From Haloferax volcanii DS2 (lineage in GTDB: Archaea > Halobacteriota > Halobacteria > Halobacteriales > Haloferacaceae): a stretch of 32,000 bases of DNA. The stretch is taken from the NCBI RefSeq assembly GCF_000025685.1, contig NC_013967.1, forward strand, positions 390,001 through 422,000, read 5' to 3'. The notes under the pieces are model-generated. The model ran no database searches. It saw nothing but the letters and a program-made list of their open reading frames with translations, and was not told the DNA's origin. This document shows positions 1 through 32,000 of the stretch, piece by piece. The position numbers and the translations under genes were made by a program. Numbering within the stretch: the stretch's first letter is position 1; each line of letters opens with the position of its first letter.

Positions 1-4
1 CGGC

Positions 5-40
5 GTCGTCGTCGCGGTCGCGGTCGCGGTCGCGGTCGTG
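5..40. repeat. Hexanucleotide microsatellite: (GTCGCG)x4 at 11-34, flanked by GTC triplets and a GTCGTG variant
   Basis: Read directly from the sequence. It lies downstream of the hisE stop (51-53). I found no frame on either strand with a usable start or stop that would make it coding inside the window. Confidence 0.7.
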
Positions 41-50
41 GGACCCCGTC

Positions 51-353
51 TCAGAAGCGGGCTTTCAGTTCGTCGCGCAGGTCGTCGAGCGAGGCGTCTT
101 TCATCGACAGCAGGACGAGCAGGTGGTAGACGAGGTCGGCGCTCTCGTAGAGCAGTTCCTCGCCGTCGTCGTCCTTGGCCGCGAGGATGGTCTCCGTCGT
201 CTCCTCGCCGAGCTTTTCGAGGACGTAGTTCTCGCCTTTCTCGTGGGTGAAAAGCGTCGTCGTGTAGGAGTCTTCGGGGAGGTCGGCTTTGCGCGACTCG
301 ATGGTCGCAAAGAGTTCGTCCAAGACCTCGTCGGTCGGGGTGTCGGCGTCCAT
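51..353 (-). CDS. hisE: phosphoribosyl-ATP pyrophosphohydrolase (HisE)
   Basis: 100-aa ORF with ATG at 351-353. The translation has the typical HisE/MazG-like helical pattern (EKLGEETTETILAAKD ... ADLVYHLLVLL). Third codon positions are GC-rich. Confidence 0.85.
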   Translation of the reverse strand: MDADTPTDEVLDELFATIESRKADLPEDSYTTTLFTHEKGENYVLEKLGEETTETILAAKDDDGEELLYESADLVYHLLVLLSMKDASLDDLRDELKARF

Positions 354-431
354 GGTCGCACGACGGGCGGGCGCGGAAAAAGACCCTCTGGTTCCGGCGA
401 GCGGCCGTCACTCAGCCAGTTAGCCGGCCGC

Positions 432-1040
432 TCAGGCGTCGATTTCGACCGCCAGTTCGTCGAAGAACGCGAGGTCGTGGAGGCGGCTGTCGGGCGTCAA
501 CTCGGGGTGGAACGACGTGCCGACGACGGGGCCGTCGCGGACGGCGACGGGGTTGCCGTCCCACTCGGCGAGCACCTCGACGCCCTCACCGACCTCGTCG
601 ATGAGGGGCGCGCGGATGAACACCGCGGGGAACGGCGAGTCGAGGCCGGCCACGTCCAGCGGGGCCTCGAAGCTGTCGACCTGCCGGCCGAAGGCGTTGC
701 GGTCGACCGTCGCGTCGAGGAGGTCGAGCGTCGTCACGCGGTCGTCCTTGGCGTCGCGGGAGGCGACGATGAGGCCGGCACAAGTGGCGAGGACGGGCTT
801 TTCAGCCTCGACGTGGGCGCGAATCTCGTCGGCGATGCCCTCGCGTTCGAGGAGTCTGGAGATGGTTGTCGACTCCCCGCCCGGCATGAGTAACACGTCG
901 CAGTCGGGGACGAGGCCGTCGCTTCGAATCTCGACGATTTCGGCGTCGACGCCGTGGGCCTCGGCGGCCCGCTCGACGGCGTCGGCGTGTTCGGACACGT
1001 CGCCTTGCACGGCGACGACACCGGCGCGTAGCGTGGTCAT
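432..1040 (-). CDS. pdxT: pyridoxal 5'-phosphate synthase glutaminase subunit (PdxT)
   Basis: Class-I glutamine amidotransferase motifs are present (LLMPGGESTT, ATCAGLI, GTSFHPE). The track start at 1067 is a TTG. I prefer the ATG at 1038-1040 (MTTLRAGVVAVQGD) because a T-rich box sits about 29 nt upstream of it. Confidence 0.85.
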   Translation of the reverse strand: MTTLRAGVVAVQGDVSEHADAVERAAEAHGVDAEIVEIRSDGLVPDCDVLLMPGGESTTISRLLEREGIADEIRAHVEAEKPVLATCAGLIVASRDAKDDRVTTLDLLDATVDRNAFGRQVDSFEAPLDVAGLDSPFPAVFIRAPLIDEVGEGVEVLAEWDGNPVAVRDGPVVGTSFHPELTPDSRLHDLAFFDELAVEIDA

Positions 1041-1063
1041 AGACGGGTCTCGGGAAGCCGTGG

Positions 1064-1071
1064 ACAAAAAG
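1064..1071 (-). promoter_or_regulatory. TATA-like box (minus strand CTTTTTGT) for pdxT
   Basis: A/T-rich octamer centred about 29 nt upstream of the ATG at 1040. The spacing is typical of haloarchaeal leaderless genes. Confidence 0.4.
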
Positions 1072-1095
1072 CGTCCGTTCAGCGGTCGGCGCGGT

Positions 1096-1260
1096 TCAGA
1101 ACGCGAGCGAGTTCAGTACCAGCACGCCGATGCCGAACAGCGCCCCCGCGGCGAAGATGGTCTTGGGGTTGACTCGAATCGCGTTGCGGTCCTCCGCGTC
1201 GAAGTAGCGGACGAGGCCCGCACTCGACATCAGACCGCCGCTGTTCTGGCCCTTGCTCAT
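1096..1260 (-). CDS. secG: preprotein translocase subunit Sec61-beta (archaeal SecG)
   Basis: Internal ATG at 1258-1260 of the 128-aa track ORF gives a 54-aa protein, [54 protein letters not shown]. This has the Sec61-beta signature with a C-terminal TM anchor. The upstream extension is Arg/Pro-rich junk. Confidence 0.8.
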
Positions 1261-1498
1261 GTTCCACCGTCCGTGCGTCCGCCGCCTAAACGTTTCGGCT
1301 CGCTCCGGTCCCGGGGGTCGCCCGGCCGGAACGCCTCCCGACTTGCCGGCGAATCCGCTCGGATTGCGAGTCGGCTGACGGCCCCCTCGACGCTCAGAAG
1401 GCTGGAATTCGACTGAACTGGACGGGCGCACAACCGGAGAGCCGCGGGCCCATGAGTAATCCTTATGCGCCGGGGCGGGCAAGTTGCGCCGGGATACG

Positions 1499-1768
1499 AT
1501 GACTGTTCGACTCTTGGACTTCTACGCGGACTGGTGCGGCCCTTGTAAGACGCAGGACCCGATTCTCGACGAGCTCGAAGGCGACTACGAGACCGTCGAG
1601 TTCGTCAAGGTCGACGTCGACGAGGAGCAGGACGTGGCCAACCAGTATCAGGTTCGCTCGCTTCCGACGCTCATCGTCGAGAACGACGACGACGGCATCG
1701 TCGACCGCTTCGTGGGCGTCACCCAGCGCGACGACATCGAGTCGGCGCTGAGCCAGGCCGGCGCGTAA
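1499..1768 (+). CDS. trxA: thioredoxin
   Basis: WCGPC active site and thioredoxin fold length. ATG at 1499 ([17 protein letters not shown]) is preferred over the GTG-type start at 1484. Confidence 0.85.
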
Positions 1769-1852
1769 GCGCGCCGCGGACCGCCGCGTTTTCCGACCCA
1801 TCCGGACGAACGCCGAGCGCGCCGCGAGCGCCGGCGGTGTGTCTCGCAAGCG

Positions 1853-1858
1853 TTATAC
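1853..1858 (+). promoter_or_regulatory. TATA box (TTATAC) for the L40e gene
   Basis: Centred about 27 nt upstream of the ATG at 1882. Confidence 0.45.
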
Positions 1859-1881
1859 GACCGGCGGCGGGACTCGTATGC

Positions 1882-2028
1882 ATGGCTAGTGACGCTGCGA
1901 CGAAGCGGACGCTCGAGAAGCAGATTTGCATGCGGTGCAACGCGCGCAACCCCCAGAAGGCAAAGCAGTGCCGCAAGTGCGGTTACAAGCACCTTCGACC
2001 CAAGTCGAAGGAACGCCGCGCCGCGTAA
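1882..2028 (+). CDS. rpl40e: 50S ribosomal protein L40e
   Basis: 48-aa basic protein [48 protein letters not shown] with a CxxC...CxxC zinc ribbon. The start was moved from the track's 1837 to the ATG at 1882 on the basis of TATA spacing. Confidence 0.85.
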
Positions 2029-2043
2029 GCCCGCACGCTTCTC

Positions 2044-2424
2044 TCAGGCGTCTCGCCGATACAGCGCGAACAGCACCGCGAGCAGCGCGAGCTGGACGAG
2101 TTTGTCCGCGACGCCGCCGATGCCGAAGATATTCGGCCAGTTCAGCGCGACGTAGAGGACGACCTGCCCGGCGGTGAAGGGGATACCGAGCAACACCACC
2201 CGCGAGCGGCGGCGCTCGTCGCCGCGGAGGACGCCGACGATACCGGCCGCGAACCCCCCGGCGGCCCCGACGAACGCGATGCCGAGCGGGTCGGCGGGGT
2301 TCGCGGCCAGCGCGCCCGCGCCGAGGACGAGGTGAATCACGCCGGTCACGGCCGCGAGGGCGACGCCGACGTAGTGCAGTCGCGTCAGGTCGTCGCTCGG
2401 CTCCGTGACCGCGTCGGTCGCCAT
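2044..2424 (-). CDS. hypothetical integral membrane protein (about 4 TM segments)
   Basis: 126-aa ORF with several hydrophobic Gly/Ala/Val/Leu stretches and GC-rich third positions. Its ATG (2422-2424) lies 1 nt after the stop of the upstream MBL hydrolase gene, so an operon is likely. Confidence 0.6.
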   Translation of the reverse strand: MATDAVTEPSDDLTRLHYVGVALAAVTGVIHLVLGAGALAANPADPLGIAFVGAAGGFAAGIVGVLRGDERRRSRVVLLGIPFTAGQVVLYVALNWPNIFGIGGVADKLVQLALLAVLFALYRRDA

Positions 2425-2425
2425 C

Positions 2426-3052
2426 TCAGGCCTCCGGGTACTTCGGCTCGCGCCGCTCCGCGCGTTCGATTGCGCGTTCGAGCGCGTCGCGGACGGTGTC
2501 GCCGCCGGCCTCGTTCTCGAAGGGGTCGCCGTGGCCGGCGTACAGCGCCTCGACGGTCGAGGGAAGGCGGTCGAGGAGCGTGTGCAGGCTGCTGATGAGG
2601 CGCTCGCGGGACTGCCCCGGCATGTCGGTGCGGCCGAAACTGCCGTCGTCGAACGCGCCGTCGTTGTAGACGAACACGTCGCCCGAAAACAACGACCGCC
2701 CGCTCACGAGCGAGACGTGGTCGTCGGCGTGGCCCGGCGTGTAGACCACTTCGAACGACTCGTCGCCCATCTCGACGTGGTCGCCGTCTCCGAGCTCGTG
2801 GGTCCGAAGCGGGTGGTCGGCGTAGGCGTACACGTCGGGGTCGAACCGCTCGACCACCGCGCCGAGTTCGCCGACGTGGTCGGAGTGCTGGTGGGTGACG
2901 ACCACGGCGTCGAGGTCGTCGGTGTGTTCTGCGACGACGTCTTCGACGCCCGACATCGTCCCGGCGTCGACGAGGACGGTTCGCTCGCCGAGGACGAGGT
3001 AGGCGTTGCAGGTGAAGGTCTCGGCGTCGGCGGTGACTGGGATGACTTCCAT
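2426..3052 (-). CDS. MBL-fold metallo-hydrolase (glyoxalase II-like)
   Basis: HxHxDH motif (THQHSDHVG) plus downstream TPGH and GH metal ligands. ATG at 3050-3052 (MEVIPVTADAETFTCNAYLV). The 119-aa upstream extension in the track ORF overlaps the opposite-strand small gene and looks non-coding. Confidence 0.8.
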   Translation of the reverse strand: MEVIPVTADAETFTCNAYLVLGERTVLVDAGTMSGVEDVVAEHTDDLDAVVVTHQHSDHVGELGAVVERFDPDVYAYADHPLRTHELGDGDHVEMGDESFEVVYTPGHADDHVSLVSGRSLFSGDVFVYNDGAFDDGSFGRTDMPGQSRERLISSLHTLLDRLPSTVEALYAGHGDPFENEAGGDTVRDALERAIERAERREPKYPEA

Positions 3053-3181
3053 ACCGCCGCGTACGCGCTCGACCGGAAAAAGTCGGGCGGGTGCGGCGCC
3101 ACCTCGCCGCGTGAATCGCCTCCGAACGTCGGGCTCACGCGACAAATCCTTTTTGGGGCTCGGTCGTGTACGTATGTCTGT

Positions 3182-3352
3182 ATGGGATTTGGGAGCTACG
3201 ACGAGTCCGAACAAGGAGACCAGAACGTCGACTTCGACGAGGAAGACGGCGTCACGACGAGTGAGGAGAAACACGAGGGCGAGGTCGATTTCGAAATCGG
3301 CGCGTCCAACGACGAACTCCTCGACCGGCTCCAGGAGATTAAAGACGAGTGA
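3182..3352 (+). CDS. conserved haloarchaeal small acidic protein (resembles the DUF5786 family, from memory)
   Basis: 56 aa: MGFGSYDESEQGDQNVDFDEEDGVTTSEEKHEGEVDFEIGASNDELLDRLQEIKDE. It is the C-terminal part of a longer spurious track ORF. Its TGA stop overlaps the GTG start of the next gene. Confidence 0.6.
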   Translation: MGFGSYDESEQGDQNVDFDEEDGVTTSEEKHEGEVDFEIGASNDELLDRLQEIKDE

Positions 3353-3960
3353 AGTCGGGGTCTCGCGCCCTCGGGGTCGCGGAATCCTCCCCCGGGGCGG
3401 CGCGCGCACCCACAGACGACGCTGACGACGCTCATTTTTCCACAGACCCGTCTCCGGAGAGCGTCCTCTGCGGCGCGGTCGTCCGCGCCGACCGGGTCGT
3501 CGACGGCCTCGCCTTCGAGACGTGCGCCGTCGGCGGCGACGACGCGACCGACGCCATCGCCTCGTTGTACGACTCCCTCGACCGCGAGGACGTACGCTAC
3601 CTGCTCGTCTCCGGCATCGCTCCGGCGTGGTTCAACCTCGTCGACATCGACCGCCTCGCCGCGGCCCTCGACCGCCCGGTCCTTTCAGTCTCTTTCGAGG
3701 AGAGCGAGGGGCTCGAACCCGCGCTCACCGAGCAGTTCTCGGGCGCGGCGCTCGACCGACGACTCGCCACGTATCGCGCAGCTCCGCCCCGCCGACCCGT
3801 CGAGGTGAACGGGGAGACGGTGTTCGTCCGGGCCGCCGGCTGCGACGGCGACGAGGCCGCGCAAGTCGTCCGCGGCTTTACCCCGACCGGCGGCCGCCCC
3901 GAGCCGATTCGCGTGGCCCGGATGGCGGCCCGCGCCGCGCGACGCTTCGCCGGGGATTAA
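3349..3960 (+). CDS. DUF99/UPF0215 family protein (family labelled 'endonuclease dU' in some annotations)
   Basis: 203 aa. The N-terminus MKSGSRALGVAES matches the family's usual start, and there is a central LLVSGIAPAWFNLVDI segment. The GTG start at 3349 overlaps the preceding stop as GTGA. Confidence 0.7.
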   Translation: MKSGSRALGVAESSPGAARAPTDDADDAHFSTDPSPESVLCGAVVRADRVVDGLAFETCAVGGDDATDAIASLYDSLDREDVRYLLVSGIAPAWFNLVDIDRLAAALDRPVLSVSFEESEGLEPALTEQFSGAALDRRLATYRAAPPRRPVEVNGETVFVRAAGCDGDEAAQVVRGFTPTGGRPEPIRVARMAARAARRFAGD

Positions 3961-3984
3961 GCCGTCCCCGCCCTCGAACGGAGT

Positions 3985-4581
3985 ATGGAACACATGGAGG
4001 GCCTCTGCGTGACGGGCTGTGAGCGATGCCCCGAACTCGTCGACTCGCGGAGTCGCATCGTCAACGGGGTCGGCCCCGACGACGCCGACCTGCTCTTCCT
4101 CGGTGAAGCGCCGGGCGCGAAGGAAGACGAGGGCGGCGAGCCGTTCGTGGGTCGCTCCGGCTCCGTGTTGGACGACGCGCTCCGCGAGGCCGGCCTCGCC
4201 CGCGCCGACGTTCGCATCACCAACTGCGTGCGGTGCCGCCCGCCGGACAACCGCGACCCGACGAGCGACGAACTGTCGAACTGCCGGGGCTACCTCGCCC
4301 GCGAACTCGAACTCGTCGACCCCGAACTCGTCGTCACGCTCGGAAAGGTGCCCTCCCAGCACCTGCTCGACCGCGGTGTCGCCATCACGAACGAGTCCGG
4401 GTCGGTCGTGGACGCCCGAGTCGGGGACGCCTCTTACCGCGTCCTCCTCTCCGTCCACCCCGCGGCGACGCTGTACGACCGGAGCCAACGCGAGGGCTTC
4501 TTCGAGACCATCGCGCGCGCCGCCGACCTCTCGGGGCTCGCGGACTCCGCGGACGGACAGGCCAGTCTCGGTGACTTCTGA
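3985..4581 (+). CDS. udg: uracil-DNA glycosylase, family 4 (Fe-S type)
   Basis: Family-4 motif GEAPGAKEDEGGEPFVGRSG, Cys ligands (CERC ... NCVRCRPP ... C) and a late HPAA motif. Confidence 0.85.
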   Translation: MEHMEGLCVTGCERCPELVDSRSRIVNGVGPDDADLLFLGEAPGAKEDEGGEPFVGRSGSVLDDALREAGLARADVRITNCVRCRPPDNRDPTSDELSNCRGYLARELELVDPELVVTLGKVPSQHLLDRGVAITNESGSVVDARVGDASYRVLLSVHPAATLYDRSQREGFFETIARAADLSGLADSADGQASLGDF

Positions 4582-4718
4582 GCGCGGCGCGGGCGGCCGG
4601 CGAAGAGGCGAGACGCGACCTCGTGGTGGCAGTCGGCGGCGACGACATGGGCGACGCTGTGAGACGCGGGGGAGCGATAAAAACCGAACCGCGGGTGCGT
4701 CACCGAGCGGGCGGACGC

Positions 4719-5684
4719 CTACTCCCAGATGGAGCGGGCCATCCGCTGCGGGAACTCGACGATGAGTTTGAGCAGGCTCGTCCCTTCCTCGTTGCCGCGG
4801 ATGTACGACCGGACCCGCTGGCTCACGAACTCGACGGAGACGACGAGCATGAAGATGACGAGAATCGTCGCCATCATGTTCGTGTACCGGAACAGACCGC
4901 GCTGGGTCTGAAGCACCTGTCCGAGGCCGCCGCCGCCGATGAGTCCCATCGTGACGCCGATGCGGACGTTGATTTCGAGGATGTACATCGTCCACGCGAT
5001 GAAGGGCGTAAAGACCTGCGAGAGCATCCCGAAGACGACCTTCTGGGGGCTGTTCGCGCCGGTCGACTCGATGGCCTCTATCGGTCCGTCCTCGACTTCT
5101 TCGAGGGCGTCCGTGAACAGGCGACCGAGGTTCCCCATCGTGTCGGTGCCGATGGCGAGCGTCGCCGTGAACGGCGAGACGCCGCCGAGGGGGATGTAGA
5201 TGAGCGCCCACACCAGCGCCGGGATGGCGCGGATGACGCTCATCGTCCCGCGGAAGATGAAGTTGAAAGGGTACGGCGTCACGCGCTCGGAGCCGAGCAC
5301 CCCGAGGATGAGCGCGCCGGGGATGCCGAGGACGGTCCCGACGAACCCCATCGCGAACGTGACGAACACCGCGCCGAGAACGGGGTTCCCGTCCTGGAAC
5401 TGGAGGAGGAGGTTCCGTTCTTGGATGAACGCCCAGTACTGGCTGACGTCGACGAAGGGGATGACGCCGAACAGCGTCCCCGGCGGGAAGAAGTCGCCCA
5501 GCGCGTCGGTGAACTCCGGCCAGTACTCGACGATTTCACCGATGGAAAAGCCGACCTCGCTCAGCGCGTTCGTGAAGAACCACGCGAAGAGGACGAGGAC
5601 GACGATTGAAAACAGCAGTCTGACTCGCTTTGCAATCTGGATGTTTCGCAGCGCGTCCTCGATTCGGTCGGTATCAGTACTCAT
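4719..5684 (-). CDS. phnE: phosphonate ABC transporter permease (PhnE)
   Basis: 321-aa polytopic membrane protein with the ABC permease EAA-like loop (EAIESTGANSPQKVVFGMLSQV). Its start overlaps the phnC stop by 11 nt in the same orientation. Confidence 0.85.
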   Translation of the reverse strand: MSTDTDRIEDALRNIQIAKRVRLLFSIVVLVLFAWFFTNALSEVGFSIGEIVEYWPEFTDALGDFFPPGTLFGVIPFVDVSQYWAFIQERNLLLQFQDGNPVLGAVFVTFAMGFVGTVLGIPGALILGVLGSERVTPYPFNFIFRGTMSVIRAIPALVWALIYIPLGGVSPFTATLAIGTDTMGNLGRLFTDALEEVEDGPIEAIESTGANSPQKVVFGMLSQVFTPFIAWTMYILEINVRIGVTMGLIGGGGLGQVLQTQRGLFRYTNMMATILVIFMLVVSVEFVSQRVRSYIRGNEEGTSLLKLIVEFPQRMARSIWE

Positions 5685-6477
5685 GTGACCTCGCTCCGCT
5701 TGTGGCGGCCGCGTTGTTTTCGGGCGGCTCGTCGGCCTGTTCTTCGCGGATGGCCTTCGTCTCGATGTCGCCGTAGATGCGGTCGATGACGTCGACGTCG
5801 AAGTCCTCGCGGTAGCCGTCGAAGACGATTTGTCCGTCTTTCATTCCGATGAACCGTTCGCCGAACTCGCGGGCGATGTTGACCTGATGGAGGCTCGCGA
5901 TGGTGGTCAAGTCGCGCTCGTCGGCCGCGTCGCGGATGTACCGCATCACCGTCTCCGCGCTCGCGGGGTCGAGGCTCGCGACGGGTTCGTCCGCGAGCAG
6001 GAGGTTCGGGTTCTGGACCAGCGCGCGGGCGATGCCGACGCGCTGTTGCTGCCCGCCGCTCATCTTCCCGGCGCGCTGGTTGGCCTCGTCGAGCAGTCCG
6101 ACGGTTTCGAGCGCGCGGAGCGCCTCCTGCTTGTCGTCGCCGTCGTACAGGCCGAGCAGGCTGCCGAGGAACGATGTCCGGCCGAGCGCCCCGGTGAGCG
6201 CGTTGCTGTACGCGCTCATCTGCCCGAGGATGTAGTGTTGCTGAAATATCATTGCCACGTCGTTTCGAGGCCCCATCACGTTCGCGTCGTCGATGGTAAT
6301 CGACCCGCTCGTCGGGCGAGTGATTCCGTTGAGACAGCGGAGGAGGGTCGACTTCCCCGCCCCCGATTGCCCGAGGACGACGACGAACTCGCCGTCCGGG
6401 ATAGTAAACGAGACGTCGTCGAGGGCCGTGACATCTCCGTAGGATTTGCTGAGGTTCGTTACTTCAATCGTACTCAT
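5674..6477 (-). CDS. phnC: phosphonate ABC transporter ATP-binding protein (PhnC)
   Basis: Walker A GQSGAGKST, signature MSGGQQQR, Walker B LLLADEP. ATG at 6475-6477 (MSTIEVTNLSKSYGD). The 109-aa upstream extension in the track is Arg-rich and non-coding. Confidence 0.9.
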   Translation of the reverse strand: MSTIEVTNLSKSYGDVTALDDVSFTIPDGEFVVVLGQSGAGKSTLLRCLNGITRPTSGSITIDDANVMGPRNDVAMIFQQHYILGQMSAYSNALTGALGRTSFLGSLLGLYDGDDKQEALRALETVGLLDEANQRAGKMSGGQQQRVGIARALVQNPNLLLADEPVASLDPASAETVMRYIRDAADERDLTTIASLHQVNIAREFGERFIGMKDGQIVFDGYREDFDVDVIDRIYGDIETKAIREEQADEPPENNAAATSGARSHEY

Positions 6478-6572
6478 TATCGTGTCTGTCGCGTCGCGTA
6501 GTTCGCGTGCGGTCGAACCGTTCGTCGGGTTGCGACCGCACGGTAGGGAATCAAAACCGCGGAGTCTCGCTC

Positions 6573-7619
6573 TTACTGTCCGAGCGTGACGCCGAGCTCG
6601 TCGAGGACTTCCTGAACGGGCGCGTAGTCGTCGACGGACCCTTGGTCGACCCCGGTAAACCAGAGCTGTTGGTCGTCTTCGAGGTCCTCGTTGATGAGGT
6701 CGTCTTCGGTCACGTTGAGCAGCGCCTCTTCGATGTCGTCGTACAGCCCTTGGTCCATGTCGGTGCGGCCGAGAATCGGGGCACGCGGGATGGGGTCGGA
6801 ACACGACAGCAGTTGCAGTTCGGGCGACGCCGTTCCGAGGTCGCCGTCGTTTTCGGCCGACATGTCGAGGAACTGTTCGGGGAACTGGTCTTCCGGAACG
6901 TGCGGGGCCGTCGAGAACGCGCCCGTGCCGGCGGCGACGACGTCGTCGCGGTTGATGAGCGTCTCGCGGGCCGTCGAGTGGTCGGAGAACTGCGCCTCGA
7001 AGTCAACGGGGTTGCCGTCGGGCGCGCCGCCCGTGTCGAGGCCGGCCGTGCTCAGCATGGACAGCGGGAACAGCGACCCACTCGTCGAGAGGCGGTCAGC
7101 GAACGCGACCGTCTCGCCTTCGAGGTCGGTCAGCTCTTCGATGTCGCTGTCGGGCGTCGTCGTGATGAGCGAGAAGTACCGCGAGGCCCCGTAGGCGATG
7201 CGGATGCCGATGACCTCGGTGATGCCCTCGTTCCCGCCCTGAATAGCGATTGCGGGGGCGGCGTCGGCGATGTCGGCCTGTCCGCTGTCGAGCGCCTGCA
7301 ACACCGCCGCGTAGTCGGCCGCCACGGTGGATTCGACCGTGACGCCGACCTCGGACTCGATGTAGTTGAAAAGCGGCTGATACTGCGCTTCCACGTCCAC
7401 GTCCGACTCGGCGGGCGTGAGCGCGAACATGATGGACTCCGGTGACGACTCGGTCGTAGTCGACGTCGTCGTCGCCTCGGTCTCCGAGGACGCTCCCGAC
7501 TCCGTCGTGGTCGTCGTCGCTTCCGAGCTATCGTCGCCACCCGTACATCCACTGAGCGCCGTCAACCCCGCGACGCCAGTGATTCCTGCCGTTCTGATGA
7601 ATTCTCGTCTACTCGCCAT
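6573..7619 (-). CDS. phnD: phosphonate/phosphite ABC transporter substrate-binding lipoprotein (PhnD)
   Basis: Tat-type signal (SRREFIR) followed by the lipobox LSGC, then a Thr/Ser/Glu-rich linker and a PhnD-like binding domain. It is the first gene of the phnD-phnC-phnE run. Confidence 0.85.
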   Translation of the reverse strand: MASRREFIRTAGITGVAGLTALSGCTGGDDSSEATTTTTESGASSETEATTTSTTTESSPESIMFALTPAESDVDVEAQYQPLFNYIESEVGVTVESTVAADYAAVLQALDSGQADIADAAPAIAIQGGNEGITEVIGIRIAYGASRYFSLITTTPDSDIEELTDLEGETVAFADRLSTSGSLFPLSMLSTAGLDTGGAPDGNPVDFEAQFSDHSTARETLINRDDVVAAGTGAFSTAPHVPEDQFPEQFLDMSAENDGDLGTASPELQLLSCSDPIPRAPILGRTDMDQGLYDDIEEALLNVTEDDLINEDLEDDQQLWFTGVDQGSVDDYAPVQEVLDELGVTLGQ

Positions 7620-7883
7620 TGAACTCGTCTTGTAATTCCGACACTTGTTGTTAAGATTTGCTATTTTTTCTCTATATTCGTATTGAATAGAATCGGTGTT
7701 CTCAGGTTGACGGCGCTATCGCCCCTGCAAGCCCCCGTGGAGTCTTCGAGTTCGGACTTCGGACCCCTTCACGCGACGGGTCAGAGGCGTGCGGCAGGGT
7801 CGCGCGGCCGGTCTCCGACGGCTCCCGCGCGGAGCGCTCACCCCGAGGGAAAATCACTTTGCTGTCCTCTGCGGACGTTCGGT

Positions 7884-8543
7884 ATGAGCACGACACAGCC
7901 GCCCGAAGAGACCCTCGCCGACGTGGTGATGGTCGACTACGGGCTCGGAAACCTCCGGAGCGCCATGCGCGGGCTCGAACGCGCGGGGGCGAACGTCGTC
8001 ATCTCGGACGACCCCGCCGACTTCGACGACGCCGACGGCATCGTTCTCCCCGGCGTCGGCGCGTTCTCCGAGGGGATGGAAAACGCCGGACCGTTCCGCG
8101 AACCGCTCGCCGAGGCCGCCGCCGACGGGACGCCCGTCTTCGGCATCTGTCTCGGGATGCAGATGCTGCTTACCTCCTCCGAGGAGGCCGACCACGCCGG
8201 CGAGGGCGAAGTCGAGGGGCTCGACTTCATCCCCGGCCGCAACGTCCGGTTCGACGAGGGACAGAAGGTCCCGCACATGGGCTGGAACGAACTCAACGTC
8301 CAGCGCGACCACCCGCTCGTCGAGGGCGTCGACGGCGAGTACGCCTACTTCGTCCACTCCTACTACGCCGACCCGGACGACGAGGGCGCGGTCGTCGCCT
8401 CGACCGACTACGGCGTGGCGTTCCCCGCGGTCGTCGCCAACGAGGCGGGCACCGTCTTCGGCACGCAGTTCCACCCCGAGAAGTCCGGCGAGACCGGGCT
8501 GACCATCCTCCGCAACTTCGTCGAGTTCTGCGCGGAGCGATAG
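7884..8543 (+). CDS. hisH: imidazole glycerol phosphate synthase glutaminase subunit (HisH)
   Basis: GATase motifs LPGVGAF, GICLGMQ, HSYY and FHPEKS. ATG at 7884 (MSTTQPPEETLADVVMVDYG). The track's 67-aa upstream extension runs through the A/T-rich promoter region. Confidence 0.9.
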   Translation: MSTTQPPEETLADVVMVDYGLGNLRSAMRGLERAGANVVISDDPADFDDADGIVLPGVGAFSEGMENAGPFREPLAEAAADGTPVFGICLGMQMLLTSSEEADHAGEGEVEGLDFIPGRNVRFDEGQKVPHMGWNELNVQRDHPLVEGVDGEYAYFVHSYYADPDDEGAVVASTDYGVAFPAVVANEAGTVFGTQFHPEKSGETGLTILRNFVEFCAER

Positions 8544-8597
8544 GCCGAATCTGCCTGCCCCGACGGTCTTTTGTCGCCGCTTCGTGAAGGGGTGCCC

Positions 8598-9404
8598 ATG
8601 CAGGCAGTCACGCTCGGTCCGGCGGGCACGTACTCCCATCGCGCCGCCCGCGCGGTCGCCGACGACGTCGCCTTCCGAGAATCGGTCACGTCTATCGTCC
8701 AAGCGGTCGCCGACGGGTCGTTCGAGCGCGGCGTCGTCCCCATCGAAAACAGCATCGAAGGGAGCGTCACCGAGAGCCTCGACGCCGTGGCGAACTCGGA
8801 CGTGAGCGTCGTCCAGGAAATCGTCACGCCCATCCGCCACGCGCTGTTGGCCCAGAGCGCGAACTTCGACGTCGTCGCCAGCCACTCCCAAGCGCTCGCG
8901 CAGTGTCGGACGTACCTCGAAGAGAACTACCCCGACGCGAAACTCGAAGCCGTCGCCAGCACGGCCCGCGGCGTCGAGCGCGCCCGCGCCGACCCGACGG
9001 TCGCGGGTATCGGCCACCCGGACAACGTCGGTGACGACCTCGAAATCATCGCCGAGGACATCCAAGACCAGTCGTCGAACGCCACCCGGTTCCTCGTCAT
9101 CGGCCCCGAGTCCGCCCGCTCGGACGCCGGCGGCAAGAGTTCGCTCGTCGTCTATCCGAACGCGAACTACCCCGGTCTCCTCTTGGAACTGCTCGAAGCG
9201 TTCGCCGAACGCGACATCAACCTCTCGCGCATCGAGTCGCGGCCGAGCGGCAACCGCCTCGGCGACTACCTGTTCCACATCGACGCCGACGCCGGTCTCT
9301 ACGAGGAGCGGATGCAAGGGGCGCTCGAAGAGGTGGAGGGCATCGCCAGCAACGGCTGGGTCCGCGTCCTCGGGTCGTACGACACCCGACACGTCCTGTA
9401 CTGA
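8598..9404 (+). CDS. pheA: prephenate dehydratase (PDT plus ACT domain)
   Basis: N-terminal LGPAGTYSH, the TRF motif (NATRFLVI) and the ACT-domain ESRP motif (LSRIESRPS). ATG at 8598. Confidence 0.85.
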   Translation: MQAVTLGPAGTYSHRAARAVADDVAFRESVTSIVQAVADGSFERGVVPIENSIEGSVTESLDAVANSDVSVVQEIVTPIRHALLAQSANFDVVASHSQALAQCRTYLEENYPDAKLEAVASTARGVERARADPTVAGIGHPDNVGDDLEIIAEDIQDQSSNATRFLVIGPESARSDAGGKSSLVVYPNANYPGLLLELLEAFAERDINLSRIESRPSGNRLGDYLFHIDADAGLYEERMQGALEEVEGIASNGWVRVLGSYDTRHVLY

Positions 9405-9547
9405 CGCCGTTTCGACGCCGAGACGCTCGCCCAGCGCCGCACCTCGCCGCGTCCACCCCGTCCCGCTCCGTCACGCCCGCTCGGTCGCTCTCAACGTGTG
9501 AGTCCGAGCACATCTTTCTTTGTCGTCGGCGACGTATCCAAACGCGT

Positions 9548-9955
9548 ATGCAGCGAAACCCGTTCGACGAGATAGAAGACCTGTTCGACCGGATGGGCCG
9601 GTCGTTCGAGGAGTCCGGTATCGGTCGGTTCCAAGACATCTCCCTCGACGTCGTCGACGACGAGGCCATCGAGGTCGTCGCGGACCTCCCCGGCTTCGAG
9701 AAGGACGACCTCGACGTGAGCGTCAGCGGGCGGCGACTCACCATCGCGGCCGACCGCGAGGAGTCGAGCGAGGTCGACGACGAGCAGTACGTCCGCCGCG
9801 AGCGGAGTCAGCGCTCGGTCTCCCGGACGATTACGCTCCCCGCCGAAGTCGTGCGCGACGAGGTGACGGCGTCGTACAAAAACGGCGTCCTGACCGTGAC
9901 GCTCCCGAAGGCCGAACCCGCGGGCGACGACTCGACCGAAATCGACATCGAGTGA
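9548..9955 (+). CDS. Hsp20/alpha-crystallin small heat-shock protein
   Basis: 135 aa with an alpha-crystallin domain (ADLPGFEKDDLDVSV ... ASYKNGVLTVTLPK). Confidence 0.85.
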   Translation: MQRNPFDEIEDLFDRMGRSFEESGIGRFQDISLDVVDDEAIEVVADLPGFEKDDLDVSVSGRRLTIAADREESSEVDDEQYVRRERSQRSVSRTITLPAEVVRDEVTASYKNGVLTVTLPKAEPAGDDSTEIDIE

Positions 9956-10071
9956 CGCGGCTCATCTTTTGAATACCGGCGCTCTGGCTCCCGAGCCGTG
10001 CGAACTGCTATCCACGTTCCGGCAACGATTATCTCCTCAGACGGCGTCTATGACCCTCGGTGAAAACACAC

Positions 10072-10515
10072 ATGATGCGACGTACCAACCCCTTCGACGA
10101 CTTCGAGGAACTGTTCGAGCGAATGTCCCGCCAGTTCGACGAGATGGGACGCCAGTTCGACCGCTCGGGCATGATGGCGCAGGTCCGCCACGAGATGGCC
10201 ATCGACGTCACCGACCACGACGGCGAAATCGTCGTCACGGTCGACCTCCCCGGCTACGAGAAATCGGACATCGCCCTGTCGGTCGCCAACCGCACGCTGA
10301 CCGTCGAGGCGACGCGCGAACTCGACGCGGAACGCGCCGATGGCGAGTATCTCCGCCGCGAGCGCCGCCACGAGTCCGCCCGCCGCACGATTCGCCTCCC
10401 CGAGACGGTCGACGAGAACGGCGCGTCCGCCAGCTACCACAACGGCGTCCTGACGGTCACCCTCCCCAAACACGACGCCGAACCCGACGACTCCCGCCGC
10501 ATCGACATCGACTGA
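10072..10515 (+). CDS. Hsp20/alpha-crystallin small heat-shock protein (tandem paralog)
   Basis: Same domain pattern (VDLPGYEKSDIALSV ... ASYHNGVLTVTLPK). The ATG at 10072 (MMRRTNPFDD) aligns with the neighbour's MQRNPFDE. The GTG at 10060 is an alternative start. Confidence 0.8.
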   Translation: MMRRTNPFDDFEELFERMSRQFDEMGRQFDRSGMMAQVRHEMAIDVTDHDGEIVVTVDLPGYEKSDIALSVANRTLTVEATRELDAERADGEYLRRERRHESARRTIRLPETVDENGASASYHNGVLTVTLPKHDAEPDDSRRIDID

Positions 10516-10697
10516 GCGGGCGTCGTCGCTCGCACGCGCCTCTGACACGCCGCCCGCGATGGGTCCCCTCGTGGTGGGTGTTCCCCGTTTTCGTTTCTCT
10601 GTCTCCGTTTCACGACTCGATTTTCTCGGGCCCCTCCCGTGCCATCGTGAGGCAATTTCTGCCGCAATCAGACAGCCGCGCAAGTCGAGTATAGGAG

Positions 10698-10705
10698 TTA
10701 TTTTA
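10698..10705 (+). promoter_or_regulatory. TATA box (TTATTTTA) for leuS
   Basis: Centred about 28 nt upstream of the ATG at 10730. Confidence 0.5.
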
Positions 10706-10729
10706 GGCCGGGGTACCACTACCACGGAT

Positions 10730-13606
10730 ATGGACTACGACCCGCAGGAACTCGAAGCGCGTTGGCGGGAGCGCTGGTCCGAGTCCGGCCGATACGAGGC
10801 CGACCCGGACGCAGACGCCGACGACGCGACGTTCGTGACGGTGCCTTATCCGTACCCCAGCGGCGGGATGCACATCGGGCACGCGCGGACGTACACCGTT
10901 CCCGACGTGTACGCTCGCTACCGACGCCAGCAGGGCGACAACGTCCTGTTTCCCATCGCGTGGCACGTCACCGGCACGCCGATCATCGGCGCGGTCGAGC
11001 GCCTGCAAAACCGCGAGGAGAAACAGCTCTCGGTGCTGACAGACACCTACAACGTCCCCGAGGACACGCTTTCTGATCTCGAATCGCCCATGGGCTGGGC
11101 GCGGTACTTCATCGAGGAACACTACAAAAAGGGGATGCAGTCGCTCGGCCTGTCGGTGGACTGGCGGCGCGAGTTCACCACCAACAACGAGCGCTACTCG
11201 AAGTTCGTCGAGTGGCAGTACCGGACGCTCCGCGACCGCGGGCGACTGGAGAAGGGTCTCCACCCCGTCAAGTTCTGTACGAACGAGGAACAGCCGGTCA
11301 CGACCCACGACCTGCTGGAAGGCGAGAACGCCGAGTTCCAGGAGTACACGCTGGTCCGCTTCGGCTGGGAGCGCGACGGCGGCGACGTGGTCGTCCCGAT
11401 GGCGACCCTGCGCCCCGAGACGGTCCACGGCGTGACCAACGCCTACATCGACCCCGAGGCGACCTACGTGGTCGCGGAAGTCGACGGCGAGACGTGGTTC
11501 GTCTCCGACTACGCGGCCGACAAACTCGAATATCAGGCCCGCGACGTGGAGATTCTCGAAACCGTCGAGGGTGCCGAACTCGTCGGCCAGACGGTCGAGA
11601 ACCCCGTCACCGGCGACGACGTGCTCGTCCTGCCCGCCGACTTCGTCGACGCCGACAACGCGACGGGCGTCGTCATGTCCGTCCCGGCCCACAGCCCCGA
11701 CGACTACGTGGCGCTCCAGGAGGCCAAGGCCGACGCCGACTACCTCGAATCGTTCGGCATCGACCCCGCCGACGTGGCCGACATCGAACCGATTCCGATT
11801 CTCGACATCGACTCCGAGGACGACACGTACGGCGAGATTCCCGCGGAGTCGGCCGTCGAGAACCGCGGTATCGAGTCCTCCGACGACCCCGCGCTCGAAA
11901 AGGCGACGAAGGACCTCTACAACAAGGAGTTCCACGCGGGTCGGCTCAAGGAGTTCTACGGCGACTACGCCGGCGGCCTCGTCGAGGAGGTCCGCGACGA
12001 CTTCAAGGCCGACGGCGTCGAGGCCGGCCAGTTCGACGTGATGCAGGAGTTCTCCGAGGTGGTCGTCTGTCGCTGCGGCGGCGACGTCGTCGTCGCGGAA
12101 CAGGACACCTGGTTCCTCTCGTACGACGACGAGGACTGGAAGGAACTCGCCCACGACGTGGCCGACGGGCTGGACGCCATCCCCGAGAACACTCGCGACG
12201 AGTACCACCACACCATCGACTGGCTCAACGGGTGGCCGTGTATCCGCAACTACGGCCTCGGCACCCGCCTGCCGTGGGACGACCAGTTCGTCATCGAGCC
12301 CCTCTCGGACTCGACTATCTACATGGCGTACTACACCATCGCCCACCGGCTGCAAGAGATTCCGACCGAGGAGCTCACCCAGGAGTTCTTCGACGCGCTG
12401 TTCTACGGCCCCGACGCGGTCGACGACGCCCCCGAGAAGGCGCTCGACCTGCGCGAGGAGTGGGACTACTGGTACCCCGTCGACTATCGGTTCTCCGGTA
12501 ACGACCTCATCACGAACCACCTGACGTTCTACCAGTTCCACCACGGCGAACTGTTCGACGAGCCGCAGTGGCCGCGGGGTATCGTCATCATGGGCATGGG
12601 CCTGCTCGAAGGCGAGAAGATGTCGTCGTCGAAGGGCCACGTCGTCCTCCCCGGCGAGGCCATCGGCGAATACGGCGCGGACACCGTCCGTTTCTTCCTG
12701 CTCAACTCCGCCGAACCGTGGCAGGACTACGACTGGCGCGACGACCTCGTCGGCTCGGTCCACGACCAACTGGAACGCTTCTGGAACCGCGCGCAGGAGA
12801 TTATCACCGACCCCGGTCCGGACGACCAGCCCGACCTGGAGACGGTCGACCGCTGGCTCCTGTCGAAGCTGCAAGACACCGTCCGCGACGTGACGACCGC
12901 GATGGACGAAGCCGAGACGCGCTCGGCCAGTCAGGCGGCGTTCTACAACTTCGAGGAGTCGCTGCGGTGGTACCGCCGCCGGACCGACCTCGACCGCCCG
13001 GCCGCCAAGTGGACGCTCCGGACGGTCCTCGAAACCCGGCTGCGCCTGCTCGCGCCCTTTATCCCGTTCATGACGAACGAGCTGCACGAGCAGTTGACCG
13101 GCACGCCCGCCGAGGACGCGCCGTGGCCCGAGCCGGACGAGAGCTTCGAGGACGAGTCGGTCGAACTCGAAGAGCGACAGGTCGAGCGCCTGACCGAGGA
13201 CGTCCGCGACATCATCGACGTGACCGATTCCGACCCCGACACCATCCGGGTGTACGTCGCCGCCGACTGGAAGCGCGACGTGTTCGAGACGGTCGTCGAC
13301 AACGGCGACAACGTCGGCGCAATCATGGGACAGGTCATGCAGGACCCCGACCTGCGCGAGCGGGGTAACGACGTGAACGACCTCGTGCAGGACCTCGTCG
13401 ACCAGACCCGCGGCCGCGACGAATCGACGCTCCGCGCCCAACTCGAACTGGACGAGGCCGATACCTACGAGCGCGCCGCCGACTTCCTCGCCCGCGAGTT
13501 CGACGCCGCGGTCGAGGTGTTCGCGGAAGACGACGACGACATCGTCGACCCGGGCGACCGCGCCTCGAAGGCGATTCCGTTCCGCCCCGCGGTCCACCTC
13601 GAATAG
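10730..13606 (+). CDS. leuS: leucyl-tRNA synthetase (archaeal type)
   Basis: 958 aa. Class-I HIGH motif (GGMHIGHARTY), KMSKS variant (KMSSSKGH) and a CP1 editing-domain region. ATG at 10730 (MDYDPQELEARWRERW); the track start at 10559 is an upstream extension. Confidence 0.95.
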   Translation: MDYDPQELEARWRERWSESGRYEADPDADADDATFVTVPYPYPSGGMHIGHARTYTVPDVYARYRRQQGDNVLFPIAWHVTGTPIIGAVERLQNREEKQLSVLTDTYNVPEDTLSDLESPMGWARYFIEEHYKKGMQSLGLSVDWRREFTTNNERYSKFVEWQYRTLRDRGRLEKGLHPVKFCTNEEQPVTTHDLLEGENAEFQEYTLVRFGWERDGGDVVVPMATLRPETVHGVTNAYIDPEATYVVAEVDGETWFVSDYAADKLEYQARDVEILETVEGAELVGQTVENPVTGDDVLVLPADFVDADNATGVVMSVPAHSPDDYVALQEAKADADYLESFGIDPADVADIEPIPILDIDSEDDTYGEIPAESAVENRGIESSDDPALEKATKDLYNKEFHAGRLKEFYGDYAGGLVEEVRDDFKADGVEAGQFDVMQEFSEVVVCRCGGDVVVAEQDTWFLSYDDEDWKELAHDVADGLDAIPENTRDEYHHTIDWLNGWPCIRNYGLGTRLPWDDQFVIEPLSDSTIYMAYYTIAHRLQEIPTEELTQEFFDALFYGPDAVDDAPEKALDLREEWDYWYPVDYRFSGNDLITNHLTFYQFHHGELFDEPQWPRGIVIMGMGLLEGEKMSSSKGHVVLPGEAIGEYGADTVRFFLLNSAEPWQDYDWRDDLVGSVHDQLERFWNRAQEIITDPGPDDQPDLETVDRWLLSKLQDTVRDVTTAMDEAETRSASQAAFYNFEESLRWYRRRTDLDRPAAKWTLRTVLETRLRLLAPFIPFMTNELHEQLTGTPAEDAPWPEPDESFEDESVELEERQVERLTEDVRDIIDVTDSDPDTIRVYVAADWKRDVFETVVDNGDNVGAIMGQVMQDPDLRERGNDVNDLVQDLVDQTRGRDESTLRAQLELDEADTYERAADFLAREFDAAVEVFAEDDDDIVDPGDRASKAIPFRPAVHLE

Positions 13607-13697
13607 TCCGGCGCGTCTCGGCGCGCCGCGACCGAAACGCCGCGCTTCGCCCGACCCACGACGCGGCTCTCGGGGCGACCGCTCCTCTCCGTCGCTC

Positions 13698-13706
13698 GAT
13701 TTATCC
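13698..13706 (+). promoter_or_regulatory. TATA box (GATTTATCC) for the small membrane ORF
   Basis: About 28 nt upstream of the ATG at 13730. Confidence 0.4.
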
Positions 13707-13729
13707 TCTAGCCGAACTAACAGCATCGT

Positions 13730-13948
13730 ATGAGCGAAGACGACTCGTCGAGCCTCGCACGGAAGGCCTACCACACCGTCACGCCGGGGTCGCACATGCG
13801 ACCCGACAGCGAGATGGACTCCATCGGGTGGACGATGTTTCTCATCCTCGTCGTCCTGTTAGTCCCGTTTCTGCCCTTCATCGCCATCGTCTACGTCCTC
13901 TCGAAGGTGTTCGGCTACCTCAACGCGCAGCGCGGGCCGAGCCCGTAG
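13730..13948 (+). CDS. hypothetical small membrane protein (1 TM)
   Basis: 72 aa with one clear hydrophobic helix (WTMFLILVVLLVPFLPFIAIVYVL). It has its own TATA at leaderless spacing. Confidence 0.5.
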   Translation: MSEDDSSSLARKAYHTVTPGSHMRPDSEMDSIGWTMFLILVVLLVPFLPFIAIVYVLSKVFGYLNAQRGPSP

Positions 13949-14005
13949 TCCGGGAACTCGGGCCGAAAAGAAAGATGAATGCCAGCCGCGTCGCGTCGAG
14001 CGGCC

Positions 14006-15001
14006 TCACTCGGCGAGACCGAGGAGGTCGAACGCGTAGCCGTTGTCGTTTTCGAAGGCGTGCTCGTAGGCGACGTGCGCCGCCGCCACGTCCTGAATCG
14101 CGAGTCCCGTCGAGTCGAAGACGCTGATGCCGTCGGCGTCGGTGCGGCCGTCGAGGTTGCCGAGGACGATGTCACCGATTGCGCCGTAGATGTCGTCGTC
14201 GGTGAGGACGCCGTCGTGGTACGGGACGTTGATTTCACCGGAGTGGGTGGTCTGGGCGTGGTCGTCGATGACGAGCTTGGCGTCCAACAGCACCTCGTCG
14301 GCGAGTTCGTGTTTGCCCTCGGCGTCCGCCCCCATCGCGTTGATGTGGGTGTGGTCACCGACCGCCTCGCGCGGGACGATGGGCGACTCGACGGGGGTCA
14401 CGGTCGACAGCACGTCACAGCTCGCGGCCTCCTCGATGGAGCCGGCGCGGATGTCGAACTCGTCTTCGAAGGCGTCGATGAAGTCGGCGACGCGCTCCTC
14501 GTCGAGGTCGGAGACGACGACCTCCTCGATGTCGCGGACCTCGCTGATGGCGCGAAGCTGCGTGTACGACTGGACGCCCGCGCCGACGATGCCCATCGAG
14601 GATGCGTCTTCGACGGCGAGGTGGTCGGTGGCGACGGCCGCGGCCGCGCCGGTGCGGAGCATCGTGAGCTCCGTCCCGTCGAGCAGCGCCAGCGGGAAGG
14701 CGTTCTCGGGGTCGGAGTAGATCATCGTGCCCATGACGGTGGGCAGGTCGTACTTGTCGCCGTTGTCGGGGTGGACGTTGACCCACTTGATGCCCGCGGC
14801 GTCCCAGTCGCCGGCGTCCAGATAGGCGGGCATCGACCGGAAGTCGCCGTTGTACTGCGGCAGGTCGATGTAGGACTTCGGCGGCATCTGGGCGTCGCCG
14901 GACTCGTAGGCGGCGAAGGCGTCCTCGATGGCCGAGATGAGCTCCGGCATCTGGACGTTCTCGTGAACGTCGTCCTTGTTCAACAGCAGCGTCTTGCGCA
15001 T
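14006..15001 (-). CDS. ornithine cyclodeaminase/mu-crystallin family protein (archaeal alanine dehydrogenase-like)
   Basis: 331 aa with a Rossmann GxGxQ motif (GIVGAGVQS) and OCD/mu-crystallin family length and pattern (LLNKDDV ... GTELTMLRTGAA). Confidence 0.8.
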   Translation of the reverse strand: MRKTLLLNKDDVHENVQMPELISAIEDAFAAYESGDAQMPPKSYIDLPQYNGDFRSMPAYLDAGDWDAAGIKWVNVHPDNGDKYDLPTVMGTMIYSDPENAFPLALLDGTELTMLRTGAAAAVATDHLAVEDASSMGIVGAGVQSYTQLRAISEVRDIEEVVVSDLDEERVADFIDAFEDEFDIRAGSIEEAASCDVLSTVTPVESPIVPREAVGDHTHINAMGADAEGKHELADEVLLDAKLVIDDHAQTTHSGEINVPYHDGVLTDDDIYGAIGDIVLGNLDGRTDADGISVFDSTGLAIQDVAAAHVAYEHAFENDNGYAFDLLGLAE

Positions 15002-15299
15002 GGAGACACGTTGCCGTACCTGCTACTTAGTTCGTTCTATTTCTGAACACAACTGCAAGTGTATCTTGGAAAGTGAGAGAATTATCCAACTTCTGAGTGG
15101 CGGGTGAGTCGGAACGGTCGGCTCCCCTCGGACTGTCGGGAAGTCGTAGTCGGCGCGAGTCGGTTGGTCTCCGCCGCGTGCCGCCATTCGGACGCCGTAG
15201 CCGCGGCTCTCCGGCCGTCTGGGACGCTCGCTAAAATAACGTGGTCTGTCGCGCGGTGCAGGCGTCGGGGGATGGGGGTGTGAAGGCGTTAGCCGATTT

Positions 15300-16973
15300 T
15301 CACATCGCGCCGCCCATACCGCCCATGCCGCCCATGCCACCCATGCCGCCGGGTGCGCCGCCCTCTTCGTCGTCGTCGCCGCCGGTGGAGAGGTCACCGG
15401 CCGCGATGATGTCGTCGATCTTGAGGACGAGGTTCGCGGCTTCGGAGGCGGAGGCGACGGCCTGCTCTTTGGCGTGGGCCGTCTCGACGACGCCGGCGTC
15501 GAAGGCGTCTTCGACCTCGCCGGTGAAGACGTTCAGCCCGGCGCGGACCTGCCCGTCTTCGTGGGCCGCGCGGAGGTCGACGAGCGTGTCGATGGAGTCG
15601 AGACCGGCGTTCTCGGCGAGGACGCGGGGGACGAGTTCGAGCGCGTCGGCGTACGCCTCGACGGCGAGCTGCTCGCGCCCGGAGACGGAGTCGGCGTAGT
15701 TGCGGAGGCGCGAGGCGAGTTCGACCTCGATAGCGCCGCCGCCGGCGAGGACGCGGCCGTCGGCGACCGTCGAGGCGACGACGTCGAGGGCGTCCTGAAC
15801 GCCGCGTTCGAGTTCGTCGACCACGTGGTCGGTGGAGCCGCGGAGCAGGAGCGTGACGCCGTGGACGTCGTCGCCGATGCCCTCGACGTAGAACAGCTCG
15901 CCGGCCTCGTCGCGGCGGACGGAGGCGCGACCGAGGACGGCGGCCTCGATGGAGTCGAGGTCGGAGACGACCGCCGCACCGGTGATGTTCTTGAGGAAGC
16001 GGATGTCGGACTTCTTCGTCCGACGGACCGCGAGGATGCCCTGCTTCGCGAGGTAGTGCTGGGCGAGGTCGTCGATGCCCTTCTGGCAGAAGACCACGTC
16101 AGCGCCGGAGTCGACGATTTGGTCGACCTTCTGCTTCAGCTGGGCCTCCTCCTGGTCGAGGAACTTCTGGAGCTGGTCGGGGCTCTCGATGGAGACGTTC
16201 GTGTCGATGTCGGTCTCCTCGACCTCGACGGGCTCGTTGAGCAGCAGCACGTCGGCCTCGTCGAACTGGACCGGCATGTCGTCGTGGACGGGGTCCTTGT
16301 CGATGACGGCGCCGGTGAGGAGTTCGGACTCGGACGCCGAGCGGCCGGTCTGCGTCTCGATGGAGACGTTCTCGAGGTCGACGACGTGGGAACCGTCGTT
16401 GGCCTCCACGGTGACCTGCCGGACGGCGCGGACGATGAGGTCCGCGAGAAGCTCCTTGTTGAGCTCGGAGCTCTTGCCCGTCATGGAGGTCTCGGCGACC
16501 TTCTTCAGGAGTTCCTCGTCGTCGGGGTCGACGCGCTCCGCGATGTCGTCGATTTCCTCGCGCGCCTTCTCGGAGGCGAGGTTGAAGCCGCGGATGATGG
16601 CCGTCGGGTGGATGTCCTGTTCGAGGAGGTCCTCGGCGTTCTTCAGGAGTTCACCCGCGATGGCGACCGCCGTCGTCGTTCCGTCGCCGGCTTCGTCCTC
16701 CTGCGTCTCGGCGACTTCGACGATCATCTCGGCCGTCGGGTTGTCGATGTCCATCTCCTTGAGGATGGTGACGCCGTCGTTCGTGATGGTGACGTCGCCC
16801 ATCGAGTCGACGAGCATCTTGTCCATCCCTTTGGGGCCGAGTGTGGAACGTACCGCCTCGGCGACTGCTCGTGCGGCGCGGATGTTGTACTCCTGCGCGT
16901 CGCGGTCCTTGACGCGCTGTGCATCCTCGCCCATGATGATCATCGGCTGACCCTGCTGCATTCGCTGGCTCAT
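15300..16973 (-). CDS. cct2: thermosome subunit (group II chaperonin)
   Basis: 557 aa with [18 protein letters not shown] and VLAGGGAIE motifs and a C-terminal GGM repeat tail. The symbol comes from my memory of the Haloferax volcanii 557-aa CCT2 and is unverified. Confidence 0.9.
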
Positions 16974-16998
16974 AGACAGGCCTTGATTGTTTGTGATT

Positions 16999-17007
16999 CT
17001 ATAAAAA
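16999..17007 (-). promoter_or_regulatory. TATA box (minus strand TTTTTATAG) of the thermosome gene
   Basis: Centred about 30 nt upstream of the ATG at 16973. The 12-nt palindrome TTCGCCGGCGAA (17011-17022) lies 3 nt further upstream. Confidence 0.6.
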
Positions 17008-17158
17008 GGCTTCGCCGGCGAATCGAAGGACGGAATCCGAGCGCTCGCCGTGTACTCCCGATAATCGTGCGACTGAGTCCGTCTTCGATGTGTTCGAGGG
17101 CAAAGTATGGTACGCTATTTCACACCACTATTTGTGCCCGGTCGAACCGCTTTATAGG

Positions 17159-17557
17159 CTACTCTTCGACCGGCTCTTTCCAGTGGACCGTCACCGTCCC
17201 GACGGCGAACGCGTCGTTCCCTTCGTCGTCGCGGACGACCCGGATGGTGTTCGTCCCTTCGACGAGGCTCGCGCCCGTGACGGTGTCGACCCAGTACTGC
17301 CAGCCGTCGCCCGGCGGGATATCGAACCCCGAAAGCGGGTCGCCGTTGATTCGAATCTCGTGGCCGTACTCGCCCACGTCGAACGCCTGGATGCCGAGAT
17401 ACGGCTCTCTGGGGTCGTCGGTCGGCACGTCGAATTCGAACGTCTCCGTCTCGTCTCCGGCGTCGTCCGCCCAGTCGAGGTCCAGCGTCTCGCCTTCGGG
17501 GTGGAGGTGCGAGCCGATGAACACGGTCGCGTAGTTCGCGCGGTGGTGCACGCTCAC
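17159..17557 (-). CDS. hypothetical acidic protein (probably a beta-sandwich fold)
   Basis: 132 aa with a GTG start. GC-rich third positions run throughout. A T-rich box (minus TTTTTATC, 17574-17581) lies just upstream. I recognise no family. Confidence 0.65.
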   Translation of the reverse strand: MSVHHRANYATVFIGSHLHPEGETLDLDWADDAGDETETFEFDVPTDDPREPYLGIQAFDVGEYGHEIRINGDPLSGFDIPPGDGWQYWVDTVTGASLVEGTNTIRVVRDDEGNDAFAVGTVTVHWKEPVEE

Positions 17558-17614
17558 ACGTTCTGCTGCGCCCGATAAAAATTCGCGTGGTCGGAGGTCG
17601 TGTCGGCCGCGCCG

Positions 17615-17797
17615 TCAGTCGTCTTCGGGGAGTTCGTCCGCGAGGAACTCGCCGTCGGCGTCGTCGCTCGCGGCGTCGAGCGGGGGCTCGTCGTCGTCTC
17701 CGTCTAACACCGATAACTCGCGTTCGTACAGCCGCTCGGTGAGTTGGGTCCGCTTGTTGAGGCCCTTCTTCTCGCGGCCGGTCTTGGTGTCAGGCAT
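17615..17797 (-). CDS. hypothetical small protein (basic N-terminal half, very acidic C-terminal half)
   Basis: ATG at 17795-17797 gives 60 aa: MPDTKTGREKKGLNKRTQLTERLYERELSVLDGDDDEPPLDAASDDADGEFLADELPEDD. The upstream part of the 132-aa track ORF crosses a low-complexity, non-coding-looking region. Confidence 0.5.
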   Translation of the reverse strand: MPDTKTGREKKGLNKRTQLTERLYERELSVLDGDDDEPPLDAASDDADGEFLADELPEDD

Positions 17798-18044
17798 TGT
17801 CAATTGTGGTATCGCATCCCATGGCGATGAATGTTTTGTCCGAACAGTTGATACGGTCGGGTCTGTGGTGGTGCCTTGGGTCGCGTCGAACTGGGAGTTC
17901 CCTACCAGTTTCGACGTACCTTGTTCTTGGCGCGTGGTGCGATAGACTCCGCCGACGGTTCCCGCCGTCCGGCGATTGAGGGAGAAGCTATGTGCTTCGG
18001 GTGCGAAGGGCAAGGTTCGACTCGGTGTGCTCGGTTCGGGTCGG

Positions 18045-18071
18045 GGTCGCAGATGTAGCTTTCCAGAGAAG
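18045..18071 (-). repeat. Head-only fragment of a further tRNA-linked unit
   Basis: Minus strand CTTCTCTGGAAAGCTACATCTGCGACC aligns with the heads of the two full units (CTTCTCTGAAAACTACACTCCGAGC and CTTCTTCCGAACTCAACCCACGTA). No hairpin or pseudo-tRNA end follows it. Confidence 0.5.
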
Positions 18072-18215
18072 CACCAGAAGCGGGAGTTGAACCGCAGTCG
18101 TTCGGCTCATCCGTTCGCCTCGCTCCGTAGTTCAATTCCCTCTCGGAAACGCTTCACGAAAACTGCCACCGCGATGCGCCGAGACGCATCGCTCGGAGTG
18201 TAGTTTTCAGAGAAG
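18072..18215 (-). repeat. tRNA-linked unit B (144 nt): interrupted outer stem, 8-bp hairpin, inverted T-loop hairpin and a diverged tRNA-Ser 3'-end copy
   Basis: It ends (18067-18093, plus strand) in a 23/27 match to the tRNA-Ser 3' end plus trailer. Hairpin: 18171-18178 pairs with 18185-18192 (GCGATGCG/CGCATCGC). Outer stem: 18151-18166 pairs with 18200-18216. Confidence 0.75.
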
Positions 18216-18342
18216 CGCCAGGAGAGGGATTTGAACCTCAGTCGCTTCGCTCCCTGGTTCAAATCCAACTGAGGCGTTCTTCCGAACTCGAAGTCCGCAG
18301 CGCGACGAGACGCGCTGCTACGTGGGTTGAGTTCGGAAGAAG
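18216..18342 (-). repeat. tRNA-linked unit A (127 nt): 13-bp outer stem, 8-bp hairpin, 11-bp inverted T-loop hairpin and an exact tRNA-Ser 3'-end copy
   Basis: 18211-18237 is identical to 18338-18364 (27 nt: the last 22 nt of the tRNA plus 5 nt of trailer). Outer stem: 18277-18289 pairs with 18329-18341. Hairpin: 18297-18304 pairs with 18311-18318 (GCAGCGCG/CGCGCTGC). GGATTTGAACC (18227-18237) pairs with GGTTCAAATCC (18256-18266). Confidence 0.8.
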
Positions 18343-18423
18343 CGCCAGGAGAGGGATTTGAACCCCCGATCCCAGAGGGAACACGCTTTCCAGGCGTGCG
18401 CCTTACCGCTCGGCCATCCTGGC
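18343..18423 (-). tRNA. tRNA-Ser (anticodon GGA), class II with a long variable arm
   Basis: Manual cloverleaf, 81 nt with CCA not encoded. Acceptor GCCAGGA/UCCUGGC plus discriminator G. D arm GCC-GAGCGGUAA-GGC. Anticodon arm CACGC-CUGGAAA-GCGUG. Variable arm UCCC-UCU-GGGA. T arm GGGGG-UUCAAAU-CCCUC. Confidence 0.9.
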
Positions 18424-18447
18424 TTACAACGCAACGTTTCCGCCTGG

Positions 18448-18457
18448 ATAATTTAAG
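18448..18457 (-). promoter_or_regulatory. TATA box (minus strand CTTAAATTAT) of tRNA-Ser
   Basis: Centred about 29 nt upstream of the tRNA 5' end at 18423. It overlaps the stop codon (18453-18455) of the upstream small ORF. Confidence 0.55.
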
Positions 18458-18659
18458 CCCTTCCTTTCCGTTCGAGTCGGGGTTCGATGACGTATGTCAC
18501 AGACGCGACCGCGACGCCGGACGCGACCGCCACCGCGGCGACCACCCCGAACGACGCGTCGATGCCGAGTCCGAGGAGGACCGCGCCCTGCGCGAGGACG
18601 CCCACGAGGAGGAGGCTCGCTGCGCCCCACGCGAGCGCGGACCGGACGCGGCGGGCCAC
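18453..18659 (-). CDS. hypothetical small membrane protein (2 TM)
   Basis: 68 aa. The GTG start lies 1 nt after the RidA stop. Two hydrophobic helices and strongly GC-rich third positions. Confidence 0.45.
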   Translation of the reverse strand: MARRVRSALAWGAASLLLVGVLAQGAVLLGLGIDASFGVVAAVAVASGVAVASVTYVIEPRLERKGRA

Positions 18660-18660
18660 G

Positions 18661-19047
18661 TTACTCCTCGTCGACGACGGCGACGGCCTCGATTTCGACG
18701 CCGACGCCCTTCGGCAGGTTGCCGACCTCGACCGCCGAGCGGGCCGGCGGCTCCTCGTCGAAGTAGGTCGCGTACGTCTCGTTCATCTCGTCGAAGTCGT
18801 CGATGTCGGCGAGGAACACCGTCGTCTTCAGCACGTCGGTCGCGTCCGCGCCGGCCTCCGCGAGGATGGCCATCACGTTGTCGAGCGACTGCGTCGTCTG
18901 CGTCGCGATGTCCTCGTCGTCGAGGAGTTCGCCGTCCGGCGTCAGCGGAATCTGTCCCGCCGTGTAGAGCAGCGAGCCGTTGGTCGTCGCCTGACTGTAC
19001 GCGCCGACCGCGGCCGGCGCTTCGTCGGTTTCGATGACGCGCTTCAT
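18661..19047 (-). CDS. RidA/YjgF/TdcF family reactive-intermediate deaminase
   Basis: 128 aa with the family pattern (APAAVGAYSQA ... YTAGQIPL ... TTVFLADIDDF ... PARSAVEV ... VEIEAVA). Confidence 0.85.
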   Translation of the reverse strand: MKRVIETDEAPAAVGAYSQATTNGSLLYTAGQIPLTPDGELLDDEDIATQTTQSLDNVMAILAEAGADATDVLKTTVFLADIDDFDEMNETYATYFDEEPPARSAVEVGNLPKGVGVEIEAVAVVDEE

Positions 19048-19071
19048 ACGCGGTGGATTTCGCCACGACGT

Positions 19072-19081
19072 GATAAAATAG
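19072..19081 (-). promoter_or_regulatory. TATA box (minus strand CTATTTTATC) for the RidA gene
   Basis: Centred about 30 nt upstream of the ATG at 19047. Confidence 0.5.
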
Positions 19082-19097
19082 GGTGGAACGTCCGGGT

Positions 19098-19122
19098 CCG
19101 CGGCGGGACCTCCCCGCCGCGG
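19098..19122 (-). terminator. GC hairpin (10-bp stem, 5-nt loop) after the cyd-linked small ORF
   Basis: CCGCGGCGGG (19098-19107) pairs with CCCGCCGCGG (19113-19122). On the minus strand it is followed by a T-rich run that is also the RidA TATA. Haloarchaeal termination normally depends on oligo-T, so the role of this hairpin is uncertain. Confidence 0.25.
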
Positions 19123-19131
19123 TCCGTCGGG

Positions 19132-19338
19132 TTACACCGACTTGCCGGAGAGGCTGATGCCGGTCGTGAGCACGCCCGAGGCGAACAACAGCCCCATCCC
19201 AAGGGCGGTGACCACGTCGCCGTCTCGGAGCGCGAACCCCGCGACGGCGACGCTGACGACGACCAGTCCGAGGCCGAGGAGAGTCAGCGGTTTAGTGAGC
19301 GATTCGGCGGTGGGTTCGGTGTTGGGGAGCGTAGCCAT
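19132..19338 (-). CDS. hypothetical small membrane protein (2 TM) downstream of cydB
   Basis: 68 aa with an ATG start, GC-rich third positions and two hydrophobic helices. It starts 40 nt after the cydB stop in the same orientation. Confidence 0.5.
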   Translation of the reverse strand: MATLPNTEPTAESLTKPLTLLGLGLVVVSVAVAGFALRDGDVVTALGMGLLFASGVLTTGISLSGKSV

Positions 19339-19377
19339 GGGTGGATTGGTTGGTAGTGGGAGGTGGATTGCAGTCGG

Positions 19378-20376
19378 TCAGGAGTACGATTCTCCGGTCT
19401 CGATGGGCCCGCTGAACGTCGAGTAGAGGATGCCGAAGTAGGTAAACACGAGCGGCAGGAGCAGCGCCGACGCGACGCTCATGATGTTCAGCGGGAGCAC
19501 GGAGATGATGGCGTCCGCGACGGTCAGCCCGGTCGCGGGGTCGGCCAAGGGGAACATGAGCGTCGCCACGAGCGCGACGAACGCGAACACGAGCACCGGC
19601 ACGGCCCCGAACGCGAGCGTGTAGCGCCCCCCGCGGAGCGCGAGCAGGTAGCCCGCGGCGGCGGCGAGGCTGACGACGACGAGCGCCAGCGGAATCGGCG
19701 CGAGAACGCCGAGGTCGGGGCGGACGGCGATGAGGTAGCCGAGCGTGACGACGACGAGCGCGAGGTAGGCGGCCATCGCCCGCGGGCCGTAGTCGGCCAC
19801 GTCGCGCTGGAGGCTCCCGCGGGTCTTCATGGCGAGGAAGCCGACGCCGGCGACGACGGTGAGCGCGACGACGGCGAGGCCGACGACGACGCCGGGCAGC
19901 GACAGGAGCGACTCGACGCCGAGGAGCCAGTGGGCGGCGAACACGCCGAGGAAGAAGGGCGCGCTCACGCTGCCGACGACGAACGCCCGGCCCCACCACG
20001 TCTGCCACGCCTCGTCGTGGCGCTGTTCGTACATCTCGGGGGCGAGTCCGCGGAGGATGAGCGCCCCGAGGATGGCGAACATGAGCAGGTAGTGGCGGCT
20101 GAAGAGGTTCGCGTACACCGCCGGGAACGCGGCGAACAGCGCGCCGCCGAAGACGACGAGCCACACCTCGTTGCCGTCCCAGAAGGGGCCGATGGCGGCC
20201 AGAAGCGTCTCGCGTTCCTCGTCGTCGTCGCGGGTCGCGAAGATGGCCCCGACGCCGAAGTCGAAGCCGTCGAGGAACAGGAACATCCCGAGGATGAAGA
20301 AGACGAGCCCGAACCACAGCTCCTGCAACGGCAGGCCGAAAAGCGGGTCGGTGGCGAACGCGCCGTAGTCAGTCAT
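19378..20376 (-). CDS. cydB: cytochrome bd ubiquinol oxidase subunit II (CydB)
   Basis: 332-aa polytopic membrane protein with the N-terminal pattern LQELWFGLVFFILGMFLFLDGFDFG typical of CydB. Its start overlaps the cydA stop (ATGACTGA). Confidence 0.9.
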   Translation of the reverse strand: MTDYGAFATDPLFGLPLQELWFGLVFFILGMFLFLDGFDFGVGAIFATRDDDEERETLLAAIGPFWDGNEVWLVVFGGALFAAFPAVYANLFSRHYLLMFAILGALILRGLAPEMYEQRHDEAWQTWWGRAFVVGSVSAPFFLGVFAAHWLLGVESLLSLPGVVVGLAVVALTVVAGVGFLAMKTRGSLQRDVADYGPRAMAAYLALVVVTLGYLIAVRPDLGVLAPIPLALVVVSLAAAAGYLLALRGGRYTLAFGAVPVLVFAFVALVATLMFPLADPATGLTVADAIISVLPLNIMSVASALLLPLVFTYFGILYSTFSGPIETGESYS

Positions 20377-21793
20377 CGCCGGTCACCCCCGCGGGCGCGG
20401 CGGCCTCCGCACCCGCCTCGGTCTCGTCGACGCTCGGCGGCCCCTCGCGGATGATGCGGCGAATCACGTAGGTGTAGAGCGCGAGCAGGCCGGTGTACAC
20501 GACGGCGAAGCCGACGAGCGTGAGCGTCGCCTCGAAGCTCGTGAGCCCCGGCGAGACGCCCTCGCTCGTCCGGAGGACGCCCTGGATGACCCACGGCTGT
20601 CGGCCCACCTCGGTGACTATCCAGCCGACCTCGACGGCGAAGATGCCGAGGAGCGACGACCCGACGAACGCCTTGTGCAACAGGTCGTCCTCGTACAACT
20701 CGTCGGCCCACCAGCGGTAGCCCGCCCAGAACGCCAACAGGATGAACCAGAACCCCGCGGCGACCATGAGCCGGAACGACCAGAAGACGATTGCGACCGG
20801 CGGGGCCTCCGTGTCGAACTCGTTCAGGCCGGTGATTTCGGCCTGCGGGTCGCCGCCGCTGGCCAGCCACGAGGCCCCGCCGGGGATGCCGATGCCGAAC
20901 AGCTCTTTCGCGCGCGGGTCGGTGATACCGTCGAGGCTCGTCGGGATGGCGAAGATGTACTCGGGGACGTAGCTGTCGGTCTCCCAGACGGCCTCCATGG
21001 CGGCGAACTTCTGCGGCTGGGTCTCGTAGACGTGCCGACCGTAGGCGTCGCCGTGAATCGCCTGAAACGGCGCGGTCACGAGCAGGACGACGAGCGCGAT
21101 TTTGAGCGTCTTCCGCCAGAAGCGCGCGTCCTCGCGGTCGTCGTCGGCGCTGATGCCGCGCTGCCAGACGTGGTACGCCGCGACGCCGGCCATGAACAGC
21201 GCGACCGACAGCACCGCGGCGTTCTGCATGTGGACGAACATCCACGGGAACCGCGGGTTGGCGTACGCCGCGATGGGGTCAACGAGCGAGACGACGAGCT
21301 GGCCGCTCTCGCGCGCGAGTTCGTACCCCCGCGGCGTCTGCATCCACGAGTTGGCGACGAGAATCCACACCGCCGAGAGCCACGTCCCGAGGCCGACCGC
21401 GACCGCTGAAACCATGTAGAGCGCGTCTGAGACCTTCTCGCGGCCGAAGACGAACACCCCGAGGAACGTCGCTTCGAGCATGAACGCCATCATCCCCTCG
21501 GTGGCCAGCGGGCCGCCGAACAGCTCGCCGGCCGCCGTCGAGAACGCCGCGAAGTTCGTCCCGAACTCGAATTCGAGGACGATGCCGGTCACGGTGCCGA
21601 CGACGAACGAGACGGCGAAAATCTTGGTCCAAAATCGCCTGAGCTGTTCGTACACCGGGTCGTCGGTGCGGATGTCCTTCCACGTGAAGTAGATGAGGAA
21701 GGGCGCGAGGCCCATGCTCATCACGGGGAAGATGATGTGGACGATGGTCGTGAGCGCGAACTGCAGCCGACTGGCGATGACTGGGTCGAGCAT
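20369..21793 (-). CDS. cydA: cytochrome bd ubiquinol oxidase subunit I (CydA)
   Basis: 474 aa. N-terminus SRLQFALTTIVHIIFP, a Q-loop region and the conserved GWIVTEVGRQPW motif. Confidence 0.9.
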   Translation of the reverse strand: MLDPVIASRLQFALTTIVHIIFPVMSMGLAPFLIYFTWKDIRTDDPVYEQLRRFWTKIFAVSFVVGTVTGIVLEFEFGTNFAAFSTAAGELFGGPLATEGMMAFMLEATFLGVFVFGREKVSDALYMVSAVAVGLGTWLSAVWILVANSWMQTPRGYELARESGQLVVSLVDPIAAYANPRFPWMFVHMQNAAVLSVALFMAGVAAYHVWQRGISADDDREDARFWRKTLKIALVVLLVTAPFQAIHGDAYGRHVYETQPQKFAAMEAVWETDSYVPEYIFAIPTSLDGITDPRAKELFGIGIPGGASWLASGGDPQAEITGLNEFDTEAPPVAIVFWSFRLMVAAGFWFILLAFWAGYRWWADELYEDDLLHKAFVGSSLLGIFAVEVGWIVTEVGRQPWVIQGVLRTSEGVSPGLTSFEATLTLVGFAVVYTGLLALYTYVIRRIIREGPPSVDETEAGAEAAAPAGVTGDD

Positions 21794-21797
21794 GGTT

Positions 21798-21847
21798 GGG
21801 GTGCGGGGTCGCTGACGACGGGGCGAACCGGGGCGCGGGGGATGGGG
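21798..21847 (+). other. Cluster of six G4-G5 runs (potential G-quadruplex on the plus strand, the cydA template strand)
   Basis: GGGG at 21798, 21805, 21820, 21830 and 21844, and GGGGG at 21837. The cluster begins 5 nt upstream of the cydA start codon. Two further G-runs lie at 21873-21881. Confidence 0.5.
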
Positions 21848-21854
21848 CTTCCCT

Positions 21855-21860
21855 CTTAAA
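21855..21860 (-). promoter_or_regulatory. Candidate TATA box (minus strand TTTAAG) for cydAB
   Basis: The only A/T-rich hexamer in the first ~100 nt upstream of cydA. It would give a C-run-rich leader of about 35-40 nt. Confidence 0.3.
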
Positions 21861-22137
21861 CGCCTTCGTATTGGGGGAGGGTCAATCCCTGCATGCTTCC
21901 CACGAAGTGAAAATCATCGTAGACGGTGTCTCCCGCCCGAATTCGACATAATCGACCGGGTAAAAAAAGGCGGGCGTTCGTCGGAACTCGACGGGCCAGA
22001 AACGCGCTCACACGCTCGCAACGCGCCCGTCTCGGGCGGATTCCGGTCGCCAACGCACCGACGCGCCGCCTCAACCGCCCCGACCGCCCGACCGTCCCGA
22101 CCGACAAGCATACGCCGGAACCGTTCGGATGTAGCAC

Positions 22138-22344
22138 ATGACCCTCCTGTGGCAGGCTGTCCACGTCGGAATCTCGGTTCTCGGCGTCGCGTACCTCGCT
22201 TTCCCCGCGCGAATCCACACGTTCGGGTTCGAGTTCCTCCGGCGCTCGCCCTCGGAGGAGTCCGGAGCGTCCGACGCTCCCGTCTGGCTCTATCGGGGCA
22301 TCGGGGCGCTCCTCGTGTTCATCGGGGCTACCGGCCTCGTCTGA
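22138..22344 (+). CDS. hypothetical small membrane protein (2 TM)
   Basis: 68 aa with an ATG start, GC-rich third positions, and hydrophobic helices at both ends. Confidence 0.5.
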   Translation: MTLLWQAVHVGISVLGVAYLAFPARIHTFGFEFLRRSPSEESGASDAPVWLYRGIGALLVFIGATGLV

Positions 22345-22388
22345 GCGCCGGTTTCGAATACGGGGCCCGGCCGCTCCTGTCGACGCGG

Positions 22389-23600
22389 TCAGTCGAGGAC
22401 TTCCACGTCGTAGCCCGCGTCGCGGAGCTCTTCGAGGAGCGACTCGACGTGGTCGGGACCGCGCATTTCGAGGTCGATTTCGACCTCGGTCGCGTTCAGC
22501 GCGATTTTCCGAGAGGTGCGGTCGTGCCTGACGGCGTAGATGTTCGCCTTCTCCGCGGCGATGATTTCGATGAGCTGTTCGAGCGAGCCGGGGCGGTCCT
22601 TCAGTTCGGTCCGAATCTTGAGGTACCGGCCCGTCTCGACGAGGCCGCGCATCACCACTGTCGTCAGCGTGTTCATGTCGATGTTGCCGCCGCACAGCGC
22701 GGGGACGACGACCTCGCCCTCCTCGTAGTCGAACTTCTGGAAGACGAGCGCCGCGAGCGCGACGGCCCCCGCGCCCTCGACCAGCGTCTTCGAGCGTTCG
22801 AGCAGGTAGGTCAGCGCCACGGCGATTTCCTCGTCGGAGACGGTGACGACCTCGTCCACGCGCTCGCGGATGACCTCGAAGGGTTTGTCGCCGATTCTGC
22901 GGACGGCGATGCCGTCGGCGATGGTGTCCACCTCGTCGATGGTCTGAATCGACCCCTTGTTCAGCGAGTCCGCGGCGCTGGAGGCCTGTTCGGCCTGCAC
23001 GCCGATGACGCGGGCGTCGGGGTACTGTTCTTTGATGGCCGTCGAGATGCCGGAGATGAGGCCGCCGCCGCCGATGGGGACGACCACGGTGTCGAGGTCG
23101 GGGCAGTCCTCCGCGATTTCGAGGCCGATGGTCCCCTGTCCGGCCATGACGTACTCGTCGTCGAAGGCGTGGACGTAGGTCCGGCCCTCGGACTCCTCGA
23201 TTTCGTGGGCCTTGGTCTGCGCCTCGTCGTAGTCGTTGCCGTAGAGCACCACGTCGCCGCCGTAGCGCTCGGTCGCTTTCACCTTGGAAATCGGCGCGTA
23301 CTCCGGCATGACGATTTTCGAGTTCACGCCCGCTCGCGACGCCGCGAGCGCGACGCCCTGCGCGTGGTTGCCGGCGCTCGCGGTCACGACGCCGGCGGCT
23401 TTCTCCTCGTCGGAGAGCGTCGTGATGCGGTTCGTCGCGCCGCGAATCTTGAACGACCCCGTGCGCTGGGAGTTTTCGAGTTTCAGGTACACCTCGGCAC
23501 CCGTCATCTCCGAGAAGGTGTGGGAGTACTCCAGCGGTGTCCGTCGGGCGACCGCTTCGACGCGCTCGCGGGCGGCGCGTACGTCGTCAAGCGTGAGCAT
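22389..23600 (-). CDS. ilvA: threonine ammonia-lyase (threonine dehydratase) with a C-terminal ACT-like domain
   Basis: 403 aa. PLP-lysine motif GSFKIRGA, the glycine loop IGGGGLISG, and a C-terminal regulatory domain. Confidence 0.85.
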   Translation of the reverse strand: MLTLDDVRAARERVEAVARRTPLEYSHTFSEMTGAEVYLKLENSQRTGSFKIRGATNRITTLSDEEKAAGVVTASAGNHAQGVALAASRAGVNSKIVMPEYAPISKVKATERYGGDVVLYGNDYDEAQTKAHEIEESEGRTYVHAFDDEYVMAGQGTIGLEIAEDCPDLDTVVVPIGGGGLISGISTAIKEQYPDARVIGVQAEQASSAADSLNKGSIQTIDEVDTIADGIAVRRIGDKPFEVIRERVDEVVTVSDEEIAVALTYLLERSKTLVEGAGAVALAALVFQKFDYEEGEVVVPALCGGNIDMNTLTTVVMRGLVETGRYLKIRTELKDRPGSLEQLIEIIAAEKANIYAVRHDRTSRKIALNATEVEIDLEMRGPDHVESLLEELRDAGYDVEVLD

Positions 23601-23623
23601 GGTCGGAAATCACCCGTGTCCGC

Positions 23624-23631
23624 GTTTAATC
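23624..23631 (-). promoter_or_regulatory. Proximal TATA-like box (minus strand GATTAAAC) for ilvA
   Basis: Centred about 27 nt upstream of the ATG at 23600, which is leaderless spacing. Confidence 0.4.
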
Positions 23632-23955
23632 GTTCGGGAATGTATCGGTATCAGGGGCGTGATGTCAACCCTCATAGTCGTCAGTTGAGGACTCCGTTTC
23701 GCACCCGCCGACGGACGCCGTCGCGGTCGCTCGCCGGTCGGTGAAAGGGAAAGGGGGAATGCACGCGTGTGACGTGCAACTGTCTTTCTGGTCCCCGCAC
23801 ATATAAACGTCCCCCACCCGGAGTGAAAGTAAAACCGGGGGACCGCGGCGACCAGCCGATCGCGTCTGACGCTCGGCATTCGTGCGTCGCATCGAGCGCG
23901 GTCGGCCGGTCGCCGCTTCCGGTACCGTCAACTGCACGAGGTCCGTGGCCTCGGC

Positions 23956-25347
23956 ATGAACCTCGGTCGCCTCCGGCGGGTCTGGAAGCGCATCTTCTCG
24001 CTCGCGTGGCCGGTGATGGCCGAGCAGACCGCCCAGACGGCGATGCGGACCGTCGACGTGGCCGTCACCGCGGCGCTCTCTCCCGCCGCGGTCGTCGCTA
24101 TCGGCCTCGCCGACCTCTACGCCCGGTTCCCGCTCCGCATCGGTCTCGGCCTCGGCGGCGGCGCGATTGCGCTCTCCAGTCAGGACACGGGCAGCGGCGC
24201 GGACGCCAACCGGAGCGAGGCCATCTCGACGGCGCTCCTCCTCGCGTTCCTCGCGGGGATTCCGTTCCTGATTTTCGGCTTCACGCTCGGCGGCGCGGCC
24301 ATCGACGCGTTCCCGGCGAGCGAGCGGGCCGTCGCCCTCGGCACGACGTATCTCGCGGTCATCTTCGCCACCTCGCCCGCGCGGTTGGTCTCGCTCGTCG
24401 GCTCGCGGTCGCTGCAAGGCGTCGGCGACACGCGGACGCCGATGCTGGTCAACGTCTTCGCCAACGTCGTCAACATCGGGCTGTCGGTCGGTCTCGGCTT
24501 CGGCCTCGTCGGCCTGCCGGCGCTCGGCGTGCTGGGCGTGGGGCTCGCCACTTCGACCGCAAACGTCCTCTCGGCGGGACTGCTTCTGGTCGCGCTCGCC
24601 CGCCCCGCGTCACCGACCTCGCTGGTCCGCCCCCGCGACCGGACGGTCGCCGGCCAACTCGTCCGTATCGCCACCCCGCGGGTCGGCGAGGGTATCGCCG
24701 CCGAACTCGCAGAGTTCCCGTTCAACGCCCTGCTCCTCGGCTTCGGTGACGCCGTCAACGCCGGCTTCCAAATCGGCCGCCGGGTCTACCAGCAGGTCGC
24801 AAGCCCGCTGGCGCGCGGCTACAACGTCGCCGCCAGCGTCCTCGTCGGGCAGGCGCTCGGCGCGGGCGACAGCGAAACCGCGCGGTATCAGGGCGGCGCG
24901 GTGGCGCTGCTTTCGGTCGTCACGGTCGGCGGCATCGGGCTCCTGCTCGCGGCGTTCACCGAACCCATCGTCGGCCTCGTCGGCTCCGGCGGCGGCACGG
25001 ACCTCGACTGGGCCGTGAAGTTCGCCGTCGCCTACGGTCTCGCCGCACCGGGGCTGGCGCTGTTCGTCGGCCTCTCCGGGTCGTTGCAGGGCGCGGGCGC
25101 GACGCGGATTCCCTTCGTCGCCCGGCTGACCGGGGTGTTCGGCTTCTTCGTCGGCCTGTCGTACCTGCTCGTCGAGGGGTTCGGCTACGGCCCGCTCGGC
25201 GCGCGAATCGGCATCGTCCTGTCGTTCACGTGGATGGGGCTGTTCGCGCTCGTCGCGTTCTCCTACGCCGACTGGGCGGGCCACGCCGACTCGCTCATGG
25301 TCGAACGCGGGAGCGTCGGCGTCGACGACGTGGGCGAAGACGACTGA
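23956..25347 (+). CDS. MATE family efflux transporter
   Basis: 463 aa, about 12 TM segments, with the N-terminal pattern IFSLAWPVMAEQ typical of MATE/NorM-DinF proteins. Confidence 0.85.
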   Translation: MNLGRLRRVWKRIFSLAWPVMAEQTAQTAMRTVDVAVTAALSPAAVVAIGLADLYARFPLRIGLGLGGGAIALSSQDTGSGADANRSEAISTALLLAFLAGIPFLIFGFTLGGAAIDAFPASERAVALGTTYLAVIFATSPARLVSLVGSRSLQGVGDTRTPMLVNVFANVVNIGLSVGLGFGLVGLPALGVLGVGLATSTANVLSAGLLLVALARPASPTSLVRPRDRTVAGQLVRIATPRVGEGIAAELAEFPFNALLLGFGDAVNAGFQIGRRVYQQVASPLARGYNVAASVLVGQALGAGDSETARYQGGAVALLSVVTVGGIGLLLAAFTEPIVGLVGSGGGTDLDWAVKFAVAYGLAAPGLALFVGLSGSLQGAGATRIPFVARLTGVFGFFVGLSYLLVEGFGYGPLGARIGIVLSFTWMGLFALVAFSYADWAGHADSLMVERGSVGVDDVGEDD

Positions 25348-25458
25348 GGGCGGCGCGTGCGGCGGACGGCGAACGCGAGAGCGGGAGGCGGAGGGTGAAG
25401 GGAACGACGCGTCGCTCCGGGGGCAGCAGACGGAAAACAGTCGCGTGCGGTTCGTCGC

Positions 25459-26598
25459 CTATCGCTCGTCGACCGGCGTGAAGTCGAGGTCTTTCTCGCC
25501 GGTGTAGCGGGCGCGGGGGCGGATGAGGCGGTTGTCCTCGTACTGTTCGAGGACGTGCGCAATCCAGCCGCCGGCGCGCGAGACGGCGAAGATGGGAGTG
25601 TAGAGGTCGATGGGGATGCCCATCTGGTAGTACGTCGACGCGGAGTAGAAGTCCACGTTCGGCGCGAGGCCCTTCTCCTCGCCGATGTACTCCTCGATGG
25701 CGACCGACATCTCGTACCACTTCATGTCGCCGGCGGCCTCGCCGAGCGCCTCGGACTTCGCGCCGAGAATCTTCGCGCGGGGGTCCTTGACGTTGTAGAC
25801 GCGGTGGCCGAACCCCGCGACGCGCTCGCCGCGGTCGAGGGCGTCTTTGACCCACTCGGTCGGGTCCATGTCGCTGTCGTCGACGTCCTTCAGCATCCGC
25901 ATGACGTTCGCGTTCGCGCCGCCGTGGAGCGACCCCGAGAGCGTGCCGATTGCGGACGTGACTGCGCTGTAGAGGTCAGAGAGCGTCGAGGACGTGACCA
26001 TCGCGGAGAAGGTCGAGGCGTTCAGTCCGTGGTCGGCGTGGAGCACGAGCGCCATGTCGAACGTCTCGGCGAGCACCTCGTTCGGCTCCTCGCCGTTGAG
26101 CATGTAGAGGAAGTTCGCCGCGTGATTCAGGCTCTCGTCGGGTTCGACGTAGTCGTCGCCGCGACGGAAGCGGGCGTAGGCCGCGAGCACCGACGGCATC
26201 TTCGCCGTGATGCGCTTTGCCTTCTCGAGGTTGACCTCGCGGTCGGTCACGTCCTCGAAGTCGGCGCTTTCGTCGTACGCCGACATCGCCGAGACGAGCG
26301 TTCGGAGCGCCGCCATCGGCGACTCGTCCTGTTCGGCGAGTTCGCGTGCCACGTCGAGGACGCCGTCGTCGAGGTCGCGGTGGGCCGCGAGCTCGTCGGA
26401 GAACGCGTCGAGTTCCTCGCCCGTCGGAAGCGCTCCGTGCCACAGGAGATAGAGTACTTCCTCGTAACTTGCGTCCCGTGCGAGGTCTTCGATATCGTAC
26501 CCGCAGTAAACGAGTTGTCCCGCGTCGCCGTCGATGAAACTGAGTTTCGATTCGGCGACCAGCACACCTTCCAGCCCCCGCTTCAGTTCGCCTGACAT
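25459..26598 (-). CDS. citZ: citrate synthase
   Basis: Citrate synthase signature (GFGHRVY), catalytic His/Asp context and dimeric-type length. The ATG at 26596-26598 (MSGELKRGLEGV) is preferred over 26619 because a T-rich box lies about 27 nt upstream of it. Confidence 0.9.
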   Translation of the reverse strand: MSGELKRGLEGVLVAESKLSFIDGDAGQLVYCGYDIEDLARDASYEEVLYLLWHGALPTGEELDAFSDELAAHRDLDDGVLDVARELAEQDESPMAALRTLVSAMSAYDESADFEDVTDREVNLEKAKRITAKMPSVLAAYARFRRGDDYVEPDESLNHAANFLYMLNGEEPNEVLAETFDMALVLHADHGLNASTFSAMVTSSTLSDLYSAVTSAIGTLSGSLHGGANANVMRMLKDVDDSDMDPTEWVKDALDRGERVAGFGHRVYNVKDPRAKILGAKSEALGEAAGDMKWYEMSVAIEEYIGEEKGLAPNVDFYSASTYYQMGIPIDLYTPIFAVSRAGGWIAHVLEQYEDNRLIRPRARYTGEKDLDFTPVDER

Positions 26599-26620
26599 AC
26601 CCAGACCGTTGCCTACCATA

Positions 26621-26630
26621 TCAAAAAAGC
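26621..26630 (-). promoter_or_regulatory. TATA-like box (minus strand GCTTTTTTGA) for citZ
   Basis: Centred about 27 nt upstream of the ATG at 26598. Confidence 0.45.
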
Positions 26631-26898
26631 GTTATCGTTTTCACTCATCTGTTACCGACCGCCATACACATACAGTGGCAGCCCCGTCTGTCGGTTTCGC
26701 GGATAGTCGGTGTCTAAAATAGTGTTCGACGATTGTCGTTATTTTCGGGGCACTTATACGGAGTCCCCCCGATGGGTCGCGCGCGCGCCGCTCGGGCGAC
26801 CTGCAAACTCATATCCCCCGACGGCGTAGTTCTCTCGAACCACGGTGGCACCGTTACTCCTGGCAAGCCTTTTGCCGTCCCGTCGTGAAGGCGGGCGC

Positions 26899-28107
26899 AT
26901 GAATCCGGAGGACATCGAGTACGAGCCTGTCAGCGTCAAGGCCGTCCTCGCCGAGATGAAAGACACCGCGGAGTTACTCATCGACCTCTCGTACTCCGCC
27001 GTCCTCCACGCCAACGACGACCTCGCGGCCGAGGTCCTCGACCTCGAAGAGCGGATGGACATCCTCCAACTTCAGGCGCGCATGAGCCTGATGATGGCCG
27101 CCCGCAGCCCCGAGGACGCGGAGGAACTCGCGCCCGTCCTCGGCGTCGTCGGCGCGGCCGAGAAGATTTCGGACGCCGCGGGCGACATCGCCAAGGTCGT
27201 CATCGAGGACATCGGCCTCCCGGACGCCATCCGCGCGGCGCTCCCCGAGGCCGTCGAGACGACGATTCGGTGCGAACTCACCGACGAGTCGCCGTACGCG
27301 GGCCGGAACCTCGGTGACATCAACATGGAGACCGAGACGGGCGTCCGCGTCGTCGCCATCCACCGCGCCGGCGAGTGGGTGACGAACCCCGACCACGAGA
27401 CGACGCTCCGCGCCGGCGACGTGCTCCTCCTCCGCGGCCGCGACGACGGCCTCCACACCGTCCACGAGGCCGCCACCGGCCTCCGGTACGACCCGCCGGA
27501 CGTGCCCGAGCCGACCATCGAGGACCTCGAACGCGCCGTCGACTCCATCGTCCTGATGAAGGACATGAGCGAACTCGCCGTCGACCTCGCCTACGGCGCG
27601 GTGCTGTTCGACAGCGAGGGCGTCGCCGAGGAGGTCGAGGAACTCGAAGCCGAGGTGGACGCGCTCAAGTCCCGGTTCGAGGCGTGGACGCTCCGCGCGG
27701 CGAGTCGCGTCGAAGACCCCGTGTCGCTCCGCGGACTCGTCCAACTCGCGGGCGCGACGGAGATGATTTCCGACGCCGCGCTCGAAATCGCCGAGGGCGT
27801 CCTCCGCGGCATCGACGCCCACCCGGTCGTCGCCGCCGCGGTCAAGGAGTCCGACGAGGTCATCATCCGCCTGCGGGTCGCCCCCGCAAGCGACCTCGCG
27901 GAGGCGACCCTCGGGGACCGGCGCGTCAAGTCCGAGACGGGGATGCGCGTCATCGCGGTCCGCCGGGCCGGCGGCCGCGAGTGGGTCGTCTCGCCGGGGT
28001 CGGAAACGCGGCTCCACGGCGGCGACCTCATCATCGCCAAGGGCACCCGCGCCGGCGCGGAGCGACTGGGCGAACTCGTCGGCGACGAGCGCGAGTTCGA
28101 CGAGTAG
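26899..28107 (+). CDS. PhoU-like/TrkA-C (RCK_C) tandem-domain protein (potassium-transport regulator-like)
   Basis: Two repeated modules, each a helical PhoU-like segment followed by a TrkA-C domain (GRNLGDINMETETGVRVVAIHRAGEW... and EATLGDRRVKSETGMRVIAVRRAGG...). ATG at 26899 (MNPEDIEYEPV). Confidence 0.75.
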   Translation: MNPEDIEYEPVSVKAVLAEMKDTAELLIDLSYSAVLHANDDLAAEVLDLEERMDILQLQARMSLMMAARSPEDAEELAPVLGVVGAAEKISDAAGDIAKVVIEDIGLPDAIRAALPEAVETTIRCELTDESPYAGRNLGDINMETETGVRVVAIHRAGEWVTNPDHETTLRAGDVLLLRGRDDGLHTVHEAATGLRYDPPDVPEPTIEDLERAVDSIVLMKDMSELAVDLAYGAVLFDSEGVAEEVEELEAEVDALKSRFEAWTLRAASRVEDPVSLRGLVQLAGATEMISDAALEIAEGVLRGIDAHPVVAAAVKESDEVIIRLRVAPASDLAEATLGDRRVKSETGMRVIAVRRAGGREWVVSPGSETRLHGGDLIIAKGTRAGAERLGELVGDEREFDE

Positions 28108-28157
28108 GCCGACCCCGACCTGACCCATCCCGGAACCGAACTGCCGAAACCGCCGAC

Positions 28158-28475
28158 TCAGAGCGTCTTACTCAGCCGATACGCCGAGACGAGCGTCAGC
28201 ACCGTCGCCACGAGCAGCGCCGTCGCGGACGCGAGGACGAACGCGAGGAGAAGAAACCAGCCCTCGGGGCCGAGTATCGGGTACTCGCGGGTGCCGGCAA
28301 AGGGGCCGAACAGTTCGAGCACCCGAAACAGGTAGGCGACGACGGCCAAGGCGAGACCGACGGCCGCCCCGATAGCGGCGTTTCGCGGCACGTCCAGCGC
28401 CTGTACCAGTCCCCCCGTCGGCGGCCGTTCGGGAACGTCGTCTGTCACGGTCGGCGGTTGCGGCCGCGAGACCAT
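28158..28475 (-). CDS. hypothetical membrane protein (2 TM)
   Basis: 105 aa with a Pro-rich N-terminus, two hydrophobic helices and GC-rich third positions. Confidence 0.5.
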   Translation of the reverse strand: MVSRPQPPTVTDDVPERPPTGGLVQALDVPRNAAIGAAVGLALAVVAYLFRVLELFGPFAGTREYPILGPEGWFLLLAFVLASATALLVATVLTLVSAYRLSKTL

Positions 28476-28545
28476 AGCGGCAACGCTTTCCTCGGGGCCT
28501 CAGCGGACCGAACCCCTAAAGGGAGGCGGGTCCGAGGTTGGCGGT

Positions 28546-29502
28546 ATGATTACCTTGGGAACGGCGAGTGCGGCCCCCGGGGAGATGGACGTGGGCCGCC
28601 TCGAAGTCGGCGAGTCCCGTGACGGCGGGAGCGTCGGTCTGCCCGTCGCCGTCATCAACGGCGCGTCGTCGGGCAAGACGCTCTACATGCAGGCGGCGTC
28701 GGACGGAGACGAACTCAACGGCGTCGGCGTCATCCAGCGGGTCGTCCCGCAGCTCGACCCCGCGGATATCTCCGGGGCGATTCTCGTCGTCGGCATCGTC
28801 AACTACCACGCGTTTCAGGTCGCACAACACCGCAATCCGATAGACGACACGAAGATGAACCGGGCGTACCCCGGCGACGAGCGCGGCACCTCCTCGGAGC
28901 GCATCGCGGCCGCGACGTTCGCCGCCGCCCGCGACGCCGACCTCATCGTCGACCTCCATCAGGGCTCGACGAGCCGGATGATAGACGAGGTCCGCGTCCG
29001 CTGCGGCCGCCACCACCGGATGCACGCGAAATGTCTCCGGCTCGCCAAGACGTTCGGTTGCGGCTACGTCCTCGACCAGAAGGGTCCCGACGGCCAACTC
29101 GCCCGCGCCGGCCCCGACGCCGGGATTCCGACCATCGACCCCGAACTCGGCGGCTGCGTCGGCTGGGACGAAGAGAGCATCGAGAAGGGCGTTCGCGGCG
29201 TCCACAACGTCCTCCGCGGCTACGACTTCCTCGACGGCGACGTGGAGCTGAAAGCCCAGACCCGCGCCCGCGGCTTCGACCAGTACGGCTCGCCGGTCGG
29301 GGGCCTCGTCCGGTTCAAGCGCGACCTCGGCGAGCGCGTCTCCGCCGGCGACGTGGTGTTCGAGGTGGCCGACGTGTTCGGTACGCTCAAAGCCCGCGTC
29401 ACCGCCGACCACAACGGCATCTTCTGGCGGGCGCGCCGCCTCCCGCAGGTCGCCTCCGGCGAGTACGTCTGTTCCGTCGGCATCGACCTCGACACGTACT
29501 GA
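28546..29502 (+). CDS. succinylglutamate desuccinylase/aspartoacylase (AstE/AspA, M14-like) family protein
   Basis: 318 aa with the family pattern: metal-ligand context (SDGDELNG; DLHQG), NRAYPG, and a C-terminal beta domain. Confidence 0.75.
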   Translation: MITLGTASAAPGEMDVGRLEVGESRDGGSVGLPVAVINGASSGKTLYMQAASDGDELNGVGVIQRVVPQLDPADISGAILVVGIVNYHAFQVAQHRNPIDDTKMNRAYPGDERGTSSERIAAATFAAARDADLIVDLHQGSTSRMIDEVRVRCGRHHRMHAKCLRLAKTFGCGYVLDQKGPDGQLARAGPDAGIPTIDPELGGCVGWDEESIEKGVRGVHNVLRGYDFLDGDVELKAQTRARGFDQYGSPVGGLVRFKRDLGERVSAGDVVFEVADVFGTLKARVTADHNGIFWRARRLPQVASGEYVCSVGIDLDTY

Positions 29503-29516
29503 TACCGACTCCAGTC

Positions 29517-29582
29517 CACCCGATTCGACCACTTCACTCGACTCGGCACCACCTCACTCGACTCGACCACCTCACCCGATTC
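29517..29582 (+). repeat. C-rich direct repeats in the AstE-like/thrC intergenic region (A-B-B-A order, spacing about 17-20 nt)
   Basis: CACCCGATTC occurs at 29517 and 29573. TCACTCGACTCG occurs at 29534 and 29554. The region is strongly G-poor on the plus strand. Confidence 0.6.
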
Positions 29583-29598
29583 ACCCCACTCACTTCCC

Positions 29599-30702
29599 AT
29601 GACGACACCACCCGACCTCCCCGCTCGGCTCCGACTCGCGTGCGACAGTTGCGGCGAGACGTACGACGCCTGGCGCTGGCGCTGTGCCTGCGGCGAGCCG
29701 CTGGACTTCGCGGCCGACCCGACGCCGTCGGCAGCGACCCCCGACGACGCCGACCTCGACTACCGCGACGGCCTCTGGGCGTTCGACGACTTTCTCCCGA
29801 CAGAGCCGCGCGCCAGCCTCGGCGAGGGGATGACGCCCCTCGTCGACGCCGCGGAGTGGGAGGCCTCGTTCAAACTGGAGTACGTCTTCCCCTCCGGCTC
29901 GTTCAAGGACCGCGGCGCGACGACGATGCTCTCGCTCGCGTCCGAACTCGGCGTCGAGCGCGTCGTCGAGGACTCCTCGGGCAACGCGGGGGCCGCCGTC
30001 GCGACCTACGCCGCCCGCGCCGGCATCGACGCCGAAATCTACGTGCCCGCGTCGGTCAAGCCCTCGAAGGTCCGCGCCATCGAGCGCGCCGGGGCGAAGC
30101 CGGTCCGAATCGAGGGCTCCAGACAGGCCGTGACCGACGCCTGCGTCGAGGCCGTCGAGGCCGACGACGCGTGGTACGCGAGCCACGCGTGGAACCCCGC
30201 GTTCTTCGCGGGCACGGCCACCGTCGCCTACGAAATCGCCGCCCAGCGCGACTGGTCGGTCCCCGACGCGGTCGTCACGCCGCTGGGCCACGGGACGCTT
30301 TTTCTCGGCGCGTACCGCGGCTTCCGTGCGCTCTACGAGGCGGGCTGGACCGACCGGATGCCCGAACTGTACGGCGCGCAGGCCGCCGGCTACTCGCCCA
30401 TCGCCGACGCCCGTCACCACACGGCCGACGAGACGAACGACGTGGCCGACGGCATCCAGATTCTCGACCCCGTCCGCGAGGCCGAGATTCACGAGGCGCT
30501 CGACGCCACCGGCGGCGACGCCATCGCCCTGTCGGCCGACGCGGTCGAAGACGAACTCGACCGGCTCCACCGCCACGGCTTCTACACGGAGCCAACCTGC
30601 GCCGTCGCGCCCGCGGCGCTCCGCGAACTGCGTCTCTCGGGCGTCCTCGACCGCGACGCCGACGTGGTCGTGCCGCTCACCGGGAGCGGTCTCAAATCGT
30701 GA
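29599..30702 (+). CDS. thrC: threonine synthase (PLP-dependent, N-terminal Zn ribbon)
   Basis: N-terminal CDSCGETYDAWRWRCACGEPLDF, PLP-lysine motif (PSGSFKDRG) and fold-type II PLP enzyme length. Confidence 0.8.
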   Translation: MTTPPDLPARLRLACDSCGETYDAWRWRCACGEPLDFAADPTPSAATPDDADLDYRDGLWAFDDFLPTEPRASLGEGMTPLVDAAEWEASFKLEYVFPSGSFKDRGATTMLSLASELGVERVVEDSSGNAGAAVATYAARAGIDAEIYVPASVKPSKVRAIERAGAKPVRIEGSRQAVTDACVEAVEADDAWYASHAWNPAFFAGTATVAYEIAAQRDWSVPDAVVTPLGHGTLFLGAYRGFRALYEAGWTDRMPELYGAQAAGYSPIADARHHTADETNDVADGIQILDPVREAEIHEALDATGGDAIALSADAVEDELDRLHRHGFYTEPTCAVAPAALRELRLSGVLDRDADVVVPLTGSGLKS

Positions 30703-32000
30703 GCCGGCTCAGAACACAGCTACCGTAGCGCTCTCCACGACCGGAGCCAGCCGACCAACGACCAGCCGCGTCCCGCGTTTTCGACGCCGGCTCTCGCTTC
30801 GGCTCTCACGTTGCGGTCGCCCGCTCGGGCTTCGAGGTCGCGTCGCCGCTCGCGCTCCGCGTCGAGTTCGTCGCGGAGTCGCTCGTTTTCGTCGACGACC
30901 TCGTCGAGCCGCGCCCGGAGTTCGTCGAGGCGGTCGAACCCCCCGCGACCGTCGCCCGGTGACGCGCCGGGTGAAGCCGGCGGCCGTCGCGCCGGGTCGG
31001 TCACCACGTCGTCGTCGCGCCGATTCCGGTTCGGGTGTCGGTGTCGGTCCCGGTGTCGGTCGTCGTCCGATTGCGTCGCTGACCGCCGCACCGCGCTCGA
31101 CCAACCGGACGGGTCGTAGAACTCGCTGGTCTCCCGAATCGCTCGCCGGACCGTCCTCGCGCCGTAGGTCGAGCCGTCGGCGTGGACGACTTCGTCCCAC
31201 GTCGGCCGAAAGAGTCCGGAGTCCCGAAACAGGCGGCACATCTGTCGCGCGTCGCCGGCGGTCCAGAACGCGAGCATCGAACACAGCGCCGCGTCAGCCT
31301 CGTCGCGGTCGTCGTAGCCGCTCGCGTCACCCCGCCACAGGCGGGTGAACGCCACCCCGTTGACGGCGTTCGAGGCGCGGCGGACGACCTCGTCGTCCGT
31401 GAGGTCGTTGCCCGGGCCGCTTATCTCGTCGAGACGCGCGTCGGCGGGCGCTCGGTCCGAGTTCGGAGCGTCTGGGTTGACCGAGTCGATTGAGGCGGCC
31501 GGGGCGACGGCGTCGACCGACGGCGACGGCTCCGGGTCGGTTTCGAAGTACGCACCGTGAACCGTCGCGAGCGCGTCGCTCCGTTCTGCGACCGCCGCGG
31601 GCGCGCCGTCGGCGCAGTCGCCGGTCACGGGACGGAACCGCGTGACGTCCGAGAGTTCGAGGCCGCCGGCTCGGGCGCTCCCTGACGGGAGCGTCCCGCG
31701 GACGATAACGCGGAACCCCGTTCCCGAGGGAGTCACTTCCGTGTAGGAGTCGAGTCGGTCGACGAGCGCCCGCGCCCACTCGTCGGTCGCGCCGGTCTCG
31801 GCGTCGCGGCAGTTTTCGAGCTCGATACCGACGAACGGGTCGTCGTCGGTGAACGCGAATCCCACGCCGTCGACGCGCCCCTCCCGAGCACACGCGAGCG
31901 CCTCGTCGAATGTCGCCCACGTCGAGTCGTCAGTTGCCGATGCGGGCCCGCCGTCGGTCGCGCTTCGGGGTACAACTGTCTCCTCGCCGTCGCACAGTTG
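30703..32000. mobile_element. Possible left end of an integrated plasmid/provirus-like element (extends beyond the window)
   Basis: Rests only on the plasmid/virus-type primase gene, which starts 17 nt after thrC. No integrase, att repeat or tRNA is visible at the junction within the window. Confidence 0.3.
30720..32000 (-). CDS. Primase-polymerase (AEP/Prim-Pol) domain protein with a PriCT-like domain and a C-terminal coiled coil; 5'-truncated by the window edge
   Basis: The frame stays open from the track's GTG at 31865 to position 32000: ...QLCDGEETVVPRSATDGGPASATDDSTWATFDEALACAREGRVDGVGFAF... Prim-Pol-like motifs are present (VGIELENC; TPSGTGFRVIV). A PriCT-like block follows (EADAALCSMLAFWTAGDARQMCRLFRDSGLFRPTWDE ... 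GSTYGARTV). An Arg/Glu-rich coiled-coil tail ends the protein. Confidence 0.7.
   Translation of the reverse strand, partial: QLCDGEETVVPRSATDGGPASATDDSTWATFDEALACAREGRVDGVGFAFTDDDPFVGIELENCRDAETGATDEWARALVDRLDSYTEVTPSGTGFRVIVRGTLPSGSARAGGLELSDVTRFRPVTGDCADGAPAAVAERSDALATVHGAYFETDPEPSPSVDAVAPAASIDSVNPDAPNSDRAPADARLDEISGPGNDLTDDEVVRRASNAVNGVAFTRLWRGDASGYDDRDEADAALCSMLAFWTAGDARQMCRLFRDSGLFRPTWDEVVHADGSTYGARTVRRAIRETSEFYDPSGWSSAVRRSATQSDDDRHRDRHRHPNRNRRDDDVVTDPARRPPASPGASPGDGRGGFDRLDELRARLDEVVDENERLRDELDAERERRRDLEARAGDRNVRAEARAGVENAGRGWSLVGWLRSWRALR

Follow-up and report, generated by a model that had tools for sequence, protein, structure and literature searches.

Partial copies of tRNA 3' ends are usually read as the scars of large integrated elements and are used to delimit genomic islands. 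In Haloferax volcanii DS2, the gene for tRNA-Ser(GGA) is followed by two short units that each end in such a copy, and here the scar is a compact, structured and gene-free module. We asked whether these units are what is left of islands, DNA modules in their own right, functional trailers of the tRNA, or by-products of replication and repair. The window, that is, the whole stretch of DNA that was analysed, comprises 32,000 nt of the chromosome, and a chromosome coordinate equals the window coordinate plus 390000.

Structure of the array behind tRNA-Ser(GGA)

The span of the tRNA-Ser(GGA) gene (18343-18423) includes the discriminator, and ARAGORN adds one base (18342). The last 22 nt of the gene (18343-18364), from G52 of the T-stem to the discriminator, are called D0 below; on the 3' side of the gene, a 127-nt unit is followed by a 144-nt unit. 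A preliminary description had reported that the 27-mer GGTTCAAATCCCTCTCCTGGCGCTTCT of 18338-18364 recurs exactly at 18211-18237 and with 23/27 identity at 18067-18093, that the spacings between the copies are 127 and 144 nt, that a head-only fragment lies at 18045-18071, and that the units hold no ORF. All of this was reproduced. In shuffled sequence, the 27-mer had no match in 100 of 100 shuffles. The fragment is matched by approximately the first 20 nt of the unit 2 head and is orthologous to the flank that follows the array in other Haloferax genomes, and the units are free of plausible ORFs and lie in the intergenic region between HVO_0457 and tRNA-Ser(GGA). The array was missed by Tandem Repeats Finder, since the similarity between the unit bodies is only about 60%.

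Each unit opens with a head hairpin. Next come a copy of the T-loop region in inverted orientation (I), which the preliminary description had overlooked, and a spacer rich in purines, and the unit closes with the last 22 nt of the tRNA, copied in direct orientation (D). The features, in window coordinates, are as follows:

18343-18423, minus strand: tRNA-Ser(GGA) gene, HVO_0458.tRNA (ARAGORN; Rfam tRNA model, 61.2 bits; gene name from the supplement of PMC7237163)
18267-18342, minus strand: unit 1 head hairpin, type A (inverted repeat; fold)
18256-18266, minus strand: I1, the inverted copy of the T-loop region in unit 1, GGATTTGAACC (pairs with D0 or D1 in predicted folds)
18238-18255, minus strand: unit 1 spacer, AGGGAGCGAAGCGACTGA, the 18-nt form of the s1 family (spacer comparison)
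18216-18237, minus strand: D1, exact direct copy of the last 22 nt of the tRNA (sequence match)
18145-18215, minus strand: unit 2 head hairpin, type B (alignment; fold)
18130-18144, minus strand: I2, the inverted copy in unit 2, GAGAGGGAATTGAAC (14/15 against the reverse complement of the tRNA 3' region, by reading the sequence)
18094-18129, minus strand: unit 2 spacer, the 36-nt form of the s1 family (spacer comparison)
18072-18093, minus strand: D2, the terminal, decayed copy, GGTTCAACTCCCGCTTCTGGTG (18/22 identity)
18045-18071, minus strand: truncated, head-B-like start of the old trailer, CTTCTCTGGAAAGCTACATCTGCGACC (alignment)
18029-18167, plus strand: transcript of the intergenic sRNA HVO_0457s, TSS at 18017 (supplements of PMC4983044, PMC6490895 and PMC7237163)
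17615-17797, minus strand: CDS of HVO_0457, a 60-aa protein and the conserved downstream neighbour, TSS at 17917 (locus comparison and published TSS)

The type A head opens with the T-rich tract CTTCTTCC; its outer stem of 13 bp pairs 18277-18289 with 18329-18341, and the GC hairpin inside it has the loop TCTCGT. This head type was also found at loci L012, L073, L077, L087, L089 and L095-L104. The type B head has the stem GAAAAC/GTTTTC and the inner hairpin GCGATGCG-TCTCGG-CGCATCGC, and was also found at loci L007, L014, L018, L032, L037, L071 and L101-L103. Spacers of the s1 family are 18, 27 or 36 nt long by virtue of a 9-nt repeat, AGCGAGCGG. The identity of D1 to the tRNA region extends 5 nt into the next head (CTTCT, 18211-18215), and the decayed copy D2 is common to all close Haloferax strains, whatever their unit number. 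The unit bodies form strong hairpins (unit 1, -64.4 kcal/mol, z = -6.7), and the two units differ from each other by compensatory changes. No hairpin was obtained by folding the old trailer at 18045-18071 (z = -0.2). In every member of the Haloferacaceae examined, the variable intergenic space ends on its far side at HVO_0457.

Variation at the site and occurrence behind other tRNAs

Whether unit number varies between related genomes had been raised as a question, and it does. Among 81 tRNA-Ser(GGA) loci from 80 Haloferacaceae genomes, 35 had no unit, 39 had one and 7 had two, and the distance from the tRNA to the conserved downstream gene ranged from 78 nt at empty sites up to several hundred nt. 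The 10 additional close Haloferax strains had 1-3 units each, arranged as A', B, B-A', A-B or A-B-A', together with an identical HVO_0457 protein, near-identical flanks and the shared decayed end copy. Internal D copies matched the tRNA at 22/22 positions in 7 of 7 cases, and terminal D copies at a mean of 20.5/22. In Hrr. ezzemoulense DSM 17463, the tRNA gene at this locus appears to carry U55G and U64G, although the D copy beside it is intact. Head and spacer types combined freely: the order is A-B in the window and B-A in L007 and L032. This pattern shows gain, loss and re-ordering of modules via recombination at the D copies. As a hypervariable marker, the modules may also be used for strain typing.

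The preliminary description had listed the decay of larger elements among its explanations. On this reading, the modules are ordinary att remnants, left by large integrase islands or proviruses that integrated repeatedly and were later deleted to two arms. Direct repeats of tRNA 3' ends are the classic footprint of integration, and the units carry an exact direct repeat of 22-27 nt that runs from the T-arm to the 3' end of the tRNA, as do attL and attR of tyrosine-integrase islands, for which 18-42 bp have been reported. Haloferax gibbonsii LR2-5 has three tRNA-integrated islands with XerC/D integrases, IGE1-3, which measure 8.9-20 kb, lie in tRNA-Pro, -Glu and -Arg and are bounded by 18-42 bp repeats (PMC7921747). 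Displaced tRNA 3' fragments are also produced by tyrosine-integrase islands of the T-loop sublocation class in Thermococcales (PMC9897764). As in integrase-island arrays, the oldest copy is outermost, and other insertions, too, have a hot spot behind tRNA-Ser (L036, L088). However, the spacing between copies was 73-202 nt in 53 units, with no intermediate sizes, and throughout the 80 genomes and 10 strains it always stayed in this range and was ORF-less. In no genome examined did an integrase, an integrase fragment or any other gene lie between the repeat copies, nor was there a second, distant copy of the 22-mer; the absence of an integrase-bearing island at this position was the point on which the novelty of the units had been made to depend. 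Unlike integrase islands, the units have an insert of 100-180 nt that always holds an inverted T-loop copy and two conserved hairpins, their insert families serve many tRNAs, and the same compact architecture stands behind 16 tRNA types. Module sequences are also absent from viral and plasmid collections. We therefore consider it very improbable that the modules are such remnants, and the decay of larger elements is disfavoured. tDNA fragments alone are insufficient for calling an island or a pseudo-tRNA.

A few kb-sized inserts sit beyond the array and contain an IS630-like transposase (L036), metal ATPase and metal-transport genes (L088) or unknown proteins; no integrase was found in them. 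A regex screen near the arrays had one match, a tyrosine recombinase at L258, but this gene is located 5' of the tRNA and has no relation to the module. The Pfam scan of the window ORFs gave housekeeping families only, with no integrase, Cas1-solo, PolB or cas gene in the window.

Units of this kind are present in numerous genomes and also stand behind many other tRNAs. In hypersaline metagenomes, at least 16 other tRNA species were followed by modules of this architecture, which had head and spacer families in common and in each case the acceptor strand of the cognate tRNA, and 45 modules were located 31-81 nt behind 16 tRNA isoacceptors, among which the spacer families s1 and s2 and the head families are shared. 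The 11 nt after the T-loop were those of the cognate tRNA in 29 of the 45 modules and agreed at 10 or more of the 11 positions in 37. All 62 of the I-N-D hairpins in 737 kb of Haloferacaceae sequence were tRNA-linked, and spacer length across modules was 18-101 nt. The units belong to a widespread double-hairpin module family behind haloarchaeal tRNAs, and this family is apparently undescribed. Only in some families does I repeat the tRNA 3' end in full, in inverted orientation.

Several other matches were set aside. Among 13 "orphan" hairpins at the far ends of islands, most lay within arrays or beside tRNAs missed by ARAGORN (intron-containing or cut by the contig end), and the remaining candidates were palindromes of other kinds. 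Matches to the hairpin pattern in low-GC sequence and gut metagenomes were different objects. IMG/VR was scanned with the 22-mer, the I-N-D hairpin pattern, the s2 core and the I/s1 junction, and the phage and plasmid collections by blastn of the units; nothing similar was present in IMG/VR, the INPHARED phages or the PLSDB plasmids, the IMG/VR matches being another bacterial palindrome or chance coding matches.

Transcription and RNA structure of the modules

Published H. volcanii data contain transcripts that pass the tRNA 3' end, which the preliminary description had left to be looked for. The tRNA-Ser(GGA) transcript covers 408217-408581 of the chromosome and so reaches window position 18217, the end of D1 (PMC6490895 supplement). 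RNA 3' ends were mapped at 18329, 14 nt past the tRNA, and at 18206, 10 nt past D1, and both were classed with the T-stretch motif (PMC7237163 supplement). T-richness behind the D copies equals that behind real tRNAs. The modules are transcribed as read-through tails of the tRNA. In the published data, each D copy supplies its own terminator tract, and as a side effect, read-through from the tRNA crosses a module and stops just past D. The sRNA HVO_0457s is read from the opposite strand and overlaps, in antisense, the old trailer, D2, spacer 2 and I2 as well as a portion of head B.

These data bear on the reading that the modules are structured 3' trailers of the host, co-transcribed with the tRNA and acting as a fail-safe terminator or insulator, as a signal for pre-tRNA processing or decay, or as a source of stable sRNA; D and I would then be kept for pairing with each other and with the tRNA, and copy number would change via duplication and unequal crossing-over only. 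High-coverage transcription runs through unit 1 and has its stops past the tRNA and past D1, as expected of such a trailer. The stems covary between paralogous loci, which points to hairpins conserved by compensatory changes. The non-palindromic loop CGAAC..GTGAG, possibly a tandem G.A motif judging from its sequence, was the same in all of the 18/18 short heads compared, which come from about 10 tRNA types, and the T.T and C.A mismatches of spacer s2 are conserved. Substitutions in I are mostly wobble-compatible (A>G or C>U) and preserve G.U pairs in the tRNA-sense RNA. The read-through RNA is predicted to be bistable: a cloverleaf with two hairpins has -101.4 kcal/mol, and an alternative, in which energy prediction pairs D0 with I and the 5' acceptor strand of the tRNA with D1, has -104.5 kcal/mol. 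The spread of the modules across genera and tRNAs also agrees with a function. On the other hand, the modules are dispensable, being absent behind tRNA-Ser(GGA) in 35 of the 81 loci; their number and order differ among strains of one species complex, and the terminal D copies decay. As to the strand under selection, the sense strand folds better in 46 of 53 units, but the whole-helix counts of G.T versus A.C mismatches have no strand preference, the G.U versus A.C tallies being symmetric between strands or confounded by conserved loop motifs. The opposite strand is transcribed too. No Rfam family matches the modules in scans at E<=10 for the window and E<=1 for other loci, and circRNA-seq shows no circular RNA from this locus (PMC7714728). 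In our judgement, this explanation, the main rival of the one preferred below, is somewhat unlikely. If the modules are functional RNAs, they represent a new class of tRNA trailer element that affects termination or maturation.

Origin of the modules and comparison with known systems

The explanation that we tentatively prefer is that the units are dispersed, non-autonomous DNA repeat modules, which are added, lost and shuffled by recombination at the copies of the tRNA 3' end, and are not the debris of large islands. A module begins with the head hairpin, starting with the T-rich terminator tract of the tRNA, and continues with I (T-loop and 3' T-stem), a variable spacer, D (G52 to discriminator) and a T-rich tract. 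Internal copies keep the sequence of the tRNA, and decay affects the copy that is outermost and oldest. Besides the variation at one syntenic site and the dispersal of the family, the upkeep of the hairpins supports this explanation: stems covary, I and D change jointly in L012, L036, L077 and L211, and D is more conserved in its paired part (94%) than in the unpaired acceptor part (84%). The putative exchange site is the segment from the T-loop to the 3' end, which is also what XerC/D-type integrases duplicate in genuine Haloferax islands. With its 14-17 bp of the duplex T-arm, the hairpin of I, spacer and D could serve as an attachment site in folded form; if the tRNA gene exchanged strands with a circle [I-spacer-D-head], the observed order tRNA-head-I-spacer-D would result. 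Several points speak against this explanation. No recombinase linked to any module was found, no free or extrachromosomal copy of a module was seen, and the viral and plasmid collections contained nothing similar. Unequal homologous recombination or deletion between D copies or similar heads suffices for all variation at the Haloferax locus, and therefore site-specific exchange is not required. The arrival of a module at a new tRNA with the acceptor strand of that very tRNA is not accounted for. In addition, the invariant CGAAC..GTGAG loop, the s2 mismatches and the wobble-compatible changes in I look like constraint at the RNA level.

A different origin would be a by-product of replication and repair, in which fold-back template switching at the T-arm of a highly transcribed, hairpin-rich tRNA gene produced modules that are neither mobile nor functional; the tRNA 3' end and trailer would be re-copied first in inverted and then in direct orientation, for a direct-inverted-direct arrangement, and slippage and gene conversion would follow. 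D0, head and I do form one long degenerate palindrome. Left of I in the window, GAAGAA.CGCC or GAAGCG..GAGAG is kept, which is the reverse complement of acceptor and trailer, and in modules of tRNA-Arg(TCT) and tRNA-Lys(CTT) the inverted copy extends over the acceptor, with agreement at 8-9 of 11 positions. The 9-nt steps in spacer length are typical of slippage, and the mismatch patterns are symmetric between strands. But most modules have no inverted acceptor left of I (mean 3.5/11 versus 3.0/11 in the control), and I and D are always parted by a spacer. Spacer cores of about 30 nt (AGTCGCGCGCAGCGAAGCGAGCACGTCT) and head motifs are common to different tRNAs, and therefore independent local accidents cannot be their source. 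We regard this origin as decidedly unlikely.

Returning to modules that recombine as DNA, a more specific proposal is that they are miniature, ORF-less integrative cassettes, in which I-spacer-D acts as a folded single-stranded attachment site that mimics the T-arm of the target. This would be a system of Halobacteria like that of integrons or CTX-phi, placed on tRNA genes, with a tyrosine recombinase acting in trans and polar arrays at many tRNAs as the product; we consider it unlikely. The attC sites of integrons and the attP(+) hairpin of CTX-phi are recombination sites made of a folded single strand, and attP(+) is formed from two inverted dif-like sites. As in these systems, inverted target-like cores flank a variable centre, mismatches are conserved, the site ends each unit of a tandem array beside the primary chromosomal site, and ORF-less units exist. 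I-spacer-D forms an imperfect palindrome of the attC type, with spacers of 18-101 nt and covarying stems, which is a resemblance only. Unlike attC and CTX-phi, the modules have no linked IntI or Xer gene, and their core boxes differ from GTTRRRY and dif. An integron proper would have an adjacent intI gene with attI; there is no integrase in the window, and the boxes are GGATTTGAACC/GGTTCAAATCC, not RYYYAAC/GTTRRRY. The miniature integrative element and the tandemly duplicated, tRNA-linked RNA module, both proposed in the preliminary description, stay viable. If mobile, the modules would be smaller than any tRNA-targeting integrative unit known so far and would make archaeal site-specific recombination tractable to study.

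Casposons offer another comparison. In Methanosarcina, casposons arranged in tandem at the 3' end of tRNA-Leu have a single target-site duplication in common, and casposon target duplications are long, with 14 nt and up to 35 nt (PMC4779613). Likewise, one tRNA 3'-end site is reused by the units, which are parted only by the duplicated target. Casposons are multi-kb elements with terminal inverted repeats, Cas1 and PolB; in contrast, the boundaries of the units lack inverted repeats. Consistent with this difference, the head starts (CTTCTTCC.., TTTTCGAC..) are not complementary to the spacer ends or the T-loop end, by reading the sequences. A MITE was rejected as well, the sole inverted repeat being internal (D0 or D versus I).

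The PATE and SMR elements of Haloquadratum walsbyi are small palindromic repeats without a transposase (PMC3119063). Like these and like the REP, REPIN and BIME sequences of bacteria, the units are about 50-150 nt long, non-coding, intergenic, strain-variable and often co-transcribed, with near-terminal palindromes. Those repeats, unlike the units, are not tied to tRNA 3' ends and carry no copy of the end of a neighbouring gene, and PATEs and SMRs have no long flanking repeat. Set against IS200/IS605-derived PATEs, the units have two hairpins each, but a flanking repeat of 22 nt is present.

Splicing at BHB motifs, or a spare 3' half, was rejected, since circRNA-seq lists 7 BHB-flanked circles and none from the tRNA-Ser(GGA) locus (PMC7714728). 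The D copies have no tRNA-like fold, and the Rfam tRNA model matches real tRNAs only, so neither a t-element nor a tRNA pseudogene was accepted. t-elements are tRNA-like processing signals, for example upstream of the Haloferax 5S rRNA, and, like the units, they derive from tRNA and lie within a transcribed spacer of this organism. Mobile or functional alike, the modules account for the "partial tRNAs adjacent to the full copy" in curated Haloferax annotations. A CRISPR array was also rejected: the head-I-spacer segments that would be its "spacers" share homology with each other, and the window has no cas genes. The likeness to CRISPR is confined to the polarity of the array and the degenerate terminal repeat.

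The tRNA-Ser(GGA) array in the window and its transcripts

The module array trailing the tRNA-Ser(GGA) gene is a real feature of the window, and its main landmarks are located as follows.

18343-18423, minus strand: tRNA-Ser(GGA) gene
18256-18266: inverted copy (I) of the T-loop and 3' T-stem in unit 1, GGATTTGAACC
18130-18144: inverted copy (I) in unit 2, GAGAGGGAATTGAAC

In agreement with the preliminary description, the last 22 nt of the tRNA (D0) and 5 nt of trailer were repeated exactly 127 nt downstream (direct copy D1), a further copy of this 27-mer was present 144 nt beyond the first with 23/27 identity (D2), and the unit heads could be aligned with each other, with a truncated head-like start after the last copy. 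Not even one match to the 27-mer arose by chance in 100 shuffles. Rfam matched only the tRNA in the array region. Exact matches to Haloferax volcanii DS2 entries were obtained for three proteins encoded beside the array (HVO_0457 and neighbours). The neighbours in the window are housekeeping genes (leucyl-tRNA synthetase, thermosome subunit, RidA, cytochrome bd, threonine dehydratase, citrate synthase and others), and integrase, transposase and Cas1 genes are all absent from the window. On the tRNA strand, each unit consists of a head hairpin, I, a purine-rich spacer and D, and the head hairpin opens with a T-rich tract immediately 3' of the tRNA. The unit 1 head has an outer stem of 13 bp and an inner GC hairpin with the loop TCTCGT; the unit 2 head has unlike stem sequences and a like design. 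I has two possible pairing partners: the downstream D, with which it forms a second hairpin in the unit, and the tRNA's own 3' end.

The offset between window and chromosome (+390000) was fixed by aligning two published transcription-start sequences. In a TEX-enriched 3'-end map, minus-strand RNA 3' ends were placed at chromosome positions 408329 and 408206, which are 14 and 137 nt past the tRNA (the latter 10 nt past D1), with mean coverages of 14,711 and 8,896, respectively; coverage was continuous at the second, and both were assigned to the T-stretch motif class (PMC7237163). The 365-nt transcript 'tRNA 0458' at 408217-408581 (PMC6490895) corresponds to the tRNA and unit 1 as far as the D1 end. 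These published data indicate that transcription passes the tRNA 3' end and has a second stop just past the first copy; module and tRNA are co-transcribed. The 8 nt after D copies contain 3.7-4.3 T, as after real tRNAs, versus a background of 1.2, so every copy carries a terminator-like tract. For the observed read-through RNA (tRNA, unit 1 and 10 nt), two near-isoenergetic states were predicted: the cloverleaf with two hairpins at -101.4 kcal/mol and an alternative state at -104.5 kcal/mol. The predicted mean pair probabilities of D0:I and I:D1 were 0.64 and 0.36, respectively.

The sRNA 0457s is a 139-nt plus-strand RNA at 408029-408167 (PMC6490895), with a start at 408017 that has a promoter motif, and HVO_0457 starts at 407917 (PMC4983044). 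By these coordinates, an antisense sRNA overlies unit 2. HVO_0457s (window 18017-18167, plus strand) has its start within the old tRNA trailer and crosses D2, spacer 2 and I2 in antisense orientation, and it therefore contains an 18/22 complement of the tRNA-Ser 3' end and a T-loop-like stretch. The promoter and 5' region of HVO_0457 (..AAGACTCATATGTGTGGGTAGTGTTGACACGGGTGACGATGCC.., window 17798-17917) has an orthologous stretch in loci L002-L093 from other genomes, a conservation across Halorubrum, Halobellus and Haloparvum that is unusual for intergenic DNA. HVO_0457 is PF26396 'HacaP' in precomputed matches; our Pfam scan gave no match. On the other side of the tRNA, a 68-codon ORF (window 18424-18630, minus strand) has its 3' end flush with the tRNA 5' end and contains the published tRNA transcript start (window 18581); precomputed matches for related loci give DUF7981, and our Pfam scan gave no family.

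The same site in other genomes and close strains

A degenerate 22-mer was scanned once across 185,579 species-representative genomes and found 94 loci, one per genome, nearly all in Halorubrum, Haloferax and relatives. In 80 genomes and the window, the tRNA is followed at variable distance by one small gene (MPDTK.GRE.KG..). Unit number varied among these orthologous loci: 0, 1 and 2 units were present in 35, 39 and 7 loci, with tRNA-to-gene intervals of 78-200 nt, approximately 250-300 nt and upward, and longer still, respectively. In Haloferax, the head was present in 16/16 species and the I/D pair also in 15/16, and Halorubrum species carried zero, one or two units. The heads fall into several sequence types, all hairpin-forming, and the spacers into two families, s1 (AGGGAGYGA, n copies of AGCGAGCGG, then AACGACTGA; 18, 27 or 36 nt) and s2 (at least 47 nt); head and spacer types are freely combined across loci. 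The idea that larger islands decayed to these modules is disfavoured, since copies are spaced only 73-202 nt apart, without an ORF in every case, and the few inserts of 1-4 kb, all beyond the array, contain no integrase. As no size data fit it, we regard this origin as very improbable.

Other sequences were found near the arrays. In two loci, other DNA separates the array from the conserved neighbour gene: an IS630-like transposase in L036 and, in L088, a block of approximately 4 kb that encodes a heavy-metal ATPase and carries an ArsR-like gene. The tRNA-Ser tail region is thus apparently a general insertion hot spot. Among L009, L010, L030, L040, L044 and L060, an AT-rich palindrome (..TATTTATAA..N..TTATAAATA..) occurs downstream of arrays, and an inverted-repeat element (CCAAAGCCCCAGC..GCCCCTTTGAG) between array and conserved gene. 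In Haloferax larsenii (L018), a tandem repeat made up of pyrimidines only (CTCTTCCCACATCTTCCCACATCTTCCCACCTCTCCC..) comes immediately after the decayed D copy, approximately 170-330 nt past the tRNA T-loop. In Halorubrum ezzemoulense DSM 17463 (L017:335-560), the tRNA-Ser(GGA) gene is GGTGCAAATCCCGC, with U55>G and U64>G compared with L009, and the copy located 126 nt further downstream has the canonical sequence. An error in the assembly, which has 10x coverage, could account for this, as could a damaged gene beside an intact spare 3' end.

In ten assemblies, the HVO_0457 protein is identical to that of the window and the flanks are near-identical. Named by unit type, their arrays were A-B (as in the window), A-B-A', B-A', A' alone, B alone and a long-spacer A variant, and all had the same terminus, with GGTTCAACTCCCGCTTCTGGTG as the decayed copy and the old trailer next to it. 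When all loci were counted, the D copies inside arrays were perfect in 7/7 cases, and terminal copies averaged 20.5/22. This indicates that the arrays are polar and hypervariable, with units gained, lost or shuffled within the time that strains take to diverge. All the variants seen can be accounted for by unequal recombination, whether between D copies or between similar heads such as A and A'; a cross of an A' array with a B-A' array, for instance, yields A'-B-A'. The variation within the locus is consistent with site-specific exchange but does not need it.

Modules behind other tRNAs and their conserved hairpins

One metagenome scan with the pattern GGATTTGAACC-N16-46-GGTTCAAATCC gave at least 120 loci. 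Among the matches listed, after removal of an unrelated bacterial palindrome, 63 hairpins were in high-GC contigs of hypersaline samples, 50 of the 63 just downstream of a called tRNA in fixed orientation, and 45 modules sat 31-81 nt behind tRNAs of 16 isoacceptors (Asp, Ser, Glu x2, Leu x2, Gly x2, Pro, Arg x2, Met, Lys, Val x2 and Cys). The units do occur at further loci, and the modules form a dispersed family anchored at tRNAs. The 11 nt after the D T-loop were set against the acceptor strand and discriminator of the tRNA next to each module: they were identical in 29/45 modules and differed at no more than one of the 11 positions in 37/45 (again among the matches listed); the D copies are cognate to the adjoining tRNA. 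In 737 kb of Haloferacaceae sequence, 62/62 such hairpins were located at a tRNA. Most apparent orphan hairpins proved to be neighbours of tRNAs missed by ARAGORN or to lie inside arrays. In the metagenome contig Ga0207754_100019 (L225), two adjoining tRNA-Asp(GTC) genes are followed by a three-module array with differing head types, so arrays are not confined to tRNA-Ser.

The module hairpins are conserved. The short head (approximately 40 nt) has a covarying 5-bp stem around an invariant CGAAC..GTGAG in 18/18 cases, with the pairing potential C-G, G.A, A.G, A-U and C-G; the long head, the type found in the window, has an inner GC hairpin with the loop TCTCGT or TTTCAT. The s2 outer stem covaries (GGAAG/CTTCC, GCCAG/CTGGC, ATCAG/CTGAT and others), with both sides changed in 3-11 of 23 sequences per pair, around a conserved core with T.T and C.A mismatches. 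I and D change together (GTG/CAC in L012, T/A in L036 and L077, and, with CGC in the tRNA itself, GGTG/CACC in L211), and the I-pairing part of D is conserved at 94% versus 84% for the acceptor part. These hairpins, together with the bistable fold predicted for the read-through RNA and termination after D1, could belong to a functional RNA trailer, for which the invariant loop motif and the wobble-tolerant changes in I also speak. However, the modules are dispensable and the mismatch statistics are strand-symmetric, and we consider such a function rather unlikely. A pure by-product of replication or repair would agree with the long degenerate palindrome and the 9-nt slippage, but it leaves unexplained the specific cores common to different tRNAs, behind which both s1 and s2 recur; we judge it improbable.

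No Rfam family covers the modules. In the curated annotation of Haloferax gibbonsii LR2-5, '11 partial tRNAs' were reported (PMC7921747). In the literature searched, neither the inverted copy nor the hairpin architecture nor the family was described, which is not proof of novelty, and the modules resemble known kinds of sequence, namely tDNA fragments and small palindromic repeat families.

A DNA-level repeat element as the favoured reading

We tentatively favour, at somewhat less than even probability, the reading that the modules are a DNA-level repeat element, because no other reading covers several of the features unless further assumptions are made. Exchange in the T-loop-to-3' segment would leave a cognate 3'-end copy, and the decay of the outermost copy, the dispensability of modules and the mixing of parts would also be covered. 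The I-spacer-D hairpin reproduces the duplex T-arm, and one exchange with a circle [I-spacer-D-head] would give the order tRNA-head-I-spacer-D. Such logic of a folded site and a single exchange is known from CTX-phi and integron attC sites. In genuine islands of Haloferax that carry XerC/D integrases, the duplicated part of the tRNA 3' end is 18-42 bp long (PMC7921747). Against a DNA-level element count that no recombinase was linked to a module, that no free module copy was seen, that viral and plasmid collections contained nothing similar, and that it gives no account of how a module gains the acceptor strand of a new tRNA.

A different palindrome was present in approximately 70 viral contigs (L105-L177, IMG/VR) and many gut contigs among L178-L297, with a GC of approximately 0.6. 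It is built from the 3' half of a bacterial tRNA, present once inverted and once direct (TAGCGGGGCAT-GGATTTGAACC-GTGGACCTCTGG..CCAGAGGTCCAC-GGTTCAAATCC-ATGCCCCGCTACCA), and ARAGORN called no tRNA at it. It often lies 30-400 nt from the contig end, and two contigs carry it twice each.

Follow-up and report, generated by a model that had tools for sequence, protein, structure and literature searches.

Integrative elements that insert at tRNA genes, including those without an integrase that are mobilised in cis and those that accrete in tandem, duplicate their att site, with repeats of the tRNA 3′ part bracketing the insert. Of these repeats the proximal one restores a complete tRNA, growth is in tandem and the native trailer or terminator is displaced. 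In haloarchaea, the integrases of tRNA-integrating elements include the SNJ2 type and the XerC/D type. The attC sites of integrons and the folded attP of CTX phage are imperfect palindromes in which structure and length are more conserved than sequence. In Haloferax, a tRNA-like element upstream of 5S rRNA is a substrate of tRNase Z. Partial tRNAs have also been recorded in haloarchaeal genomes. Hfx. gibbonsii LR2-5 is reported to carry 11 of them, several directly adjoining the full copy and given no further analysis, and the integrative elements of this strain have tRNA remnants at their flanks (PMC7921747); in the Haloquadratum genome partial tRNAs were treated only where they were prophage-linked (PMC3119063). 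The SNJ2 integrase uses 14-bp cores in tRNA-Met, and palindromes such as those described below were not reported for it (PMC5861418). Similarly, a study of termination in H. volcanii described a T-stretch, the motif AGATC and some hairpin terminators, and did not report the present modules (PMC7237163). We found no description of these modules in the searchable literature.

The locus analysed here lies in a window of 32,000 nucleotides from Haloferax volcanii DS2 (contig NC_013967.1, positions 390,001 to 422,000), in which two structured units, A and B, follow a tRNA gene. As at the att sites of integrative elements, repeats of the tRNA 3′ part flank an insert and the proximal one completes the tRNA; tandem growth and displacement of the native trailer or terminator are likewise found. 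Unlike in those elements, the insert is ~100-165 nt long and non-coding, consists of two palindromes in alternation together with an inverted core copy, has no integrase or donor replicon that we could find, and is conserved across genera rather than patchy. The modules resemble attC and the CTX attP in being imperfect palindromes, with structure and length more conserved than sequence, inverse-core and core boxes (...AAC / GTT...), an unpaired central bubble and a variable terminal hairpin, and in forming tandem arrays beside a fixed primary site. They differ from both in that no IntI or Xer partner was found, the cassettes are gene-free and the target is the T-loop of a tRNA; an integrase was found neither in the window nor in the collected loci L001-L116, and the modules are non-coding. 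Their core boxes fit RYYYAAC / GTTRRRY only loosely, and recombination as a single strand is something that we purely infer. Like the element upstream of 5S rRNA, the modules contain T-loop and acceptor-strand sequence and are probably part of a tRNA-containing transcript; unlike it, they are without the 5′ strands of the acceptor stem and T-stem, do not score with tRNA models and hide their T-loop sequence within the long duplex that it forms with the inverted copy. The reading that we prefer, with a probability of roughly 0.4, is that the modules are a non-coding att-type recombination cassette (a miniature integrative element) or its fixed remnant, in arrays remodelled by homologous recombination.

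The array behind tRNA-Ser(GGA)

The window is a chromosomal stretch of ~67% GC with genes that include those for thermosome, ornithine cyclodeaminase, RidA and cytochrome bd; the genes adjoining the array are housekeeping genes, and a HacaP gene lies downstream. Its sole tRNA gene is tRNA-Ser(GGA), and units A and B lie directly downstream of it on the minus strand. The two units are tandem members (types A and B) of a non-coding DNA repeat module found behind many tRNA genes in haloarchaea. On the tRNA strand each module reads D-X-I-Y, with the next D after Y, and the whole array reads tRNA(D1)-X_A-I-Y-D2-X_B-I-Y-D3 followed by the native trailer (Table 1). D1 is part of the real tRNA and is the reference copy of the direct repeat, X is a palindrome of ~75 nt with a conserved GCG-TCTCG(T/G)-CGC hairpin, and each I can pair either with the preceding D, enclosing X, or with the following D, enclosing Y. 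D3 is an older copy than D2, and the native trailer that follows it (CTTCTCTGGAAAGCTAC...) is orthologous to the trailers of L006, L001 and L002. When set against the strain with an A-B-A′ array, Y_B looks chimeric in its sequence. No further T-loop copies were found in the window beyond the array. The orientation of the centre loop, read from the sequences, is the same in both types, and type B as an inverted type A was thus ruled out.

Table 1 Parts of the array downstream of tRNA-Ser(GGA), with positions in the window
Feature	Position	Strand	Description	Evidence
tRNA-Ser(GGA)	18342..18423	-	array anchor	ARAGORN; Rfam RF00005, 61.2 bits
D1	18338..18364	-	T-loop, T-stem 3′ strand, acceptor 3′ strand, discriminator and 5 trailer bases	repeat search
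X_A	18267..18341	-	type A trailer palindrome	inverted repeat; folding z -4.8, -4.4
I_A	18256..18266	-	inverted T-loop copy, GGATTTGAACC on the tRNA strand	inverted repeats; pairs with D1 or D2
Y_A	18238..18255	-	short purine-rich spacer AGGGAGCGAAGCGACTGA, 20-nt spacer class	consensus common to several tRNAs
D2	18211..18237	-	direct copy of the tRNA 3′ part	27/27 identical to D1
X_B	18145..18210	-	type B trailer palindrome	folding z -4.7, -5.0
I_B	18130..18144	-	inverted T-loop and T-stem 3′ strand, GAGAGGGAATTGAAC on the tRNA strand	inverted repeats
Y_B	18094..18129	-	purine-rich spacer, 37-38-nt class	sequence comparison between loci
D3	18067..18093	-	copy of the tRNA 3′ part, 85% identical	repeat search

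All stems listed in an earlier note on this DNA are present where it had placed them. The outer stem of unit A (18277-18289 with 18329-18341) is complementary at 13 of 13 positions, and the centre hairpin GCAGCGCG-ACGAGA-CGCGCTGC lies at 18297-18318, with the loop TCTCGT on the tRNA strand. Similarly, unit B has the hairpin GCGATGCG-CCGAGA-CGCATCGC at 18171-18192 (loop TCTCGG on the tRNA strand) and an imperfect outer stem (18151-18166 with 18200-18216). Pairing between the T-loop sequence and its inverted copy was also confirmed, at 18227-18237 with 18256-18266 (11/11) and at 18082-18092 with 18130-18140. A common fold of the two units, as had been proposed, was recovered, whereas its branched Y shape was not: both form a long interrupted hairpin instead. 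The description of the units themselves holds with the amendment that the sense strand is the minus strand and that each unit ends in a direct copy of the tRNA 3′ part. The suggested folding of both strands gave energies far below those of dinucleotide shuffles for the hairpins and unit A (z -4.4 to -6.7); unit B as a whole folds more weakly (z -1.5 and -3.0). The two strands fold about equally well, as is expected of palindromic DNA. The three compensated pairs of the inner hairpin that distinguish A from B are real, with GC<->AU double changes in 11, 11 and 7 of 42 family sequences. Any maintained DNA palindrome would show compensation such as that between A and B.

Occurrence, geometry and covariation of the modules

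The neighbouring 132-aa protein is 94-96% identical to its counterparts in Haloferax species and 100% identical in GCA_000337315.1, GCA_000336795.1 and GCA_040869255.1. It was used to collect 32 loci, 21 of which hold tRNA-Ser(GGA). The same D-X-I-Y architecture was found at 17 of these 21, in Haloferax, a Haloferacaceae MAG and Halorientalis, and at all 17 orthologous loci the distal D copy matches the organism's own tRNA variant. Within Haloferax, X is of type A only in L002, L006, L007, L008 and L014 and of type B only in L001, L003, L004, L010 and L013, while the order of the types is A-B in the window, B-A in L011 and L015, and A-B-A′ in L107 and L108. The metagenome scan, which used the centre hairpin pattern alone, returned 70 loci, ~35-40 of them with the full layout, on contigs with a GC content of 0.49-0.71. 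The centre hairpin lies there ~20 nt after tRNA-Ser(GGA), Ser(CGA), Gly(GCC), Asp(GTC) or Met(CAT) and always on the tRNA strand; three further tRNA genes that these contigs carry by chance (Tyr, Val, Val) have module-like flanks too. In L093, L017 and L012 the centre hairpin occurs by itself, with neither I nor D2. In L029, L031, L061, L089 and L090 a T-run terminator stands after the last D and not after the tRNA.

The direct repeats comprise 22-59 nt of tRNA sequence, and the tRNA homology of I and of the next D ends at one and the same position, the 5′ edge of the T-loop. An array consists of one to three modules. The distance from D to I is 93-103 nt in 57 of the 58 palindromes measured, and the spacer lengths cluster near 20, 28, 38, 49, 57, 71 and 90 nt. 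The pairing profile is uniform over the modules: T-loop and T-stem positions are paired in a fraction of 0.9-1.0, the acceptor 3′ strand forms a bubble that is paired in only 0.28 of modules, and inward of this bubble come the trailer stem, an internal loop of ~10 nt and the 8-bp centre hairpin. This hairpin hardly varies in its three closing pairs and its loop TCTCG(T/G), and covaries in its three outer pairs. The I arm follows the T-stem bases of its own tRNA, even for the Ser(CGA) variants TCACC and TCCCC. The centre hairpin and the Y consensus (yAGGGAGCGAAGCGAAC.GAGTGAGCG.AGCGACCGTG, with GAGCGA-type repeats and a purine content of 66-69% on the tRNA strand) are nearly identical behind unrelated tRNA genes of distant taxa. 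The trailers are diverse, with a median pairwise identity of 0.48, and their pairing score is 7.98 with their own partner arm versus 4.82 with the arms of other modules.

Further homologues, for which the earlier note had proposed a search, are numerous: a covariance model built from 15 Haloferax modules finds ~75 sense-strand modules in the loci collected. That structure is kept despite sequence divergence, as had been claimed from two copies, is borne out in more than 50 modules and at least seven tRNA species. The MAFFT alignment of all modules was out of register in the trailers, and RNAalifold recovered the centre hairpin only; an alignment by the covariance model was used in its place. 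On this 50-sequence, sense-only alignment, which is fitted to the model and gives figures that lean towards structure, 93.1% of cells were paired (82.5% when shuffled, 33-45% when slid), 16 of 31 pairs had changed on both sides (12.6 shuffled, 5-12 slid), and the number of cells changed on both sides was 149, compared with 43 and 9-31, respectively. Covariation across the module family is strong, and the compensated pairs are confirmed regardless of the bias from model fitting.

Strand tests and competing explanations

A functional RNA helix is expected to carry many G-U and few A-C pairs on the transcribed strand. The X helices have no such wobble bias: in 58 distinct palindromes, each aligned to itself, 99 G-T pairs stand against 95 A-C pairs beside 2133 Watson-Crick pairs (p=0.83), and the isolated mismatches in the stems (11 G-T, 8 A-C, 30 other) equally show no bias of the RNA type. 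Folding of the D..I segment with RNAfold was better on the sense strand in 27 cases and on the antisense strand in 29 (mean +0.28 kcal/mol, p=0.74). On the model-fitted alignment G-T pairs number 102 versus 23 A-C, in an alignment that rewards G-U by construction. Haloferax alone leans towards the sense strand, with 29 G-T versus 13 A-C pairs in a hand tally and 10 of 16 cases by energy, among members that are non-independent. In the Y spacer the two strands differ: of 52 I-Y-D hairpins, 44 have the greater stability on the sense strand (p=2e-7), and the fold is a ladder built from G-C rungs and tandem G-A mismatches. This asymmetry could reflect a role at the transcript level. No tRNA-like fold of the T-loop copies was detected, ARAGORN and Rfam RF00005 scoring the true tRNA only, even at E<=10; the copies begin at the T-loop and have no 5′ strand for either the T-stem or the acceptor stem. 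Rfam, at the gathering threshold and at E<=10, returned tRNA and noise of the microRNA type and no other family.

These tests bear on the view that was preferred earlier, in which the modules are a structured RNA from the 3′ trailer of the tRNA precursor, whether a tRNase Z signal, a regulatory RNA or a terminator. The T-runs after the last copy make co-transcription of the modules with the tRNA probable, and the stability of the I-Y-D hairpins on the sense strand and the excess of G-T over A-C, within Haloferax and on the fitted alignment, point the same way. Against this stand the near parity of G-T and A-C over all modules, the equal folding of D..I on both strands, the G-U bias of the fitted alignment together with the non-independence of the Haloferax rows, and copies that match no Rfam family and have no 5′ strands for a tRNA-like fold; an RNA paired with the tRNA's own T-arm would, moreover, impede maturation, and the inverted copy would compete with that arm. 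The processing role suggested in the earlier note is not supported, X having neither wobble bias nor strand preference and the copies no tRNA-like fold, and we consider a trailer RNA improbable, whereas a recombinase or cruciform DNA site, which had been offered as the alternative, is on the side favoured by the evidence. Integrative elements classically leave partial copies of tRNA 3′ ends behind, and the modules might accordingly be ordinary scars of provirus or plasmid integration, proximal to attL or attR, with their interior deleted and without function; the partial tRNAs and tRNA-remnant-flanked elements of Hfx. gibbonsii LR2-5 are in line with this (PMC7921747). Random deletions, however, would not yield a palindrome of 93-103 nt with quantised spacers in more than 50 cases and seven tRNA species, and neutral decay would erase the complementarity of the arms and the match of I to the T-stem. 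Type A modules are ~85-90% identical across the genus, whereas similarity of the flanking intergenic sequence is unrecognisable (both judged by eye), and scars appear to us an improbable origin.

Better placed, though still unlikely in our view, is a resident and non-mobile tandem palindromic repeat, formed by local duplication of a trailer hairpin and the tRNA tail and kept by hairpin-templated correction, gene conversion or a function in cis at the gene. Such a function could be a barrier to transcription or replication, an insulator, or occlusion of attB against integrating viruses. The near-universal presence at orthologous tRNA-Ser(GGA) loci, the taxa in which the centre hairpin stands alone, and the failure to find an integrase or donor element are all compatible with a resident repeat; recombination within the array would explain A-B versus A-B-A′ and the A/B hybrids, and termination of transcription by hairpins is possible in H. 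volcanii (PMC7237163). Near-identical hairpin and Y sequences at unrelated tRNAs, on the other hand, demand transfer between loci or a strong sequence-specific constraint, and generic correction of palindromes should have removed the conserved acceptor-strand bubble. An RNA terminator hairpin should tolerate G-U, which the X helices do not, and local duplication leaves the non-tRNA make-up of Y unexplained.

Several other identities were discarded. A MITE or palindrome-associated transposable element does not agree with the matches, since nearly all those of haloarchaeal type with upstream sequence are linked to a tRNA and lie on its strand, dispersed copies with short target-site duplications were not seen, and the repeats are tRNA sequence. 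The nick-site consensus of a rolling-circle double-strand origin, TCTCGGCnnnCnnnG (as quoted in PMC9569500), fits the loop only partly: type B reads TCTCGGC and then GCA-T, not nnn-C, and type A and most family members read TCTCGTC. The likeness of long Y spacers to a ColE1-type plasmid (24/26 nt, E=0.8) is not significant. A hand sketch of the module as a bulge-helix-bulge intron would need pseudoknotted pairings. Fold-back copying as the origin of the palindromes is disfavoured by the unpaired acceptor-strand bubble, which is present in all modules, young ones included. Y-motif matches were also noted in three viral contigs, near a terminase and with no T-loop copies.

Formation, remodelling and meaning of the arrays

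The reading of the modules as an att-type recombination cassette draws on the duplication of the tRNA tail, the shared non-tRNA parts (centre hairpin and Y), the match of I to D, the tight geometry, the conserved pairing profile and X helices without an RNA wobble or strand signature. From these we infer insertion by site-specific recombination. Recombination inside the segment from the T-loop to the tRNA 3′ end would insert a cassette that provides a replacement tRNA tail (D1), and the original tail would be displaced downstream as D2 together with the native trailer or terminator. The T-run terminators after the last D are as predicted by such a displacement. The D:I duplex with X and Y as its caps would be the recombination site, and a tyrosine recombinase acting in trans would read it as a duplex, a cruciform or a folded single strand. 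An independent precedent comes from a bacterial phage family (IMG/VR, L117-L190), in which an inverted and a direct tRNA 3′ end form a palindrome 57 nt from a tyrosine integrase (279 aa, PF00589, E=1e-20). Like the modules, this phage palindrome is an I-loop-D made from a tRNA T-loop and 3′ end; it differs in being perfect, with a centre of 3-12 nt, in lying beside an integrase in a phage and in having no X or Y parts.

Homologous recombination and gene conversion between the copies remodel arrays that already exist. Species differ in the order of their arrays, and the arrangements A-B in the window, A-B-A′ in a sister strain, and B-A, A only and B only in other species are accounted for by these two processes. 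In the single difference between close strains, A-B versus A-B-A′ in strains with an identical neighbouring protein, the end points lie inside the Y spacers, which indicates unequal homologous recombination and not a cut at D. Similarly, A/B hybrid modules in the sister species L013 and L014 indicate gene conversion within arrays. All variation in Haloferax could be derived from an ancestral A-B-A array by deletion.

The partner expected of a mobile cassette was sought in several places. A motif screen that was validated on phage integrase found no tyrosine-recombinase motif pair in the window or in L001-L116, and there was no integrase in the 3.8-kb insert in L011 or in the module-adjoining regions of L093 and L039. 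IMG/VR gave zero matches to the tRNA 3′-end core sequence, the centre hairpin or the whole palindrome pattern, GenBank phages and PLSDB plasmids gave no match to the whole array, and no clean pair of an empty and a filled site was found among the loci. A circle of 130-190 bp is a poor duplex substrate, which counts against a cassette. Modules occur almost universally at orthologous tRNA genes across family-level divergence, more in the manner of a retained feature than of an active parasite. As a further and rather improbable possibility, an integron-like or CTX-like system may exist in Halobacteria, with non-coding cassettes of ~125-190 nt, including one copy of the tRNA tail, that recombine into tRNA T-loops and stack in arrays. 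The recombining form of each cassette would then be a folded strand, in which hairpins of X and Y cap the D:I duplex.

Partial tRNA copies beside full tRNAs have been noted in Haloferax genome papers and left unexplained; they can now be assigned to a single family of highly regular, conserved and structured modules with members at many tRNA genes and in many genera. On either reading, as recombination cassettes or as elements acting in cis, the modules affect tRNA annotation, the calling of provirus boundaries and assembly at such loci. If they act in cis on tRNA genes, they would be an unrecognised part of haloarchaeal tRNA gene architecture. An integron-like system, if true, would comprise the smallest integrative elements known, and conversion of attB into attL/attR-like sites might shield the host from integrating viruses. 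Should the modules be recombination cassettes, they would represent a new class of minimal mobile or att elements in archaea and could serve haloarchaeal genetics as ready-made recombination sites.

The centre hairpin elsewhere in the window

The centre of unit B, one of the two tandem modules downstream of tRNA-Ser(GGA), was also observed in another hairpin of the window, TCCGGCGCG-TCTCGG-CGCGCCGC, which carries the identical sequence GCGTCTCGGCGC. A TAG stop codon immediately precedes this hairpin, and neither a tRNA nor a T-loop copy was found around it. Across the whole window, 0.35 copies of the unit-B-type centre 12-mer were expected and 3 were observed. Separately, a 9-nt tandem repeat, an ordinary feature, encodes the GGM repeat tail of a thermosome subunit.

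Coordinates of features in the window and comparison loci
Feature	Sequence	Position	Strand
Hairpin with unit-B-type centre	Window	13607-13629	+
9-nt tandem repeat	Window	15309-15350	
tRNA-3'-end palindrome	L119	8780-8837	
Phage_integrase gene (279 aa)	L119	7884-8723	-
Truncated distal tRNA copy	L008	about 2481-2500	
Truncated distal tRNA copy	L010	about 2761-2780	
CT-rich tandem repeats	L013	about 3390-3600	
Y-spacer motif	L103	3947-3976	
Y-spacer motif	L104	2400-2429	
Y-spacer motif	L105	1988-2011	
Y-spacer-like stretch	L106 (E. coli Col-type plasmid NZ_CP128962.1)	1041-1066	

Similar sequences in viruses and plasmids

The motif GAGCGAAGCGAAC.AAGTGAGCG.AGCGAC of the purine-rich Y spacers was also present in three viral contigs (L103-L105), where far below one occurrence is expected by chance. 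Judged by eye, it forms a GC-rich island in AT-richer surroundings, and no T-loop copies accompany it in these contigs. The L104 copy is located upstream of an ORF resembling a terminase large subunit. Long Y spacers are also similar to the GAGCG-rich segment that follows mobC in plasmids of the ColE1 type, a match that is not statistically significant (24/26 nt, E=0.8).

In a bacterial phage family (IMG/VR contigs L117-L190, GC about 0.62), a tRNA 3' end copied in both inverted and direct orientation forms a perfect palindrome, wrongly called tRNA-Gln on both strands by ARAGORN. The palindrome is separated from the Phage_integrase gene by 57 nt in L119, and many contigs of the family start or end near it.

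Repeats and inserts at the ends of module arrays

After the last copy in two metagenomic loci, L060 (tRNA-Met) and L065 (tRNA-Ser CGA), the direct repeat reaches well beyond the tRNA tail, spanning about 59 nt in L060. It takes in the trailer as well as the left half of the centre hairpin and stops just past the loop TCTCG(G/T)C; this boundary is clean in L065 but less sharp in L060.

In Haloferax larsenii (L013), CT-rich repeats arranged in a long tandem series, CCCACATCTTCCCACCTCTCCCCTCTCTT..., follow the distal tRNA copy. In two other Haloferax loci (L008, L010), the distal copy breaks off within the acceptor strand (CCCTCTCC|AACAC...) and is followed by an insert of about 1 kb common to both species, an arrangement suggesting that something inserted into the copy at a later time.
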